From: a virus
Lineage: Duplodnaviria; Heunggongvirae; Uroviricota; Caudoviricetes
Virus record (IMG/VR): IMGVR_UViG_2721755728_000002
Length of the DNA: 55,396 bases
Direction: 5' to 3' (one strand)
Shown: positions 1 to 55,396 of the stretch, piece after piece
How the letters are laid out: the number at the start of each line of letters is the position of its first letter
How positions within the stretch are numbered: position 1 is the stretch's first letter
Program-made: the position numbers and the translations under genes
The notes under the pieces: model-generated
Seen by the model: the letters and a program-made list of their open reading frames with translations, nothing else
What the model was told of the DNA's origin: nothing
Databases searched by the model: none

Positions 1-1119
1 TTAAATAACCAACTTAACCCATTCCTGACCTCGAGTATCGTTATAGCGATCGGTGGTTGCCTGGACTTTATGTCCTAGTAATGTTTTTGTATCGATACCC
101 TGTGCACGGTACAGCCGTTCTGATAGAGAGCGTTGTTCATGAAATGTTGGCGGAGTTTTTCCTGCTGGTGGAATTATCCCAGCCAGATCCCGTGCTTTGG
201 CAAAGTAGTCGCTCAGGTTGTCTTTACTCATCGGCTTCGGTTGTTTCTGGTGCCGACTATGGATTAGATATGGACTTAATATTCTGTCTCGGCACCCATC
301 AATAACTTCTTTTAACGTTATCCCAATGGCATCACAGCGTAGTGTAAGCGGTAACGCCAGACGCATTCCGGTTTTTCCCTGGGTGATATGCAAGTGTTCG
401 TTCCACACATCTGAAAAACGCATGTGGCAAATGTCATCACGGCGCTGACCAGTAACAATCGCAAGAAGCATTGCGTTACGGATAAAGTGTTTTTCAGGCG
501 TTGCATTGTAAATTTTTTGCCAGTCTTCCATGGTGAGCCTGGCTCTGGTTACTTTAGGGATCGGTTTACGGGTAGCCTCCGGAGGATTCCATCCAGGAGG
601 AACTTCCCCTGCATGCTGTGCTTCTTTATAAATATCAACCCATAATCCACGATTTACTCTCGCTGTGCTGACCATGTCTTTATCCAGCCACTCATCCAGT
701 ATTAATGCAAAGTCTCTTACTTCCAGTTCTTTCAATGGGTGGTTTCCCAGACGGGAAACCAGGTATGCAGCCATTCGAGTTTTTTCTTTGTGAGTTGTAG
801 CTGCAATATCTCCATTTTTCAGTCGCGTGTCCTGTATTTTCAGATATCGATCAACCCATGCCTTTAATCTGATACCCCGACGTTTTGTTGCTGACGGACT
901 TTCATCAATTTTGCGCATGAAATATTCAGCTTCTGCTGCAGCTATTCGCTGATTGGCTGTGGAAGCGATTTTTTCTGCCTTACCTTTGTCTGTTCCGAGT
1001 CCGTGAAATTTTCCAGTCACAGGATTTTTATACTGGTAGTAAACTCTGCCAGTTCTGCGATCAAACTTTTCGTAAAGACCGGCTACGTCAGTGCTGTTTT
1101 TTCGTGGCCTCGGTGACAT
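1..1119 (-). CDS. int: Tyrosine recombinase, lambda-family phage integrase
   Basis: 372 aa ORF; C-terminal catalytic region (LAIVTGQRRDDI..., PPTFHEQRSLSERLY..., LLGHK...TTDRY) colinear with lambda Int; complete, stop at 1-3; overlaps xis as in lambda. Confidence 0.9.
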   Translation of the reverse strand: MSPRPRKNSTDVAGLYEKFDRRTGRVYYQYKNPVTGKFHGLGTDKGKAEKIASTANQRIAAAEAEYFMRKIDESPSATKRRGIRLKAWVDRYLKIQDTRLKNGDIAATTHKEKTRMAAYLVSRLGNHPLKELEVRDFALILDEWLDKDMVSTARVNRGLWVDIYKEAQHAGEVPPGWNPPEATRKPIPKVTRARLTMEDWQKIYNATPEKHFIRNAMLLAIVTGQRRDDICHMRFSDVWNEHLHITQGKTGMRLALPLTLRCDAIGITLKEVIDGCRDRILSPYLIHSRHQKQPKPMSKDNLSDYFAKARDLAGIIPPAGKTPPTFHEQRSLSERLYRAQGIDTKTLLGHKVQATTDRYNDTRGQEWVKLVI

Positions 1120-1357
1120 GAGTTAAAATCTCCTTCAGTGCATCATCATCGCCAGTATGAATTTCCGGCGCAATTCCCGTTTCACCAGGCCCAACAAATA
1201 CTGCTCGGCGATCTATCAGCCAACGCCCACGAATTTTTTGTGGTCTTGGAACGATGTATCCTAGTTTTCCGTATTTCACCAGGGTAGTGTTTGTTATTGG
1301 GAGACTGAACCGTTTTGGTTTCCACTCGTCGAGCGTTATCAGGTACTGTTCGCTCAT
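1088..1357 (-). CDS. xis: Excisionase (lambda Xis-like)
   Basis: Small ORF directly upstream of and overlapping int; YLITLDEW motif resembles lambda Xis YLTLQEW; ATG at 1357 has GGAG 8 nt upstream (track start 1366 is GTG). Confidence 0.6.
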   Translation of the reverse strand: MSEQYLITLDEWKPKRFSLPITNTTLVKYGKLGYIVPRPQKIRGRWLIDRRAVFVGPGETGIAPEIHTGDDDALKEILTHVTEATKKQH

Positions 1358-1418
1358 GGCTATCACTCCGGAACGCGCCAGTTGCAGAATATCAACGACA
1401 ACTGGCGGCGGTTGAACA

Positions 1419-3890
1419 TTAAAAATCAGCCTGACTCGGGATCAGTTTTTGCCAGATAACTGAAACGTATTTTGCCTGGTAACGGGCGTCATCAAGTGCA
1501 TTATGGCGCTCACCTTCGAATGGAATAGCCGTTCTGGCATCGAAGTCTATGGCTTTCCCCAGCTCAACGATTGTGCGTACATCGCGATCGTTGTAGTAAC
1601 GCCACGGGCAGGGGATCCCCTGCCGTTCGTATGAACGGCGCAAAATCGTGTTGTCGAAGTTGGCTCCATTTCCCCAGACCTGAACAAAAAATTCACCGGA
1701 GTTTTCGTCGATAAATTCCCGCAATTGTAACAGTGCATCATCTAACGGGATTTCATCGGTCATAATGGCAGATTGCGCTTCGCGTGATTGCTTAAGCCAC
1801 CATTTAATGGTGTCCCGATCAATGACTCCGCCAGCAGTTTCCAGATCGATAGTCTTACTAAATTCCGGTCCCATATCTCCGGTTTGCGGATCGAAAAATA
1901 TTGCACCTATTGAGATGATCGGGGCATCAGGATTTTTTCCCATGGTTTCAAGGTCGATCATTAGATGGTCACACGTCCTGCTGGTGGATGTGATTTCTTG
2001 ATGACCGTTCACCTTAATTGGGTGATCTGCCGTCTCGCCAGTTTCATTATCGCTATCGTGATGCTGATTGCCGCCAGTGTTCTCCTTGTGTGGATGTTCA
2101 GCGCCTTCCATTTCCTCCGGATCATCTTCCTGAACTTCAACCTGATACTCTTCATCGAATGTTTCCTGGTATGTAGCGTCGCCCATCACCGCGCCACAAT
2201 CAGGGCAGTTGCCGCCGCCGGTCTGACCGCAGGCGGTGCAGACTTTTTCCACTTCCTGTTGCACTACTGGTTCAGGTAGTTTCGTTTCTGGCTCGTTTTG
2301 TTGCGTATTTGGGCTGTTTTGTTCCGCTTTCTGGTCGTTCTGTTCCGTTTCTTGCTGGTTCTGGTTCACAGAATCGCGGGTTTCAATCCCCTTCACCCAT
2401 TTCGGATCATTCGGGTCGCTAATCCCTGCAACAAATTCACCACGTGATGCGGCGAGCAACTGATTGGCGTCAGGCTGGCTGATATTGGCTGCCTGCATAA
2501 TTTTCTTTACTTCGTCAGCGGTAACTTTTACCGGTTCTGGTTGTTCAGAATTTTGTGCGGTATTTGCATTTTGCGGTAAGCCTGTGTATGTGCCATTTTT
2601 TCGGGCGAAATATTCTTCTTTCGTGATTTCAGTAGCCCCTGCAGCCAGTGCCTTATCCAGACCAGAAAGTTTGTTTGCGCGACCGTATTTTTCGCTATCC
2701 TTGTCGGTGAAGAGGAAGTAGAACGGCCCTTCACGCTCTACAGATGGTTCGACTTCCACTTTGCATTCGGTTTTTTCGTTGTCCGGAATTGCCGTTTCCA
2801 CTGCATCAGTTTCTGGTACTGGCGACGAGAGAGTATCAGTTGCGCTCTGATTTCTTCCTTCATCTTCAAACACGCCCTTTGTAGTCAGGTATTCAGTAAT
2901 GTATTTGTTCAGTGCCACAGGGTCTTTGTGAATGTCGATCGGACGTTCACGGACAAGGCCAAAAATAGTCTGGCGGTCGTAGCGAAGGGCATCAGGCTGT
3001 TTGCGCATTGATGCCGAGATACGCTTCCAGTCTTCGCGGTCGTTGTCGATAACTTCTTTTTTTGCCCAGCGATGGATGCTGCCGTCAATGTTTCCGGCAT
3101 CCACATCACCAGGCCAGAGAGCGTAGGCCAGTTCGTCATCCAGTGTTTTCCATGTCTGCTTGTATTCGCGATGAGTGGCAGCAATGACCGGGCTGATTTT
3201 TCCTGTTGAATTTTCAGTGTTCTGTTGATTGGCTCTGGCGCGGGCGAGATCAACAACAGACGTGTATTTTCCGGTTTCCTTGCGTTCACCTTCGCGACGT
3301 TTTTTCCAGATGCGCATCTCTGCCTGAATTTCGGGCCATTTGGCACCAGGCTTACATTTATGCTTAACCCACCCGATGGCATGCAGCTTAAGCTCCGGAT
3401 ACATGGCGTTAACTTCTGGCATTTTCATCAACGCTTCAACGATATGTCCGTCGAATGTTGCCATGTCTTCCTGCAACAATTCCTGCGCGCTAATCACCAT
3501 ATCAACGGTGATGTTTTCACATGTGTCGAACTTAACCATGACAGCGTTCTGTACTTCAGGGGCCAGCTTGTCAAAAGTGACGTTCATCGGATCTGATTCA
3601 GTCTCAACCGGGACAAAGGAAGCAGACTCCTCATCCCAGCGGTTTTCCTGCATATATTCAGCATCCCAGGAATCGAGGGCAGGGCGGGGTATACCGGGTT
3701 TATCCTCGCAAACAAGAAATTTATAAGCGCAGTCCTGAGCAGCCGGATAATGTTCCAGGAATTGCCAGTGAAATTTTGCGCGGGCGCGACGTTCATCACC
3801 GGCTTCAATGGCAGTGGCTACAGCGACTGCACCTTCTTCCTTTATTGCCTGTTCGTCCGGAATGGCGGCGCAAATAAAGACTTTACTCAT
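1419..3890 (-). CDS. Phage exonuclease with C-terminal DnaQ-like (DEDDh) 3'-5' exonuclease domain
   Basis: 823 aa ORF; C-terminus has Exo I (MIDLETMG), Exo II (VWGNGANFD) and Exo III (HNALDDARY) motifs; GAGG RBS before ATG at 3890. Confidence 0.7.
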   Translation of the reverse strand: MSKVFICAAIPDEQAIKEEGAVAVATAIEAGDERRARAKFHWQFLEHYPAAQDCAYKFLVCEDKPGIPRPALDSWDAEYMQENRWDEESASFVPVETESDPMNVTFDKLAPEVQNAVMVKFDTCENITVDMVISAQELLQEDMATFDGHIVEALMKMPEVNAMYPELKLHAIGWVKHKCKPGAKWPEIQAEMRIWKKRREGERKETGKYTSVVDLARARANQQNTENSTGKISPVIAATHREYKQTWKTLDDELAYALWPGDVDAGNIDGSIHRWAKKEVIDNDREDWKRISASMRKQPDALRYDRQTIFGLVRERPIDIHKDPVALNKYITEYLTTKGVFEDEGRNQSATDTLSSPVPETDAVETAIPDNEKTECKVEVEPSVEREGPFYFLFTDKDSEKYGRANKLSGLDKALAAGATEITKEEYFARKNGTYTGLPQNANTAQNSEQPEPVKVTADEVKKIMQAANISQPDANQLLAASRGEFVAGISDPNDPKWVKGIETRDSVNQNQQETEQNDQKAEQNSPNTQQNEPETKLPEPVVQQEVEKVCTACGQTGGGNCPDCGAVMGDATYQETFDEEYQVEVQEDDPEEMEGAEHPHKENTGGNQHHDSDNETGETADHPIKVNGHQEITSTSRTCDHLMIDLETMGKNPDAPIISIGAIFFDPQTGDMGPEFSKTIDLETAGGVIDRDTIKWWLKQSREAQSAIMTDEIPLDDALLQLREFIDENSGEFFVQVWGNGANFDNTILRRSYERQGIPCPWRYYNDRDVRTIVELGKAIDFDARTAIPFEGERHNALDDARYQAKYVSVIWQKLIPSQADF

Positions 3891-3982
3891 TTTGTTTTAC
3901 CTCATTACAGATTTAAGGGTGAACAAATCCCTGCCATTTCTGGCATATAAGAATGAAATCGGATGTTTATTACGGAACTGTT

Positions 3983-4174
3983 TTAAAGACCTGCCGGGAT
4001 TTCGTTATTATCCTGGTGAATAACTTTATCGACCGGGTAACAGTTACCGGGAATTTTCTGTTCGGTTGCTGCAGTCACACACTCCTGCATTGTCCTGTGA
4101 ACACTGACTGCAATATCAACTGGCTCTCCGGAAACAAGAAAAACTGTCAGAACAAGTGCAAATGCTGTATTCAT
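3983..4174 (-). CDS. Small secreted protein (signal peptide, 2 Cys), function unknown
   Basis: MNTAFALVLTVFLVSGEP signal-like N-terminus; start overlaps upstream stop as ATGA (translational coupling). Confidence 0.45.
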   Translation of the reverse strand: MNTAFALVLTVFLVSGEPVDIAVSVHRTMQECVTAATEQKIPGNCYPVDKVIHQDNNEIPAGL

Positions 4175-4359
4175 TGCCAGCATCCTTTTTGTATCGGACG
4201 TAAACGGGCCAGCATTGAAAGAATGCATATTTTATTTAATAACTCCCGTTCGTGTTTTCTCTTGTTAATGGCATCTTCAGTAAATACAGGGTTACTGATA
4301 GTGACACCAATTTCAAAACAACCTTCAGACGTATTAACGTTTGGTAATAACGTTTCCAT
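4171..4359 (-). CDS. Small early-left protein, possibly Kil-like host division inhibitor
   Basis: 62 aa from METLLPNVNTSEG...; position between exo and immunity region matches lambda kil; identity from recall only. Confidence 0.35.
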   Translation of the reverse strand: METLLPNVNTSEGCFEIGVTISNPVFTEDAINKRKHERELLNKICILSMLARLRPIQKGCWQ

Positions 4360-4927
4360 TATCGCGTCCTCAACAATGAATTTTGTGATGCAGTGCCTGG
4401 TGCCTCCAGGTGACGTTAACCAGTTAACAATTAACGCCGGATACAGAGAATCCACCCATAACACTGTTTTTGGTTTTAACTGTTCCGCGTGCGCTTAGCC
4501 GCATTCACCGCATCACAAAATTCACTTTAAAAAGGGCGGCAGAGCAGTCACGGAGTAAAACTGATACCGCCAAACGTCACCAGAAAATTGATAACAGAGG
4601 GCGTTGCAGCGGGGTTGTCACTTAAGCGTATGGTCAACCTGACAACCCGGTGTCCTCAACGGGGGAAGGAATAACCCCGCCATACTTACCGCCGCGCCAT
4701 TTCGCGGATTGCCACAACCGGAAGCGCACGGTCGACGAAAATTTAACGACAGGCTATCTATGAACCAGCTACCTCGCCGTGCGCTTTCGCGTTATGGTCT
4801 GACTTTTCAGGGAAATATCCTTTCAGTAAACTGTCAGTGCCGGATGCTCACCCGTGTCCGGCGCACGCACTCCACCTCATCCGTGGAGAACTCCTTAATT
4901 ACCAACCTTAGCTTCGTTGGTTAGCTA

Positions 4928-5146
4928 TTAACGCGGGTATGTAATCATTCTGGCAATGCTTAATGCCGCTGCTTTTTCCAGATTGGTGATATCCTGCTCC
5001 AGAGCGGACAGATTTTCAGCCTGCTTAGCCCTGGCTTCATTAGCCCATTTCAGATCCTGCGCTGCATTAATTTTCTGGCGCATCCACTCATAAAGTTCAT
5101 CATCGGTATAGTCTGGCGAGATGATGACGGGTTCTCGTTTCTGCAT
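4928..5146 (-). CDS. Hypothetical early-left protein
   Basis: 72 aa ORF in the early-left operon, coiled-coil-like composition. Confidence 0.45.
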   Translation of the reverse strand: MQKREPVIISPDYTDDELYEWMRQKINAAQDLKWANEARAKQAENLSALEQDITNLEKAAALSIARMITYPR

Positions 5147-5305
5147 ACTGATTCCTCGCGGTGCTGCTTCGCTTATCAGCCGTTAGATTTTGCCGAGCTG
5201 GAAAGCGCCTGTTTAAACTCACTGAAGCTGAGAGCTTCTTCGCCTTCGGCAAGGCCTTCGAAGTATTCTTCGTAAGCCTTTTCCATGATTGTGTCGAAAT
5301 CCATA

Positions 5306-5461
5306 TCACTCACCTGAGTTTCTTTCCAGCCAGCGACGGGCACCATTTTCGGTTTTAAACGTTTTGCTTTTGGTATACGTCATCGCGGTGAATGTGCCGT
5401 CCTGGTTGGGAAACACGCCGTACACCAGAGATTCATTGTTGCCAAGATCGATAGTATCCAT
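5306..5461 (-). CDS. DUF1391/YdaF-like small protein
   Basis: 51 aa from MDTIDLGNNESLVYGVFPNQDGTF...; GAGG 6 nt upstream of ATG at 5461. Confidence 0.5.
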   Translation of the reverse strand: MDTIDLGNNESLVYGVFPNQDGTFTAMTYTKSKTFKTENGARRWLERNSGE

Positions 5462-5669
5462 GCTGACCTCATTTCCCCTTAACGCCGGGGTAGCGGAACT
5501 AAAAAACTGCTGCGCTGTTATATAAAGTGTTCCCGCCGTCATGTTCATACGCCTCGGGCTGGCTACTTAACCCCTGACCACTGCCGGGTAACTCGAAGTA
5601 TTGCCTGGCGTTCTGTGGGGCGGGGTGGGTTGATGAATGAATAATACCACTACTATTTAATTATGTAAA

Positions 5670-5682
5670 TAGCAGTGCTATT
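5670..5682. promoter_or_regulatory. Operator-like palindrome ATAG-N5-CTAT (putative OL half-site pair)
   Basis: atagcagtgctat; same motif architecture recurs in the cI-cro intergenic region; overlaps a second inverted repeat ctattta...taaatag (5653-5672). Confidence 0.35.
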
Positions 5683-5692
5683 ATCGTGGCAA

Positions 5693-5718
5693 GAAAAAAA
5701 CCACCCGAAGGTGGTTGT
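5693..5718 (-). terminator. Rho-independent terminator after the toxin-antitoxin/cI transcript
   Basis: On the minus strand, hairpin accacc-ttcg-ggtggt followed by a T-run (plus strand aaaaaaaccacccgaaggtggtt). Confidence 0.45.
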
Positions 5719-5730
5719 TGACAGGAAGGA

Positions 5731-6021
5731 TTAACAGGTTTTGTTTGGATACTGTCTTCGTGAGTGAACTACATTTACGATCTCGATGTTAGATGCTGTT
5801 ACTCGGTAAAGTATTATGTAGTTAGGATGAGTCACTATCTCACGAAGACTTGGAACTCTTTCGCTCGGTGGGTACAGATAAGGGTGTTCAGTAAGTGACA
5901 AAACTGATGTTTCAATGCGTATTTTTAGTCTACGTGCAGCGGGAGGGTTTTCCTTAGCAATATAGGCTACGATCTGACGTAAATCATCACGTGCAGAAGG
6001 TAGCCATAAAATGGGCAGCAT
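5731..6021 (-). CDS. Type II toxin, ParE/RelE family
   Basis: 96 aa; ParE/RelE-like sequence (ILYRV...NIEIVNVVHSRRQYP); stop/start overlap with upstream small gene. Confidence 0.8.
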   Translation of the reverse strand: MLPILWLPSARDDLRQIVAYIAKENPPAARRLKIRIETSVLSLTEHPYLYPPSERVPSLREIVTHPNYIILYRVTASNIEIVNVVHSRRQYPNKTC

Positions 6022-6212
6022 TACTCACTCCTGTTCGTTGCAGCTAATTGAGCAATAAGGTTTTCCATTTCAGCCATTACTTCGTCATGTGGAATTGCAG
6101 GACGGGGATCTGAGAGGCTTGCTGCCACTTTGGTTCGCAACCATTCGTTATAGCTGTTTTCTTGTTCGACTGTTTCAAATTCAGAAATTATCGGGGAAAG
6201 GGCTGTACTCAT
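6021..6212 (-). CDS. Type II antitoxin (ParD-like) partner
   Basis: 63 aa acidic protein immediately upstream of the ParE-like gene with 1-nt overlap. Confidence 0.65.
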   Translation of the reverse strand: MSTALSPIISEFETVEQENSYNEWLRTKVAASLSDPRPAIPHDEVMAEMENLIAQLAATNRSE

Positions 6213-6229
6213 GTTTTTACCTCCTCAGA

Positions 6230-6730
6230 TTAGGCGCGACGACCCTTTTGCGCAGCTAGCCATCGCGCAACGATTTCTTCAATTGATTCTTTTTTCTCCT
6301 TCATTTCCTTAAGCATTTTCTCTTTATCTTCTTTGGGGAAAGCCCTGAACGTCTGGAGCAAATCCCGCTCCATGGGGTCTATATTAAACGGAAGTTCGTT
6401 TTCCGATTGTTCCATATCTGCAGATATAGTGACAACATTGTCCTCCCCAGATTCTTGGGGATACATCCTTACAATTTGTAACAACTCGGCCATATCTGGT
6501 CTGATTGACTCGGGAGGAACTTGCAGCAACCCTGCGAACTTGATAACAGCCTCAAGATTTAAAGGTGTCTGACCATTTAGATAATGGCTTACAGCTCCCT
6601 GTGTCGAAAATCCCAGAATTTCTGCCGCACGCTCTTGGGTTAACCCTAGTTGATTTTTTTTCGCCGTCCAGATTTCTTTCAGTCTCTGGGCGGCTTGCAG
6701 GTCGATCTCTGACAGGGGTTTTCTTTTCAT
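6230..6730 (-). CDS. CI-like prophage repressor (XRE-family HTH)
   Basis: 166 aa; HTH LTQERAAEILGFSTQGAVSHYLNG; divergent from Cro-like gene across an operator-containing intergenic region. Confidence 0.8.
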   Translation of the reverse strand: MKRKPLSEIDLQAAQRLKEIWTAKKNQLGLTQERAAEILGFSTQGAVSHYLNGQTPLNLEAVIKFAGLLQVPPESIRPDMAELLQIVRMYPQESGEDNVVTISADMEQSENELPFNIDPMERDLLQTFRAFPKEDKEKMLKEMKEKKESIEEIVARWLAAQKGRRA

Positions 6731-6837
6731 ACCTTCAATTCTAATAAGATTATTAATCTCTTTGAAATAGTGATGCTATTTACTTTTAAAAATAACAATG
6801 CTATTAATGATCGTAATGACATCACATGAGGTGAACA
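6731..6837. promoter_or_regulatory. Immunity switch region (OR/PR/PRM-like)
   Basis: Divergent intergenic region; ATAG-N5-CTAT palindrome at 6767-6779 and degenerate copy at 6792-6804; TTGAAA -35-like hexamer at 6762-6767. Confidence 0.5.
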
Positions 6838-7113
6838 ATGAATCTTGGAGAATATTTGCATCATTCCGGTATAACTCAGAAGCATTTTGCTGAAATTGTT
6901 GGGGTAACCCAAGGGATGGTAAGCCATGTCATTACCGGACGGGCGAAACTTACGGGGAAAAAAATTTTACGCTGGTGCGAAGCAACAGGCTGGATAGTAA
7001 CTCCGCACGAGATTGATGGCAGTACTTATCCCAACCCAACCGACGGCTTACCTGTCGAGTATCAGGCTAACACACAACCAGAGGCGGGGGTGATTCATGA
7101 AAATCAAGCATGA
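6838..7113 (+). CDS. Cro-like / YdaS-like HTH regulator
   Basis: 91 aa, HTH (ITQKHFAEIVGVTQGMVSHVITG); first gene of the rightward operon. Confidence 0.7.
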   Translation: MNLGEYLHHSGITQKHFAEIVGVTQGMVSHVITGRAKLTGKKILRWCEATGWIVTPHEIDGSTYPNPTDGLPVEYQANTQPEAGVIHENQA

Positions 7114-7522
7114 ACACATCCGCATGGCAATGAATGCCTGGGCGTATCCAGACGGTGAGAAAGTTCCAGCAGCTGAAATAGCCCGGACTTATTTCGAACT
7201 GGGGATGACGTTCCCGGAACTGTACGACGACAGCCATCCGGAAGCCCTGGCCCGTAATACCCAGAAAATTTTCCGCTGGGTAGAGAAAGACACCCCTGAT
7301 GCAGTTGAAAAAATTCAGGCGTTGTTACCAGCGATCGAAAAGGCAATGCCACCTTTGCTGGTGGCCAGAATGCGCAGCCACAGTTCAGCTTATTTTCGGG
7401 AGCTGGTGGAGACGCGGGAGCGACTGGTGAGAGACGCTGATGATTTTGTCGCAGTGGCAATCGCCGGTTTCAATCAGATGAACCGTGGTGGCCCGGCAGG
7501 AAATGCTGTGGCAGTACATTGA
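7097..7522 (+). CDS. YdaT-like regulatory protein (CII position)
   Basis: 141 aa following Cro-like gene with 17-nt overlap; GAGG RBS. Confidence 0.5.
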   Translation: MKIKHEHIRMAMNAWAYPDGEKVPAAEIARTYFELGMTFPELYDDSHPEALARNTQKIFRWVEKDTPDAVEKIQALLPAIEKAMPPLLVARMRSHSSAYFRELVETRERLVRDADDFVAVAIAGFNQMNRGGPAGNAVAVH

Positions 7523-7593
7523 CTGACAATAGCCATATCGAATCGCTTCCGGCAACTCGTGAGTAAAAAGATTCGGTATCAGAAGAGGTGAGT

Positions 7594-8610
7594 ATGGCTA
7601 ACGCCTGGCTCAGATTATGGCATGACATGCCAAATGACCCTAAGTGGCGAACAATTGCCAGGGTGTCAGGGCAGCCAATTGCAACAGTGATGGCAGTGTA
7701 TATCCACCTCCTGGTGAGCGCGTCACGAAATGTCACGCGAGGTCACATTGATGTCACGACAGAAGATTTGGCAAGTGCGCTCGACGTGACAGAAGAGGTA
7801 ATTGATTCAATTTTGCAGACGATGCAGGGGCGGGTACTTGATGGTGATTTAATCACTGGATGGGAAAAACGCCAGGTGCTTAAAGAGGACAACGGCAATA
7901 TTTCGCAAACCGCAAAATCTCCGGCAGAGCGCAAGAGGGCGCAGCGTGAGAGGGAAAGAAAGCGGGAACAAAATGGCGATTGTCACGGCGCGTCACGAAA
8001 TGTCACGCACATGTCACGACAAGTCACGACAGATAAAGATACAGATACAGAATTAAACCCCACACATAACGCGCGCATGCGCGAGAGTGCTCCAACCGGT
8101 GAGTCGCATGGTGCGCCGTTGCAGACAGCCGAACCTGAATACCTGGACGGCCTGAGCGAACCGATCGGGAAATTTTCGATGACTACTGTCTGGCAGCCGT
8201 CGTCGGATTTTCGACAACGGGCAGCAGTGTGGGGTATGGCTCTGCCTGAGCCGGAATTTACACCTGCAGAGCTTGCCGCATTCCGGGATTACTGGATGGC
8301 GGAGGGGAAGGTTTTCACGCAGGTTCAGTGGGAGCAGAAATTTGCCCGCCACGTGCAGCACGTCAGGGCACAGGTAAAACCAGTCAGCAAGGGGGTAAGC
8401 CATGCAGCATCAGGTGGCACGGCATCACGGGCAGTTCAGGAAATCCGGGCAGCACGCGAACAGTGGGAACGTGACAACGGATTTATCAGCAACGGAAACG
8501 GCCTGGAAGCTGTGGGAGCTTATGGGGGAGGTGTATTCGAACCGCTGGACACAGAAGAACGGGGCCGCACCTTCGAAGCTCTGGATTGCCCAGATTGGCG
8601 CGATGACTGA
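7594..8610 (+). CDS. Replication initiator (lambda O-like)
   Basis: Gene preceding the P-like gene; contains two clusters of phased GTCACG iterons; ATG at 7594 with GAGG 5 nt upstream. Confidence 0.65.
   Translation: MANAWLRLWHDMPNDPKWRTIARVSGQPIATVMAVYIHLLVSASRNVTRGHIDVTTEDLASALDVTEEVIDSILQTMQGRVLDGDLITGWEKRQVLKEDNGNISQTAKSPAERKRAQRERERKREQNGDCHGASRNVTHMSRQVTTDKDTDTELNPTHNARMRESAPTGESHGAPLQTAEPEYLDGLSEPIGKFSMTTVWQPSSDFRQRAAVWGMALPEPEFTPAELAAFRDYWMAEGKVFTQVQWEQKFARHVQHVRAQVKPVSKGVSHAASGGTASRAVQEIRAAREQWERDNGFISNGNGLEAVGAYGGGVFEPLDTEERGRTFEALDCPDWRDD
7722..7758. repeat. Iteron cluster 1 (GTCACG/GTCACA x4, ~10-11 bp phasing)
   Basis: Repeats at 7722, 7732, 7742, 7753 inside the O-like gene. 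Confidence 0.55.
7982..8029. repeat. Iteron cluster 2 (GTCACG x5, ~10-11 bp phasing)
   Basis: Repeats at 7982, 7992, 8002, 8013, 8024 inside the O-like gene. Confidence 0.55.
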
Positions 8611-9064
8611 ACAGCAAATCCGGCTGGTCTGCCGTCAGTGCATGGACCGCTGCCGGGCGGGTGAAACGTGGCCCCCGGACCTGGCTGAGTTTGTTGCACT
8701 GATTTCGGAGAGTGGGGCAAATCCATTTGGTCTTACGGTGGATGCAGTGATGGAAGAGTACCGGCGCTGGCGCAATGAATCCTGGCGATACGACGGGAGT
8801 GATAAATACCCGTGGCCACAGCCTGTGCTGTACCACATCTGCCTCGAAATGCGTACCAGAGGGATTGAGCGCCAGATGACGCAGGGTGAGTTAAAACGAC
8901 TTGCGGAACGGCAACTGACGAAATGGGCAAAGCATGTTGGTAACGGGATGAGTGTTCCGCCAGTGCGACGACAACTGGAAGGGGCGAAACACCCGCAAGG
9001 GCCAACGCCAATTGAACGGCTGAAACAGGAATACGAACGCCGGAAGGCAGCTGGTTTTATTTGA
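8402..9064 (+). CDS. Replication protein P-like (helicase loader)
   Basis: Colinear with lambda P (FVALISESGANPFGL..., YPWPQPVLYHICLEMR vs lambda YPWKSNAHYWLVTNLYQNMR); start uncertain (8402, 8522 or 8603, the last overlapping the O stop as ATGACTGA). Confidence 0.7.
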   Translation: MQHQVARHHGQFRKSGQHANSGNVTTDLSATETAWKLWELMGEVYSNRWTQKNGAAPSKLWIAQIGAMTEQQIRLVCRQCMDRCRAGETWPPDLAEFVALISESGANPFGLTVDAVMEEYRRWRNESWRYDGSDKYPWPQPVLYHICLEMRTRGIERQMTQGELKRLAERQLTKWAKHVGNGMSVPPVRRQLEGAKHPQGPTPIERLKQEYERRKAAGFI

Positions 9065-9097
9065 ATCTGAGAAACGATTTTGTCGGAGGAAATATTA

Positions 9098-9868
9098 ATG
9101 GAAACCGTATTTGACGCACTGAAAGCACTGAAAAGAGCCTCTTCACAGGTAGTGGCGGCCAGCCTTGGAATCAGTCGTGAAGAGGCTGTCAACGAGCTGT
9201 GGGAACTCAAAAGAAATGGCGTCGTTGATAAAACTGGTCACACCTGGTTTCTGGCTGGCGAAGGTGAATCCCGGGTAACCGAAGAGCGGCCAGTAAAATC
9301 TGAAGCACAGGATATGCTGACCGGGGAGGTCGAACAAAAAGTTACCGCAGACATGATGATTGAGTTTATCGGTCAGGATGGGGCTAAAACGTGTGAGGAA
9401 CTGGCGGGTAAGTTCGGTGTCAGTACTCGCAAGGTTGCTTCCACGCTGGCGGTGGTAACCGCAACGGGGCGGCTGGCACGCGTTAATCAGAACGGTAAAT
9501 TTCGTTACTGCATGCCGGGCGATAATTTACCAGCAGAGCCGAAAGCCGCGCTGGTAACGGAAAGTGATGGTAAGGCCTTTCCTCAGCCAGCAGGTGCTGC
9601 GTTACCAGTCCGGGAAGCCGCAACACAGGAAGAAATTAAAACAGAAACTGTGGCGGACATTGTGCAGCCGTTGCCATCGTTTACCGAAACGCAAGCAGAT
9701 GAGCTGATTTTTCCGTCCCTTCGCAGGGCAAACCTGGCGCTGCGCAGGGCGAAAAGTGATGTTCAGAAGTGGGAGCGAGTCTGCGCCGCGCTGCGGGAGC
9801 TGAACAAGCACCGGGATATTGTTCGACAGATTACTGATTCTTCCCGCCGTGTTGTATCGGAAAAGTGA
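9098..9868 (+). CDS. Hypothetical phage protein (DUF1627-like)
   Basis: ORF with GGAGGA RBS 7 nt before ATG 9098 (track start 9080 is TTG). Confidence 0.5.
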   Translation: METVFDALKALKRASSQVVAASLGISREEAVNELWELKRNGVVDKTGHTWFLAGEGESRVTEERPVKSEAQDMLTGEVEQKVTADMMIEFIGQDGAKTCEELAGKFGVSTRKVASTLAVVTATGRLARVNQNGKFRYCMPGDNLPAEPKAALVTESDGKAFPQPAGAALPVREAATQEEIKTETVADIVQPLPSFTETQADELIFPSLRRANLALRRAKSDVQKWERVCAALRELNKHRDIVRQITDSSRRVVSEK

Positions 9869-9883
9869 TTGCCGGAGGCGCTT

Positions 9884-10306
9884 ATGGCAAAAGTATTTAC
9901 ACAAGAAGAGCGGGAAAAAATTAAAGGGCAGGTTGTTGAACTAGTACGCCGGAGTGGGCGCGAGACGTTACGGCAACTGGAAGCCAAGACAGGTGCGACA
10001 AGATATCTGATGAGCGTTCTCGCCAGAGAGCTGGTTGCCAGTGGCGATGTATACAACTCTGGTTACGGGTTATTCCCGTCTGAACAGGCTCGTAAGGACT
10101 GGCAAAATGCCCGCAAAAAACTATCTAGGGCAAAGGTGAAGAAACCATCTGTGGTTGATCCGGATCTTATCTGGTCATTACCAGACGGAGAAATACGCCG
10201 CTACGACAGGCGTCTGAACATAATCTGTAGCGAGTGCCGGAAGAGCGAAGCTATGCAGCGTGTACTGGCTTTCTATCAGGGTAATTTTCAGAAGGTGCTG
10301 TTGTGA
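9884..10306 (+). CDS. Hypothetical phage protein
   Basis: ORF with GGAGG RBS before ATG 9884 (track start 9869 is TTG). Confidence 0.5.
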   Translation: MAKVFTQEEREKIKGQVVELVRRSGRETLRQLEAKTGATRYLMSVLARELVASGDVYNSGYGLFPSEQARKDWQNARKKLSRAKVKKPSVVDPDLIWSLPDGEIRRYDRRLNIICSECRKSEAMQRVLAFYQGNFQKVLL

Positions 10307-10316
10307 GCCAAATTAA

Positions 10317-11511
<1,195 letters not shown>

Positions 11512-11610
11512 TTAACAATCGGAACTTCGTGAAGAGAAAGAATAATCCAAATCTGAATAATTAAGTTCAGCACTGTAAATAAAATTTAATCCTTAACTGG
11601 AGGTATATTT

Positions 11611-11823
11611 ATGTTAAATACACAGAAAGCCATTAATGCGGAAAAATATAACGAGTGGGCAAGAAAATTCTCTGAGCAGATTTTTAAAATTACTGGCGAT
11701 GAGAATGTGGCAAAAAATGAATTAGAACCGTGGACACCTGAAGGAAACGCACCAAATTATTGCTGGTGGGAGGTTGATCCGGTTGATGCTGCAAATGAAG
11801 CCATGAGTTACCACAACGATTAA
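11611..11823 (+). CDS. Hypothetical small protein (AT-rich gene)
   Basis: 70 aa, GGAGG RBS; AT-rich. Confidence 0.5.
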   Translation: MLNTQKAINAEKYNEWARKFSEQIFKITGDENVAKNELEPWTPEGNAPNYCWWEVDPVDAANEAMSYHND

Positions 11824-11855
11824 TGTCGGGAGGCCGCCCGAAAGGGCGGTAAGAA

Positions 11856-12074
11856 ATGACTACATTATTCAGAAAAGAATATCCGCAAAAAAGTAGGGCG
11901 ACAGAATTTTTGTTTCTCATTCTGTTTATCGTATTGATGATACCGATATCCCCTCTAATTTTTGTCTGGGCAATCGGGAAAATAATTGAGCCAGTTACTG
12001 AATTGTATACCGACGTTGTATGGGCGTCGTTCAACACACTGCACAATAAAATTAATCCGTATAAGGAAAACTGA
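11856..12074 (+). CDS. Small membrane protein
   Basis: 72 aa with a long hydrophobic stretch (FLFLILFIVLMIPISPLIFVWAIG). Confidence 0.5.
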   Translation: MTTLFRKEYPQKSRATEFLFLILFIVLMIPISPLIFVWAIGKIIEPVTELYTDVVWASFNTLHNKINPYKEN

Positions 12075-12075
12075 T

Positions 12076-12339
12076 ATGGCAACTTTGACAAAAAAAGAAC
12101 GGGCATGGTTAAACGAATTACAGGAAGTTCTTGATCGCTGTCCATCACCGAAAAAAATTGGCTTTTACACCATTGGCGATAAAAGCATTTACCTGTATGA
12201 CCTACGCCGCATGGATGAAATCATGGAGGCTCTTGATAATCGTTCGTCGATGGATTGGTGTGTTGCTGTTCATGATATGAATGCAGGGTTTGATGAAAAG
12301 ATTTTGTTCCCCTCATCAGTTGAAAGCACTGCGGGTTAA
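12076..12339 (+). CDS. Hypothetical small protein
   Basis: 87 aa from MATLTKKERAWLNEL; ATG 2 nt after the upstream stop. Confidence 0.5.
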   Translation: MATLTKKERAWLNELQEVLDRCPSPKKIGFYTIGDKSIYLYDLRRMDEIMEALDNRSSMDWCVAVHDMNAGFDEKILFPSSVESTAG

Positions 12340-12349
12340 GGAGTAACAC

Positions 12350-13219
12350 ATGACCACTATTACCAAAGAACGTATTGAATTGTTCATTAAAAATCCGGTT
12401 GAAAACGGGCTTACCCGTGGTGAACAAATGGAACTGGCACGGATTGCGCTGGCATCGCTGGAAGCAGAGCCGGTGGCAAAGATTATAGCTCATTACCCAT
12501 TAGGGGTTGACGTAGGCAAACAAAAATTCGTACAGGCCATTAGAGAGCTTCCTGACTTTGGCGGATATCTATTTGCCGCCCCTCCAGCGCCGATAGTGCC
12601 GGAAGAAATGTATTGGCAGGATGCGCCAGTTGAAGGCAGCAGCAAAGCGGCTGCATACGCTACAGGCTGGAACGATTGCCGCGAAGCCATGCTTCAGTCC
12701 GGAAACTTTCGGGAAAATAAAGATTCGTCAACCAATAATTTTCGGAAAATCCCGGAAGCGTCAACCAGCTCTCCGGTAACTCCGGCTCTTCTGCCTGGTG
12801 GTTTCACCATTGAGGAGGCGAAGGAATTACATGAAGACCTGGTACGCAGCCACATAAGCAAGGCCTTAAGTGGCGAAAAGATGAAAAAGAAAGATCGCGA
12901 TGCTGATTTGCGCTGGATTCATGGCGTTATAGTTCAGGCAGCGTGGTTTGTAAAAGCATCACTGGAGCAGAATGCACTATCGGGCAACTATCCGGTAACT
13001 CCGGATAGTTGGATAAGCTGTAGTGAGCGAATGCCGGATACCAAAACAGCCGTTCTTGTTGCCGTGGAGTTTGACAGGAAAGGTGACTGGCGAATGAAAT
13101 GGGCGACTTACATCCCGGGTCATCCTGACGCTAATGATGGGTGGATAATTCCTGGTGCGTCGTGGAAACCGTCACACTGGATGCCGCTACCAGAACCGCC
13201 GCAGGAGGTGCGCCAATGA
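12350..13219 (+). CDS. Hypothetical phage protein with DUF551-like C-terminus
   Basis: 289 aa; GGAG RBS. Confidence 0.55.
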   Translation: MTTITKERIELFIKNPVENGLTRGEQMELARIALASLEAEPVAKIIAHYPLGVDVGKQKFVQAIRELPDFGGYLFAAPPAPIVPEEMYWQDAPVEGSSKAAAYATGWNDCREAMLQSGNFRENKDSSTNNFRKIPEASTSSPVTPALLPGGFTIEEAKELHEDLVRSHISKALSGEKMKKKDRDADLRWIHGVIVQAAWFVKASLEQNALSGNYPVTPDSWISCSERMPDTKTAVLVAVEFDRKGDWRMKWATYIPGHPDANDGWIIPGASWKPSHWMPLPEPPQEVRQ

Positions 13220-13299
13220 ACTGGCCTGAAGCATTTGCAATTACAGGCGTTGCTATGGCTATCGCTTTTTTAGTATATGTTATTTGTCGGTGGGGGTAA
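13216..13299 (+). CDS. Very small hydrophobic peptide
   Basis: 27 aa; ATGA overlap with upstream stop. Confidence 0.3.
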   Translation: MNWPEAFAITGVAMAIAFLVYVICRWG

Positions 13300-13334
13300 A
13301 AACGTTCGCCGGGATTAACACCAAAGGAGGGAAT

Positions 13335-13439
13335 ATGTCGGATGATATATCACTGGCAATGGAAGGTGCGCTGGCTGTTGTTGCTGTTGTGGGCGTTTAC
13401 TGCCTGGTTGTGTTTTTGATGGATCGACTAGGGAACTGA
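13335..13439 (+). CDS. Small membrane peptide
   Basis: 34 aa (ALAVVAVVGVYCLVVFLM); AGGAGGG RBS. Confidence 0.3.
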   Translation: MSDDISLAMEGALAVVAVVGVYCLVVFLMDRLGN

Positions 13440-13685
13440 ATTCATTACGATATGGGAATTCCCATATCGGGTAAAAACGGTTTGCGGGAAAAGGAGAGTT
13501 AAGTAGAATTGCTGCGGGTGCTTGAGGCTATCTGTCTCAGGCATGAACACCAAAAGGCAGATAGAGAAAAGCCCCAGTTAACATTACGCGTCCTGCAAGA
13601 CGCTTAACATTAATCTGAGGCCCAATCTATGTCTCACAAATGTAGGTTAGCCTCTTACGTGCCGAAAGGCAAGGAGAAGCAGGCT

Positions 13686-13841
13686 ATGAAGCAGCAAAAG
13701 GCGATGTTAATCGCCCTGATCGTCATCTGTTTAACCGTCATAGTGACGGCACTGGTAACGAGGAAAGACCTCTGCGAGGTACGAATCCGAACCGGCCAGA
13801 CGGAGGTCGCTGTCTTCACAGCTTACGAACCTGAGGAATAA
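13686..13841 (+). CDS. hok: Hok/Gef-family type I toxin
   Basis: 51 aa MKQQKAMLIALIVICLTVIVTALVTRKDLCEVRIRTGQTEVAVFTAYEPEE; typical Hok membrane peptide; in-frame upstream extension from 13629. Confidence 0.8.
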   Translation: MKQQKAMLIALIVICLTVIVTALVTRKDLCEVRIRTGQTEVAVFTAYEPEE

Positions 13842-13910
13842 GAGACCCGGCGGGGGAGAAATCCCTCGCCACCGCTGATGTGTCAGGCATCCTCAACGCA
13901 CCCGCACTTA

Positions 13911-13937
13911 ACCCGCTTCGGCGGGTTTTGTTTTTTC
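13911..13937 (+). terminator. Rho-independent terminator downstream of hok
   Basis: cccgc-ttcg-gcggg hairpin followed by ttttgtttttt. Confidence 0.5.
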
Positions 13938-14008
13938 TGGTCGTTCTGGTTTACAATCCATCCGTCAGCCTGAACAACTGGCACCTGCTGCGCCAGCAGA
14001 GAAAACAG

Positions 14009-14287
14009 ATGGCGCACGATACCAAATTTTACAATTCGGATAACTCTGCCGCCCCTGCCAGCAGGCACGGGCGGCGTTCCCGCACTTTCAAATCTGACTG
14101 GTTCCAGCATCCCCCATGCACTGAAGAACAGGCCGAGTGGCTAATTCAGTGCTACCGCAGACACGGATACGAGATTAAGAAAGCCCTCAGCCTCGATTAT
14201 CGTCACTGGATAATCTCCGTCAGGCTTCCTTACTCCGAACGACCACCGCGTCCGTCCCGCACATTCCAGCAACGCATCTGGAGGTAA
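14009..14287 (+). CDS. Hypothetical protein
   Basis: 92 aa from MAHDTKFYN; the longer GTG-started ORF from 13880 would span the terminator. Confidence 0.4.
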   Translation: MAHDTKFYNSDNSAAPASRHGRRSRTFKSDWFQHPPCTEEQAEWLIQCYRRHGYEIKKALSLDYRHWIISVRLPYSERPPRPSRTFQQRIWR

Positions 14288-14288
14288 C

Positions 14289-15344
14289 GTGCGGGTATTA
14301 CTTCGACCTGTTCTGGTACCGGAACTCGGGCTGGTGATCGTTAAGCCGGGCCGTGAATCCATGCCGGTATTCCACAATACCCGGGTACTGGTGGAGCCGG
14401 AACCGAAAAGCATGCGTAATCTGCCGTCCGGGGTCGTTCCTGCCGTTCGCCAGCCGCTGGCGGAGGATAAATCATTACTGCCATTTTTCAGCGACGAACG
14501 AGTGATTCGTGCTGCTGGTGGCGCTGGCGCATTGTCTGACTGGTTACTGCGCCATGTTAAATCCTGCCAGTGGCCACACGGTGATTATCACCACAGTGAA
14601 ACCGTCATTCACCGTTATGGTACCGGCGCAATGGTGTTGTGCTGGCACTGCGACAACCAGCTGCGCGACCAGACCTCCGAATCACTCGGGCAACTTGCTC
14701 ACCAAAACCTGTCTGCATGGATGATTGACGTCATACGCCATGCAATGAATGGCTCGCAGGAACGGGAATTATCGCTGGCTGAATTATCCTGGTGGGCGGT
14801 CCGCAATCAGGTGGCGGACGCGCTACCGGAAGCGGTATTACGTCGTTCGCTGGGGTTGCGTGCGGAAAAAATCCGCTCAATGTACCGTGAAAGCGACATC
14901 GTACCGGGAGAGCAGACCGCCACCAGCATACTGAAGCAGCGCACAAAAAATCTTGCGCCGCTGCCTCACGCCCACCAGCAAAACCCGCCACAGGAAAAGA
15001 CGGTGGTCAGCATTGCCGTTGATCCCGAGTCACCGGCTCAGTATCTCCAGCGCCAGAAATCACAACGGGAAGAGATGCCTGTATACACGCGCTGGGTAAA
15101 AACGCAGAAATGCATGACGTGTGGCAATCAGGCAGATGATCCGCATCACATCATTGGTCATGGACTGGGAGGGATGGGAACAAAGGCTGATGATTTGTTT
15201 GTTATTCCGCTGTGCCGTAAATGCCATAGCGAACTACACGCCGGGGTAAAAGATTTTGAAGAAAAACACGGCAGCCAGCTGTTGTTGCTGATTCGTTTTT
15301 TAATGCACGCGAGAAATTCGGGTGTTCTGAAGTGGAAAGCATAA
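14289..15344 (+). CDS. DUF968 (YdfU-like) protein with C-terminal HNH-like zinc-finger motif
   Basis: 351 aa; C-terminal CMTCGN...HHIIGH...CRKCH; GTG start with GGAGG RBS. Confidence 0.65.
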   Translation: MRVLLRPVLVPELGLVIVKPGRESMPVFHNTRVLVEPEPKSMRNLPSGVVPAVRQPLAEDKSLLPFFSDERVIRAAGGAGALSDWLLRHVKSCQWPHGDYHHSETVIHRYGTGAMVLCWHCDNQLRDQTSESLGQLAHQNLSAWMIDVIRHAMNGSQERELSLAELSWWAVRNQVADALPEAVLRRSLGLRAEKIRSMYRESDIVPGEQTATSILKQRTKNLAPLPHAHQQNPPQEKTVVSIAVDPESPAQYLQRQKSQREEMPVYTRWVKTQKCMTCGNQADDPHHIIGHGLGGMGTKADDLFVIPLCRKCHSELHAGVKDFEEKHGSQLLLLIRFLMHARNSGVLKWKA

Positions 15345-15710
15345 ATGACTGAACGCATAGAATTTGTTTTGCCTTACCCGCCAACGGTGAACACTTACTG
15401 GCGTCGTCGTGGCAGCACATATTTTGTATCAAAAGCCGGGGAGCGTTATCGCCGGGCAGTGGCGCTTATTGTTCGCCAGCAGCGGCTGAAATTAAGCCTG
15501 TCCGGAAGGTTGGCAATAAAAATTATTGCAGAACCACCGGATAAGCGCCGCCGTGACCTGGACAATATCCTGAAAGCACCACTGGATGCGTTGACGCATG
15601 CCGGACTTCTCATAGACGACGAGCAGTTTGATGAAATCAATATTGTGCGCGGTCAGCTCGTTCCTGGTGGGCGGCTGGGCGTGAAGATTTACAAAATTGA
15701 GAGTGAGTGA
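15345..15710 (+). CDS. rusA: Holliday junction resolvase RusA
   Basis: 121 aa, RusA family (LPYPPTVNTYW...DLDNILKAPLDAL). Confidence 0.85.
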   Translation: MTERIEFVLPYPPTVNTYWRRRGSTYFVSKAGERYRRAVALIVRQQRLKLSLSGRLAIKIIAEPPDKRRRDLDNILKAPLDALTHAGLLIDDEQFDEINIVRGQLVPGGRLGVKIYKIESE

Positions 15711-16261
15711 TCGTAAATATGATATACCCGGAAATTACAGGCAAAAGCGGCGAGCATTTACGTCTAAAAACGCTGGAAGCCGTCTGGATCCAGGGGAAAT
15801 TACGGATGTGGGGGCGTTGGTCGTATATAGGTGGTAGCAAAACAGGAAATATGTTCAATCAGTTGCTGGCATCCAAAAAACTGACAAAAACCGCAATCAA
15901 TGAAGCCCTGCGTAGAATCAGGGAGTCAGGGATTGATAAACCAGAGCTGGAAGCATTCTTGCGAGAGATGATCGCTGGCAGACAGAAGAGCTGGTTGTCT
16001 CACTGTACTGATGCAGAGGCGTTACGCATTGATGGGGTGATAAGTAAAGCGCTTGCACGTTATCCTGGATTGATTGATATCCTGCGGCAAAGATACGAAG
16101 GGCGGGGGATGAGTAAACGCAAAATGGCTGAATTGTTGAATGAGGTTCACCCTGAGTGGTGCTATGCAACATGCCGCAATCGTATAGATATGTGGCTGAG
16201 AATAGCTGAGTTTATTCTGTATCCACTGATGCGAGATGCATTTTCTTTTACTGACGCTTAG
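15707..16261 (+). CDS. Putative late-gene antiterminator (Q-like), family uncertain
   Basis: 184 aa after rusA, followed by a terminator-containing leader; assignment by position. Confidence 0.4.
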   Translation: MIVNMIYPEITGKSGEHLRLKTLEAVWIQGKLRMWGRWSYIGGSKTGNMFNQLLASKKLTKTAINEALRRIRESGIDKPELEAFLREMIAGRQKSWLSHCTDAEALRIDGVISKALARYPGLIDILRQRYEGRGMSKRKMAELLNEVHPEWCYATCRNRIDMWLRIAEFILYPLMRDAFSFTDA

Positions 16262-16426
16262 AATCTGGAGGGCGTTTGTTGTTGCACGAAGAGGATTTTT
16301 GGCTGGTAGTAAGGTTTGTGCAGTTTTAGAAAAAAAGCTTGTATTTTTAGCCATAAACTGTTTCAATCCAGCTACGCTTCGCAAAGCTGTACCGCGAGGC
16401 GAATAGCAGACATGGACACCTGAAAG

Positions 16427-16451
16427 AACCCGCTTTATGCGGGTTTTTTTA
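16427..16451 (+). terminator. Rho-independent terminator (tR'-like)
   Basis: aacccgc-tttat-gcggg followed by tttttttat, in the leader downstream of the Q-like gene. Confidence 0.55.
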
Positions 16452-16573
16452 TGCCTGAAAAACGGCACAGAACATTAAACGCGCTGGTAGTTGTGAATAC
16501 TGGTCTTTCAGCTTGCTGGCTTTTTCGACAAGAGGTATTGGTATGTCACGTTAACCAGAAAAGGGAAAAAGGC

Positions 16574-16771
16574 ATGCTAAAACAGCAGGATATGACCGAA
16601 ACCGCCAGAGTGGTGTTTAATGAATTAAGCGTCACCGAACCGGCGACCGTCGGGGAAATTGCGCAGAATACTTACCTTTCACGCGAACGCTGCCAGTTAA
16701 TACTGACTCAGCTTGTTATGGCGGGTCTGGCAGATTATCAGTTCGGTTGTTACAGACGCCTTCCGCAGTGA
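16574..16771 (+). CDS. Hypothetical small protein
   Basis: 65 aa from MLKQQDMTETARVVF; purine-rich RBS. Confidence 0.35.
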   Translation: MLKQQDMTETARVVFNELSVTEPATVGEIAQNTYLSRERCQLILTQLVMAGLADYQFGCYRRLPQ

Positions 16772-16921
16772 AGGCTTTTTAATTTGTGGTAATGGGCGGC
16801 TGGTGGGTGTTAGCGGCACCTGCCAGCCATCTGCTCATGCGTTGGGGTCACAAGCAAACCTCAGGCCCATCTGCTTTGCGCAAAAGCGGCATGAGCCTAT
16901 CAGAGAAGTGCTTATTGATCT

Positions 16922-17971
16922 ATGATTAATACTGTAAAAATATCCAGTTGTGAGTTAATCAACGCTGATTGCCTGGAATTTATCCAGACCTTACCGGAAA
17001 ACTCTGTCGATCTGATAGTCACAGACCCGCCATACTTTAAAGTGAAGCCCGAGGGCTGGGATAACCAGTGGGAGGGCGACGATGATTACCTGAAATGGCT
17101 GGACCAGTGTCTGGCGCAGTTCTGGCGGGTACTGAAGCCTGCCGGAAGTCTTTACCTGTTCTGTGGTCATCGCCTGGCATCTGACACCGAAATCATGATG
17201 CGTGAGCGCTTTAATGTGCTGAACCACATTATCTGGGCGAAGCCGTCCGGACGCTGGAACGGGTGCAATAAGGAAAGTCTGCGGGCGTATTTTCCGGCAA
17301 CAGAGCGCATTCTGTTTGCAGAACATTATCAGGGACCGTATCGCCCGAAAGATGATGGCTATGTGGAGCAGGGGCGCGAGCTAAAACAGCACGTCATGGC
17401 CCCGCTGATTTCTTACTTTCGTGATGCGCGTAAATCACTGGGAATAACGTCAAAACAGATAGCGGAAGCCACCGGAAAGAAAAACATGGCTTCGCACTGG
17501 TTTGGTATCAGTCAGTGGCAGTTACCGAACGAGGGTGATTACAACAAATTGCAGGCGTTGTTTGCGCGTGTTGCGGCAGAAAAACATCAGCGCGGGGAAC
17601 TGGAAAAGCCACACCACCAGCTGGTCAGCACATACAGTGAGCTGAACCGGCAGTATACGGAACTGCTGAGTGAATATAAAAATTTGCGGCGGTATTTCGG
17701 TGTGACGGCGCAGGTTCCGTACACCGATGTCTGGACGCATAAACCGGTGCAGTACTATCCAGGGAAACATCCGTGCGAAAAACCGGCAGAAATGCTGCAG
17801 CAGATAATCAACGCGAGCAGTCGTCCGGGAGACCTGGTTGCAGATTTTTTTATGGGTTCAGGTTCAACGGTAAAAGCGGCGATGGCACTGGGGCGTTGTG
17901 CGATTGGTGTTGAGCTGGAGACCGGACGCTTTGAACAGACAGTCAGGGAAGTTCAGGATTTAATCGTTTGA
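16922..17971 (+). CDS. DNA methyltransferase (N6-adenine/N4-cytosine family, beta class)
   Basis: 349 aa; motif IV DPPY (IVTDPPYF) near N-terminus and motif I FFMGSGST near C-terminus; no adjacent restriction endonuclease. Confidence 0.85.
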   Translation: MINTVKISSCELINADCLEFIQTLPENSVDLIVTDPPYFKVKPEGWDNQWEGDDDYLKWLDQCLAQFWRVLKPAGSLYLFCGHRLASDTEIMMRERFNVLNHIIWAKPSGRWNGCNKESLRAYFPATERILFAEHYQGPYRPKDDGYVEQGRELKQHVMAPLISYFRDARKSLGITSKQIAEATGKKNMASHWFGISQWQLPNEGDYNKLQALFARVAAEKHQRGELEKPHHQLVSTYSELNRQYTELLSEYKNLRRYFGVTAQVPYTDVWTHKPVQYYPGKHPCEKPAEMLQQIINASSRPGDLVADFFMGSGSTVKAAMALGRCAIGVELETGRFEQTVREVQDLIV

Positions 17972-18020
17972 AACGGATGAGATTGCAGAATTAATTACGC
18001 ACCATTATTATTCTGCTCCC

Positions 18021-18096
18021 GGCCCTTTAGCTCAGTGGTGAGAGCGAGCGACTCATAATCGCCAGGTCGCTGGTTCAAATCCAGCAAGGGCCACCA
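18021..18096 (+). tRNA. tRNA with CAU anticodon (Ile2/ileX-like, or Met)
   Basis: 76 nt cloverleaf; acceptor stem GGCCCTT/AAGGGCC plus ACCA; anticodon loop CTCATAA; GGTTCAAATCC T-arm. Confidence 0.8.
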
Positions 18097-18196
18097 TCAC
18101 AAACCGCCATTAGCTTATCAGGAAGAGCAGACGACACCATAACAGGGTTGTTGGTGCGGGGGCGGGTCCCCGATGGCGGTCCATTATCGGTATTCT

Positions 18197-18273
18197 GCGT
18201 TGTTAGCTCAGCCGGACAGAGCAATTGCCTTCTAAGCAATCGGTCAGTGGTTCGACTCCACTACAACGCGCCA
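18197..18273 (+). tRNA. tRNA-Arg (UCU anticodon)
   Basis: 77 nt; acceptor GCGTTGT/ACAACGC plus GCCA; anticodon stem-loop ATTGC-CTTCTAA-GCAAT; GGTTCGACTCC T-arm. Confidence 0.8.
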
Positions 18274-18442
18274 CACTTATTTTCCAGGCTCGCTTCGGCG
18301 GGCCTTTTTTGTATCTGCGCCACGCCCGGCGCATATCAACCACAGAGCCTTTCGGGGGTGAGCTTACGGAGTGGTCAGTGTGACTTTCTCTGTGGGCAGA
18401 TCGCTCCCGGGCGTTGGCTCACCCACCCAAAGGAACGTCACG

Positions 18443-18874
18443 ATGTTTGGAATCTTCAAAAAGAAAACCCGCAGAGCGGCAGCGGAAATTAAAAAGTTTG
18501 AGAAACGCGATCTGGCACAGGCGGTGATTAACGCTGCATACCTGGTGGCCTATGCAGATGGTGAATGCGAGGCATCCGAGAAAGCGAAGATCGAACAGGT
18601 CTTACGTAATCAGCCTGCGTTGTCTGCGTTTACCTCGGAAATTAATGCGATTAGCGCAACTATTATCGGTCAGCTGGATACCAATTTTAAAATTGGTCGT
18701 CGTGCCGCGTTACGCGAGATTGAGGATGTGAAACACGATACGCGTGAAGCGGAAGATGTGCTGGATGTGGCGGTGGCCATTGCGGAGGCAGACGGCGAAA
18801 TTGAGCCGGAAGAGCGCAAGGTGCTGGAAGAGATTGCCGGTGTTCTGGGTCTTCGTCTGGAGAATCACCTGTGA
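18443..18874 (+). CDS. TerB-like (tellurite-resistance TerB fold) protein
   Basis: 143 aa from MFGIFKKKTRR; paired acidic helices typical of TerB; AAAGGA RBS. Confidence 0.5.
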   Translation: MFGIFKKKTRRAAAEIKKFEKRDLAQAVINAAYLVAYADGECEASEKAKIEQVLRNQPALSAFTSEINAISATIIGQLDTNFKIGRRAALREIEDVKHDTREAEDVLDVAVAIAEADGEIEPEERKVLEEIAGVLGLRLENHL

Positions 18875-19080
18875 CGGTAAAACTGCGCCTGGCTGTGGCT
18901 GCACTCCTGCTGTTTCTGGTGGTGATGGTGGATTTCACCAGCAGAATCATGTCGGTGCTGGCGGATGGGGTGCTGGTCTGCGGCATTGTGGTATTGCTGT
19001 GGCCGGTGATAAAAAGAAACAGCCTGCATAATGCTTGGTTTTTTTGTTTGCTGTTTATTAAAAACACTTCTGCATGGTGA
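18871..19080 (+). CDS. Small membrane protein coupled to the TerB-like gene
   Basis: 69 aa, two hydrophobic helices; GTGA start/stop overlap. Confidence 0.45.
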   Translation: MTVKLRLAVAALLLFLVVMVDFTSRIMSVLADGVLVCGIVVLLWPVIKRNSLHNAWFFCLLFIKNTSAW

Positions 19081-19205
19081 ATCCCCCTGTGCGGAGGGGC
19101 GATCAGCAACCAGGTATATGGGATAATCGCGGATTTAGGTGCTGATACTGAATTCACCGGGAGGCACCCGGCACCATACAAGAAAAAGAATGTGCATGCA
19201 AACAT

Positions 19206-19230
19206 GCCCCTCTCCGGAGGGGCTTTTTTA
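19206..19230 (+). terminator. Rho-independent terminator
   Basis: gcccctc-tccg-gaggggc followed by ttttttat. Confidence 0.55.
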
Positions 19231-29930: not shown

Positions 29931-30152
29931 ATGGCAAAGATCCGATATCTGCAGGGCACGCATGATGCCCGGGCCGGGGATATCCGTGATGTGGCACAGC
30001 CGTGTGCGGAGGTGCTGGTTCGCCTGGGGAAGGCGGAGTACATCACAGCGCGACGTCCGGCAGGTCAGAAAAAGAAACGTGATGCGGAGCATGGCGAATG
30101 TGGAACCTTTTGCGGCGAACCCGAAAAAACCAGAAATCAGGACGTGACGTAA
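29931..30152 (+). CDS. Possible small ORF between capsid and portal genes
   Basis: 73 aa ORF; weak RBS. Confidence 0.2.
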   Translation: MAKIRYLQGTHDARAGDIRDVAQPCAEVLVRLGKAEYITARRPAGQKKKRDAEHGECGTFCGEPEKTRNQDVT

Positions 30153-31462
30153 GAGAAGTGGGCTGGCGGTCCCTGTTTCAGGCGGTGGCTGAGCCTTTTG
30201 CCGGTGCCTGGCAGCAGGGTGTGAAAGCCGATCCGGAAACCGTTTTGTCCTTTCACGCGGTGTTTTCATGCATTTCGCTGATATCCCAGGATATTGCCAA
30301 AATGCGGCTTCGCCTGATGCAGACTGATGTACAGGGAATACGCCGGGAAAAGCGGCAGGGAGATACTGCCCGTCTCTGTCGTCGTCCTAATGCGCAGCAG
30401 AATCGCATCCAGTTTTTTGAACTGTGGCTGAATTCCAAATTGCGTCACGGCAATACGGTGGTGCTGAAAATCCGCAACCCCCGGGGGCAGATCAAAGAAC
30501 TGCGTATTCTGGACTGGAACCGGGTTGAACCTCTGGTGGCGGATGACGGCGACGTGTTCTACCGCATCACGCCGGACCGGAACTGTGGGATCACAGAGTC
30601 GGTGACGGTGCCTGCCCGGGAGGTGATCCACGACCGTTTTAACTGTTTTTTTCATCCGCTTGTGGGGCTGCCGCCGGTGTATGCCGCAGGACTGGCCGCC
30701 ATGCAGGGGCATCATATTCAGGCAAATTCGACGTATTTTTTCAGAAATGGCGGGCGACCATCAGGCGTGATTGAGGTCCCCGGCAGTATTACGGAAGAAA
30801 ACGCGAAAAAACTGAAGGGGAACTGGGACAGCGGATATACGGGCGAAAATGCCGGGAAGACGGCCATACTGAGCAACGGGGCAAAATACAGCCCCACGAC
30901 GTTTTCACCGGTGGATGCGCAGACGGTGGAACAACTGAAAATGACGGCTGAAATTGTCTGTTCGGTGTTCCGTGTCCCGGCCTACAAGATTGGCGTTGGC
31001 CACCCGCCTTCCAGTGACAACGTGGAGGCGCTGGAGCAGCAGTATTATTCCCAGTGTCTGCAGACGCTGATTGAGTCCATTGAGCTGTTACTGGATGAGG
31101 CGCTGGAAACGGGGGAAAACGAGAGCACGGAGTTTGACGTCACCACGCTGCTGAGAATGGACAGCGAACGGCGCATGAAAACACTGGGTGAATCGGTGAA
31201 AAATACGCTTCTCACGCCCAATGAGGCCCGTAAACGTGAGAACCTGCCGCCCCTTGCCGGCGGTGATGCACTGTATCTTCAGCAGCAGAACTACAGTCTG
31301 GAGGCGCTGTCCCGTCGTGATGCCCGTGAGGACCCGTTCGCGTCGGCCGGGAAAACAGTTTCAGCACAACTGCCTGACGGCGCATCTGACGGTAATAAGG
31401 CAATCAGTGAAACAGAGCATGATGCAGTGAAAGCGATGTTCAGGGGGATACTGAGAAAATGA
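30098..31462 (+). CDS. Portal protein (HK97 family)
   Basis: Portal-like sequence (FFRNGGRPSGVIEV..., LKGNWDSGYTGENAGKTAIL..., FRVPAYKIGVG); alternative GTG start at 30158. Confidence 0.75.
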   Translation: MWNLLRRTRKNQKSGRDVREVGWRSLFQAVAEPFAGAWQQGVKADPETVLSFHAVFSCISLISQDIAKMRLRLMQTDVQGIRREKRQGDTARLCRRPNAQQNRIQFFELWLNSKLRHGNTVVLKIRNPRGQIKELRILDWNRVEPLVADDGDVFYRITPDRNCGITESVTVPAREVIHDRFNCFFHPLVGLPPVYAAGLAAMQGHHIQANSTYFFRNGGRPSGVIEVPGSITEENAKKLKGNWDSGYTGENAGKTAILSNGAKYSPTTFSPVDAQTVEQLKMTAEIVCSVFRVPAYKIGVGHPPSSDNVEALEQQYYSQCLQTLIESIELLLDEALETGENESTEFDVTTLLRMDSERRMKTLGESVKNTLLTPNEARKRENLPPLAGGDALYLQQQNYSLEALSRRDAREDPFASAGKTVSAQLPDGASDGNKAISETEHDAVKAMFRGILRK

Positions 31463-32358
31463 CGGAACGGGAACTGTCCATTATTCGTGCACTGGGCGAA
31501 GAATTCTCCACGGTGCTGGCGGATTTACAGCGCACATTTGAGGGGAAGATGGCCGCGCAGGCACAAGCGTTTGAAGAGAAACTGGCTTCCCTGTCGGCGG
31601 TATTACAGAAGCATGTGACGGTGGATGAGGTACATCCGGTTCTGCAGGCGATGGTGGATGACGCTGTGGGGACCATTCCGGTACCGCGTGATGGTCGTGA
31701 TTATGATCCGGATGTACTGCAGCAGGCGGTGAATGATGCGGTTGCGAATATTCCGGTACCGGCGGACGGCAAAAGTATCACCCCCGATGATGTGCGTCCG
31801 ATGCTTGAGCAGATGGTGAAAGAGGCCGTAAGCCATATCCCTGCTCCGCGTGATGGTCGTGATTACGATCCGGAAGTACTGAAGCAGGCGGTTCTGGAGG
31901 CGGTGAATGCCCTTCCGGCTCCGCAGGACGGGCGTGATGCCACGGCACTGGAAGTGCTCCCCGCTATTGACGATCAAAAATCCTTTCCCCGGGGCACGTA
32001 TGCCACACACCTGGGTGGACTCTGGCGGGCGTATGAAAAAACGCACGGGATGCGGGGATGGGAATGCCTGGTTGACGGGGTGGCGGATATCGACGTCAGC
32101 ATGACGGATGAGCGGTTGTTCTCTGTGGTGATCCGGCAGAGCAGTGGCCAGTGTACGGAAAAAACATTTTCCCTGCCGGTGATGCTCTACCGCGGTGTGT
32201 TCAGAGCCGGTGAAACCTACCACCCCGGCGATACGGTGACGTGGGGGGGCTCGCTGTGGCACTGCAACAGTATGACCGGTGATAAACCCGGAGAAGCTCA
32301 TTCATCAGGCTGGACCCTGGCTGCAAAACGTGGACGGGATGCAGGAGGCGGAAAATGA
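31459..32358 (+). CDS. Head-associated protein with internal ~30-aa tandem repeats
   Basis: Repeats such as IPVPRDGRDYDPDVLQQAVNDAV / IPAPRDGRDYDPEVLKQAVLEAV. Confidence 0.55.
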   Translation: MTERELSIIRALGEEFSTVLADLQRTFEGKMAAQAQAFEEKLASLSAVLQKHVTVDEVHPVLQAMVDDAVGTIPVPRDGRDYDPDVLQQAVNDAVANIPVPADGKSITPDDVRPMLEQMVKEAVSHIPAPRDGRDYDPEVLKQAVLEAVNALPAPQDGRDATALEVLPAIDDQKSFPRGTYATHLGGLWRAYEKTHGMRGWECLVDGVADIDVSMTDERLFSVVIRQSSGQCTEKTFSLPVMLYRGVFRAGETYHPGDTVTWGGSLWHCNSMTGDKPGEAHSSGWTLAAKRGRDAGGGK

Positions 32359-32681
32359 CGGCATTACTGACACTGGAAGAGATCAAGGCACATCTGCGTG
32401 TTGACCATGACGCGGATGATGACATGCTGATGGACAAGGTTCGTCAGGCTACCGCCGTGCTGCTGGCCTACATTCAGGGCAGCCGGGATAAAGTGATTCG
32501 TGAGGACGGTGAGCTGATCCCGGGCGAGGCATTAACCCGGATGAAGGGGGCTGCCATGCGACTGACCGGGATGCTGTACCGGAATCCGGATCTTGCTGAG
32601 CGGGAAGACCTCGTGCAGGGGGAACTGCCGTTTTCTGTGTCCGTGCTGATTTACGATTTGCGTTGTCCGACGGTGTTATGA
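32355..32681 (+). CDS. Head-tail connector protein (gp6-like)
   Basis: 108 aa; LTLEEIKAHLRVDHDADDDML N-terminus. Confidence 0.7.
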   Translation: MTALLTLEEIKAHLRVDHDADDDMLMDKVRQATAVLLAYIQGSRDKVIREDGELIPGEALTRMKGAAMRLTGMLYRNPDLAEREDLVQGELPFSVSVLIYDLRCPTVL

Positions 32682-32691
32682 GGAGGGAGGA

Positions 32692-33042
32692 ATGGCAATA
32701 TCTGCAGGTCGTCTGACACAGATGATAAGTGTTCTGAACCCGGTGTTAACCCGTAATGCTGCCGGAGAAATGACGGAAGAATGGGTGTCATGCGGGAAAA
32801 TTCATGCGGATATCCGTGGCAGGAGCAGCCGGGAGCGGATGCAGGCCGGTGCGGAAATGGCGCAGGCGGAAATCCGCATCTGGGTGCGCGGTCAGTCCGG
32901 CCGGGAAATCACGGCAGCGTCACGACTTCATGTGCTGAGTGGTCCATGGCGTGACCGGATCCTGAACGTTGTCGGGCTGCCCGTGCCGGATGCGACCGGC
33001 GGGCGTCTGGAAATTCTCTGTCGGCTGGGAGGGGAAAAATGA
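32692..33042 (+). CDS. Head-tail adaptor / head closure protein
   Basis: 116 aa; position and size in the head-tail joining block. Confidence 0.65.
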   Translation: MAISAGRLTQMISVLNPVLTRNAAGEMTEEWVSCGKIHADIRGRSSRERMQAGAEMAQAEIRIWVRGQSGREITAASRLHVLSGPWRDRILNVVGLPVPDATGGRLEILCRLGGEK

Positions 33043-33485
33043 TCGAAACCCTGCTGGATTTTTCGGGGCTGGAGGACATCAGCCGCGATTTGCAGCTTCT
33101 CAGTGGTGCAGAAAATAACCGGGTGCTGCGTGAGGCAACCCGTGCGGGTGCGAATGTGCTGAAAGAAGAAGTGGTGTCACGGGCACCGGTACGCAGGGGA
33201 AAACTGCGCCGCAATGTGGTGGTCCTTTCCCGGCGCTCCCGCGATGGCGGGATGGAATCCGGTGTGCATATCCGGGGTGTTAATCCGGACACCGGTAACA
33301 GCGATAACACCATGAAGGCGGATAACCCGCGCAACGCTTTCTACTGGCGGTTTGTGGAAATGGGGACCGTGAATATGCCACCGCACCCGTTTGTGCGTCC
33401 GGCGTTTGATGTGCGCAGTGAACAGGCAGCGCAAGTGGCGATTGCTCGGATGAACCGGGCCATTGATGAGGTACTGAGACGATGA
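33039..33485 (+). CDS. HK97 gp10-like tail component
   Basis: 148 aa; overlaps neighbours by 4 nt. Confidence 0.65.
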   Translation: MIETLLDFSGLEDISRDLQLLSGAENNRVLREATRAGANVLKEEVVSRAPVRRGKLRRNVVVLSRRSRDGGMESGVHIRGVNPDTGNSDNTMKADNPRNAFYWRFVEMGTVNMPPHPFVRPAFDVRSEQAAQVAIARMNRAIDEVLRR

Positions 33486-33826
33486 CGGAGGCGGATTTGT
33501 ATCCTCATCTGGCGCATCTTGCCGGCGGGCAGGTGTACCCGTATGTGGTCCCCCTGCTGGATGGCAGGCCGTCGGTGGCGCTTCCGTGGGTGGTTTTCAG
33601 CCTGATTTCATCGGTGTCTGCGGACGTGATGGGCGGGCAGGCGGAGTCCTCAGTGTCGGTGCAGATAGACGTTTATGCCGGGACTGTGACGCAGGCGCGT
33701 CAGATACGTCAGGACGCCCGTGAAGCCATAATGCTGCTGGCCCCGGGATCCGTCAGTGAAATGCAGGACTATATTCCGGAAAACCGCTGTTACCGTGCAA
33801 CCCTGGAGTTTCAGGTCACGGTGTGA
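33482..33826 (+). CDS. Tail completion protein (DUF3168-like)
   Basis: 114 aa; position before the major tail gene. Confidence 0.55.
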   Translation: MTEADLYPHLAHLAGGQVYPYVVPLLDGRPSVALPWVVFSLISSVSADVMGGQAESSVSVQIDVYAGTVTQARQIRQDAREAIMLLAPGSVSEMQDYIPENRCYRATLEFQVTV

Positions 33827-33892
33827 CTTTTTCTTTTTTTCTACAAAACCCATACCCCGCCGCGTGCGGGTTTTTTATTATCAGGAGGCAGA

Positions 33893-34609
33893 ATGTCTGC
33901 TTTGTATGAACGCTCACAGCTGACGCAGGTGATGATTTCATCTGCCCCGGCGACTGCTGAAACTATGGATAAGGCGGAATATCTGCGCCTGGACTGCACC
34001 ATCAAGGAAGTCCAGTTCACCGCCGGTCAGAAACAGGATATTGATGTGACCACGCTCTGCTCCACAGAGCAGGAGAACATCAACGGTCTGGGGGCGTCGT
34101 CCGAGATTTCCATGTCGGGTAATTTTTATCTGAATCAGGCCCAGAACGCCCTGCGTGATGCCTATGACAATGACACGGTGTATGCGTTTAAGGTGCAGTT
34201 TCCGTCCGGTAAGGGCTTTAAGTTCCTGGCGGAAGTGCGTCAGCACACCTGGTCATCCGGTACCAACGGCGTGGTGGCTGCAACGTTTTCACTTCGCCTG
34301 AAGGGTAAACCGGTGTCCTATGTGGTACCGCTGGCGTTTGTGAAAAATCTGGAGAAGACACTTACCGTGAATACCGGTGCGCTGCTGACAATGTCAGTCA
34401 GTGTCAACGGGGGAACGCCGCCTTATAAACACGCCTGGAAGAAGGATGGTCAGCCGGTAGAGGGACAGACTACTGACACTTTCAGTAAAGCCAATACGCA
34501 GTCAGGTGATAAGGGGGCTTATACCTGCGAGGTAACGGATTCTGCAGAACAGCCGCAGAGCATTACCTCTGATGCGTGTACAGTAACGGTTAATGGTGCG
34601 GGCGGATAA
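33893..34609 (+). CDS. Major tail protein with C-terminal Ig-like domain
   Basis: 238 aa; C-terminus resembles a bacterial Ig-like domain (AYTCEVTDSAEQPQSITSDACTVTV). Confidence 0.75.
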   Translation: MSALYERSQLTQVMISSAPATAETMDKAEYLRLDCTIKEVQFTAGQKQDIDVTTLCSTEQENINGLGASSEISMSGNFYLNQAQNALRDAYDNDTVYAFKVQFPSGKGFKFLAEVRQHTWSSGTNGVVAATFSLRLKGKPVSYVVPLAFVKNLEKTLTVNTGALLTMSVSVNGGTPPYKHAWKKDGQPVEGQTTDTFSKANTQSGDKGAYTCEVTDSAEQPQSITSDACTVTVNGAGG

Positions 34610-34614
34610 GGCTT

Positions 34615-34989
34615 ATGGCAAAAGATCTGAAAACACTGGCGCTGGCCAGACTGTCGGGGTTCCGTCATAAAACGGTGAAGGTGCCGGAATGGAGAAATGT
34701 CAGCGTGGTGCTGCGGGAGCCTTCGGCAGAGGCCTGGTATCTGTGGCAGGAAGTGCTCAATGGTGATGGAGAGGATGACGATACCCTGTCGGTGGTGGCG
34801 AAAACCCGCCGTAACCTGGAAGCGGATGTGACGCTGTTCTGCGATGTCCTGTGTGATACGGATCTGCAGCGGGTGTTCGCTCCGGACGACCGTGAGCAGG
34901 TGCTGGCCGTCTATGGTCCGGTACATGCCCGGTTGCTGCGTCAGGCACTGGAACTGATCGCTGATGCAGAGTCGGCCAGAAAAAAGTAG
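34615..34989 (+). CDS. Tail assembly chaperone (lambda G-like)
   Basis: 124 aa before the tape measure gene; ends at slippery A AAA AAG followed by TAG. Confidence 0.7.
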   Translation: MAKDLKTLALARLSGFRHKTVKVPEWRNVSVVLREPSAEAWYLWQEVLNGDGEDDDTLSVVAKTRRNLEADVTLFCDVLCDTDLQRVFAPDDREQVLAVYGPVHARLLRQALELIADAESARKK

Positions 34990-35294
34990 CCCGCCCGGAA
35001 ATTCGCTTTCTGATGCGACTTGCGCTCCGTCTGGGGCGCACCTTATCCGAACTGCGGCACAGCCTGAGTGTGAGCGAGGCGATGATGTGGATGGAGTTCG
35101 ACAGGGTATCCCCGCTGGGTGATGAGCGCGGGGATATCCGTAATGCACAGATCGTGAAAGCGGTTTTTGGGGCACAGGGGATGAATGTTGCACTGAAGGA
35201 CGCCATGCTCTGCTGGGGCGAGGATGAGGATAAGCCGGAGGTGGATCCGTTTGCGGCGCTGGAAGACGCGCTGAGCTTCGCAGCACAGTCATGA
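34615..35294 (+). CDS. Tail assembly chaperone fusion (GT-like) via programmed -1 frameshift
   Basis: Heptamer A AAA AAG at 34980-34986; the -1 frame continues open to 35294. Confidence 0.6.
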
Positions 35295-35341
35295 ATGATG
35301 AGAACCGCTGAGGCGGTTTTTTTACGCCCGGAGAAAGGTGA

Positions 35342-38300
35342 ATGGCGACGTTACGTGAACTGATTATCAAAATTTCGGCAAATTCGCAGTCATTCCAGTC
35401 GGAGATCCAGCGGGCTTCCCGCATGGGCAGTGAATATTACCGGACCCTGCAGAATGGCGGGCGTCAGGCTGCCGCAGTCGCCCGGGAGCAGCGACGCGCC
35501 CTGGCTGAGCTGAACAGCCAGTTGACGGAAATCCGCGCTTCAGCTGCCGGAACGGCGGGGGCATTTGCAGGTGCCTTTGCCACCGGACACCTGATTTCTC
35601 TGGCCGATGAATGGAGTTCCGTGAATGCCCGACTGAAACAGGCGTCGCAGTCATCCGATGAATTTTCGTCATCACAGAAAGTGCTGATGGATATCAGCCA
35701 GCGGACGGGCACGGCATTTTCAGATAATGCGGCCCTGTTTGCCCGCTCGGCAGCCTCAATGCGTGAATATGGTTACAGTGCTGATGATGTGCTGAAGGTG
35801 ACGGAGGCCATTTCCACGGGGCTGAAAATCTCCGGTGCCAGTACGGCAGAGGCGGGCTCGGTGATCACCCAGTTCAGCCAGGCGCTGGCACAGGGTGTGT
35901 TACGCGGTGAGGAATTTAATTCGGTCAATGAAAGCGGAGACCGGATCGTACGTGCACTGGCTGCGGGTATGGGCGTGGCCCGTAAAGACCTTAAGGCGAT
36001 GGCGGACGACGGCAAACTGACGGCGGATAAAGTCGTTCCTGCGTTAATCAGCCAGCTGGGGGTATTGCGTGATGAATATGCCGCCATGCCGGAAACGGTT
36101 TCCAGTAGTATCACGAAGGTGGAAAACGCCTTTATGGCCTGGGTGGGCGGTGCGAATGAGGCCAGCGGGGTGACGAAAACGCTCTCCGGCGTGCTGAACG
36201 GTGTTGCCGGACAGATTGATAATGTGGCAACAGCCGTGGGGGCACTGGTTGCCGTCGGGGGTGCCCGGTACTTTGGCAATATGGCCTCCGGAGCGATGTC
36301 TGCCACGGCAGGACTTGTGACGGCTGCACGTAATGAAGTTGCACTGGCGGAAGCACAGTTCAGGGGAACGCAGATTGCCACGGCGCGGGCAAGGGCAGCC
36401 GTGTACCGTGCACAGCAGGCTGTGGCGGCAGCCCGCGGGACGGAGATGCAGATTGCTGCAGAAGCCCGTCTGGCGGCCACACAGGAACGCCTGAACAGAA
36501 ATATTGCTGCCAGAACCGCAGCCCAGAATGAGCTGAACAGTACAACGGCGGTGGGCTCACGTCTGATGACTGGTGCGTTGGGACTGGTTGGTGGCGTACC
36601 CGGACTGGTGATGCTGGGGGCAGCAGCATGGTATACGCTGTACCAGAATCAGGAGCAGGCCAGGGAGTCAGCGCGCCAGTATGCACTGACGATAGATGAA
36701 ATCGCGCATAAAACGCCGTCAATGTCTCTGCCTGAAGCCTCAGATAATGAAGGACGAACACGGGCGGCGCTGGCAGAGCAGAACCGGCTGATTGATGAAC
36801 AGGCCAGCCGGGTGAAATCCCTGCAGGAAAAAATCGCTGGATATCAGTATGTTCTGGCTAACCCTGGCTGGACAACCGGTGACGGATTCATGATAAACCA
36901 TCTGACATCGGTGAAGACCGTGACGGAAGGGCTTTCTCAGGCAACAGAGCAGCTTGCCGTTGAGCAGTCCCGTCTGGCACAGATGCAGGAAAAAGTGCAG
37001 TCCATTCAGGATGTGCTTGCCGGGCTGGAAGACCGTCGTGTGGCGTTAATTCGTCAGCAGGCGGCAGAGCAGAATAAGGTGTACCAGTCCATGCTGGTTA
37101 TGAACGGTCAGCATACGGAATTCAACCGTCTGCTGGGGCTGGGGAATGAACTGCTTCAGCAGCGTCAGGGACTGGTGAATGTACCGTTACGGCTGCCGCA
37201 GGCCACCCTGGATGATAAACAGCAGAGCGCCCTGACAAAAACAGAACGTGAGCTGGCCCTGTCCCGACTGAAGGGGGAGGAAAAAGAGCGTGCCCGGCTG
37301 GGGTATGCGGCGGATGACCTTGGTTTTGTGGGGGATTCGTATCAGGAGGCGAGACAGCGTTATATCAGTAATGCTCTGGAAGCCTGGCGTAATAACGAGG
37401 CGAACAAACCTAAATCCCGGGGTAGAAAATCAGAGACGGAAAAAGCGGAAGACAGTTTTTCCCGGCTACTGAAGCAGCAGAAAGAGCAACTGGCACTGGC
37501 GGGTCAGAATACAGAGCTGGCGAAGCTGAAGTACCAGACTGCGCAGGGCGAACTGAAAACCCTGACGGAGATGCAGAAGCAGGAACTGCTGCGTAACGCG
37601 GCCCTGATTGACCAGCAAAAAATCCGGGAACAGTTGCGATCCCGGGAAGAGACCCTGAAGAATGATAATGTGGCTGCGCGTGCATCAAATGAAGCCGAAC
37701 TGCTGGGATACGGGCAGGGAGAACGAGCCAGGGAACGCATGCGGGAGTTGCAGCAGATCCGCGACAGCTTCCGCCAGAAGGATGCGGACCTTCAGTCTCA
37801 GTATCAGACCGGGGATATCAGTGAGGATTTTTACAGACAGGCACGGGCACAGAACGCGCAGTATCTGAGCGAACGCCTTAAGGACCAGGCAGCCTTTTAT
37901 GCCGAATCGGATGCGCAGCGTGCGGACTGGCAGAAAGGCTTGCAGGAGGGGCTCAGTAACTGGGTGGACAATGCATCCGATTACGCTTCACAGGCAGCAC
38001 AGCTTGCGACGGAGGGTATCTCAGGGATGGTGAATAACATCACGGAGATGCTGAACGGAAACAAAGTGGAATGGCGCAACTGGGCCTCATCCGTACTGCA
38101 GGAAATCTCAAAAGTTCTTATGAATGCCGCGATTGTCAACGGAATTAAGACGGCGGCAAACGGTATGTCCGGTGCGGGAGGATTTATTGGCAGCATTGGT
38201 GACTGGCTGGGCGGTGCGGTGGCCAATGCAAAAGGCGGCGTGTATACCTCGGCAAACCTGAGTGCGTACAGCAACAGCATTGTGGACACGCCCACGTACT

Positions 38301-38584
38301 TTGCGTTTGCAAAAGGGGCCGGGCTGATGGGGGAAGCCGGACCTGAAGCCATTATGCCCCTGACCCGGGCGGCGGATGGCTCGCTGGGCGTACGCGCGGT
38401 GGGCAGTATGAACGGCAGTGCCGGTCTGGTGTATTCCCCGGTCTACCACATCGCCATTCAGAATGACGGGGCTAACGGACAGATAGGGGCGGAGGCGGCA
38501 GGCAGTCTTGTGCAGCTGATTGACCAGCGGGTGCAGGCGGTGATGCTGTCCATGCGACGTGACGGAGGAATGCTGAGTGGCTGA
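35342..38584 (+). CDS. Tail tape measure protein
   Basis: 1080 aa, coiled-coil-rich; position between G/GT and M. Confidence 0.9.
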   Translation: MATLRELIIKISANSQSFQSEIQRASRMGSEYYRTLQNGGRQAAAVAREQRRALAELNSQLTEIRASAAGTAGAFAGAFATGHLISLADEWSSVNARLKQASQSSDEFSSSQKVLMDISQRTGTAFSDNAALFARSAASMREYGYSADDVLKVTEAISTGLKISGASTAEAGSVITQFSQALAQGVLRGEEFNSVNESGDRIVRALAAGMGVARKDLKAMADDGKLTADKVVPALISQLGVLRDEYAAMPETVSSSITKVENAFMAWVGGANEASGVTKTLSGVLNGVAGQIDNVATAVGALVAVGGARYFGNMASGAMSATAGLVTAARNEVALAEAQFRGTQIATARARAAVYRAQQAVAAARGTEMQIAAEARLAATQERLNRNIAARTAAQNELNSTTAVGSRLMTGALGLVGGVPGLVMLGAAAWYTLYQNQEQARESARQYALTIDEIAHKTPSMSLPEASDNEGRTRAALAEQNRLIDEQASRVKSLQEKIAGYQYVLANPGWTTGDGFMINHLTSVKTVTEGLSQATEQLAVEQSRLAQMQEKVQSIQDVLAGLEDRRVALIRQQAAEQNKVYQSMLVMNGQHTEFNRLLGLGNELLQQRQGLVNVPLRLPQATLDDKQQSALTKTERELALSRLKGEEKERARLGYAADDLGFVGDSYQEARQRYISNALEAWRNNEANKPKSRGRKSETEKAEDSFSRLLKQQKEQLALAGQNTELAKLKYQTAQGELKTLTEMQKQELLRNAALIDQQKIREQLRSREETLKNDNVAARASNEAELLGYGQGERARERMRELQQIRDSFRQKDADLQSQYQTGDISEDFYRQARAQNAQYLSERLKDQAAFYAESDAQRADWQKGLQEGLSNWVDNASDYASQAAQLATEGISGMVNNITEMLNGNKVEWRNWASSVLQEISKVLMNAAIVNGIKTAANGMSGAGGFIGSIGDWLGGAVANAKGGVYTSANLSAYSNSIVDTPTYFAFAKGAGLMGEAGPEAIMPLTRAADGSLGVRAVGSMNGSAGLVYSPVYHIAIQNDGANGQIGAEAAGSLVQLIDQRVQAVMLSMRRDGGMLSG

Positions 38585-38918
38585 GATAAAAACGCTGCAT
38601 CTGGTCCCGCGTGAAGGGATGCAGGTGAGTGAGAAACCGTCGGTGGTGAGGGTTCGGTTTGGTGACGGTTATGAACAGCGCCGACCGACGGGACTTAATG
38701 CCAGACTGAAGACGTTTCAGGCGGTGTTCCGGGTGACGGATGAACCAACCCGGCGCTGGCTGGATGAATTTTTATCCTGGCATGGTGGTTACCGTGCCTT
38801 TTTGTGGCGACCGCCGAAACATAACCGGACGGTGAGGGTGGTGTGCCGGGAGTGGAGCGTCACAGATAACGCCAGGTACAGTGATTTCAGTTGTACGATT
38901 GAGCAGGTGGTGAACTGA
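38577..38918 (+). CDS. M: Minor tail protein M
   Basis: 113 aa; position after the tape measure gene. Confidence 0.8.
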   Translation: MAEIKTLHLVPREGMQVSEKPSVVRVRFGDGYEQRRPTGLNARLKTFQAVFRVTDEPTRRWLDEFLSWHGGYRAFLWRPPKHNRTVRVVCREWSVTDNARYSDFSCTIEQVVN

Positions 38919-39616
38919 TGCAGGATATTCGCGAAGAAAGTCTGAACGAGTCGGTTAAGTCAGAGCAGTCACCGCGGGTGGTACTCTGGGAAATCGACCT
39001 GACGGTACAGGGTGGTGAGCGGTATTTTTTCTGTAATGAGCTGAATGAAAAAGGGGAGCCGGTCACCTGGCAGGGGCGTAAGTATGAGGCATACCCGATT
39101 GACGGCAGCGGCTTTGAGATGAACGGCCGGGGCAGCAGTGCCCGCCCGTCGCTGACGGTGTCCAATCTGTTTGGCCTTGTCACCGGGATGGCGGAGGACC
39201 TGCAGAGTCTGGTGGGGGCCACGGTGGTCCGCCGCCGGGTGTATGCCCGTTTTCTGGATGCGGTGAATTTCGTTGCGGGCAATCCGGAGGCGGACCCGGA
39301 GCAGGAGCTGAGTGACCGCTGGGTGGTGGAGCAGATGTCGCAGCTGACAGCCATGACGGCCTCGTTTGTGCTGGCTACACCGACCGAGACGGATGGGGCG
39401 CTGTTTCCCGGTCGCATCATGCTGGCGAACACCTGTATGTGGGATTACCGGGGAGATGAATGCGGGTATAACGGTCCTGCGGTGGCGGATGAGTTCGACA
39501 ACCCCACCACGGATATCCGTAAGGACAGATGCAGCAAGTGCATGCGCGGGTGTGAACTGCGCAGGAATGTCGGCAATTTTGGCGGTTTCCTTTCCATTAA
39601 TAAACTTTCGCAGTAA
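38918..39616 (+). CDS. L: Minor tail protein L
   Basis: 232 aa; conserved Cys cluster (CMWDYRGDECGY...CSKCMRGC). Confidence 0.85.
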   Translation: MQDIREESLNESVKSEQSPRVVLWEIDLTVQGGERYFFCNELNEKGEPVTWQGRKYEAYPIDGSGFEMNGRGSSARPSLTVSNLFGLVTGMAEDLQSLVGATVVRRRVYARFLDAVNFVAGNPEADPEQELSDRWVVEQMSQLTAMTASFVLATPTETDGALFPGRIMLANTCMWDYRGDECGYNGPAVADEFDNPTTDIRKDRCSKCMRGCELRRNVGNFGGFLSINKLSQ

Positions 39617-39626
39617 ATCCCGGTTT

Positions 39627-40370
39627 ATGACACAGACTGAATCAGCGATTCTGGCGCATGCCCGGCGGTGTGCGCCTGCGGAGTCGTGCGGCTTCGTGAT
39701 AAGCACGCCGGAGGGGGAGTGGTATATCCCTTGTGTGAATATTTCTGCAGAGCCGGAGGCGTATTTTCGTATCGCACCGGAAGACTGGCTGCGGGCAGAG
39801 ATGCAGGGGGAGATTGTGGCACTGGTCCACAGTCATCCCGGTGGGCTGCCCTGGCTGAGCGAGGCTGACCGGCGGCTGCAGATAAAAAGTGCACTGTCCT
39901 GGTGGCTGGTCTGCCGGGGGGAAATTCATAAATTCCGCTGTGTGCCACATCTGACAGGACGGCGCTTTGAGCACGGGGTGACGGACTGTTACACGCTGTT
40001 CCGGGATGCATACCATCTGGCGGGAATTGATATGCCGGATTTTGAGCGTGAGGATGACTGGTGGCGCAACGGTCAGAACCTTTACCTGGACAATATGGCG
40101 GTCACCGGCTTTTACCGGGTGCCCCTGTCCTCTGCACAGGCGGGCGATATCCTGCTGTGCTGCTTTGGCGCATCGGTGGCCAATCATGCCGCCATTTACT
40201 GCGGCAACGGTGAACTGCTTCACCATCTGCCTGAACAACTGAGTAAACGGGAGAGGTATTCCGAAAAATGGCAACGACGAACGCATTCTGTCTGGCGTCA
40301 CCGCCACTGGCACGCATCTGCCTTCACGGGGATTTGCAACGATTTGGCCGCCGCCTCAGCCTGTATGTGA
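39627..40370 (+). CDS. K: Tail assembly protein K (MPN/JAB + NlpC/P60)
   Basis: MTQTESAILAHARRCAPAESCGFV... near-identical to lambda K N-terminus; HSHPGG motif. Confidence 0.9.
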   Translation: MTQTESAILAHARRCAPAESCGFVISTPEGEWYIPCVNISAEPEAYFRIAPEDWLRAEMQGEIVALVHSHPGGLPWLSEADRRLQIKSALSWWLVCRGEIHKFRCVPHLTGRRFEHGVTDCYTLFRDAYHLAGIDMPDFEREDDWWRNGQNLYLDNMAVTGFYRVPLSSAQAGDILLCCFGASVANHAAIYCGNGELLHHLPEQLSKRERYSEKWQRRTHSVWRHRHWHASAFTGICNDLAAASACM

Positions 40371-40948
40371 ACACGGCAGCGGAAGCCATCCGTGCCCTGT
40401 CGATGCAGATGCCGGGATTCCGCCGTCAGATGAACGAAGGCTGGTACCAGATACGTATTGCCGGTGAAGACATGGCACCGGAGGCGGTGTATGCCCGCCT
40501 TCACGAACAACTGGGTGAGGGAACGGTCATCCATATTGTGCCGCGACTGGCCGGTGCAGGGAAAGGCGGACTGCAGATTGTGCTGGGGGCGGCAGCCATC
40601 GTGGGCTCTTTCTTCACCGCCGGCGCAACGATGGCGTTATGGGGTTCAGCCCTGGCAGCCGGCGGTTTTTCTGCCACCACGATGCTGTTTTCACTGGGGG
40701 CCAGCATGATACTGGGCGGTGTGGCCCAGATGCTGGCCCCGAAGGCAAAGACGCCGGAGTACAAAAGTACGGATAACGGTAAACAGAACACGTATTTTTC
40801 GTCACTGGACAACATGATTGCCCAGGGGAACCCGATGCCGGTGCCTTACGGTGAAATGCTGGTTGGCTCCCGGCGAATCTCCCAGGACATCAGCACCCGT
40901 GATGAAGGTGGTGGCGGGAAGGTGGTGGTTATCGGGCGGCAGGGGTAA
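40268..40948 (+). CDS. I: Tail assembly protein I
   Basis: Colinear with lambda I (ARICLYGDLQRFGRR..., GAAAIAGSFFTAGAT..., TDNGKQNTYFSSLDNM). Confidence 0.85.
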   Translation: MATTNAFCLASPPLARICLHGDLQRFGRRLSLYVNTAAEAIRALSMQMPGFRRQMNEGWYQIRIAGEDMAPEAVYARLHEQLGEGTVIHIVPRLAGAGKGGLQIVLGAAAIVGSFFTAGATMALWGSALAAGGFSATTMLFSLGASMILGGVAQMLAPKAKTPEYKSTDNGKQNTYFSSLDNMIAQGNPMPVPYGEMLVGSRRISQDISTRDEGGGGKVVVIGRQG

Positions 40949-43900
40949 AGCATAAAAAAATCCCGCAGTGTATGGAGGCTGCGGGAACAGAAAATGAAGA
41001 TTAACCACAGGGGGTTTTGTTTTTATTGGCCCGAAAAAACTGTAACGCCCGGGAATGATATCTGCCACGGGGCGTACAGAAAATGTGAAGAAATTCAGAA
41101 ATTTTATTCCGTCATGACACAGGCACCCTCCGGGGTGCCTGTCGTTTTTGGGGCATAAACAGATTCAGACATCAGACAGGAGAGGGGGACAGAGTGGGTA
41201 AAGGTGGCGGCAGGGCGCACACGCCGGTAGAGGCAAAGGACAATCTTAAGTCCACGCAGATGATGAGCGTGATTGACGCCATTGGTGAAGGGCCGATTGA
41301 AGGTCCGGTGAAGGGGCTGCAGAGTATTCTGGTGAACAAAACCCCGCTGACGGACACGGACGGTAATCCTGTGATACATGGTGTGACAGCGGTCTGGCGC
41401 GCCGGGGAGCAGGAGCAGACACCGCCGGAAGGTTTTGAGTCATCCGGCTCTGAAACCGCACTGGGCGTGGAAGTGACGAAGGCAAAGCCGGTGACGCGCA
41501 CCATTACGTCCGCGAACATTGACCGCCTGCGGGTCACCTTCGGGGTGCAGTCACTGGTGCAGACCACCTCACAGGGTGACCGTAACCCGGCATCCGTCCG
41601 CCTGCTGATTCAGCTGCAGCGTAACGGTAACTGGGTGACGGAAAAGGATGTCACCATTAACGGCAAGACCACCTCACAGTTCCTCGCTTCGGTGATTCTG
41701 GATAATCTGCCTCCCCGCCCCTTTAACATCCGGATGGTCAGGGAGACGGCGGACAGCACCACGGACCAGCTGCAGAATAAGACGCTCTGGTCGTCATACA
41801 CCGAAATCATCGATGTGAAACAGTGCTACCCGAACACGGCGATTGTGGGGCTGCAGGTGGATGCGGAGCAGTTTGGCGGTCAGCAGATGACGGTGAACTA
41901 CCATATCCGAGGTCGCATCATCCAGGTGCCGTCAAACTATGACCCGGAAAAACGCACGTACAGCGGCATCTGGGACGGCAGCCTGAAACCGGCATACAGC
42001 AACAACCCGGCCTGGTGCCTGTGGGACATGCTGACTCACCCGCGCTACGGCATGGGAAAACGTCTGGTGGCGGCGGATGTTGACAAGTGGGCGCTGTATG
42101 CCATTGCGCAGTACTGCGACCAGACGGTCCCGGATGGTTTCGGGGGCACAGAGCCGCGGATGACCTTTAATGCGTACCTGTCACAACAGCGTAAGGCATG
42201 GGATGTGCTCAGTGATTTCTGCTCGGCGATGCGCTGTATGCCGGTATGGAACGGCCAGACGCTGACGTTCGTTCAGGACCGCCCGTCGGATGTGGTGTGG
42301 CCGTACACCAACTGCGATGTGGTGGTGGATGATAACGGCGTGGGGTTTCGCTACAGCTTCAGCGCCCTGAAGGACCGCCACACGGCGGTGGAGGTGAATT
42401 ACACCGACCCGCAGAACGGCTGGCAGACCTCCACGGAACTGGTGGAAGACCCGGAAGCCATACTGCGCTACGGGCGCAACCTGCTGAAGATGGATGCGTT
42501 CGGTTGCACCAGTCGCGGTCAGGCCCACCGTGCCGGGCTGTGGGTGATAAAGACCGGACTGCTGGAAACGCAGACGGTGGATTTCACGCTCGGGTCACAG
42601 GGGCTGCGTCACACACCCGGTGACATTATTGAAATCTGTGATAACGACTATGCCGGGACCATGACCGGCGGACGTATCCTGTCCATCGATGCCGCCAGCC
42701 GCACCCTGACACTGGACCGTGAGGTGACCCTGCCGGAGACAGGTGCCGCCACGGTGAACCTGATTAACGGCAGCGGTAAGCCGGTGAGCGTGGCCATCAC
42801 TGCACACCCCGCGCCGGACCGGATACAGGTCAGCACCCTGCCTGATGGTGTGGAGACATACGGTGTATGGGGACTCTCCCTGCCGTCACTGCGTCGTCGC
42901 CTGTTCCGCTGTGTCTCCATCCGGGAAAACACGGACGGCACCTTTGCCATCACGGCGGTGCAGCACGTACCGGAAAAAGAAGCCATTGTGGATAACGGGG
43001 CCAGCTTTGAGCCACTGTCCGGTTCGCTGAACAGCGTCATCCCGCCGGCTGTGCAGCACCTGACGGTGGAGGTGAGCGCGGCTGACGGTCAGTATCTGGC
43101 ACAGGCGAAATGGGACACGCCGCGGGTGGTGAAGGGTGTGCGCTTCAGTCTGCGCCTGACCAGCGGAAGCGGAGAAGACAGCCGTCTGGTGACCACCGCC
43201 ATCACTGCGGATACAGAGCACCGTTTCAGTGGTCTGCCGCCCGGGGAATACACCCTGACAGTCAGGGCAATTAACAGTTATGGCCAGCAGGGCGAACCGG
43301 CCACCACCACGTTCAGGATTAATGCACCTGCGGTACCCGCCACGATTGAGCTGACACCGGGCTATTTTCAGATAACAGCGGTCCCGCGTCTTGCGGTGTA
43401 TGACCCGACGGTACAGTTTGAGTTCTGGTTTTCGGAGACAAAAATCGCAGACATATCTCAGGTGGAAACCTCTGCCCGTTATCTGGGGACCGGCAGTCAG
43501 TGGAGTGTATCCGGCCCGCACATTAAGCCCGGGAAGGATTTCTGGTTTTACGTGCGCAGCGTCAACCTGGTGGGGAAATCTGCGTTTGTGGAAGTCAGCG
43601 GGCAGCCCAGCAATGATGGTGAAGGGTATCTGGAATTTTTCCGGGAAAAAATAGGAAAACTGCATCTGGCTCAGGGGCTGTGGGAGCTGATAGACAACAG
43701 CCAGCTTGCGGATGAGATGGCGGAGATGAAGACCACCATCACCGAAACCCGCAATGAAATCACACAGACGGTCAGTAAAACGCTGGAGGACCAGAGCGCC
43801 ACCATACAGCAGATACAGCGCGTGCAGAAGGACACAAATGATGACCTTGCTGCACTTTACATGCTGAAGGTACAGAAAACAAAAAATGCCGGTGAAGACA

Positions 43901-46900
43901 TGGCACCGGAGGCGGTGTATGCCCGCCTTCACGAACAACTGGGTGAGGGAACGGTCATCCATATTGTGCCGCGACTGGCCGGTGCAGGGAAAGGCGGACT
44001 GCAGATTGTGCTGGGGGCGGCAGCCATCGTGGGCTCTTTCTTCACCGCCGGCGCAACGATGGCGTTATGGGGTTCAGCCCTGGCAGCCGGCGGTTTTTCT
44101 GCCACCACGATGCTGTTTTCACTGGGGGCCAGCATGATACTGGGCGGTGTGGCCCAGATGCTGGCCCCGAAGGCAAAGACGCCGGAGTACAAAAGTACGG
44201 ATAACGGTAAACAGAACACGTATTTTTCGTCACTGGACAACATGATTGCCCAGGGGAACCCGATGCCGGTGCCTTACGGTGAAATGCTGGTTGGCTCCCG
44301 GCGAATCTCCCAGGACATCAGCACCCGTGATGAAGGTGGTGGCGGGAAGGTGGTGGTTATCGGGCGGCAGGGGTAAAGCATAAAAAAATCCCGCAGTGTA
44401 TGGAGGCTGCGGGAACAGAAAATGAAGATTAACCACAGGGGGTTTTGTTTTTATTGGCCCGAAAAAACTGTAACGCCCGGGAATGATATCTGCCACGGGG
44501 CGTACAGAAAATGTGAAGAAATTCAGAAATTTTATTCCGTCATGACACAGGCACCCTCCGGGGTGCCTGTCGTTTTTGGGGCATAAACAGATTCAGACAT
44601 CAGACAGGAGAGGGGGACAGAGTGGGTAAAGGTGGCGGCAGGGCGCACACGCCGGTAGAGGCAAAGGACAATCTTAAGTCCACGCAGATGATGAGCGTGA
44701 TTGACGCCATTGGTGAAGGGCCGATTGAAGGTCCGGTGAAGGGGCTGCAGAGTATTCTGGTGAACAAAACCCCGCTGACGGACACGGACGGTAATCCTGT
44801 GATACATGGTGTGACAGCGGTCTGGCGCGCCGGGGAGCAGGAGCAGACACCGCCGGAAGGTTTTGAGTCATCCGGCTCTGAAACCGCACTGGGCGTGGAA
44901 GTGACGAAGGCAAAGCCGGTGACGCGCACCATTACGTCCGCGAACATTGACCGCCTGCGGGTCACCTTCGGGGTGCAGTCACTGGTGCAGACCACCTCAC
45001 AGGGTGACCGTAACCCGGCATCCGTCCGCCTGCTGATTCAGCTGCAGCGTAACGGTAACTGGGTGACGGAAAAGGATGTCACCATTAACGGCAAGACCAC
45101 CTCACAGTTCCTCGCTTCGGTGATTCTGGATAATCTGCCTCCCCGCCCCTTTAACATCCGGATGGTCAGGGAGACGGCGGACAGCACCACGGACCAGCTG
45201 CAGAATAAGACGCTCTGGTCGTCATACACCGAAATCATCGATGTGAAACAGTGCTACCCGAACACGGCGATTGTGGGGCTGCAGGTGGATGCGGAGCAGT
45301 TTGGCGGTCAGCAGATGACGGTGAACTACCATATCCGAGGTCGCATCATCCAGGTGCCGTCAAACTATGACCCGGAAAAACGCACGTACAGCGGCATCTG
45401 GGACGGCAGCCTGAAACCGGCATACAGCAACAACCCGGCCTGGTGCCTGTGGGACATGCTGACTCACCCGCGCTACGGCATGGGAAAACGTCTGGTGGCG
45501 GCGGATGTTGACAAGTGGGCGCTGTATGCCATTGCGCAGTACTGCGACCAGACGGTCCCGGATGGTTTCGGGGGCACAGAGCCGCGGATGACCTTTAATG
45601 CGTACCTGTCACAACAGCGTAAGGCATGGGATGTGCTCAGTGATTTCTGCTCGGCGATGCGCTGTATGCCGGTATGGAACGGCCAGACGCTGACGTTCGT
45701 TCAGGACCGCCCGTCGGATGTGGTGTGGCCGTACACCAACTGCGATGTGGTGGTGGATGATAACGGCGTGGGGTTTCGCTACAGCTTCAGCGCCCTGAAG
45801 GACCGCCACACGGCGGTGGAGGTGAATTACACCGACCCGCAGAACGGCTGGCAGACCTCCACGGAACTGGTGGAAGACCCGGAAGCCATACTGCGCTACG
45901 GGCGCAACCTGCTGAAGATGGATGCGTTCGGTTGCACCAGTCGCGGTCAGGCCCACCGTGCCGGGCTGTGGGTGATAAAGACCGGACTGCTGGAAACGCA
46001 GACGGTGGATTTCACGCTCGGGTCACAGGGGCTGCGTCACACACCCGGTGACATTATTGAAATCTGTGATAACGACTATGCCGGGACCATGACCGGCGGA
46101 CGTATCCTGTCCATCGATGCCGCCAGCCGCACCCTGACACTGGACCGTGAGGTGACCCTGCCGGAGACAGGTGCCGCCACGGTGAACCTGATTAACGGCA
46201 GCGGTAAGCCGGTGAGCGTGGCCATCACTGCACACCCCGCGCCGGACCGGATACAGGTCAGCACCCTGCCTGATGGTGTGGAGACATACGGTGTATGGGG
46301 ACTCTCCCTGCCGTCACTGCGTCGTCGCCTGTTCCGCTGTGTCTCCATCCGGGAAAACACGGACGGCACCTTTGCCATCACGGCGGTGCAGCACGTACCG
46401 GAAAAAGAAGCCATTGTGGATAACGGGGCCAGCTTTGAGCCACTGTCCGGTTCGCTGAACAGCGTCATCCCGCCGGCTGTGCAGCACCTGACGGTGGAGG
46501 TGAGCGCGGCTGACGGTCAGTATCTGGCACAGGCGAAATGGGACACGCCGCGGGTGGTGAAGGGTGTGCGCTTCAGTCTGCGCCTGACCAACGGAAGCGG
46601 AGAAGACAGCCGTCTGGTGACCACCGCCATCACTGCGGATACAGAGCATCGTTTCAGTGGTCTGCCGCTCGGGGAATACACCCTGACAGTCAGGGCAATT
46701 AACAGGTATGGCCAGCAGGGCGAACCGGCCACCACCACCTTCCGGATTAACGCGCCAGCAAAACCCGCCACCATTGAACTGACGCCGGGGTATTTTCAGA
46801 TAACGGCGGTCCCGCGTCTTGCGGTGTATGACCCGACGGTACAGTTTGAGTTCTGGTTTTCGGAGGCAAAAATCGCAGACACATCTCAGGTGGAAACCTC

Positions 46901-47318
46901 TGCCCGTTATCTGGGGACCGGCAGTCAGTGGAGTGTATCCGGCCCGCACATTAAGCCCGGGAAGGATTTCTGGTTTTACGTGCGCAGCGTCAACCTGGTG
47001 GGGAAATCTGCGTTTGTGGAAGTCAGCGGGCAGCCCAGCAATGATGGTGAAGGGTATCTGGAATTTTTCCGGGAAAAAATAGGAAAACTGCATCTGGCTC
47101 AGGGGCTATGGGAGCTGATAGACAACAGCCAGCTTGCGGATGAGATGGCGGAGATGAAGACCACCATCACCGAAACCCGCAATGAAATCACACAGACGGT
47201 CAGTAAAACGCTGGAAGACCAGAGCGCCACCATTCAGCAGATACAGCGCGTGCAGAAGGACACAAATGATGACCTGGCTGCGCTGTACATGCTGAAGGTT
47301 CAAAAAACGAAAGACGGC
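40463..47318 (+). repeat. Tandem direct repeat, 2 x ~3428 bp (I 3' part + intergenic + J 5' ~2.7 kb)
   Basis: Six-frame ORFs recur with 3428-bp offset (e.g. 40458/43886, 41194/44622); proximal ~2.7 kb appears identical, distal ~730 bp differs at scattered positions. Confidence 0.8.
41194..44376 (+). CDS. Chimeric ORF: J N-terminal ~890 aa fused in frame to I C-terminal ~170 aa
   Basis: Lambda J-like through ...LKVQKTK, then switches to I sequence AGEDMAPEAVYARL... and ends with the I C-terminus. Confidence 0.7.
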   Translation: MGKGGGRAHTPVEAKDNLKSTQMMSVIDAIGEGPIEGPVKGLQSILVNKTPLTDTDGNPVIHGVTAVWRAGEQEQTPPEGFESSGSETALGVEVTKAKPVTRTITSANIDRLRVTFGVQSLVQTTSQGDRNPASVRLLIQLQRNGNWVTEKDVTINGKTTSQFLASVILDNLPPRPFNIRMVRETADSTTDQLQNKTLWSSYTEIIDVKQCYPNTAIVGLQVDAEQFGGQQMTVNYHIRGRIIQVPSNYDPEKRTYSGIWDGSLKPAYSNNPAWCLWDMLTHPRYGMGKRLVAADVDKWALYAIAQYCDQTVPDGFGGTEPRMTFNAYLSQQRKAWDVLSDFCSAMRCMPVWNGQTLTFVQDRPSDVVWPYTNCDVVVDDNGVGFRYSFSALKDRHTAVEVNYTDPQNGWQTSTELVEDPEAILRYGRNLLKMDAFGCTSRGQAHRAGLWVIKTGLLETQTVDFTLGSQGLRHTPGDIIEICDNDYAGTMTGGRILSIDAASRTLTLDREVTLPETGAATVNLINGSGKPVSVAITAHPAPDRIQVSTLPDGVETYGVWGLSLPSLRRRLFRCVSIRENTDGTFAITAVQHVPEKEAIVDNGASFEPLSGSLNSVIPPAVQHLTVEVSAADGQYLAQAKWDTPRVVKGVRFSLRLTSGSGEDSRLVTTAITADTEHRFSGLPPGEYTLTVRAINSYGQQGEPATTTFRINAPAVPATIELTPGYFQITAVPRLAVYDPTVQFEFWFSETKIADISQVETSARYLGTGSQWSVSGPHIKPGKDFWFYVRSVNLVGKSAFVEVSGQPSNDGEGYLEFFREKIGKLHLAQGLWELIDNSQLADEMAEMKTTITETRNEITQTVSKTLEDQSATIQQIQRVQKDTNDDLAALYMLKVQKTKNAGEDMAPEAVYARLHEQLGEGTVIHIVPRLAGAGKGGLQIVLGAAAIVGSFFTAGATMALWGSALAAGGFSATTMLFSLGASMILGGVAQMLAPKAKTPEYKSTDNGKQNTYFSSLDNMIAQGNPMPVPYGEMLVGSRRISQDISTRDEGGGGKVVVIGRQG

Positions 47319-48098
47319 ATACCCTATGTTGCCGGGATTGGAGCGGGGATTGAGGATACTGATGGCCAGTCACTGAGCAACATACTGCTGCTGGCTGACC
47401 GTATCGCGATGATAAATCCGGAGAGCGGCAACAGCACGCCGTTATTTGTGGCGCAGGGGAATCAGCTGTTCATGAACGACGTGTTCCTGAAACGACTGTT
47501 TGCGGTGAGTATCACGTCATCCGGCAACCCCCCGACGTTTTCCCTGACGCCGGAAGGGAAGCTGACAGCCAGGAACGCGGATATCAGCGGAGCAATTACC
47601 GCGAATACCGGCACGCTCAATAATGTCACCATTAACGAGAACTGTGTCATCAGAGGGAAACTGTCTGCAAACCAGATTGAAGGCGACCTGGTGAAGACGG
47701 TGGGGAAAGCCTTTCCCCGGAATAACAGTTATGCCAGCGGGACGGTAACCGTCACAGTTTACGATGACCAGGGCTTCGACCGGCAGATTATCATTCCCCC
47801 GGTGCTGTTTCGCGGGACGAAACACCAGAATTTCAACAGCCCGAATCAGCAGTCGTACTGGTATTCCACCTGTAAGCTGCAGGTGCTGAAGAACGGGGTT
47901 GAGATTTTCCATGAACCGGCAACGGATGTCAGCCGGGTGTTCTCATCGGTGATAGATATGCCGGCAGGGCGGGGTCATGTCACCCTGACGTTTAATGTGT
48001 CGTCGGCCGGTGCGAACAACTGGACGCCGACAACGTACATCAGTGATTTACTGGTTGTGGTCATGAAAAAATCCACGGCAGGGATCAGTATCAGCTGA
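44622..48098 (+). CDS. J: Tail tip / host specificity protein J
   Basis: 1158 aa colinear with lambda J along its full length; GTG start with AGGAGAGGGGG RBS. Confidence 0.9.
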
Positions 48099-48117
48099 CG
48101 GTTTATTAACCCGGACG

Positions 48118-48142
48118 GGCACCTCAGGAGGTGCCTTTTTTA
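48118..48142 (+). terminator. Rho-independent terminator after J
   Basis: ggcacctc-agga-ggtgcc followed by ttttttatt. Confidence 0.45.
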
Positions 48143-48166
48143 TTGACTGAAAACAAAGAGGTAATC

Positions 48167-48790
48167 ATGCGGCATTTATACGCAACGATATTATTGTTTA
48201 CTACCCTGCTGGCAGGAATTGCCTTTCCTGCACAGGCTGAAAGCGGACACGGTGCATTTTCCGTGGGATATGCTCAGGTTCACCCGGGCGGCGTACCGGC
48301 ATTGTCCGGTACCGGTGCGCGTGCAGGTGATTTAAAAGGGATTAATGTGAAATACCGTTATGAGTTCACGGATCACCTGGGCGGCATTGTCGCGCTGAGT
48401 TATGCATCGGTGAAGAAAAGTGACACGATGAAGACGGGTGAAAATACCTTCCATTATGAAAGCCTGCGCGGTCGTTATGTCAGTCTGATGGCCGGCCCTG
48501 TCTGGCAGCTCAGTGAGCGGGTCAGTCTCTATGGCATGGCCGGGATGGCGTACACCCGCTGGTCTGACAGTGTTCAGGATTACCGGCGTGATGAAGTGAA
48601 ACCGGGGTATGTGAAGGAGACCACCACCGCCAGTGATGGTCATACTGCGCGTCATCTGTCGCCGGCCTGGAATGCCGGGATTCAGTTCAGTCCCGTAGAG
48701 ACGGTGGTTATTGACCTTGCTTATGAAGGTTCCGGCAGTGGCGACTGGCGCACTGACGGTTTCATCGTGGGTGTCGGCTATAAATTCTGA
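48167..48790 (+). CDS. lom: Outer membrane protein Lom (Ail/Lom family)
   Basis: Signal peptide MRHLYATILLFTTLLAGIAFPAQA and beta-barrel C-terminal GVGYKF; position after J as in lambda. Confidence 0.85.
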   Translation: MRHLYATILLFTTLLAGIAFPAQAESGHGAFSVGYAQVHPGGVPALSGTGARAGDLKGINVKYRYEFTDHLGGIVALSYASVKKSDTMKTGENTFHYESLRGRYVSLMAGPVWQLSERVSLYGMAGMAYTRWSDSVQDYRRDEVKPGYVKETTTASDGHTARHLSPAWNAGIQFSPVETVVIDLAYEGSGSGDWRTDGFIVGVGYKF

Positions 48791-48854
48791 TTAGCCAGGT
48801 AACACAGTGTTATGACAGCCCGCCGGTTCAGGCGGGCTTTTTTGTGGGGTGAAT

Positions 48855-50177
48855 ATGGCAGTAAAGATTTCAGGTGTACTGAAAGACGGCACAGGAAAAC
48901 CGGTACAGAACTGCACAATCCAGCTGAAAGCAAAACGTAACAGCACCACGGTGGTGGTGAACACGCTGGCCTCAGAAAATCCGGATGAAGCCGGGCGTTA
49001 CAGCATGGACGTTGAGTACGGTCAGTACAGCGTTATTCTGTTGGTGGAAGGGGTCCCGCCGTCACATGCCGGGACCATCACCGTGTATGAAGATTCTCAG
49101 CCGGGTACGCTGAATGATTTTCTCGGTGCCATGACGGAGGAGGATGCCCGGCCGGAGGCACTGCGCCGTTTTGAACAGATGGTGGAAGAGGTGGCGCGTC
49201 ACGCTGAGGAGGCGAAGAAGAATGCCGGAGAGGCGGAGACGTCCGCGAGGAATGCCGGCATATCAGCCAGTCAGGCAGAAGAGAGCGCTGCAAATGCTGA
49301 CACTTCAGCAGGGGAGGCATCGGAGTCAGCCCGGCAGGCGGCAGAAAGTGCAGCCTCAGCAAAGCAGTCAGAGGATGCGTCCTCGTCCTCGGCTTCTGCG
49401 GCCGCTCAAAAAGCCAGTGAGTCATCACAAAGTGCAGCAGAAGCTGAATTGTCAAGAAAGACGGCAGAAAGTGCAGCCGGTAATGCAGCCAGGGATGCAA
49501 CGACCGCAACAGAAAAAGCCCGGGAGTCAGCAGAAAGCGCACAGTCAGCGGAACAAAGCAGGATAGCGGCGGAAGAAGCCGTAAACCGAATCCCCACAGT
49601 GGTGGGGCCACCCGGGCCAAAGGGAGAACCGGGGCCCGCGGGTCCTCAGGGGCCGAAGGGAGATAAAGGAGAGCGTGGCGACACCGGTCCTGTCGGGGCA
49701 ACCGGTGAACGGGGACCGGCAGGTGATGCTGGTCCGGCAGGCCCGCAGGGGCCGAAAGGCGACAGGGGAGAGCGGGGAGAGACCGGTCTGACGGGAAATG
49801 CAGGTCCACAGGGTCCAAAGGGAGATACCGGTGCGGCAGGCCCGGCAGGCCCGGCAGGCCCACAGGGACCGAAAGGAGAAACAGGTGCGGCTGGCCCGGT
49901 GGGGGCAACCGGACCTCAGGGACCGAAGGGCGACCCGGGGGAGACACAAATCCGTTTTCGTCTGGGGCCGGCGAGCATTATTGAGACAAACAGCAATGGC
50001 TGGTTCCCGGGTACAGATGGTGCGCTCATCACCGGACTGACCTTTCTTGACCCCAAAGATGCCACACAGGTTCAGGGGCTGTTTCAGCATTTGCAGGTCA
50101 GGTTTGGTGACGGGCCGTGGCAGGATGTTAAGGGGCTGGATGAAGTGGGCAGTGATACAGGCAGAACAGGAGAATGA
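48855..50177 (+). CDS. stf: Side tail fibre-like protein with collagen-like Gly-X-Y repeats
   Basis: N-terminus [26 protein letters not shown]... matches lambda Stf N-terminus; ~110 aa of GXY repeats. Confidence 0.8.
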
Positions 50178-50178
50178 C

Positions 50179-50448
50179 ATGAACATACTAAAAAAACTTA
50201 TGCAGCGTCTGTGCGGTTGCGGAAAGCATGATGGCCGTGAACACGGGCAGTCGCTTACAGTACAACTGCGACTGGGACCGGCAGACATTCTGGAGTCCGA
50301 TGAGAGTGGCATTATCCCGGAGCAGGACAGGGTAATCACGCAGGTGGTGATACTGGATGCGGATAAAAAGCAGATACAGTGTGTGGTAAGACCGCTGCAA
50401 ATTCTGCGTGCTGACGGGACGTGGGAAAATATTGGCGGGATGAAGTAA
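50179..50448 (+). CDS. Small protein homologous to the C-terminal tip of the Stf-like fibre
   Basis: 89 aa; LTVQLRLGPADILESDESG... aligns with the fibre C-terminus [18 protein letters not shown]... Confidence 0.45.
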   Translation: MNILKKLMQRLCGCGKHDGREHGQSLTVQLRLGPADILESDESGIIPEQDRVITQVVILDADKKQIQCVVRPLQILRADGTWENIGGMK

Positions 50449-50461
50449 CCCGACGGATTCA

Positions 50462-50490
50462 CAAAAACCGGAGTCCGGCTCCGGTTTTTG
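50462..50490 (+). terminator. Rho-independent terminator
   Basis: ccggag-tc-cggctccgg followed by tttttgttg; exact copy recurs at 51336-51364. Confidence 0.5.
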
Positions 50491-50561
50491 TTGTCATGTA
50501 TGGGGGCTGTTTGTTATGACTCCCTGTGTTTGGAATGAATATTTAAATAGGGAGTTTTGTC

Positions 50562-51137
50562 ATGCCGTTAACATCAGCTATTGCATCCAATTCATTTTCC
50601 ACCGGAATGCAGGTTCTTCGTGCTCAAATGGCCGCCAGTGGCGGTGGAGAAATTACAGTAGGCGGGCAGACGGTCCGTATCACATATAGTGAAACGGATG
50701 GTCGCTTTCTGGCGAGTGGGGGCAATAACAGTTTGCTTTCTGGATTATTACTTACAGGGCTTAATGGTGGTCCTGAAGCGCTCAGGGATATAATGTTAAG
50801 AATGGTTTCAGGTTCAGGTAACACACAATCACATGGTGATATTGAGGGGAAAATATCACAATGTAAGTTTTCTGTTAATACGGAGAGCCTTCAGTGTCCA
50901 TCCGAGGCGGTTCGATGCCCAATTATACTGGATAAACCAGAAGAAGGTGTGTTTGTTAAAAATTCAGAAGGTTCTTTGGTTTGTACCTTATTTGATTCGG
51001 TTTCTTTTTCTCATTTGGTTCGCGACGGTGGGAAGCACCCGCTAACACGAGAACCAATAACGTCATCAATGATTGTAAGTCAAGAACAATGTATTTATGA
51101 CCAAACCAAAGGAAACTTTGTCATAAAGGATAAGTGA
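50562..51137 (+). CDS. nleG: NleG-family type III effector (U-box E3 ligase-like)
   Basis: 191 aa; C-terminal conserved block CPIILDKPEEGVFVKNSEG...CTLFD...HPLTREPIT. Confidence 0.8.
   Translation: MPLTSAIASNSFSTGMQVLRAQMAASGGGEITVGGQTVRITYSETDGRFLASGGNNSLLSGLLLTGLNGGPEALRDIMLRMVSGSGNTQSHGDIEGKISQCKFSVNTESLQCPSEAVRCPIILDKPEEGVFVKNSEGSLVCTLFDSVSFSHLVRDGGKHPLTREPITSSMIVSQEQCIYDQTKGNFVIKDK

Positions 51138-55396: not shown

Follow-up and report, generated by a model that had tools for sequence, protein, structure and literature searches.

A conserved pseudoknotted leader RNA upstream of the tciA–tciB gene pair in a lambdoid prophage

Introduction

The closest described relative of the locus analysed here is the tciA–tciB–tciC cluster of phage P1, which lies among phage tRNA genes after a DNA methyltransferase gene and is transcribed downstream of the C1-operated Pban promoters, within the C1-repressed ban operon. 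In a CRISPRi screen of P1, tciA, tciB and tciC were all non-essential (PMC10695390), and tciABC is induced during P1vir infection (bioRxiv 10.64898/2025.12.28.696737). Papers on P1-like and D6-like phage-plasmids describe the tci genes as tRNA-region morons whose predicted resistances await testing (PMC9603915, PMC6799933), and a paper on a lytic Pseudomonas phage doubted a function in tellurite resistance, as the other ter genes are missing (PMC8421299). In the literature searched, we found neither an experiment on the function of tciA or tciB nor a report of a tellurite, colicin or phage-inhibition phenotype for the phage genes, and the function given in P1 likewise derives from the name alone.

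TerB-like domains are also found in the proteins DjlA and YebE (DUF533), in which a cytoplasmic domain of this kind is combined with transmembrane segments. Furthermore, two small RNAs (sRNAs) belong to the phage neighbourhood of the locus. In Stx2 phages, an STnc100-family sRNA has been reported to lie 75 nt 3' of stx2 (PMC12370729), and AgvB is a characterised anti-GcvB sponge of enterohaemorrhagic Escherichia coli (EHEC) prophages (PMC4104026).

Here, we analysed a 55,396-nt stretch of viral DNA (IMG/VR record IMGVR_UViG_2721755728_000002; hereafter the window), which includes the late region of a lambdoid prophage. The protein-coding cassette in it turned out to be already known and widespread. 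The new result is the leader RNA in front of it.

Results

The initial annotation had described a two-gene unit at 18443–19080, and every element that it described was found in place (Table 1). It had also put the unit into the slot that is occupied by stxAB in Stx phages, between the phage tRNA genes and nanS-p, and this position is borne out by Shigella phage 75/02 Stx, where stx1B ends 95 nt before the homologue of window position 19058 onward, which is followed by the esterase gene. Based on this gene order, tciAB replaces stxAB between the tRNAs and the esterase. However, the unit is not a novel system as had been supposed: it is the already annotated tciA/tciB pair named in P1, and it is also annotated in phages JLK-2012 and PPyecE_EH1910. 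The 1-kb cassette stretch is 100% identical in E. coli O26:H11 strain 11368 and in many other EHEC genomes, and among 5426 complete E. coli genomes, 771 cover at least 80% of the queried stretch. In strain 11368, RefSeq lists the products as a "tellurite resistance TerB family protein" (WP_000466957.1) and a "DUF3927 family protein" (WP_001341379.1). Compared with the intact gene of the same strain, nanS-p of the window has lost 1 nt of a G-run at 20147, which splits the gene. Genes for a holin and a lysozyme follow downstream of the esterase.

Table 1. Positions of the cassette, its leader RNA and neighbouring features in the window
Feature	Position	Strand	Remarks
Q-type antiterminator gene	15707-16261		DUF1133 / Phage_antitermQ
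DNA methylase gene	16922-17971		
Phage tRNA, CAU anticodon	18021-18096	+	ARAGORN: Met; RefSeq, identical gene: tRNA-Ile
Phage tRNA-Arg(UCU)	18197-18273	+	
Intrinsic-terminator-like hairpin and T-run	18286-18310	+	5' edge of mobile unit
Structured leader RNA	18313-18442	+	about 130 nt
Leader P1	18317-21 / 18328-32	+	
Leader PK1	18323-27 / 18409-13	+	pseudoknot; P1 loop CGCCC with GGGCG about 85 nt downstream
Leader P2	18340-47 / 18388-95	+	
Leader helix 4	18348-64 / 18416-33	+	longest helix, long-range
Leader P3	18373-77 / 18381-85	+	
tciA	18443-18874	+	ATG to TGA, 143 aa; AAGGA 8 nt upstream
tciB	18871-19080	+	GTG to TGA, 69 aa; GGAG upstream
STnc100-family sRNA (RF02076)	19043-19235	+	full length, 140.3 bits, gathering threshold 47
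Intrinsic-terminator-like hairpin and T-run	19206-19223 and T-run; terminator 19206-19229	+	3' end of STnc100
AgvB anti-GcvB sRNA (RF02702)	19236-19297	-	full length, 96.5 bits, gathering threshold 56
nanS-p-type sialate O-acetylesterase (DUF1737+SASA)	19445-21294	+	two ORFs here

Both genes have a plausible ribosome-binding site. The stop codon of tciA and the start of tciB overlap in GTGA, with the GTG of tciB inside the overlap, which supports the translational coupling proposed earlier. Gene order and coupling are shared with P1, whose TciA proteins are 42–51% identical to that of the window and whose TciB is likewise a DUF3927 protein. In contrast, a tciC-like third ORF is absent here and STnc100 takes its place, whereas P1-type loci have an ORF of 35–36 aa with one hydrophobic segment. 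Moreover, the P1 genes are under control of the ban promoters, while the copy in the window lies in a Q-dependent late operon.

The first protein had been called TerB-like, and profile searches together with an alignment to a TerB of solved structure confirm this fold. TciA matches the Pfam TerB family (PF05099; E 2.9e-16, 60.2 bits with a cutoff of 24.4, residues 26–138) as well as PHROG 632 over its entire length (E 1.7e-69, positions 1–143 of 143), and residues 14–137 can be aligned with Klebsiella TerB, whose structure has been solved (2jxu; E 4.4e-8), in agreement with a TerB-like all-helical fold. The protein is acidic (pI 5.1), soluble and cytoplasmic, without a hydrophobic segment, and has a basic N-terminus (MFGIFKKK), which is conserved as MFGxxKKK in the homologues. 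Two ADGE...E motifs are retained, and K7, D23, E46, E66, E92, D117 and E124 are invariant across distant homologues. Thus, TciA shares its length class, its fold and repeated acidic ADG...E motifs with TerB of terZABCDE. However, its partner is a 55-aa hairpin protein and not TerC, and no other ter gene lies next to tciA, where the neighbours are tRNAs, the DNA methylase, the DUF3927 gene, sRNAs and the esterase. Tellurite or colicin resistance is for tciAB only a name inherited by homology. Similarity of TciA to DjlA and DUF533 in the profile search was weak and below threshold. A longer, 167-aa reading frame from a GTG at 18371 was rejected as the tciA product: its 5' part is the leader, indels in this part are not multiples of three, and the homologues all start with MFG.

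TciB belongs to DUF3927 (Pfam PF13064; E 1.2e-16, 60.8 bits, cutoff 25) and to PHROG 1470 (E 7.9e-30, positions 1–54 of 54). It has two hydrophobic segments, with hydropathy peaks around residues 12–16 and 38–42 and a conserved DFTSR between them, and the two-helix membrane character that the initial annotation had ascribed to it therefore stands. The length of 69 aa given there is also correct for this allele, but it is the product of a stop loss: a TGA in PPyecE is TGG here (codon 19036–19038), which adds 14 codons that run into STnc100. The core protein thus comprises 55 aa and ends at 19038, in line with a family mode of 54–55 aa. Since basic residues are located at both ends, TciB is probably an N-in/C-in membrane hairpin, and under this topology its cytoplasmic tails would be very short.

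On the 3' side, the cassette is followed by two convergent sRNA genes. AgvB has its own terminator at 19261–19242, and its GcvB-mimic motif CACAACA, read in the reverse complement, is intact. The strong terminator that had been thought to close the cassette is an intrinsic-terminator-like hairpin but represents the 3' end of STnc100, and hence backbone that is common to Stx phages. Because this flank consists of STnc100 with its terminator and then AgvB, the cassette proper ends at approximately 19040–19055. The same arrangement is also found downstream of stx, and the STnc100/PasD and AgvB/AsxR sRNAs are phage-backbone neighbours that lie outside the tciAB unit.

TciA homologues are encoded in 131 phage records. 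Among the carriers are the strictly lytic N4-like phages Pollock and FSL SP-058, where the genes are surrounded by early or middle genes. Erwinia and Salmonella jumbo phages (Machinavirus; about 70% identity) also belong here, as do phages of Pseudomonas and Vibrio. We collected 254 loci, which fall into 23 TciA clusters at 80% identity; a scan of species-representative genomes gave 9 loci only. A DUF3927-type hairpin gene directly follows tciA in 16 of the 23 clusters, with -17 to +3 nt between the two. Another five encode an unrelated small protein in its place, in which a single hydrophobic segment at the N-terminus is combined with a conserved tail (CxWYGYQTE...GCMV...PRNELR). This protein is unannotated in the record of Pseudomonas phage AF and has no family match in Pfam, and its soluble part would be periplasmic. 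Among close relatives, tciB is kept in 80 of 80. From these partner counts, the conserved unit is a TerB protein with a coupled small membrane protein. Counterexamples are the remaining two clusters, in which no membrane partner accompanies tciA, and phage 434, whose record shows a tciB homologue but no tciA. Two fused TerB–DUF3927 reading frames (P0004, P0066) from databases were considered as evidence for an interaction and discarded: they arise by frameshifted reading across the 4-nt overlap and are therefore uninformative and not natural fusions.

In seven of eight comparisons, conservation of the approximately 130 nt between the upstream terminator and the start of tciA equals or exceeds that of the coding sequence. 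A second lambdoid allele is 96.9% identical in the leader and 63.6% in the coding sequence, and the values are 83% and 60% for Klebsiella phage 5 LV-2017, in which the identity of TciA has dropped to 43%. Conserved blocks of the leader persist even in the Erwinia jumbo phages, and the terminator is kept 5' of the leader in most enterobacterial copies despite differing upstream genes.

The leader is also structured. In an alignment of 17 leaders (A6), RNAalifold returned the hairpin P1 and the helix P2, both with compensatory changes, and the hairpin P3, helix 4 and PK1 were added by inspection; 95.7% of the cells are paired and 11 pairs show double changes, compared to 4.7 +/- 1.4 in shuffled alignments. 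A small hairpin that RNAalifold placed at columns 113–124 was rejected, as it conflicts with helix 4 and PK1, both of which were missed by RNAalifold alone. A covariance model that was built on P1, P3 and helix 4 only then provided 34 matches, of which 32 were distinct (alignment A7). In A7, 96.2% of the cells of the five helices are paired and 25 of 39 pairs show double changes, compared to 7.3 +/- 1.9 in shuffles (0/500 reached this value) and 2–6 in slid controls, numbers that come from a modest number of independent lineages and from an alignment fitted to three of the five helices. PK1 and P2, which had been left out of the model, also covary: PK1 occurs as CGCCC:GGGCG, CGCUC:GAGCG, UGCCC:GGGCA, CGCAC:GUGCG and CUCAC:GUGAG. 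Since G-U pairs are tolerated on the plus strand, the structured strand is the sense RNA. Helix 4 pairs an invariant CCUUU (18348–52) with the Shine-Dalgarno sequence AAAGG (18429–33). The leader is thus a conserved pseudoknotted RNA with strong covariation in five helices, of which two are pseudoknotted and one pairs with the Shine-Dalgarno sequence. P2 and helix 4 may coexist or alternate.

With the covariance model, a single copy was found in the window (149 bits), and copies were present upstream of every enterobacterial tciA allele tested. The P1 leader differs and is without the motif. In addition, the leader is not confined to tciA. Diverged copies lie 5' of the P22-type ant gene in Shigella phage 75/02 Stx, PPyecE and 933W, in the last of which this ant is located between R and Rz, and copies also precede KilA-N genes of P22-like Salmonella phages and of a Klebsiella phage. 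Four copies were checked against the annotation (933W ant, SE1Spa, SPLA1b and Klebsiella phage 2b), and in each of them the match extends to +6 of the start codon. By blastn, the ant-type copy is present in 317 phage records. A pattern scan of metagenomes yielded mostly chance matches, with 9 of 80 loci among the matches listed judged real by the covariance model. A search of Rfam with the leader (18317–18442) and permissive filters gave no match at E<=1, and the ant-type copy gave only a weak match to P37 on the other strand.

With respect to transcription, a consensus scan of the plus strand near the cassette returned no sigma-70-like site. Inspection by eye suggested one candidate sigma-70 promoter (TTGTAT-17-CATATC), which was dismissed as weak and unconserved; a promoter that is weak or does not depend on sigma-70 may still be present within or ahead of the leader. 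With a terminator ahead of the unit, no consensus promoter and its ribosome-binding site paired, tciAB is probably silent in the prophage.

Discussion

Our analysis of the leader points to a regulatory RNA that is shared by otherwise unrelated phage genes. As in known leaders that sequester the Shine-Dalgarno sequence, such as the expression platforms of riboswitches and RNA thermometers, a covarying CCUUU:AAAGG helix takes up the Shine-Dalgarno sequence, and a complex pseudoknotted fold with conserved unpaired stretches lies upstream of it. In contrast to these, the leader matches no Rfam family. Because it precedes the unrelated genes tciA, ant and KilA-N, its signal is unlikely to be tied to the chemistry of TerB proteins, and the sharing with ant and KilA-N suggests a general lock for accessory genes that may be harmful if expressed at the wrong time. 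Judged from sequence comparison, and with a confidence that falls just short of an even call, we propose that the leader defines a phage cis-regulatory RNA family, undescribed as far as Rfam is concerned, whose double-pseudoknotted fold would gate translation via pairing of the Shine-Dalgarno sequence and which would be common to unrelated accessory genes (tciA, P22-type ant, KilA-N) of lambdoid, P22-like and jumbo phages. Such an RNA would respond to some signal, be it a ligand, a protein, temperature or the kinetics of transcription, and tciAB would be one of several potentially harmful lytic-phase genes locked in this way. If real, the leader would add a layer of translational control to a late operon that also carries stx. 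Moreover, it represents a compact candidate for a new class of riboregulators and appears to be an unrecognised structured RNA that also controls ant in Stx phages such as 933W.

For the cassette as a whole, we favour a lytic-phase accessory role over lysogenic conversion, since strictly lytic phages carry the pair, the P1 copy lies in a C1-repressed operon, a terminator is located upstream and a consensus promoter is lacking. Terminator, leader, tciA and tciB would then form a mobile accessory ("moron") module, and in the composite model, which we consider about as probable as its negation, TciA is anchored by TciB and acts at the inner membrane during lytic growth. In the prophage state, terminator and leader would keep tciAB locked. 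During lytic growth, Q-modified RNA polymerase would read through the terminator, the leader would open and both proteins would be made. TciB could then anchor or receive TciA on the cytoplasmic side of the inner membrane, so that the two together would correspond to a membrane-tethered TerB-like protein, as exemplified by DjlA and YebE, that has been split in two. However, DjlA and YebE combine TerB and membrane parts in one protein, while tciA and tciB are separate coupled genes and a J domain is absent. The complex might act on the inner membrane of the infected cell, by sensing or buffering ions or stress, and thereby keep the cell productive until programmed lysis; alternatively, its output might be the exclusion of competitors. 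In either case, the function would be dispensable for plaque formation. Two features complicate the docking of TciA on TciB, namely the very short tails of TciB and the predicted periplasmic location of the soluble part of the alternative partner.

An opposite timing had been suggested by the initial annotation, namely that the pair is a lysogenic-conversion or defence module. Expressed in the lysogen, it would confer superinfection exclusion or resistance to pore-forming colicins or tellurite, as a small Rex-type pair in which a soluble sensor is joined by a membrane effector, or in the manner of the Ter operon. The position in a classic moron slot with terminators on both flanks fits such a role, as does the retention of the cassette in many E. 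coli genomes (771/5426 at >=80% query coverage); furthermore, not only Ter operons but also the defence systems Shango and Bunzi contain TerB domains (PMC10952713), and neighbouring sRNAs such as AgvB do act in the lysogen (PMC4104026). However, the same pair in strictly lytic phages and the repressor-controlled lytic operon of P1 are hard to reconcile with it, and in the window the unit has a paired Shine-Dalgarno sequence and an upstream terminator but no consensus promoter. No other ter genes adjoin, and authors dealing with phage terB or tciAB have noted the absence of the other ter genes and a function that awaits testing (PMC8421299, PMC6799933). Moreover, neither protein matched a PADLOC model: the best result for TciA was PDC-S48 (E 0.0035 over 35 residues), and TciB had none. 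The lytic carriers, the ban operon and the PADLOC result together make a role on the lysogen side doubtful and probably wrong; we regard it as unlikely.

Two further rival readings assign other activities to the same proteins. Class II holins are small N-in/C-in hairpin proteins, and the size and the inferred topology of TciB are compatible with this class, so that TciB could be holin- or antiholin-like, with TciA as its cytoplasmic regulator, and the pair could tune the timing of membrane permeabilisation. In lambdoid phages the pair is located just upstream of the lysis genes, and in phage pPE4 directly before the holin. In P1, N4-like and jumbo phages, however, the lysis genes are distant, and early or tRNA-region genes surround the pair; these phages encode their own holins, and in the window a separate holin and lysozyme are found downstream. 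TciB is also without the strongly charged tail with which holins typically end, and neither Pfam nor PHROGs assigns it to a holin family; we think a function in lysis timing quite improbable. Smaller still is the probability that we assign to a decoy, in which a membrane-bound TerB mimic would interfere with host Ter-mediated phage inhibition, Shango or Bunzi. The presence of the pair in many unrelated lytic and temperate phages, its lytic-phase expression in P1 and the full-length homology of TciA to cellular TerB would all suit such a decoy. Nevertheless, the idea is purely inferential, PADLOC revealed no similarity to TerB proteins of defence systems, and EHEC hosts with many copies are not known, from the data considered, to depend on the pair.

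The preferred lytic-phase role also has practical consequences. The distribution of the pair speaks for a role of phage TerB proteins in the lytic cycle and not in the lysogen, which steers experiments away from tellurite and colicin assays. The question of tciAB function now has a name, a prototype and tractable genetics in P1 and possibly in the lytic phage Pollock.

The neighbourhood of tRNA genes provides a further observation. As in P1, the cassette of the window follows tRNA genes and a DNA methylase gene, and the tRNA with the CAU anticodon would be of the ileX type if it is tRNA-Ile as given by RefSeq. A functional link between tciAB and tRNA genes was considered and rejected: tRNA genes are conspicuous neighbours in P1, lambdoid and jumbo phages, yet they adjoin the unit in only five of the 23 clusters, all of them enterobacterial, and we therefore read the adjacency as a shared accessory region and not as part of a mechanism.

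Small RNAs at the end of the tciAB cassette

Behind the ancestral end of tciB, the window has two directly adjoining sRNA genes, STnc100 and AgvB, both full-length and with convergent terminators. Codon 19036-19038 reads TGG in the window and in the O26:H11 strain 11368, whereas in the related prophage PPyecE it is TGA, the stop codon of tciB. This change adds 14 codons to the tciB ORF, which thereby reaches into the STnc100 sequence. Since STnc100 starts 5 nt past the ancestral tciB stop codon, it could represent a 3′-UTR-derived RNA of the tciAB cassette, or of stx in Stx phages.

RNA features of the cassette and related leader copies
Feature	Location	Strand	Remark
Leader RNA	window 18313-18442	+	conserved, pseudoknotted; pairs with the Shine-Dalgarno sequence
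Leader RNA copy	L012:7913-8057
Leader RNA copy	L003:9441-9581
Leader RNA copy	L393:1501-1641 (933W)
STnc100 sRNA gene	window 19043-19235	+	full-length
AgvB sRNA gene	window 19236-19297	-	full-length

The leader RNA and its relatives

The leader RNA, which matched no family in Rfam, precedes tciA; many lambdoid and P22-like phages have a diverged subfamily of it in front of their ant and KilA-N genes. The leader motif is absent from the tciA upstream region of P1 (L005:2900-3000). A hairpin in this P1 region, CACCGGGAGGCACCCGGCACC, is near-identical to one within STnc100 of the window (19156-19183). In the Stx2a phage Stx2_14040 and the PPompW prophages (L272:3501-5003), the IS110-family element ISEc20 has inserted past the first ~48 nt of the leader, at about window position 18358. 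These phages lack tciAB as well as the esterase and lysis genes, and the next genes are those for the terminase.

Membrane partners in other phages

Five of the 23 TciA clusters, including that of Pseudomonas phage AF (L007:2432-2653; also L009, L196, L229 and L230), carry a coupled partner of another kind, a protein of 67-73 aa with a single hydrophobic segment at the N-terminus and a conserved tail containing two cysteines (CxWYGYQTE...GCMV...PRNELR). This protein matched no Pfam family, and its gene is left unannotated in the phage AF record. Phage 434 (L002:3138-4370) carries a tciB homologue without tciA in the same pre-esterase slot, flanked by two further genes for small or medium-sized membrane proteins.

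Flanking genes

Compared with the intact 1851-nt nanS-p esterase gene of strain 11368, a G-run at window position 20147 is 1 nt shorter, which breaks the gene into two ORFs (19445-20158 and 20131-21294); nanS-p is thus a pseudogene here, unless the missing base is a sequencing error. Among the phage tRNA genes, the tRNA with a CAU anticodon (18021-18096) was called Met by ARAGORN, whereas the identical gene is annotated as tRNA-Ile in RefSeq. The tRNA-Arg gene departs from its counterpart in strain 11368 at a single base, position 18212 (C against T).

Follow-up and report, generated by a model that had tools for sequence, protein, structure and literature searches.

The potB/potC prophage of the cattle strain Escherichia coli C7 (NZ_CP010240.1), which is the window analyzed here (the whole stretch of 55,396 nucleotides), contains a direct, head-to-tail tandem repeat with a unit of 3,428 bp, running from the middle of tail gene I into tail gene J. 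The second copy of the unit ends in a foreign J allele, and the end of this allele adjoins the end of the duplication itself. The duplication is a one-off variant, ordinary in kind, and not a new biological system, and it is probably the scar of one sloppy repair of a DNA break. That it represents a real and recent rearrangement, private to C7 and created in a defective lambdoid prophage by one multi-template break-repair event, appears to us an evenly balanced proposition.

Architecture of the repeat and of its junction

A tandem I–J repeat of ~3.43 kb had been proposed in a sequence-only reading of this stretch, and it was confirmed by the identity profile at a shift of 3428 nt together with the list of mismatches; the limits given there, 40463–47318, were displaced by 4 nt from the exact ones, 40459–47314. 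In the self-comparison, every 50-nt bin from 40500 to 43150 has 50/50 matches at this shift, whereas the background outside the repeat is ~8–20/50 per bin. The features of the region are as follows.

40367..40948, + strand: gene I, intact tail assembly gene, 193 aa in the PGAP model (PGAP CDS WP_001090046.1; Pfam Lambda_tail_I at aa 2–64)
40459..43886, + strand: tandem repeat copy 1, 3,428 bp, comprising I codons 32–193, the I–J spacer, and J nt 1–2693 (shift-3428 profile, mismatch list)
40949..41193, no strand: I–J intergenic spacer, copy 1, 245 bp, with a terminator-like hairpin at 41119–41142
41194..44376, + strand: chimeric J'-'I ORF, 1,060 aa, consisting of J aa 1–898 (A allele) and I aa 32–193 (ORF list, translation)
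43163..43886, + strand: last ~725 bp of copy 1, resident A allele, identical to strain C3
43886..43889, + strand: novel junction, J ...AAAAAA[TG]CCGGTG... I (sequence comparison)
43887..47314, + strand: tandem repeat copy 2, 3,428 bp (shift-3428 profile, mismatch list)
44377..44621, no strand: I–J intergenic spacer, copy 2, with a terminator-like hairpin at 44547–44570
44622..48098, + strand: intact but mosaic J, 1,158 aa, WP_073520354.1 (ORF list, PGAP, Pfam)
46591..47315, + strand: B-allele patch, J nt 1970–2694, aa 657–898 (allele comparison)
47316..47320, + strand: interval holding the B-to-A switch, J nt 2695–2699

The duplicated segment starts inside gene I, at codon 31/32. Its first 2,704 bp are identical in the two copies, and a perfect repeat of 2.7 kb cannot have arisen by chance. 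All 30 differences between the copies are located at 43163–43887 (46591–47315 in copy 2), that is, within the last ~725 bp of the unit, close to the ~730 bp over which divergence had been noted earlier.

The repeat contains a single novel junction, located at J nt 2693–2695, by which codon 898 of J is joined in frame to codon 32 of I. The sole microhomology at the join is a 2-bp TG (43887–43888). A longer, hidden homology was considered and rejected, as the local alignment of the parental sites does not score above shuffled controls, with 1292 of 2000 shuffles reaching the same or a higher score. A TTGCCGG match is present in J 14 nt downstream, and it was not used by the junction. The duplicated region is not flanked by other long repeats, no IS is found at its endpoints, and no ambiguous bases (N) occur in the window, including at the join. 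Chi sites, sought near the break, are absent from the tail genes, all 12 of those within the window being located at 164–23481. Among 5,426 complete E. coli genomes, the junction is present only in that of C7, where it is known from one deposited assembly, and it is absent from phage records, IMG/VR, and JGI metagenomes.

As the sequence-only reading had also stated, a chimeric J–I ORF lies upstream of an intact J. The translation of the chimera runs through ...LKVQKTKN and continues as AGEDMAPEAVYARL..., which is the C terminus of I. The product is missing most of Phage_Tail_Tip and all of Ig_GpJ_C (Pfam), both J' and 'I are marked as pseudogenes in the PGAP (NCBI) annotation, and the fusion protein in this exact form has no record elsewhere. 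The second J retains all six gpJ domains (FNIII-A_GpJ, Phage-tail_3, Ig_J, Ig_J_second, Phage_Tail_Tip, and Ig_GpJ_C), and its exact protein is on record in C7 only. The synteny of tape measure, M, L, K, I, J, lom, and side tail fibre is present, as judged from the PGAP tables and Pfam-annotated neighbors. The I–J spacer corresponds to the slot of sodC in related prophages.

Allelic composition of the two copies

The sister strain C3 (NZ_CP010119.1) has this prophage too, integrated at the identical site and sharing both the IS5 and the portal frameshift, but with a single I–J copy. The identity of the two prophages is 99.6–99.9% across the aligned blocks, and the further differences between them are also clustered in conversion-like patches, which points to frequent homeologous exchange in this lineage.

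Copy 1 agrees with C3 throughout, save for four SNPs that are private to C7, lie in the identical first 2,704 bp, and are common to both C7 copies. Since the copies are identical there, including these four SNPs, and no database sequence is closer than C3, the first 2,704 bp of the second copy appear to have been copied from the resident prophage. The best full-length matches to copy 2 are 99.1% for C3 among the E. coli genomes and 97.3% among the IMG/VR contigs fetched.

The end of copy 2 is different. At nt 1970–2694 of J it agrees with the B reference at 30/30 informative sites, and a 100% match to the patch is found in J of strain 2013C-4991, in 11 other complete genomes, and in one IMG/VR contig. 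The A and B versions of this region differ by 30 nucleotides, 22 of them at codon position 3, and by seven amino acids; judged by this pattern, the differences look like natural allelic variation. Six of the substitutions had been listed before, and all six are present; a seventh, N898/D898, had been missed. Although N898 resembles a junction residue, it is encoded by J's own A-allele codon, AAT. The earlier suggestion that two J alleles are involved and that this is not a clean duplication thus stands, with the addition that the patch that is foreign relative to C3 is situated in the intact, downstream J. An origin of the substitutions in a DGR or an invertible cassette was rejected: they are not adenine-specific, the window has no inverted repeats of at least 60 nt, and neither a reverse transcriptase nor an invertase is annotated.

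After the switch, copy 2 agrees with C3 at 9/9 informative sites (nt 2700–2885) and then for the next 5.7 kb. The interval in which the switch takes place (nt 2695–2699) adjoins the duplication join (nt 2693–2695), and the probability that an independent breakpoint would land this close to the join (~5 nt) is ~0.2%. The recombinant B/A 33-mer was found 0 times in IMG/VR, where 69 contigs have the pure A form and 64 the pure B form, and no other J allele with this switch was found in IMG/VR or among the 5,426 E. coli genomes. A natural module boundary of J at nt ~2695 was also considered and rejected, as those sampled phage alignments that end early stop at nt ~2243, 2625, 2655, 3006, 3024, and 3097. 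The mosaics seen among the 133 IMG/VR J contigs grade into one another, without a break at nt ~2695.

A source of the B patch was sought in both strains. With the best place per record considered, no locus of C7 is closer to the B reference than the second J itself, and no locus of C3 reaches 97.8% identity to the patch. Queries with the B 3' end plus lom, the patch, nt 1970–2900, nt 548–2699, and the B' allele of E2863 yielded no donor locus beyond the window in C7 or C3. Short B-specific queries revealed a second place in C7 that shares both clusters of B-specific SNPs; its identity to the E2863 allele is below 98.9%.

A possible repair event and its alternatives

The coincidence of the end of the patch with the end nucleotide of the duplication argues for one complex repair event, rather than for allelic recombination and a separate duplication. 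The structure, its restriction to C7, the assignment of the alleles, and the coincidence of the breakpoints are observations, whereas the single event, the order of the templates, and the enzymes taking part are inferred. The ancestor would have been similar to C3, with one I–J copy and an A-allele J. A break in J, or the collapse of a replication fork, at nt ~2695 may have been followed by the copying of 3,428 nt of new DNA into the gap, both broken ends being retained. Of this DNA, ~2.7 kb, from mid-I through J nt ~1969, would have been copied from the prophage's own upstream sequence, and at least 725 nt from a J allele of the homeologous B type. Closure of one side by re-annealing at the break would have left the B-to-A switch at nt 2695–2699, and the other side would have been closed by the 2-bp TG microhomology join of J nt 2695 to I codon 32. 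Such an event would be classified as a template-switch, microhomology-mediated break repair, in which a "templated insertion" mimics a tandem duplication, and its presumed products are the J(1–898)-I(32–193) fusion pseudogene and an intact J whose Ig-like domains carry seven substitutions.

Multi-template repair has been documented thoroughly for yeast and human cells but, to our knowledge, only poorly for wild bacteria. That the locus is the fossil of a single repair of this kind, with the B template supplied by a phage or prophage not evident in the genome, is a tentative proposal to which we give slightly less than even weight. Against this explanation count the poor record of such repair in wild bacteria, the single deposited assembly from which the junction is known, the lack of a donor among the loci found, and the shortness of the microhomology, 2 bp compared to 4–15 bp in the study of E. 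coli amplifications (PMC1428787).

An error of assembly or finishing, in which the true locus has one I–J copy and the duplication, the mixed-allele consensus, or both come from assembly, contig joining, or polishing, is the most serious alternative, although we consider it unlikely. One genome alone shows the duplication, J paralogues do misassemble, as in the IMG/VR scaffolds L093, L094, and L121, which chain 3–4 J fragments, and C7 has ~6 other I-J-like places, with B-like words in at least one other locus. Those false joins, however, each carry an N, of which the window has none, and dispersed paralogues presumably could not create a join of J nt 2695 to mid-I, as no read would hold it. 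Moreover, copy 1 is base-perfect relative to C3 up to the join, the B patch represents a genuine natural allele, and mis-mapped reads of a paralogue would have no obvious source in C7. A misassembly across co-resident prophages, raised in the sequence-only reading, is thus disfavored.

A further alternative is that of two unrelated real events, an ordinary microhomology-mediated tandem duplication and a separate gene-conversion patch from a B-type phage or prophage, with ends coinciding by chance. In its favor, events of both types are common, several other conversion-like patches distinguish C7 from C3, and the right-end clusters of A and B are reassorted in related I–J backgrounds. We regard this explanation as distinctly improbable in view of the ~0.002 chance of the patch ending within ~5 nt of the duplication end; in addition, the B/A switch is seen in no other J allele (5,426 genomes and IMG/VR), and no natural module boundary was found at nt 2695 in the sampled phage records and 133 IMG/VR contigs. 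Cassette and diversity systems are known from tail-fibre genes elsewhere, and the fusion found here is in frame, so that a selected arrangement might be envisaged, with a reserve copy of J as a cassette for switching host range or with a J–I fusion protein of some use. An in-frame fusion, however, has a 1-in-3 chance of arising, the arrangement is private to one strain, the portal gene of the prophage is frameshifted and an IS5 is inserted, and the patch lies outside the receptor-binding domain, all of which makes a selected function very hard to credit.

Effects on host range and on the assembly of the tail tip had both been contemplated in the earlier reading. The former found no support, as the patch is confined to the Ig-like domains (aa 657–898), and the receptor-binding domain (aa 1035–1158), like all of the downstream sequence, does not differ from that of C3. 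It is doubtful, too, whether virions would be affected, given that the C7 prophage is degraded by the portal frameshift, shared with C3, and by the IS5 insertion.

Relation to known systems and implications

The gene order and the set of gpJ and gpI Pfam domains in C7 match the lambda-type tail-tip module (H-M-L-K-I-J-lom-stf) of the lambdoid prophages of EHEC and EPEC. Compared to its nearest relative, the potB/potC prophage of C3, the C7 prophage differs in the additional 3,428 bp (mid-I to J nt 2694), the J'-'I ORF, and the B patch. Tandem duplications and amplifications with short microhomology junctions have been described in E. coli, and long-distance template switching was given as their cause (Slack et al. 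2006, PMC1428787). The C7 repeat resembles them in being head-to-tail, with one novel junction, short microhomology, and no long repeat or IS at its ends, whereas its unit is shorter (3.4 kb, compared to 7–32 kb), as is its microhomology (2 bp, compared to 4–15 bp). Also unlike in those duplications, one copy ends in a second, homeologous template, and no selection is evident. The templated insertions of BIR and MMBIR (reviewed in PMC3678771) offer another parallel, in that the C7 insert appears templated, with two templates and both joints at one break position; that literature is mostly concerned with yeast and human cells, whereas the C7 case is deduced from a single natural bacterial sequence.

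Lambdoid phages and defective prophages are known to exchange homeologous sequence (PMC3945230, PMC2327257, PMC2669165). The ~0.7-kb patch in C7, which is ~4% diverged, equal to alleles in other E. coli prophages, and flanked by resident sequence, is similar in kind, except that it is tied to the endpoint of a duplication and that the same genome offers no evident donor. Like the false duplications in L093, L094, and L121, the C7 locus has partial J copies that follow one another and differ in allele, yet those scaffolds contain single-N gaps and unrelated alleles, whereas in C7 the join is continuous and 2.7 kb of the copies are identical. The recurrent tandem arrays of J that these three scaffolds seemed to represent were accordingly rejected as N-joined.

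The import for phage biology itself is small, as the prophage is defective, the receptor-binding domain is untouched, and only one strain is affected. The record of the C7 prophage includes an extra pseudo-J, which calls for caution in annotation pipelines and prophage catalogues. When a break is repaired in one step from several templates, the expected footprint is a tandem duplication whose second copy closes with a foreign allele exactly at the endpoint of the duplication. Such footprints could be searched for systematically in long-read bacterial genomes, giving the rate at which prophage paralogues serve as repair templates. If the proposed repair event is true, the C7 locus would document, directly in the sequence, an MMBIR-like template switch in wild E. 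coli that involved a resident prophage and the genome of a possibly transient phage.

The tandem I-J unit and its junction

Aligned against itself with an offset of 3,428 nt, the window shows perfect identity over 40459-43162, then 34-50 matches per 50-nt bin as far as 43886, beyond which the repeat gives way to background. All 30 differences between the two copies lie in the final ~725 bp (43163-43887 versus 46591-47315). The features of the region are as follows.

40459-43886, repeat unit, copy 1
43887-47314, repeat unit, copy 2
41194-44376, chimeric J'-'I ORF, 1,060 aa
44622-48098, intact second J ORF (J2), 1,158 aa
40949-41193 and 44377-44621, the two copies of the I-J spacer, 245 bp, with terminator-like hairpins

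In translation, the chimeric ORF follows J to ...LKVQKTKN(898) and continues with AGEDMAPEAVYARL..., that is, from codon 32 of I to the I stop. The offset self-comparison, the ORF list and the translation bear out the tandem repeat and chimeric J-I ORF described in the sequence-only reading. Its repeat coordinates hold in substance, with a shift of 4 nt, and its list of amino-acid differences is correct as far as given, with a seventh, N898/D898, to be added; its interpretation as a whole is supported in part. The break in J lies inside the Phage_Tail_Tip fibre domain (aa 871-998) and that in I inside Lambda_tail_I; the chimera lacks the receptor-binding Ig_GpJ_C domain (aa 1035-1158), and J2 retains all domains. 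Both halves of the chimera are annotated by PGAP (NCBI) as pseudogenes, "host specificity protein J, missing C-terminus" and "tail assembly protein, missing N-terminus".

At the junction, the parental sequences are ...AAAACAAAAAA[TG]GCATACC in J and ...CAGATACGTAT[TG]CCGGTGAAG in I, and the product reads ...AAAAAA[TG]CCGGTGAAG, the parental sites sharing only TG as microhomology. Local alignment over ±45 nt detected no additional similarity between them (1292 of 2000 shuffles scored at least as high as the real pair), and neither an IS nor a long repeat was found at the flanks of the duplicated unit. The junction-spanning kilobase is matched in full by only one of 5,426 complete genomes, that of E. 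coli C7 from a cow (NZ_CP010240.1), and is covered by no phage record; the junction was absent from IMG/VR and JGI metagenomes in exact-pattern scans, and a 153-billion-gene index has no entry for the fusion protein.

The ends of the I-J spacer align with the flanks of sodC, which is located between I and J in the prophage of strain 2013C-4991. The spacer is a vacant position for an accessory (moron) gene.

Sister strain C3 and the B-type patch

A lambdoid prophage integrated between potC and potB makes up the window; it includes int/xis, a RecE-like exonuclease, IS5, lysis genes, terminase, capsid and portal genes, the tail genes H-M-L-K-I-J-lom-stf, and NleG/EspW effector genes. A second strain of cow origin, C3 (NZ_CP010119.1), has this prophage at an identical site, with IS5 in the same place (10385-11365, early region) and a single I-J, and appears from the sequence to give the ancestral state of this region. 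Copy 1 is identical to C3 except for four SNPs (J nt 555, 568, 912 and 914), all present in both C7 copies; copy 2 differs from C3 at these four positions and at 30 sites within J nt 1970-2694, and no differences are found over 47316-53021. C7 therefore corresponds to C3 plus 3,428 bp inserted at J nt ~2695, with foreign sequence making up the final ~725 bp of the insert. Two tRNAs are also present in the prophage, one (18021-18096) called Met (CAT) by ARAGORN and Ile by PGAP, the latter presumably reflecting a lysidine-modified CAU anticodon, and the other (18197-18273) Arg (TCT). A 75-nt repeat containing a terminator-like hairpin (50450-50524 and 51318-51392, 92% identity) lies upstream of two NleG-family effector genes.

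With the C3 allele taken as A and the J of strain 2013C-4991 as the B reference, the latter is identical to J2 over nt 569-2694, the four private SNPs aside, and differs from it at nt 2700, 2709, 2721, 2724, 2749, 2817, 2871, 2874 and 2885; in a four-way alignment, C7 agrees with C3 at all nine. Along the 87 sites that distinguish A from B, J2 reads A at 48, then B at 30, then A at 9. Twelve other complete genomes and one IMG/VR contig contain the B-type patch (46591-47315) at 100% identity, and it represents natural allelic variation. Its origin as a sequencing error was rejected, since 22 of the 30 A-B differences fall at third codon positions, 19 are transitions, and the 12 genomes share the identical allele; adenine-directed mutagenesis was rejected on the substitution pattern. 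The B-then-A arrangement occurs in no other genome (best non-self match to 46400-47900, 99.4%), its recombinant 33-mer is missing from IMG/VR, where 69 contigs have the pure A form and 64 the pure B form, and the exact J2 protein is on record only in C7.

Queries of C7 and C3 identified no donor of the patch. The best place in C7 for B reference nt 1970-2900 and nt 548-2699 was J2 itself (99.0% and 99.8%), the B-type J 3' end with lom found nothing at 99.4% or above in C7, and the patch nothing at 97.8% or above in C3. Two short B-specific queries, designed to have no 28-mer in common with the A allele, each found two places in C7; a second C7 locus therefore shares both B-specific SNP clusters. 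Outside the window, this locus has words of at least 28 nt in common with each cluster, falls below 98.9% identity to the E2863 "B′" allele, and is a possible resident donor. The donor would be either a mosaic locus with different flanks or a phage, transient or since lost.

Coincidence of the two joints

The B-to-A switch is bracketed by J nt 2694 (B-specific C) and nt 2700 (A-specific A), and the duplication join lies at J nt 2693-2695. The chance that an independent conversion tract ends in the same ~7-nt span is about 0.2%, with J as the basis and equally with the ~12 patch ends of the whole prophage. No J module boundary was found at nt 2695 in the phage records sampled or in 133 IMG/VR J contigs, and no Chi site near the break; a DGR or invertible cassette was rejected, as no such features are present. 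Chi sites (GCTGGTGG) number twelve at 164-23481, with 2.4 expected, all in the early/regulatory half and none in head or tail genes; nine are on the + strand.

The simplest account is one break at J nt ~2695, with both ends surviving in the product and 3,428 nt of copied DNA lying between them. The resident prophage would have served as template for the first 2.7 kb (mid-I, spacer and J nt 1 to ~1969), and this part of copy 2 is 100% identical to copy 1, private SNPs included; the whole of copy 2 has no database match above the 99.1% of C3 among E. coli genomes or 97.3% among fetched IMG/VR contigs. A B-type J would have been the template for the last 725 bp or more; on one side closure would have been in register, at the break, and on the other through the TG microhomology. 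The duplication is most likely a product of template-switch, microhomology-mediated repair, for which we infer the priming end, template order and enzymes. Tandem duplications of E. coli with short microhomology joins have been ascribed to long-distance template switching (PMC1428787), and homeologous exchange is well documented in lambdoid phages and defective prophages (PMC3945230, PMC2327257, PMC2669165).

Other routes fit the joints less well. Later A-type conversion of copy 1 would have to act on sites lying 1-7 nt from where homology ends, and both single-crossover integration of a circle and unequal exchange between two molecules predict that copy 2 downstream is of the patch type, which is not observed; all three were rejected. 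Misassembly, which the sequence-only reading had also raised, is an unlikely source of the duplication, although no paper on the C7 assembly was found in the literature. A join from J nt 2695 to mid-I with read support should not be obtainable from dispersed J paralogues, copy 1 is base-perfect against C3 as far as the join, and the C7 assembly has no other close B-type source for mis-polishing. The C7 join also contains no N, unlike the similar-looking arrays of 3-4 partial J segments in three IMG/VR scaffolds (L093 1-10317, which includes a 2,112-aa ORF, L094 5400-11410, and L121 1250-7347). These have a single N at every join and are therefore scaffolding artefacts from J paralogues.

Consequences for J and the prophage

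Between aa 657 and aa 898, J2 carries seven substitutions: six map to its pair of Ig-like domains, and the remaining one, N898D, lies at the break, at the beginning of the fibre domain. From nt 2695 onward its fibre and receptor-binding region equals that of C3, and we infer that the host-range effect raised as a possibility from the sequence alone is not to be expected. By analogy with lambda, the truncated J could, if expressed, interfere with J trimer assembly.

The C7-C3 differences form clustered patches in the RecE-like exonuclease (3175-3386), the DUF6645/SASA-esterase-to-holin region (20147-21902) and the portal gene (31866-31882), and this clustering, as opposed to scattered SNPs, suggests repeated gene conversion. 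In the DUF6645/esterase gene, C7 alone has a frameshift, caused by the loss of 1 nt at 20147. Two overlapping ORFs (30098-31462 and 31459-32358) divide the portal gene, labelled "frameshifted" by PGAP in C7 and C3, whose sequences are identical around the frameshift; a diverged 119-nt direct repeat lies nearby (31624-31742 and 31786-31904, 74% identity), and C7 has an extra 162 bp relative to C3 in the region of 31730-31846. With the frameshifted portal, IS5 and the private DUF6645/esterase frameshift, the C7 prophage is unlikely to be viable as a phage; the I-J rearrangement is likely neutral.

In sum, strain C7 alone carries this tandem duplication, to which a homeologous conversion tract is attached. 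The locus is most likely a scar left in a prophage under decay when a single break was repaired from more than one template. It represents a new instance of known processes, its sole notable feature being that two joints coincide at the nucleotide level.

Follow-up and report, generated by a model that had tools for sequence, protein, structure and literature searches.

The recombinant collagen-like fiber EPclA is a dumbbell-shaped trimer (Ghosh et al., PMC3368898), and its C-terminal domain, PfC, forms a trimer on its own by SEC-MALLS, shows little helix, is described as β-rich by Ghosh et al., and nucleates refolding of the collagen stalk (PMC3368898). A protein composed of PfC only has also been described: ORF68 of the Stx2 phage Sp5 is a non-essential 89-aa PfC protein, for which Mondal et al. 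(2016) reported no frameshift signal and proposed a possible role as an intragenomic reservoir for fiber variation (PMC5155283). In the short-tailed phage phi24B, cryo-EM revealed that the N-terminal domain of the fiber docks on the tail adaptor; the distal knob was neither resolved nor confidently predicted with AlphaFold by the authors, indirect evidence against binding of the knob to BamA came from phage lambda_2B8, and the function of the lateral fiber is posed as an open question in that 2026 preprint (10.64898/2026.04.10.717836). Fibers of this kind are abundant in EHEC supernatants, as reported in a secretome study, and the locus tags that we guessed for a small gene of the ORF68 type were absent from the supplement of that study (PMC12962677).

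The stretch of DNA analyzed here in full, referred to as the window (55,396 nt), is a long-tailed lambdoid Stx1a-converting prophage. Positions 48100–51200 are 100% identical to E. coli C3 and share 99.1% identity with the wrbA-integrated Stx1 prophage of O26:H11 strain 11368, in which the gene order is integrase, stx1AB, lysis, head, tail, J, lom, fiber, and small ORF, followed by three NleG-family genes, espW, another NleG gene, and then potB. Terminator-like hairpins at 48117–48136, after J, and at 48817–48838, after lom, make lom, which lies between J and the fiber gene, a unit bounded by two terminators. The fiber gene, the small ORF directly after it, and their parts are as follows.

48849–50177, + strand: side tail-fiber gene of the EPclA type, 442 aa from the GTG at 48849
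49950–50141, + strand: PfC domain of the fiber, residues 368–431 (123.8 bits, E = 4e-36)
50179–50448, + strand: stand-alone PfC gene, ATG start, TAA stop, 89 aa
50179–50259, + strand: N-terminal 27 codons of the small ORF, with no counterpart in the fiber in the alignment
50260–50445, + strand: PfC domain of the small protein, residues 28–89, PF06820 positions 1–64

The fiber, annotated as "prophage tail fiber N-terminal domain-containing protein" and started by PGAP in its orthologue at the ATG at 48855, is built from PfN, a coiled coil, a collagen (Gly-X-Y) stalk, and the PfC knob, an architecture that agrees with EPclA (PMC3368898). Its Pfam matches are PF08400 (PfN) at residues 3–135 (E = 4e-68), Collagen at 253–366, and PF06820 at 368–431; an 11-residue tail connects the PfC domain to the stop codon. 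A distant 565-aa protein from the representative library contains four tandem repeats that resemble the latter half of PfC (one being ...VVVLNADEDGATGQMGILRVRQADGTWKEIPAIKG), and it passes the Pfam gathering score with 57.6 bits. These repeats lie N-terminal to a collagen stalk, and they indicate that PfC-like modules can occur in series along a fiber.

The small ORF is the orthologue of Sp5 ORF68/ECs1229, 933W L0122, and phi24B gp59. Its product shares 92% amino-acid identity with the VT2-Sakai (Sp5) and 933W copies and 100% with the copy translated in phage record LC744186.1, carries the PGAP name "phage tail fiber C-terminal domain-containing protein" (WP_001023435.1), and matches phrog_576 over its full length (residues 1–89 against profile positions 1–89, E = 4e-59). 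The feature picked out by the sequence-only reading had thus already been annotated and published. Residues 28–89 match Pfam PF06820 (Phage_fiber_C, PfC) with 120.8 bits (E = 3e-35) against a gathering score of 25 bits, and this match and that of the fiber both cover all 64 profile positions. By its HMM score the small protein belongs to PF06820; it is not placed at the C terminus of a PfN/collagen fiber polypeptide, and the family already includes stand-alone members like it. No other Pfam family matches the small protein at E ≤ 1, and NCBIfam and PADLOC give no match.

Residues 28–88 of the small protein align by BLASTP with residues 368–430 of the fiber with 23 of 63 positions identical (37%), 62% positives, and E = 1e-11, and tblastn of the whole window recovers the same fiber/small-ORF pair (E = 1e-9 to 1e-10) together with only one further PfC-like stretch, short and broken, at 51226–51294. 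Taken with the PF06820 scores, this similarity is far beyond chance. The claim of a free-standing 89-aa ORF that follows the fiber gene and resembles its tip is therefore correct, with PF06820 found in both proteins at E of about 1e-35. The segment of the fiber that aligns is residues 368–431, and not 355–442 as had been proposed.

Ahead of the PfC domain, the N-terminal segment of the small protein (MNILKKLMQRLCGCGKHD) consists of MNILKKLMQRL, predicted to be a short amphipathic helix, a CGCG motif, and a variable linker (residues 19–27). In the alignment, the C. rodentium copy, too, keeps the LCGCGK motif. A signal peptide or lipoprotein signal was considered and rejected, as only 11–13 residues precede the cysteines and K5, K6, and R10 interrupt the stretch; the lipobox check, a PROSITE-style rule applied by inspection, likewise fails for the small protein. 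We speculate that the segment could serve as a short neck in place of the collagen stalk, and that it might form a disulfide or metal knot in a trimer. An AlphaFold2 monomer model, computed from a shallow alignment of 17 sequences, is of low confidence (pLDDT 54, pTM 0.31) and places a helix at residues 3–11, a disordered linker, and five short strands. This model is consistent with a β-rich PfC and is too poor for a comparison of folds. Sequence and profile searches of the PDB returned only a spurious optineurin coiled-coil peptide (E = 0.79 by sequence and 0.017 by profile).

The transition from the fiber to the small ORF is compact: the fiber stop TGA (50175–50177) is followed by a single base, C50178, and then by the ATG of the small ORF at 50179, which lies in a different reading frame from the fiber. 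Two signals frame the gene.

50168–50173, + strand: Shine–Dalgarno sequence AGGAGA, 5 nt upstream of the small-ORF ATG, within the last fiber codons
50461–50491, + strand: intrinsic terminator hairpin (AAAAACCGGAG...CTCCGGTTTTTG), RNA fold −23.5 kcal/mol, z = −4.8

The junction ...CAGGAGAATGACATGAA (GCAGTGATACAGGCAGAACAGGAGAATGACATGAA) is identical in 82 of 86 full-length copies, with one upstream base changed in two more, and the ATG is present in all 86. Translation would thus start from the gene's own AGGAG/ATG, one base past the fiber stop, and the position of AGGAG within the last fiber codons predicts translational coupling of the small ORF to the fiber.

UGA-C is a weak stop context in E. 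coli, and in prfB, to which the AGGAG of this junction can be likened, a Shine–Dalgarno-like element lies just upstream. The junction might therefore be read as a programmed +1 frameshift site at the fiber stop (GAA UGA C AUG), which would yield a minor form of the fiber with a second, tandem knob and would make the small ORF a C-terminal extension. A +1 shift does read ...TGE-D-MNILKK... in frame, the weak UGA-C stop and the AGGAG just upstream lie in a junction that is nearly invariant, and the phi24B authors placed two such fusions, Fusion_6159_FS1 and FS2, among the entries of their search database (10.64898/2026.04.10.717836). There is, however, no slippery P-site codon, since tRNA-Glu on GAA cannot re-pair on AAU, and the AGGAG overlaps the P-site codon and does not lie 3 nt upstream as at prfB; a prfB-type site was rejected on these two grounds despite the UGA-C. 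AGGAG, 5 nt, and ATG make up a textbook initiation site, with the ATG kept in every copy, Mondal et al. found no frameshift signal (PMC5155283), and the junction peptide TGEDMNILK was not seen in the accessible part of the phi24B supplementary proteome (10.64898/2026.04.10.717836). We regard frameshifting as improbable.

Between lom and the small ORF, the + strand revealed no sigma-70-like promoter, so that read-through late transcription together with the fiber is the simplest reading, and the two genes would be part of the antiterminated late transcript. The terminator at 50461–50491 closes the fiber/small-ORF unit and is kept across the sampled loci. Across 67 distinct aligned loci, nucleotide diversity is lower than about 0.15 over the fiber gene, the small ORF, and the terminator and climbs to 0.4–0.65 after about position 50520; the backbone common to all copies ends about 70 nt past the small-ORF stop and about 30 nt past the terminator. 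This jump in diversity identifies the small ORF as the last gene of the conserved backbone, with variable effector cargo following its terminator.

The maintenance of the small ORF was assessed in 84 fetched loci and the window, which together yielded 86 full-length copies representing 64 DNA alleles and 33 protein variants. The reading frame is intact in 84 of the 86, one of the exceptions having a premature stop and the other a frameshift near the end. Substitution rates for the gene and its parts, and for the PfC domain of the fiber, are as follows.

Whole small ORF: pS 0.120, pN 0.017, dN/dS 0.13
Small-ORF PfC part, residues 28–89: pS 0.128, pN 0.010, dN/dS 0.07
Small-ORF N-terminal 27 codons: pS 0.099, pN 0.031, dN/dS 0.30
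Fiber PfC, 44 alleles: pS 0.107, pN 0.029, dN/dS 0.26

The free copy of PfC is thus more constrained than the copy on the fiber, and its dN/dS of 0.07, against 0.26 for the fiber PfC, is more in keeping with a conserved partner than with a receptor-binding surface that diversifies. Among the fiber PfC alleles, replacements cluster at a few positions of the domain (8–9, AS/GN/MS; 16, N/H/Y/Q; 21, D/G; 40, Q/R; 44, L/F/M/V; 46, Q/R; 64, D/N), and these could be ligand-contact residues.

The sequence-only reading had also offered a remnant of fiber-tip exchange, and the small ORF does partially duplicate the neighboring gene and has a true remnant nearby. The suggestion that it is itself a decaying, functionless remnant of an earlier fiber 3′ end is contradicted by the dN/dS of 0.13 at a pS of 0.12, by the 84 intact copies of 86, and by the conserved start codon and ribosome-binding site. 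Peptides of an orthologue have been detected (see below), and the gene is present in 697 of 5,426 complete E. coli genomes, with a median of 10 and up to 15 matching places per carrying genome. The small ORF is a maintained gene and not a relic, and we give the remnant explanation almost no credence.

The true remnant in the window provides an internal control, as it displays what an unconstrained copy looks like.

51227–51392, + strand: second, decayed copy of the final third of the small ORF together with a copy of the terminator (repeat families D4, D5, and D7)

This relic is 82–87% identical in nucleotide sequence and has an in-frame stop and a 7-nt deletion; its terminator is intact. It forms one arm of a direct repeat of about 170 nt, 50351–50524 and 51227–51392, whose arms lie on either side of the first NleG gene (50562–51137). 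The repeated sequence comprises the last third of the small ORF with its stop codon, then the terminator and some 30 nt beyond. This arrangement points to recombination at the small-ORF/terminator boundary as the way in which effector cassettes came to be stacked. At six other sampled loci, a different relic of the small ORF, 122 nt long (query nucleotides 130–251, about 92% identity), lies about 700 nt downstream of the intact copy; small-ORF relics thus appear to be a recurrent scar where the cargo region starts. In five single-member protein clusters, the small-ORF PfC is fused to parts of unrelated phage genes, namely an HK97 tail-length tape-measure (TLTM) domain, CII, DUF1983, and Lom, and these fusions are probably deletion products of decaying prophages.

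Mondal et al. (2016) had suggested that the small ORF is mainly a spare PfC cassette that replaces the fiber tip by recombination or deletion, and the idea of an alternative tip in the sequence-only reading is related to it. One natural case is known, which makes such a replacement possible: at positions 1–300 of contig JAYDZQ010000147.1 (GCA_038404665.1), an in-frame deletion between two copies of a 14-nt microhomology has joined the PfC of the small ORF directly to the first collagen triplets of the fiber, giving a protein that falls in a cluster of four sequences.

49709–49722, + strand: 14-nt microhomology (ACGGGGACCGGCAG) in the collagen region of the fiber gene, with its partner at 50271–50284 in the small ORF (repeat family D10)

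The chimera is followed by a SopA-like effector gene, and the contig starts inside the collagen region. Such chimeras are, however, very rare, with this one small cluster standing against thousands of intact 89-aa members; the sole example sits at a contig end, has lost most of the stalk, and may be a product of decay; and the homology available for exchange is only 11–13 nt. A cassette moreover needs no ribosome-binding site, ATG, or 27-codon N terminus, all of which are conserved and under purifying selection, and peptides of the orthologue have been detected in a published data set. Although tip replacement can occur, we consider it unlikely to be the main role of the gene.

The family to which the small ORF belongs is narrow, being found in E. 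coli, E. albertii, and C. rodentium. Searching 1.84 billion cluster representatives with a profile gave 84 matches, almost all of them E. coli fragments or deletion fusions, and no deeper alignment could be built from these. When one genome per species was scanned, the only matches came from E. albertii and from a 725-bp contig labeled Xanthomonas pisi (NZ_JPLE01000138.1, strain DSM 18956). This contig has a full-length, 92%-identical small ORF and is most likely E. coli or phage contamination of the plant-pathogen assembly. The C. rodentium copies sit in degraded prophage remnants among effector genes: at one locus, a 161-aa PfN–PfC deletion fiber is followed by a 78-aa small ORF and then by NleG, and at another a 60-aa PfC fragment has an NleG gene on one side and a Peptidase_M85 (NleC-like) effector gene on the other. 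As degraded remnants, these copies are uninformative as an independent test of the gene arrangement. Effector genes adjoin the small ORF wherever its flanks were examined.

Of the records in the phage collection, 296 contain the small ORF and 296 a fiber PfC; both sets have the same breakdown by organism, and a record holds about two PfC places. The fiber/small-ORF pair occurs both in long-tailed lambdoid phages and in the short-tailed phages 933W, Sp5, and phi24B, and the only obvious tail part that these carriers have in common is the collagen-like fiber. The presence of the pair with both tail types indicates that the fiber and the free knob travel together as a module, and the co-occurrence could partly reflect simple linkage in one conserved 3′ module.

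Translation of the small ORF, on which the sequence-only reading depended, is supported by published LC-MS data on purified phi24B virions. Two peptides of the orthologue, VITQVVILDADKK and ADGTWENIGGMK, are listed there with three spectra each and map only to an entry termed "gp59_start" (ORF 39891–40295) or to the hypothetical fiber–gp59 frameshift fusions (10.64898/2026.04.10.717836); both peptides are unchanged in the small protein of the window. These two unique peptides indicate that the phi24B orthologue is translated and occurs at trace level in the purified virion preparation, for which six spectra are given for gp59 and about 2,200 for the fiber, and in which the authors labeled the gp59 entry "Spike or just gp59?" (10.64898/2026.04.10.717836). 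With so few spectra, the protein could also be a contaminant of the preparation.

We propose, with moderate confidence, that the small ORF encodes a free, probably trimeric knob that is a dispensable accessory of the collagen-like fiber. The gene is a genuine late gene, probably transcribed with the fiber gene, and its product combines a predicted amphipathic helix and a Cys-Gly-Cys motif with an old, diverged paralogue of the fiber PfC (37% identity). Since PfC alone forms stable trimers, the product is most likely a free homotrimeric knob of about 30 kDa. Such a knob may act as an accessory of the side or lateral tail fiber, probably by binding the fiber or the virion at low copy number or by modulating fiber function, and would be neither an essential assembly chaperone nor the main determinant of host range. 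We infer the trimeric state of the small-ORF paralogue, its association with the fiber, and any effect on adsorption from the properties of the fiber PfC and the conservation of the gene; because Sp5 ORF68 is among the non-essential late genes, any contribution of the small ORF would be conditional or small.

A Tfa-like assembly chaperone, needed for folding or trimerization of the fiber tip, was another function suggested from the sequence. The small ORF occupies the position of lambda tfa, directly after the fiber gene, and appears to be translationally coupled to it. As the sequence-only reading itself had noted, the protein is nevertheless not Tfa-like: PF06820 is its only Pfam match at E ≤ 1, with no match to Tfa or Caudo_TAP. 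Mondal et al. place Sp5 ORF68 with the non-essential late genes (PMC5155283), and the recombinant fiber rEPclA and its PfC both trimerize in E. coli without the small ORF (PMC3368898). An essential chaperone role is contradicted by these observations, and we judge a chaperone of this kind very unlikely.

The small ORF might alternatively encode a soluble knob that acts off the virion. It would be set free when the cell lyses and attach to a ligand on the cell surface, masking, for instance, the receptors of debris or of sibling lysogens, or it would act on the host by other means. The protein belongs to the same fold family as the presumed ligand-binding knob of the fiber, is small, has strong translation signals of its own, and, judging from phi24B, is at most a trace component of the virion; its confinement to three species and its proximity to effector genes would also suit such a role. 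The host distribution is explained equally well by phage lineage, however, and 37% identity to the fiber knob does not imply the same ligand. There is neither a signal peptide nor a lipobox (R10 and K5/K6 break the rule), and the PADLOC search returned no match. An off-virion role seems to us rather doubtful. A broader reading, in which the knob is a functional module, either a second conserved adhesin docked through its N-terminal helix and CxC motif on the invariant C-terminal tail of the fiber or a soluble decoy that is set free by lysis and masks a surface ligand, is only slightly less doubtful. If it were true, the knob would be a portable partner that moves with the fiber between long- and short-tailed Stx phages and would affect the spread of phages among LEE-positive (attaching/effacing) E. 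coli.

Essentially all sampled Stx-converting phages have the collagen-like fiber together with its small partner, and so do many other effector-carrying lambdoid prophages of enterohemorrhagic and enteropathogenic E. coli. Knowledge of the role of the conserved free knob would help to explain the adsorption and spread of these phages. The small gene and its terminator also mark the exact boundary of stacked type III effector cassettes, a mark that is useful for annotating exchangeable effector loci.

The arrangement of the small ORF is reminiscent of lambda Tfa and the Caudo_TAP proteins of Mu and P2, which are likewise encoded by a small gene directly downstream of a side tail-fiber gene, as in the lambdoid late operon. 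The small protein is unrelated to them in sequence, is instead homologous to the fiber tip, and has a non-essential orthologue. In the invertible S–U segments of Mu, P1, and e14 and in diversity-generating retroelements, a second 3′ copy likewise lies beside a receptor-binding gene; here, in contrast, the two copies share one orientation and only 37% identity, and the second is translated from a start codon of its own. The inverted repeats of the window comprise only the terminator palindrome and one 16-nt pair, and the prophage annotation contains no invertase and no reverse transcriptase. An invertible segment or a diversity-generating retroelement was accordingly rejected, as the defining inverted repeats, invertase, or reverse transcriptase are lacking and the copies are only 37% identical. 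A functional analogy may exist with the T-even gp38-type adhesins, which sit on the fiber tip: the small ORF likewise encodes a small separate protein after the distal fiber gene, and this protein could dock on the tip. The small protein is not homologous to gp38 and evolves slowly, whereas the gp38 type has hypervariable receptor-binding loops.

In terms of homology, the small protein matches the PfC of the EHEC prophage fibers EPclA and EPclB over the whole 64-residue domain, whereas PfN, the coiled coil, and collagen are absent and an unrelated 27-residue CxC segment comes first; relative to the fiber PfC, it is 37% identical and evolves more slowly. The closest counterparts are Sp5 ORF68, 933W L0122, and phi24B gp59, which have the same length, the same position after a collagen-like fiber, and the same Pfam and PHROG families. 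These three belong to short-tailed phages with a 645-aa EPclB fiber, whereas the window is a long-tailed lambdoid Stx1a prophage with a 442-aa EPclA fiber, in which the small gene closes the backbone ahead of an NleG/EspW effector locus.
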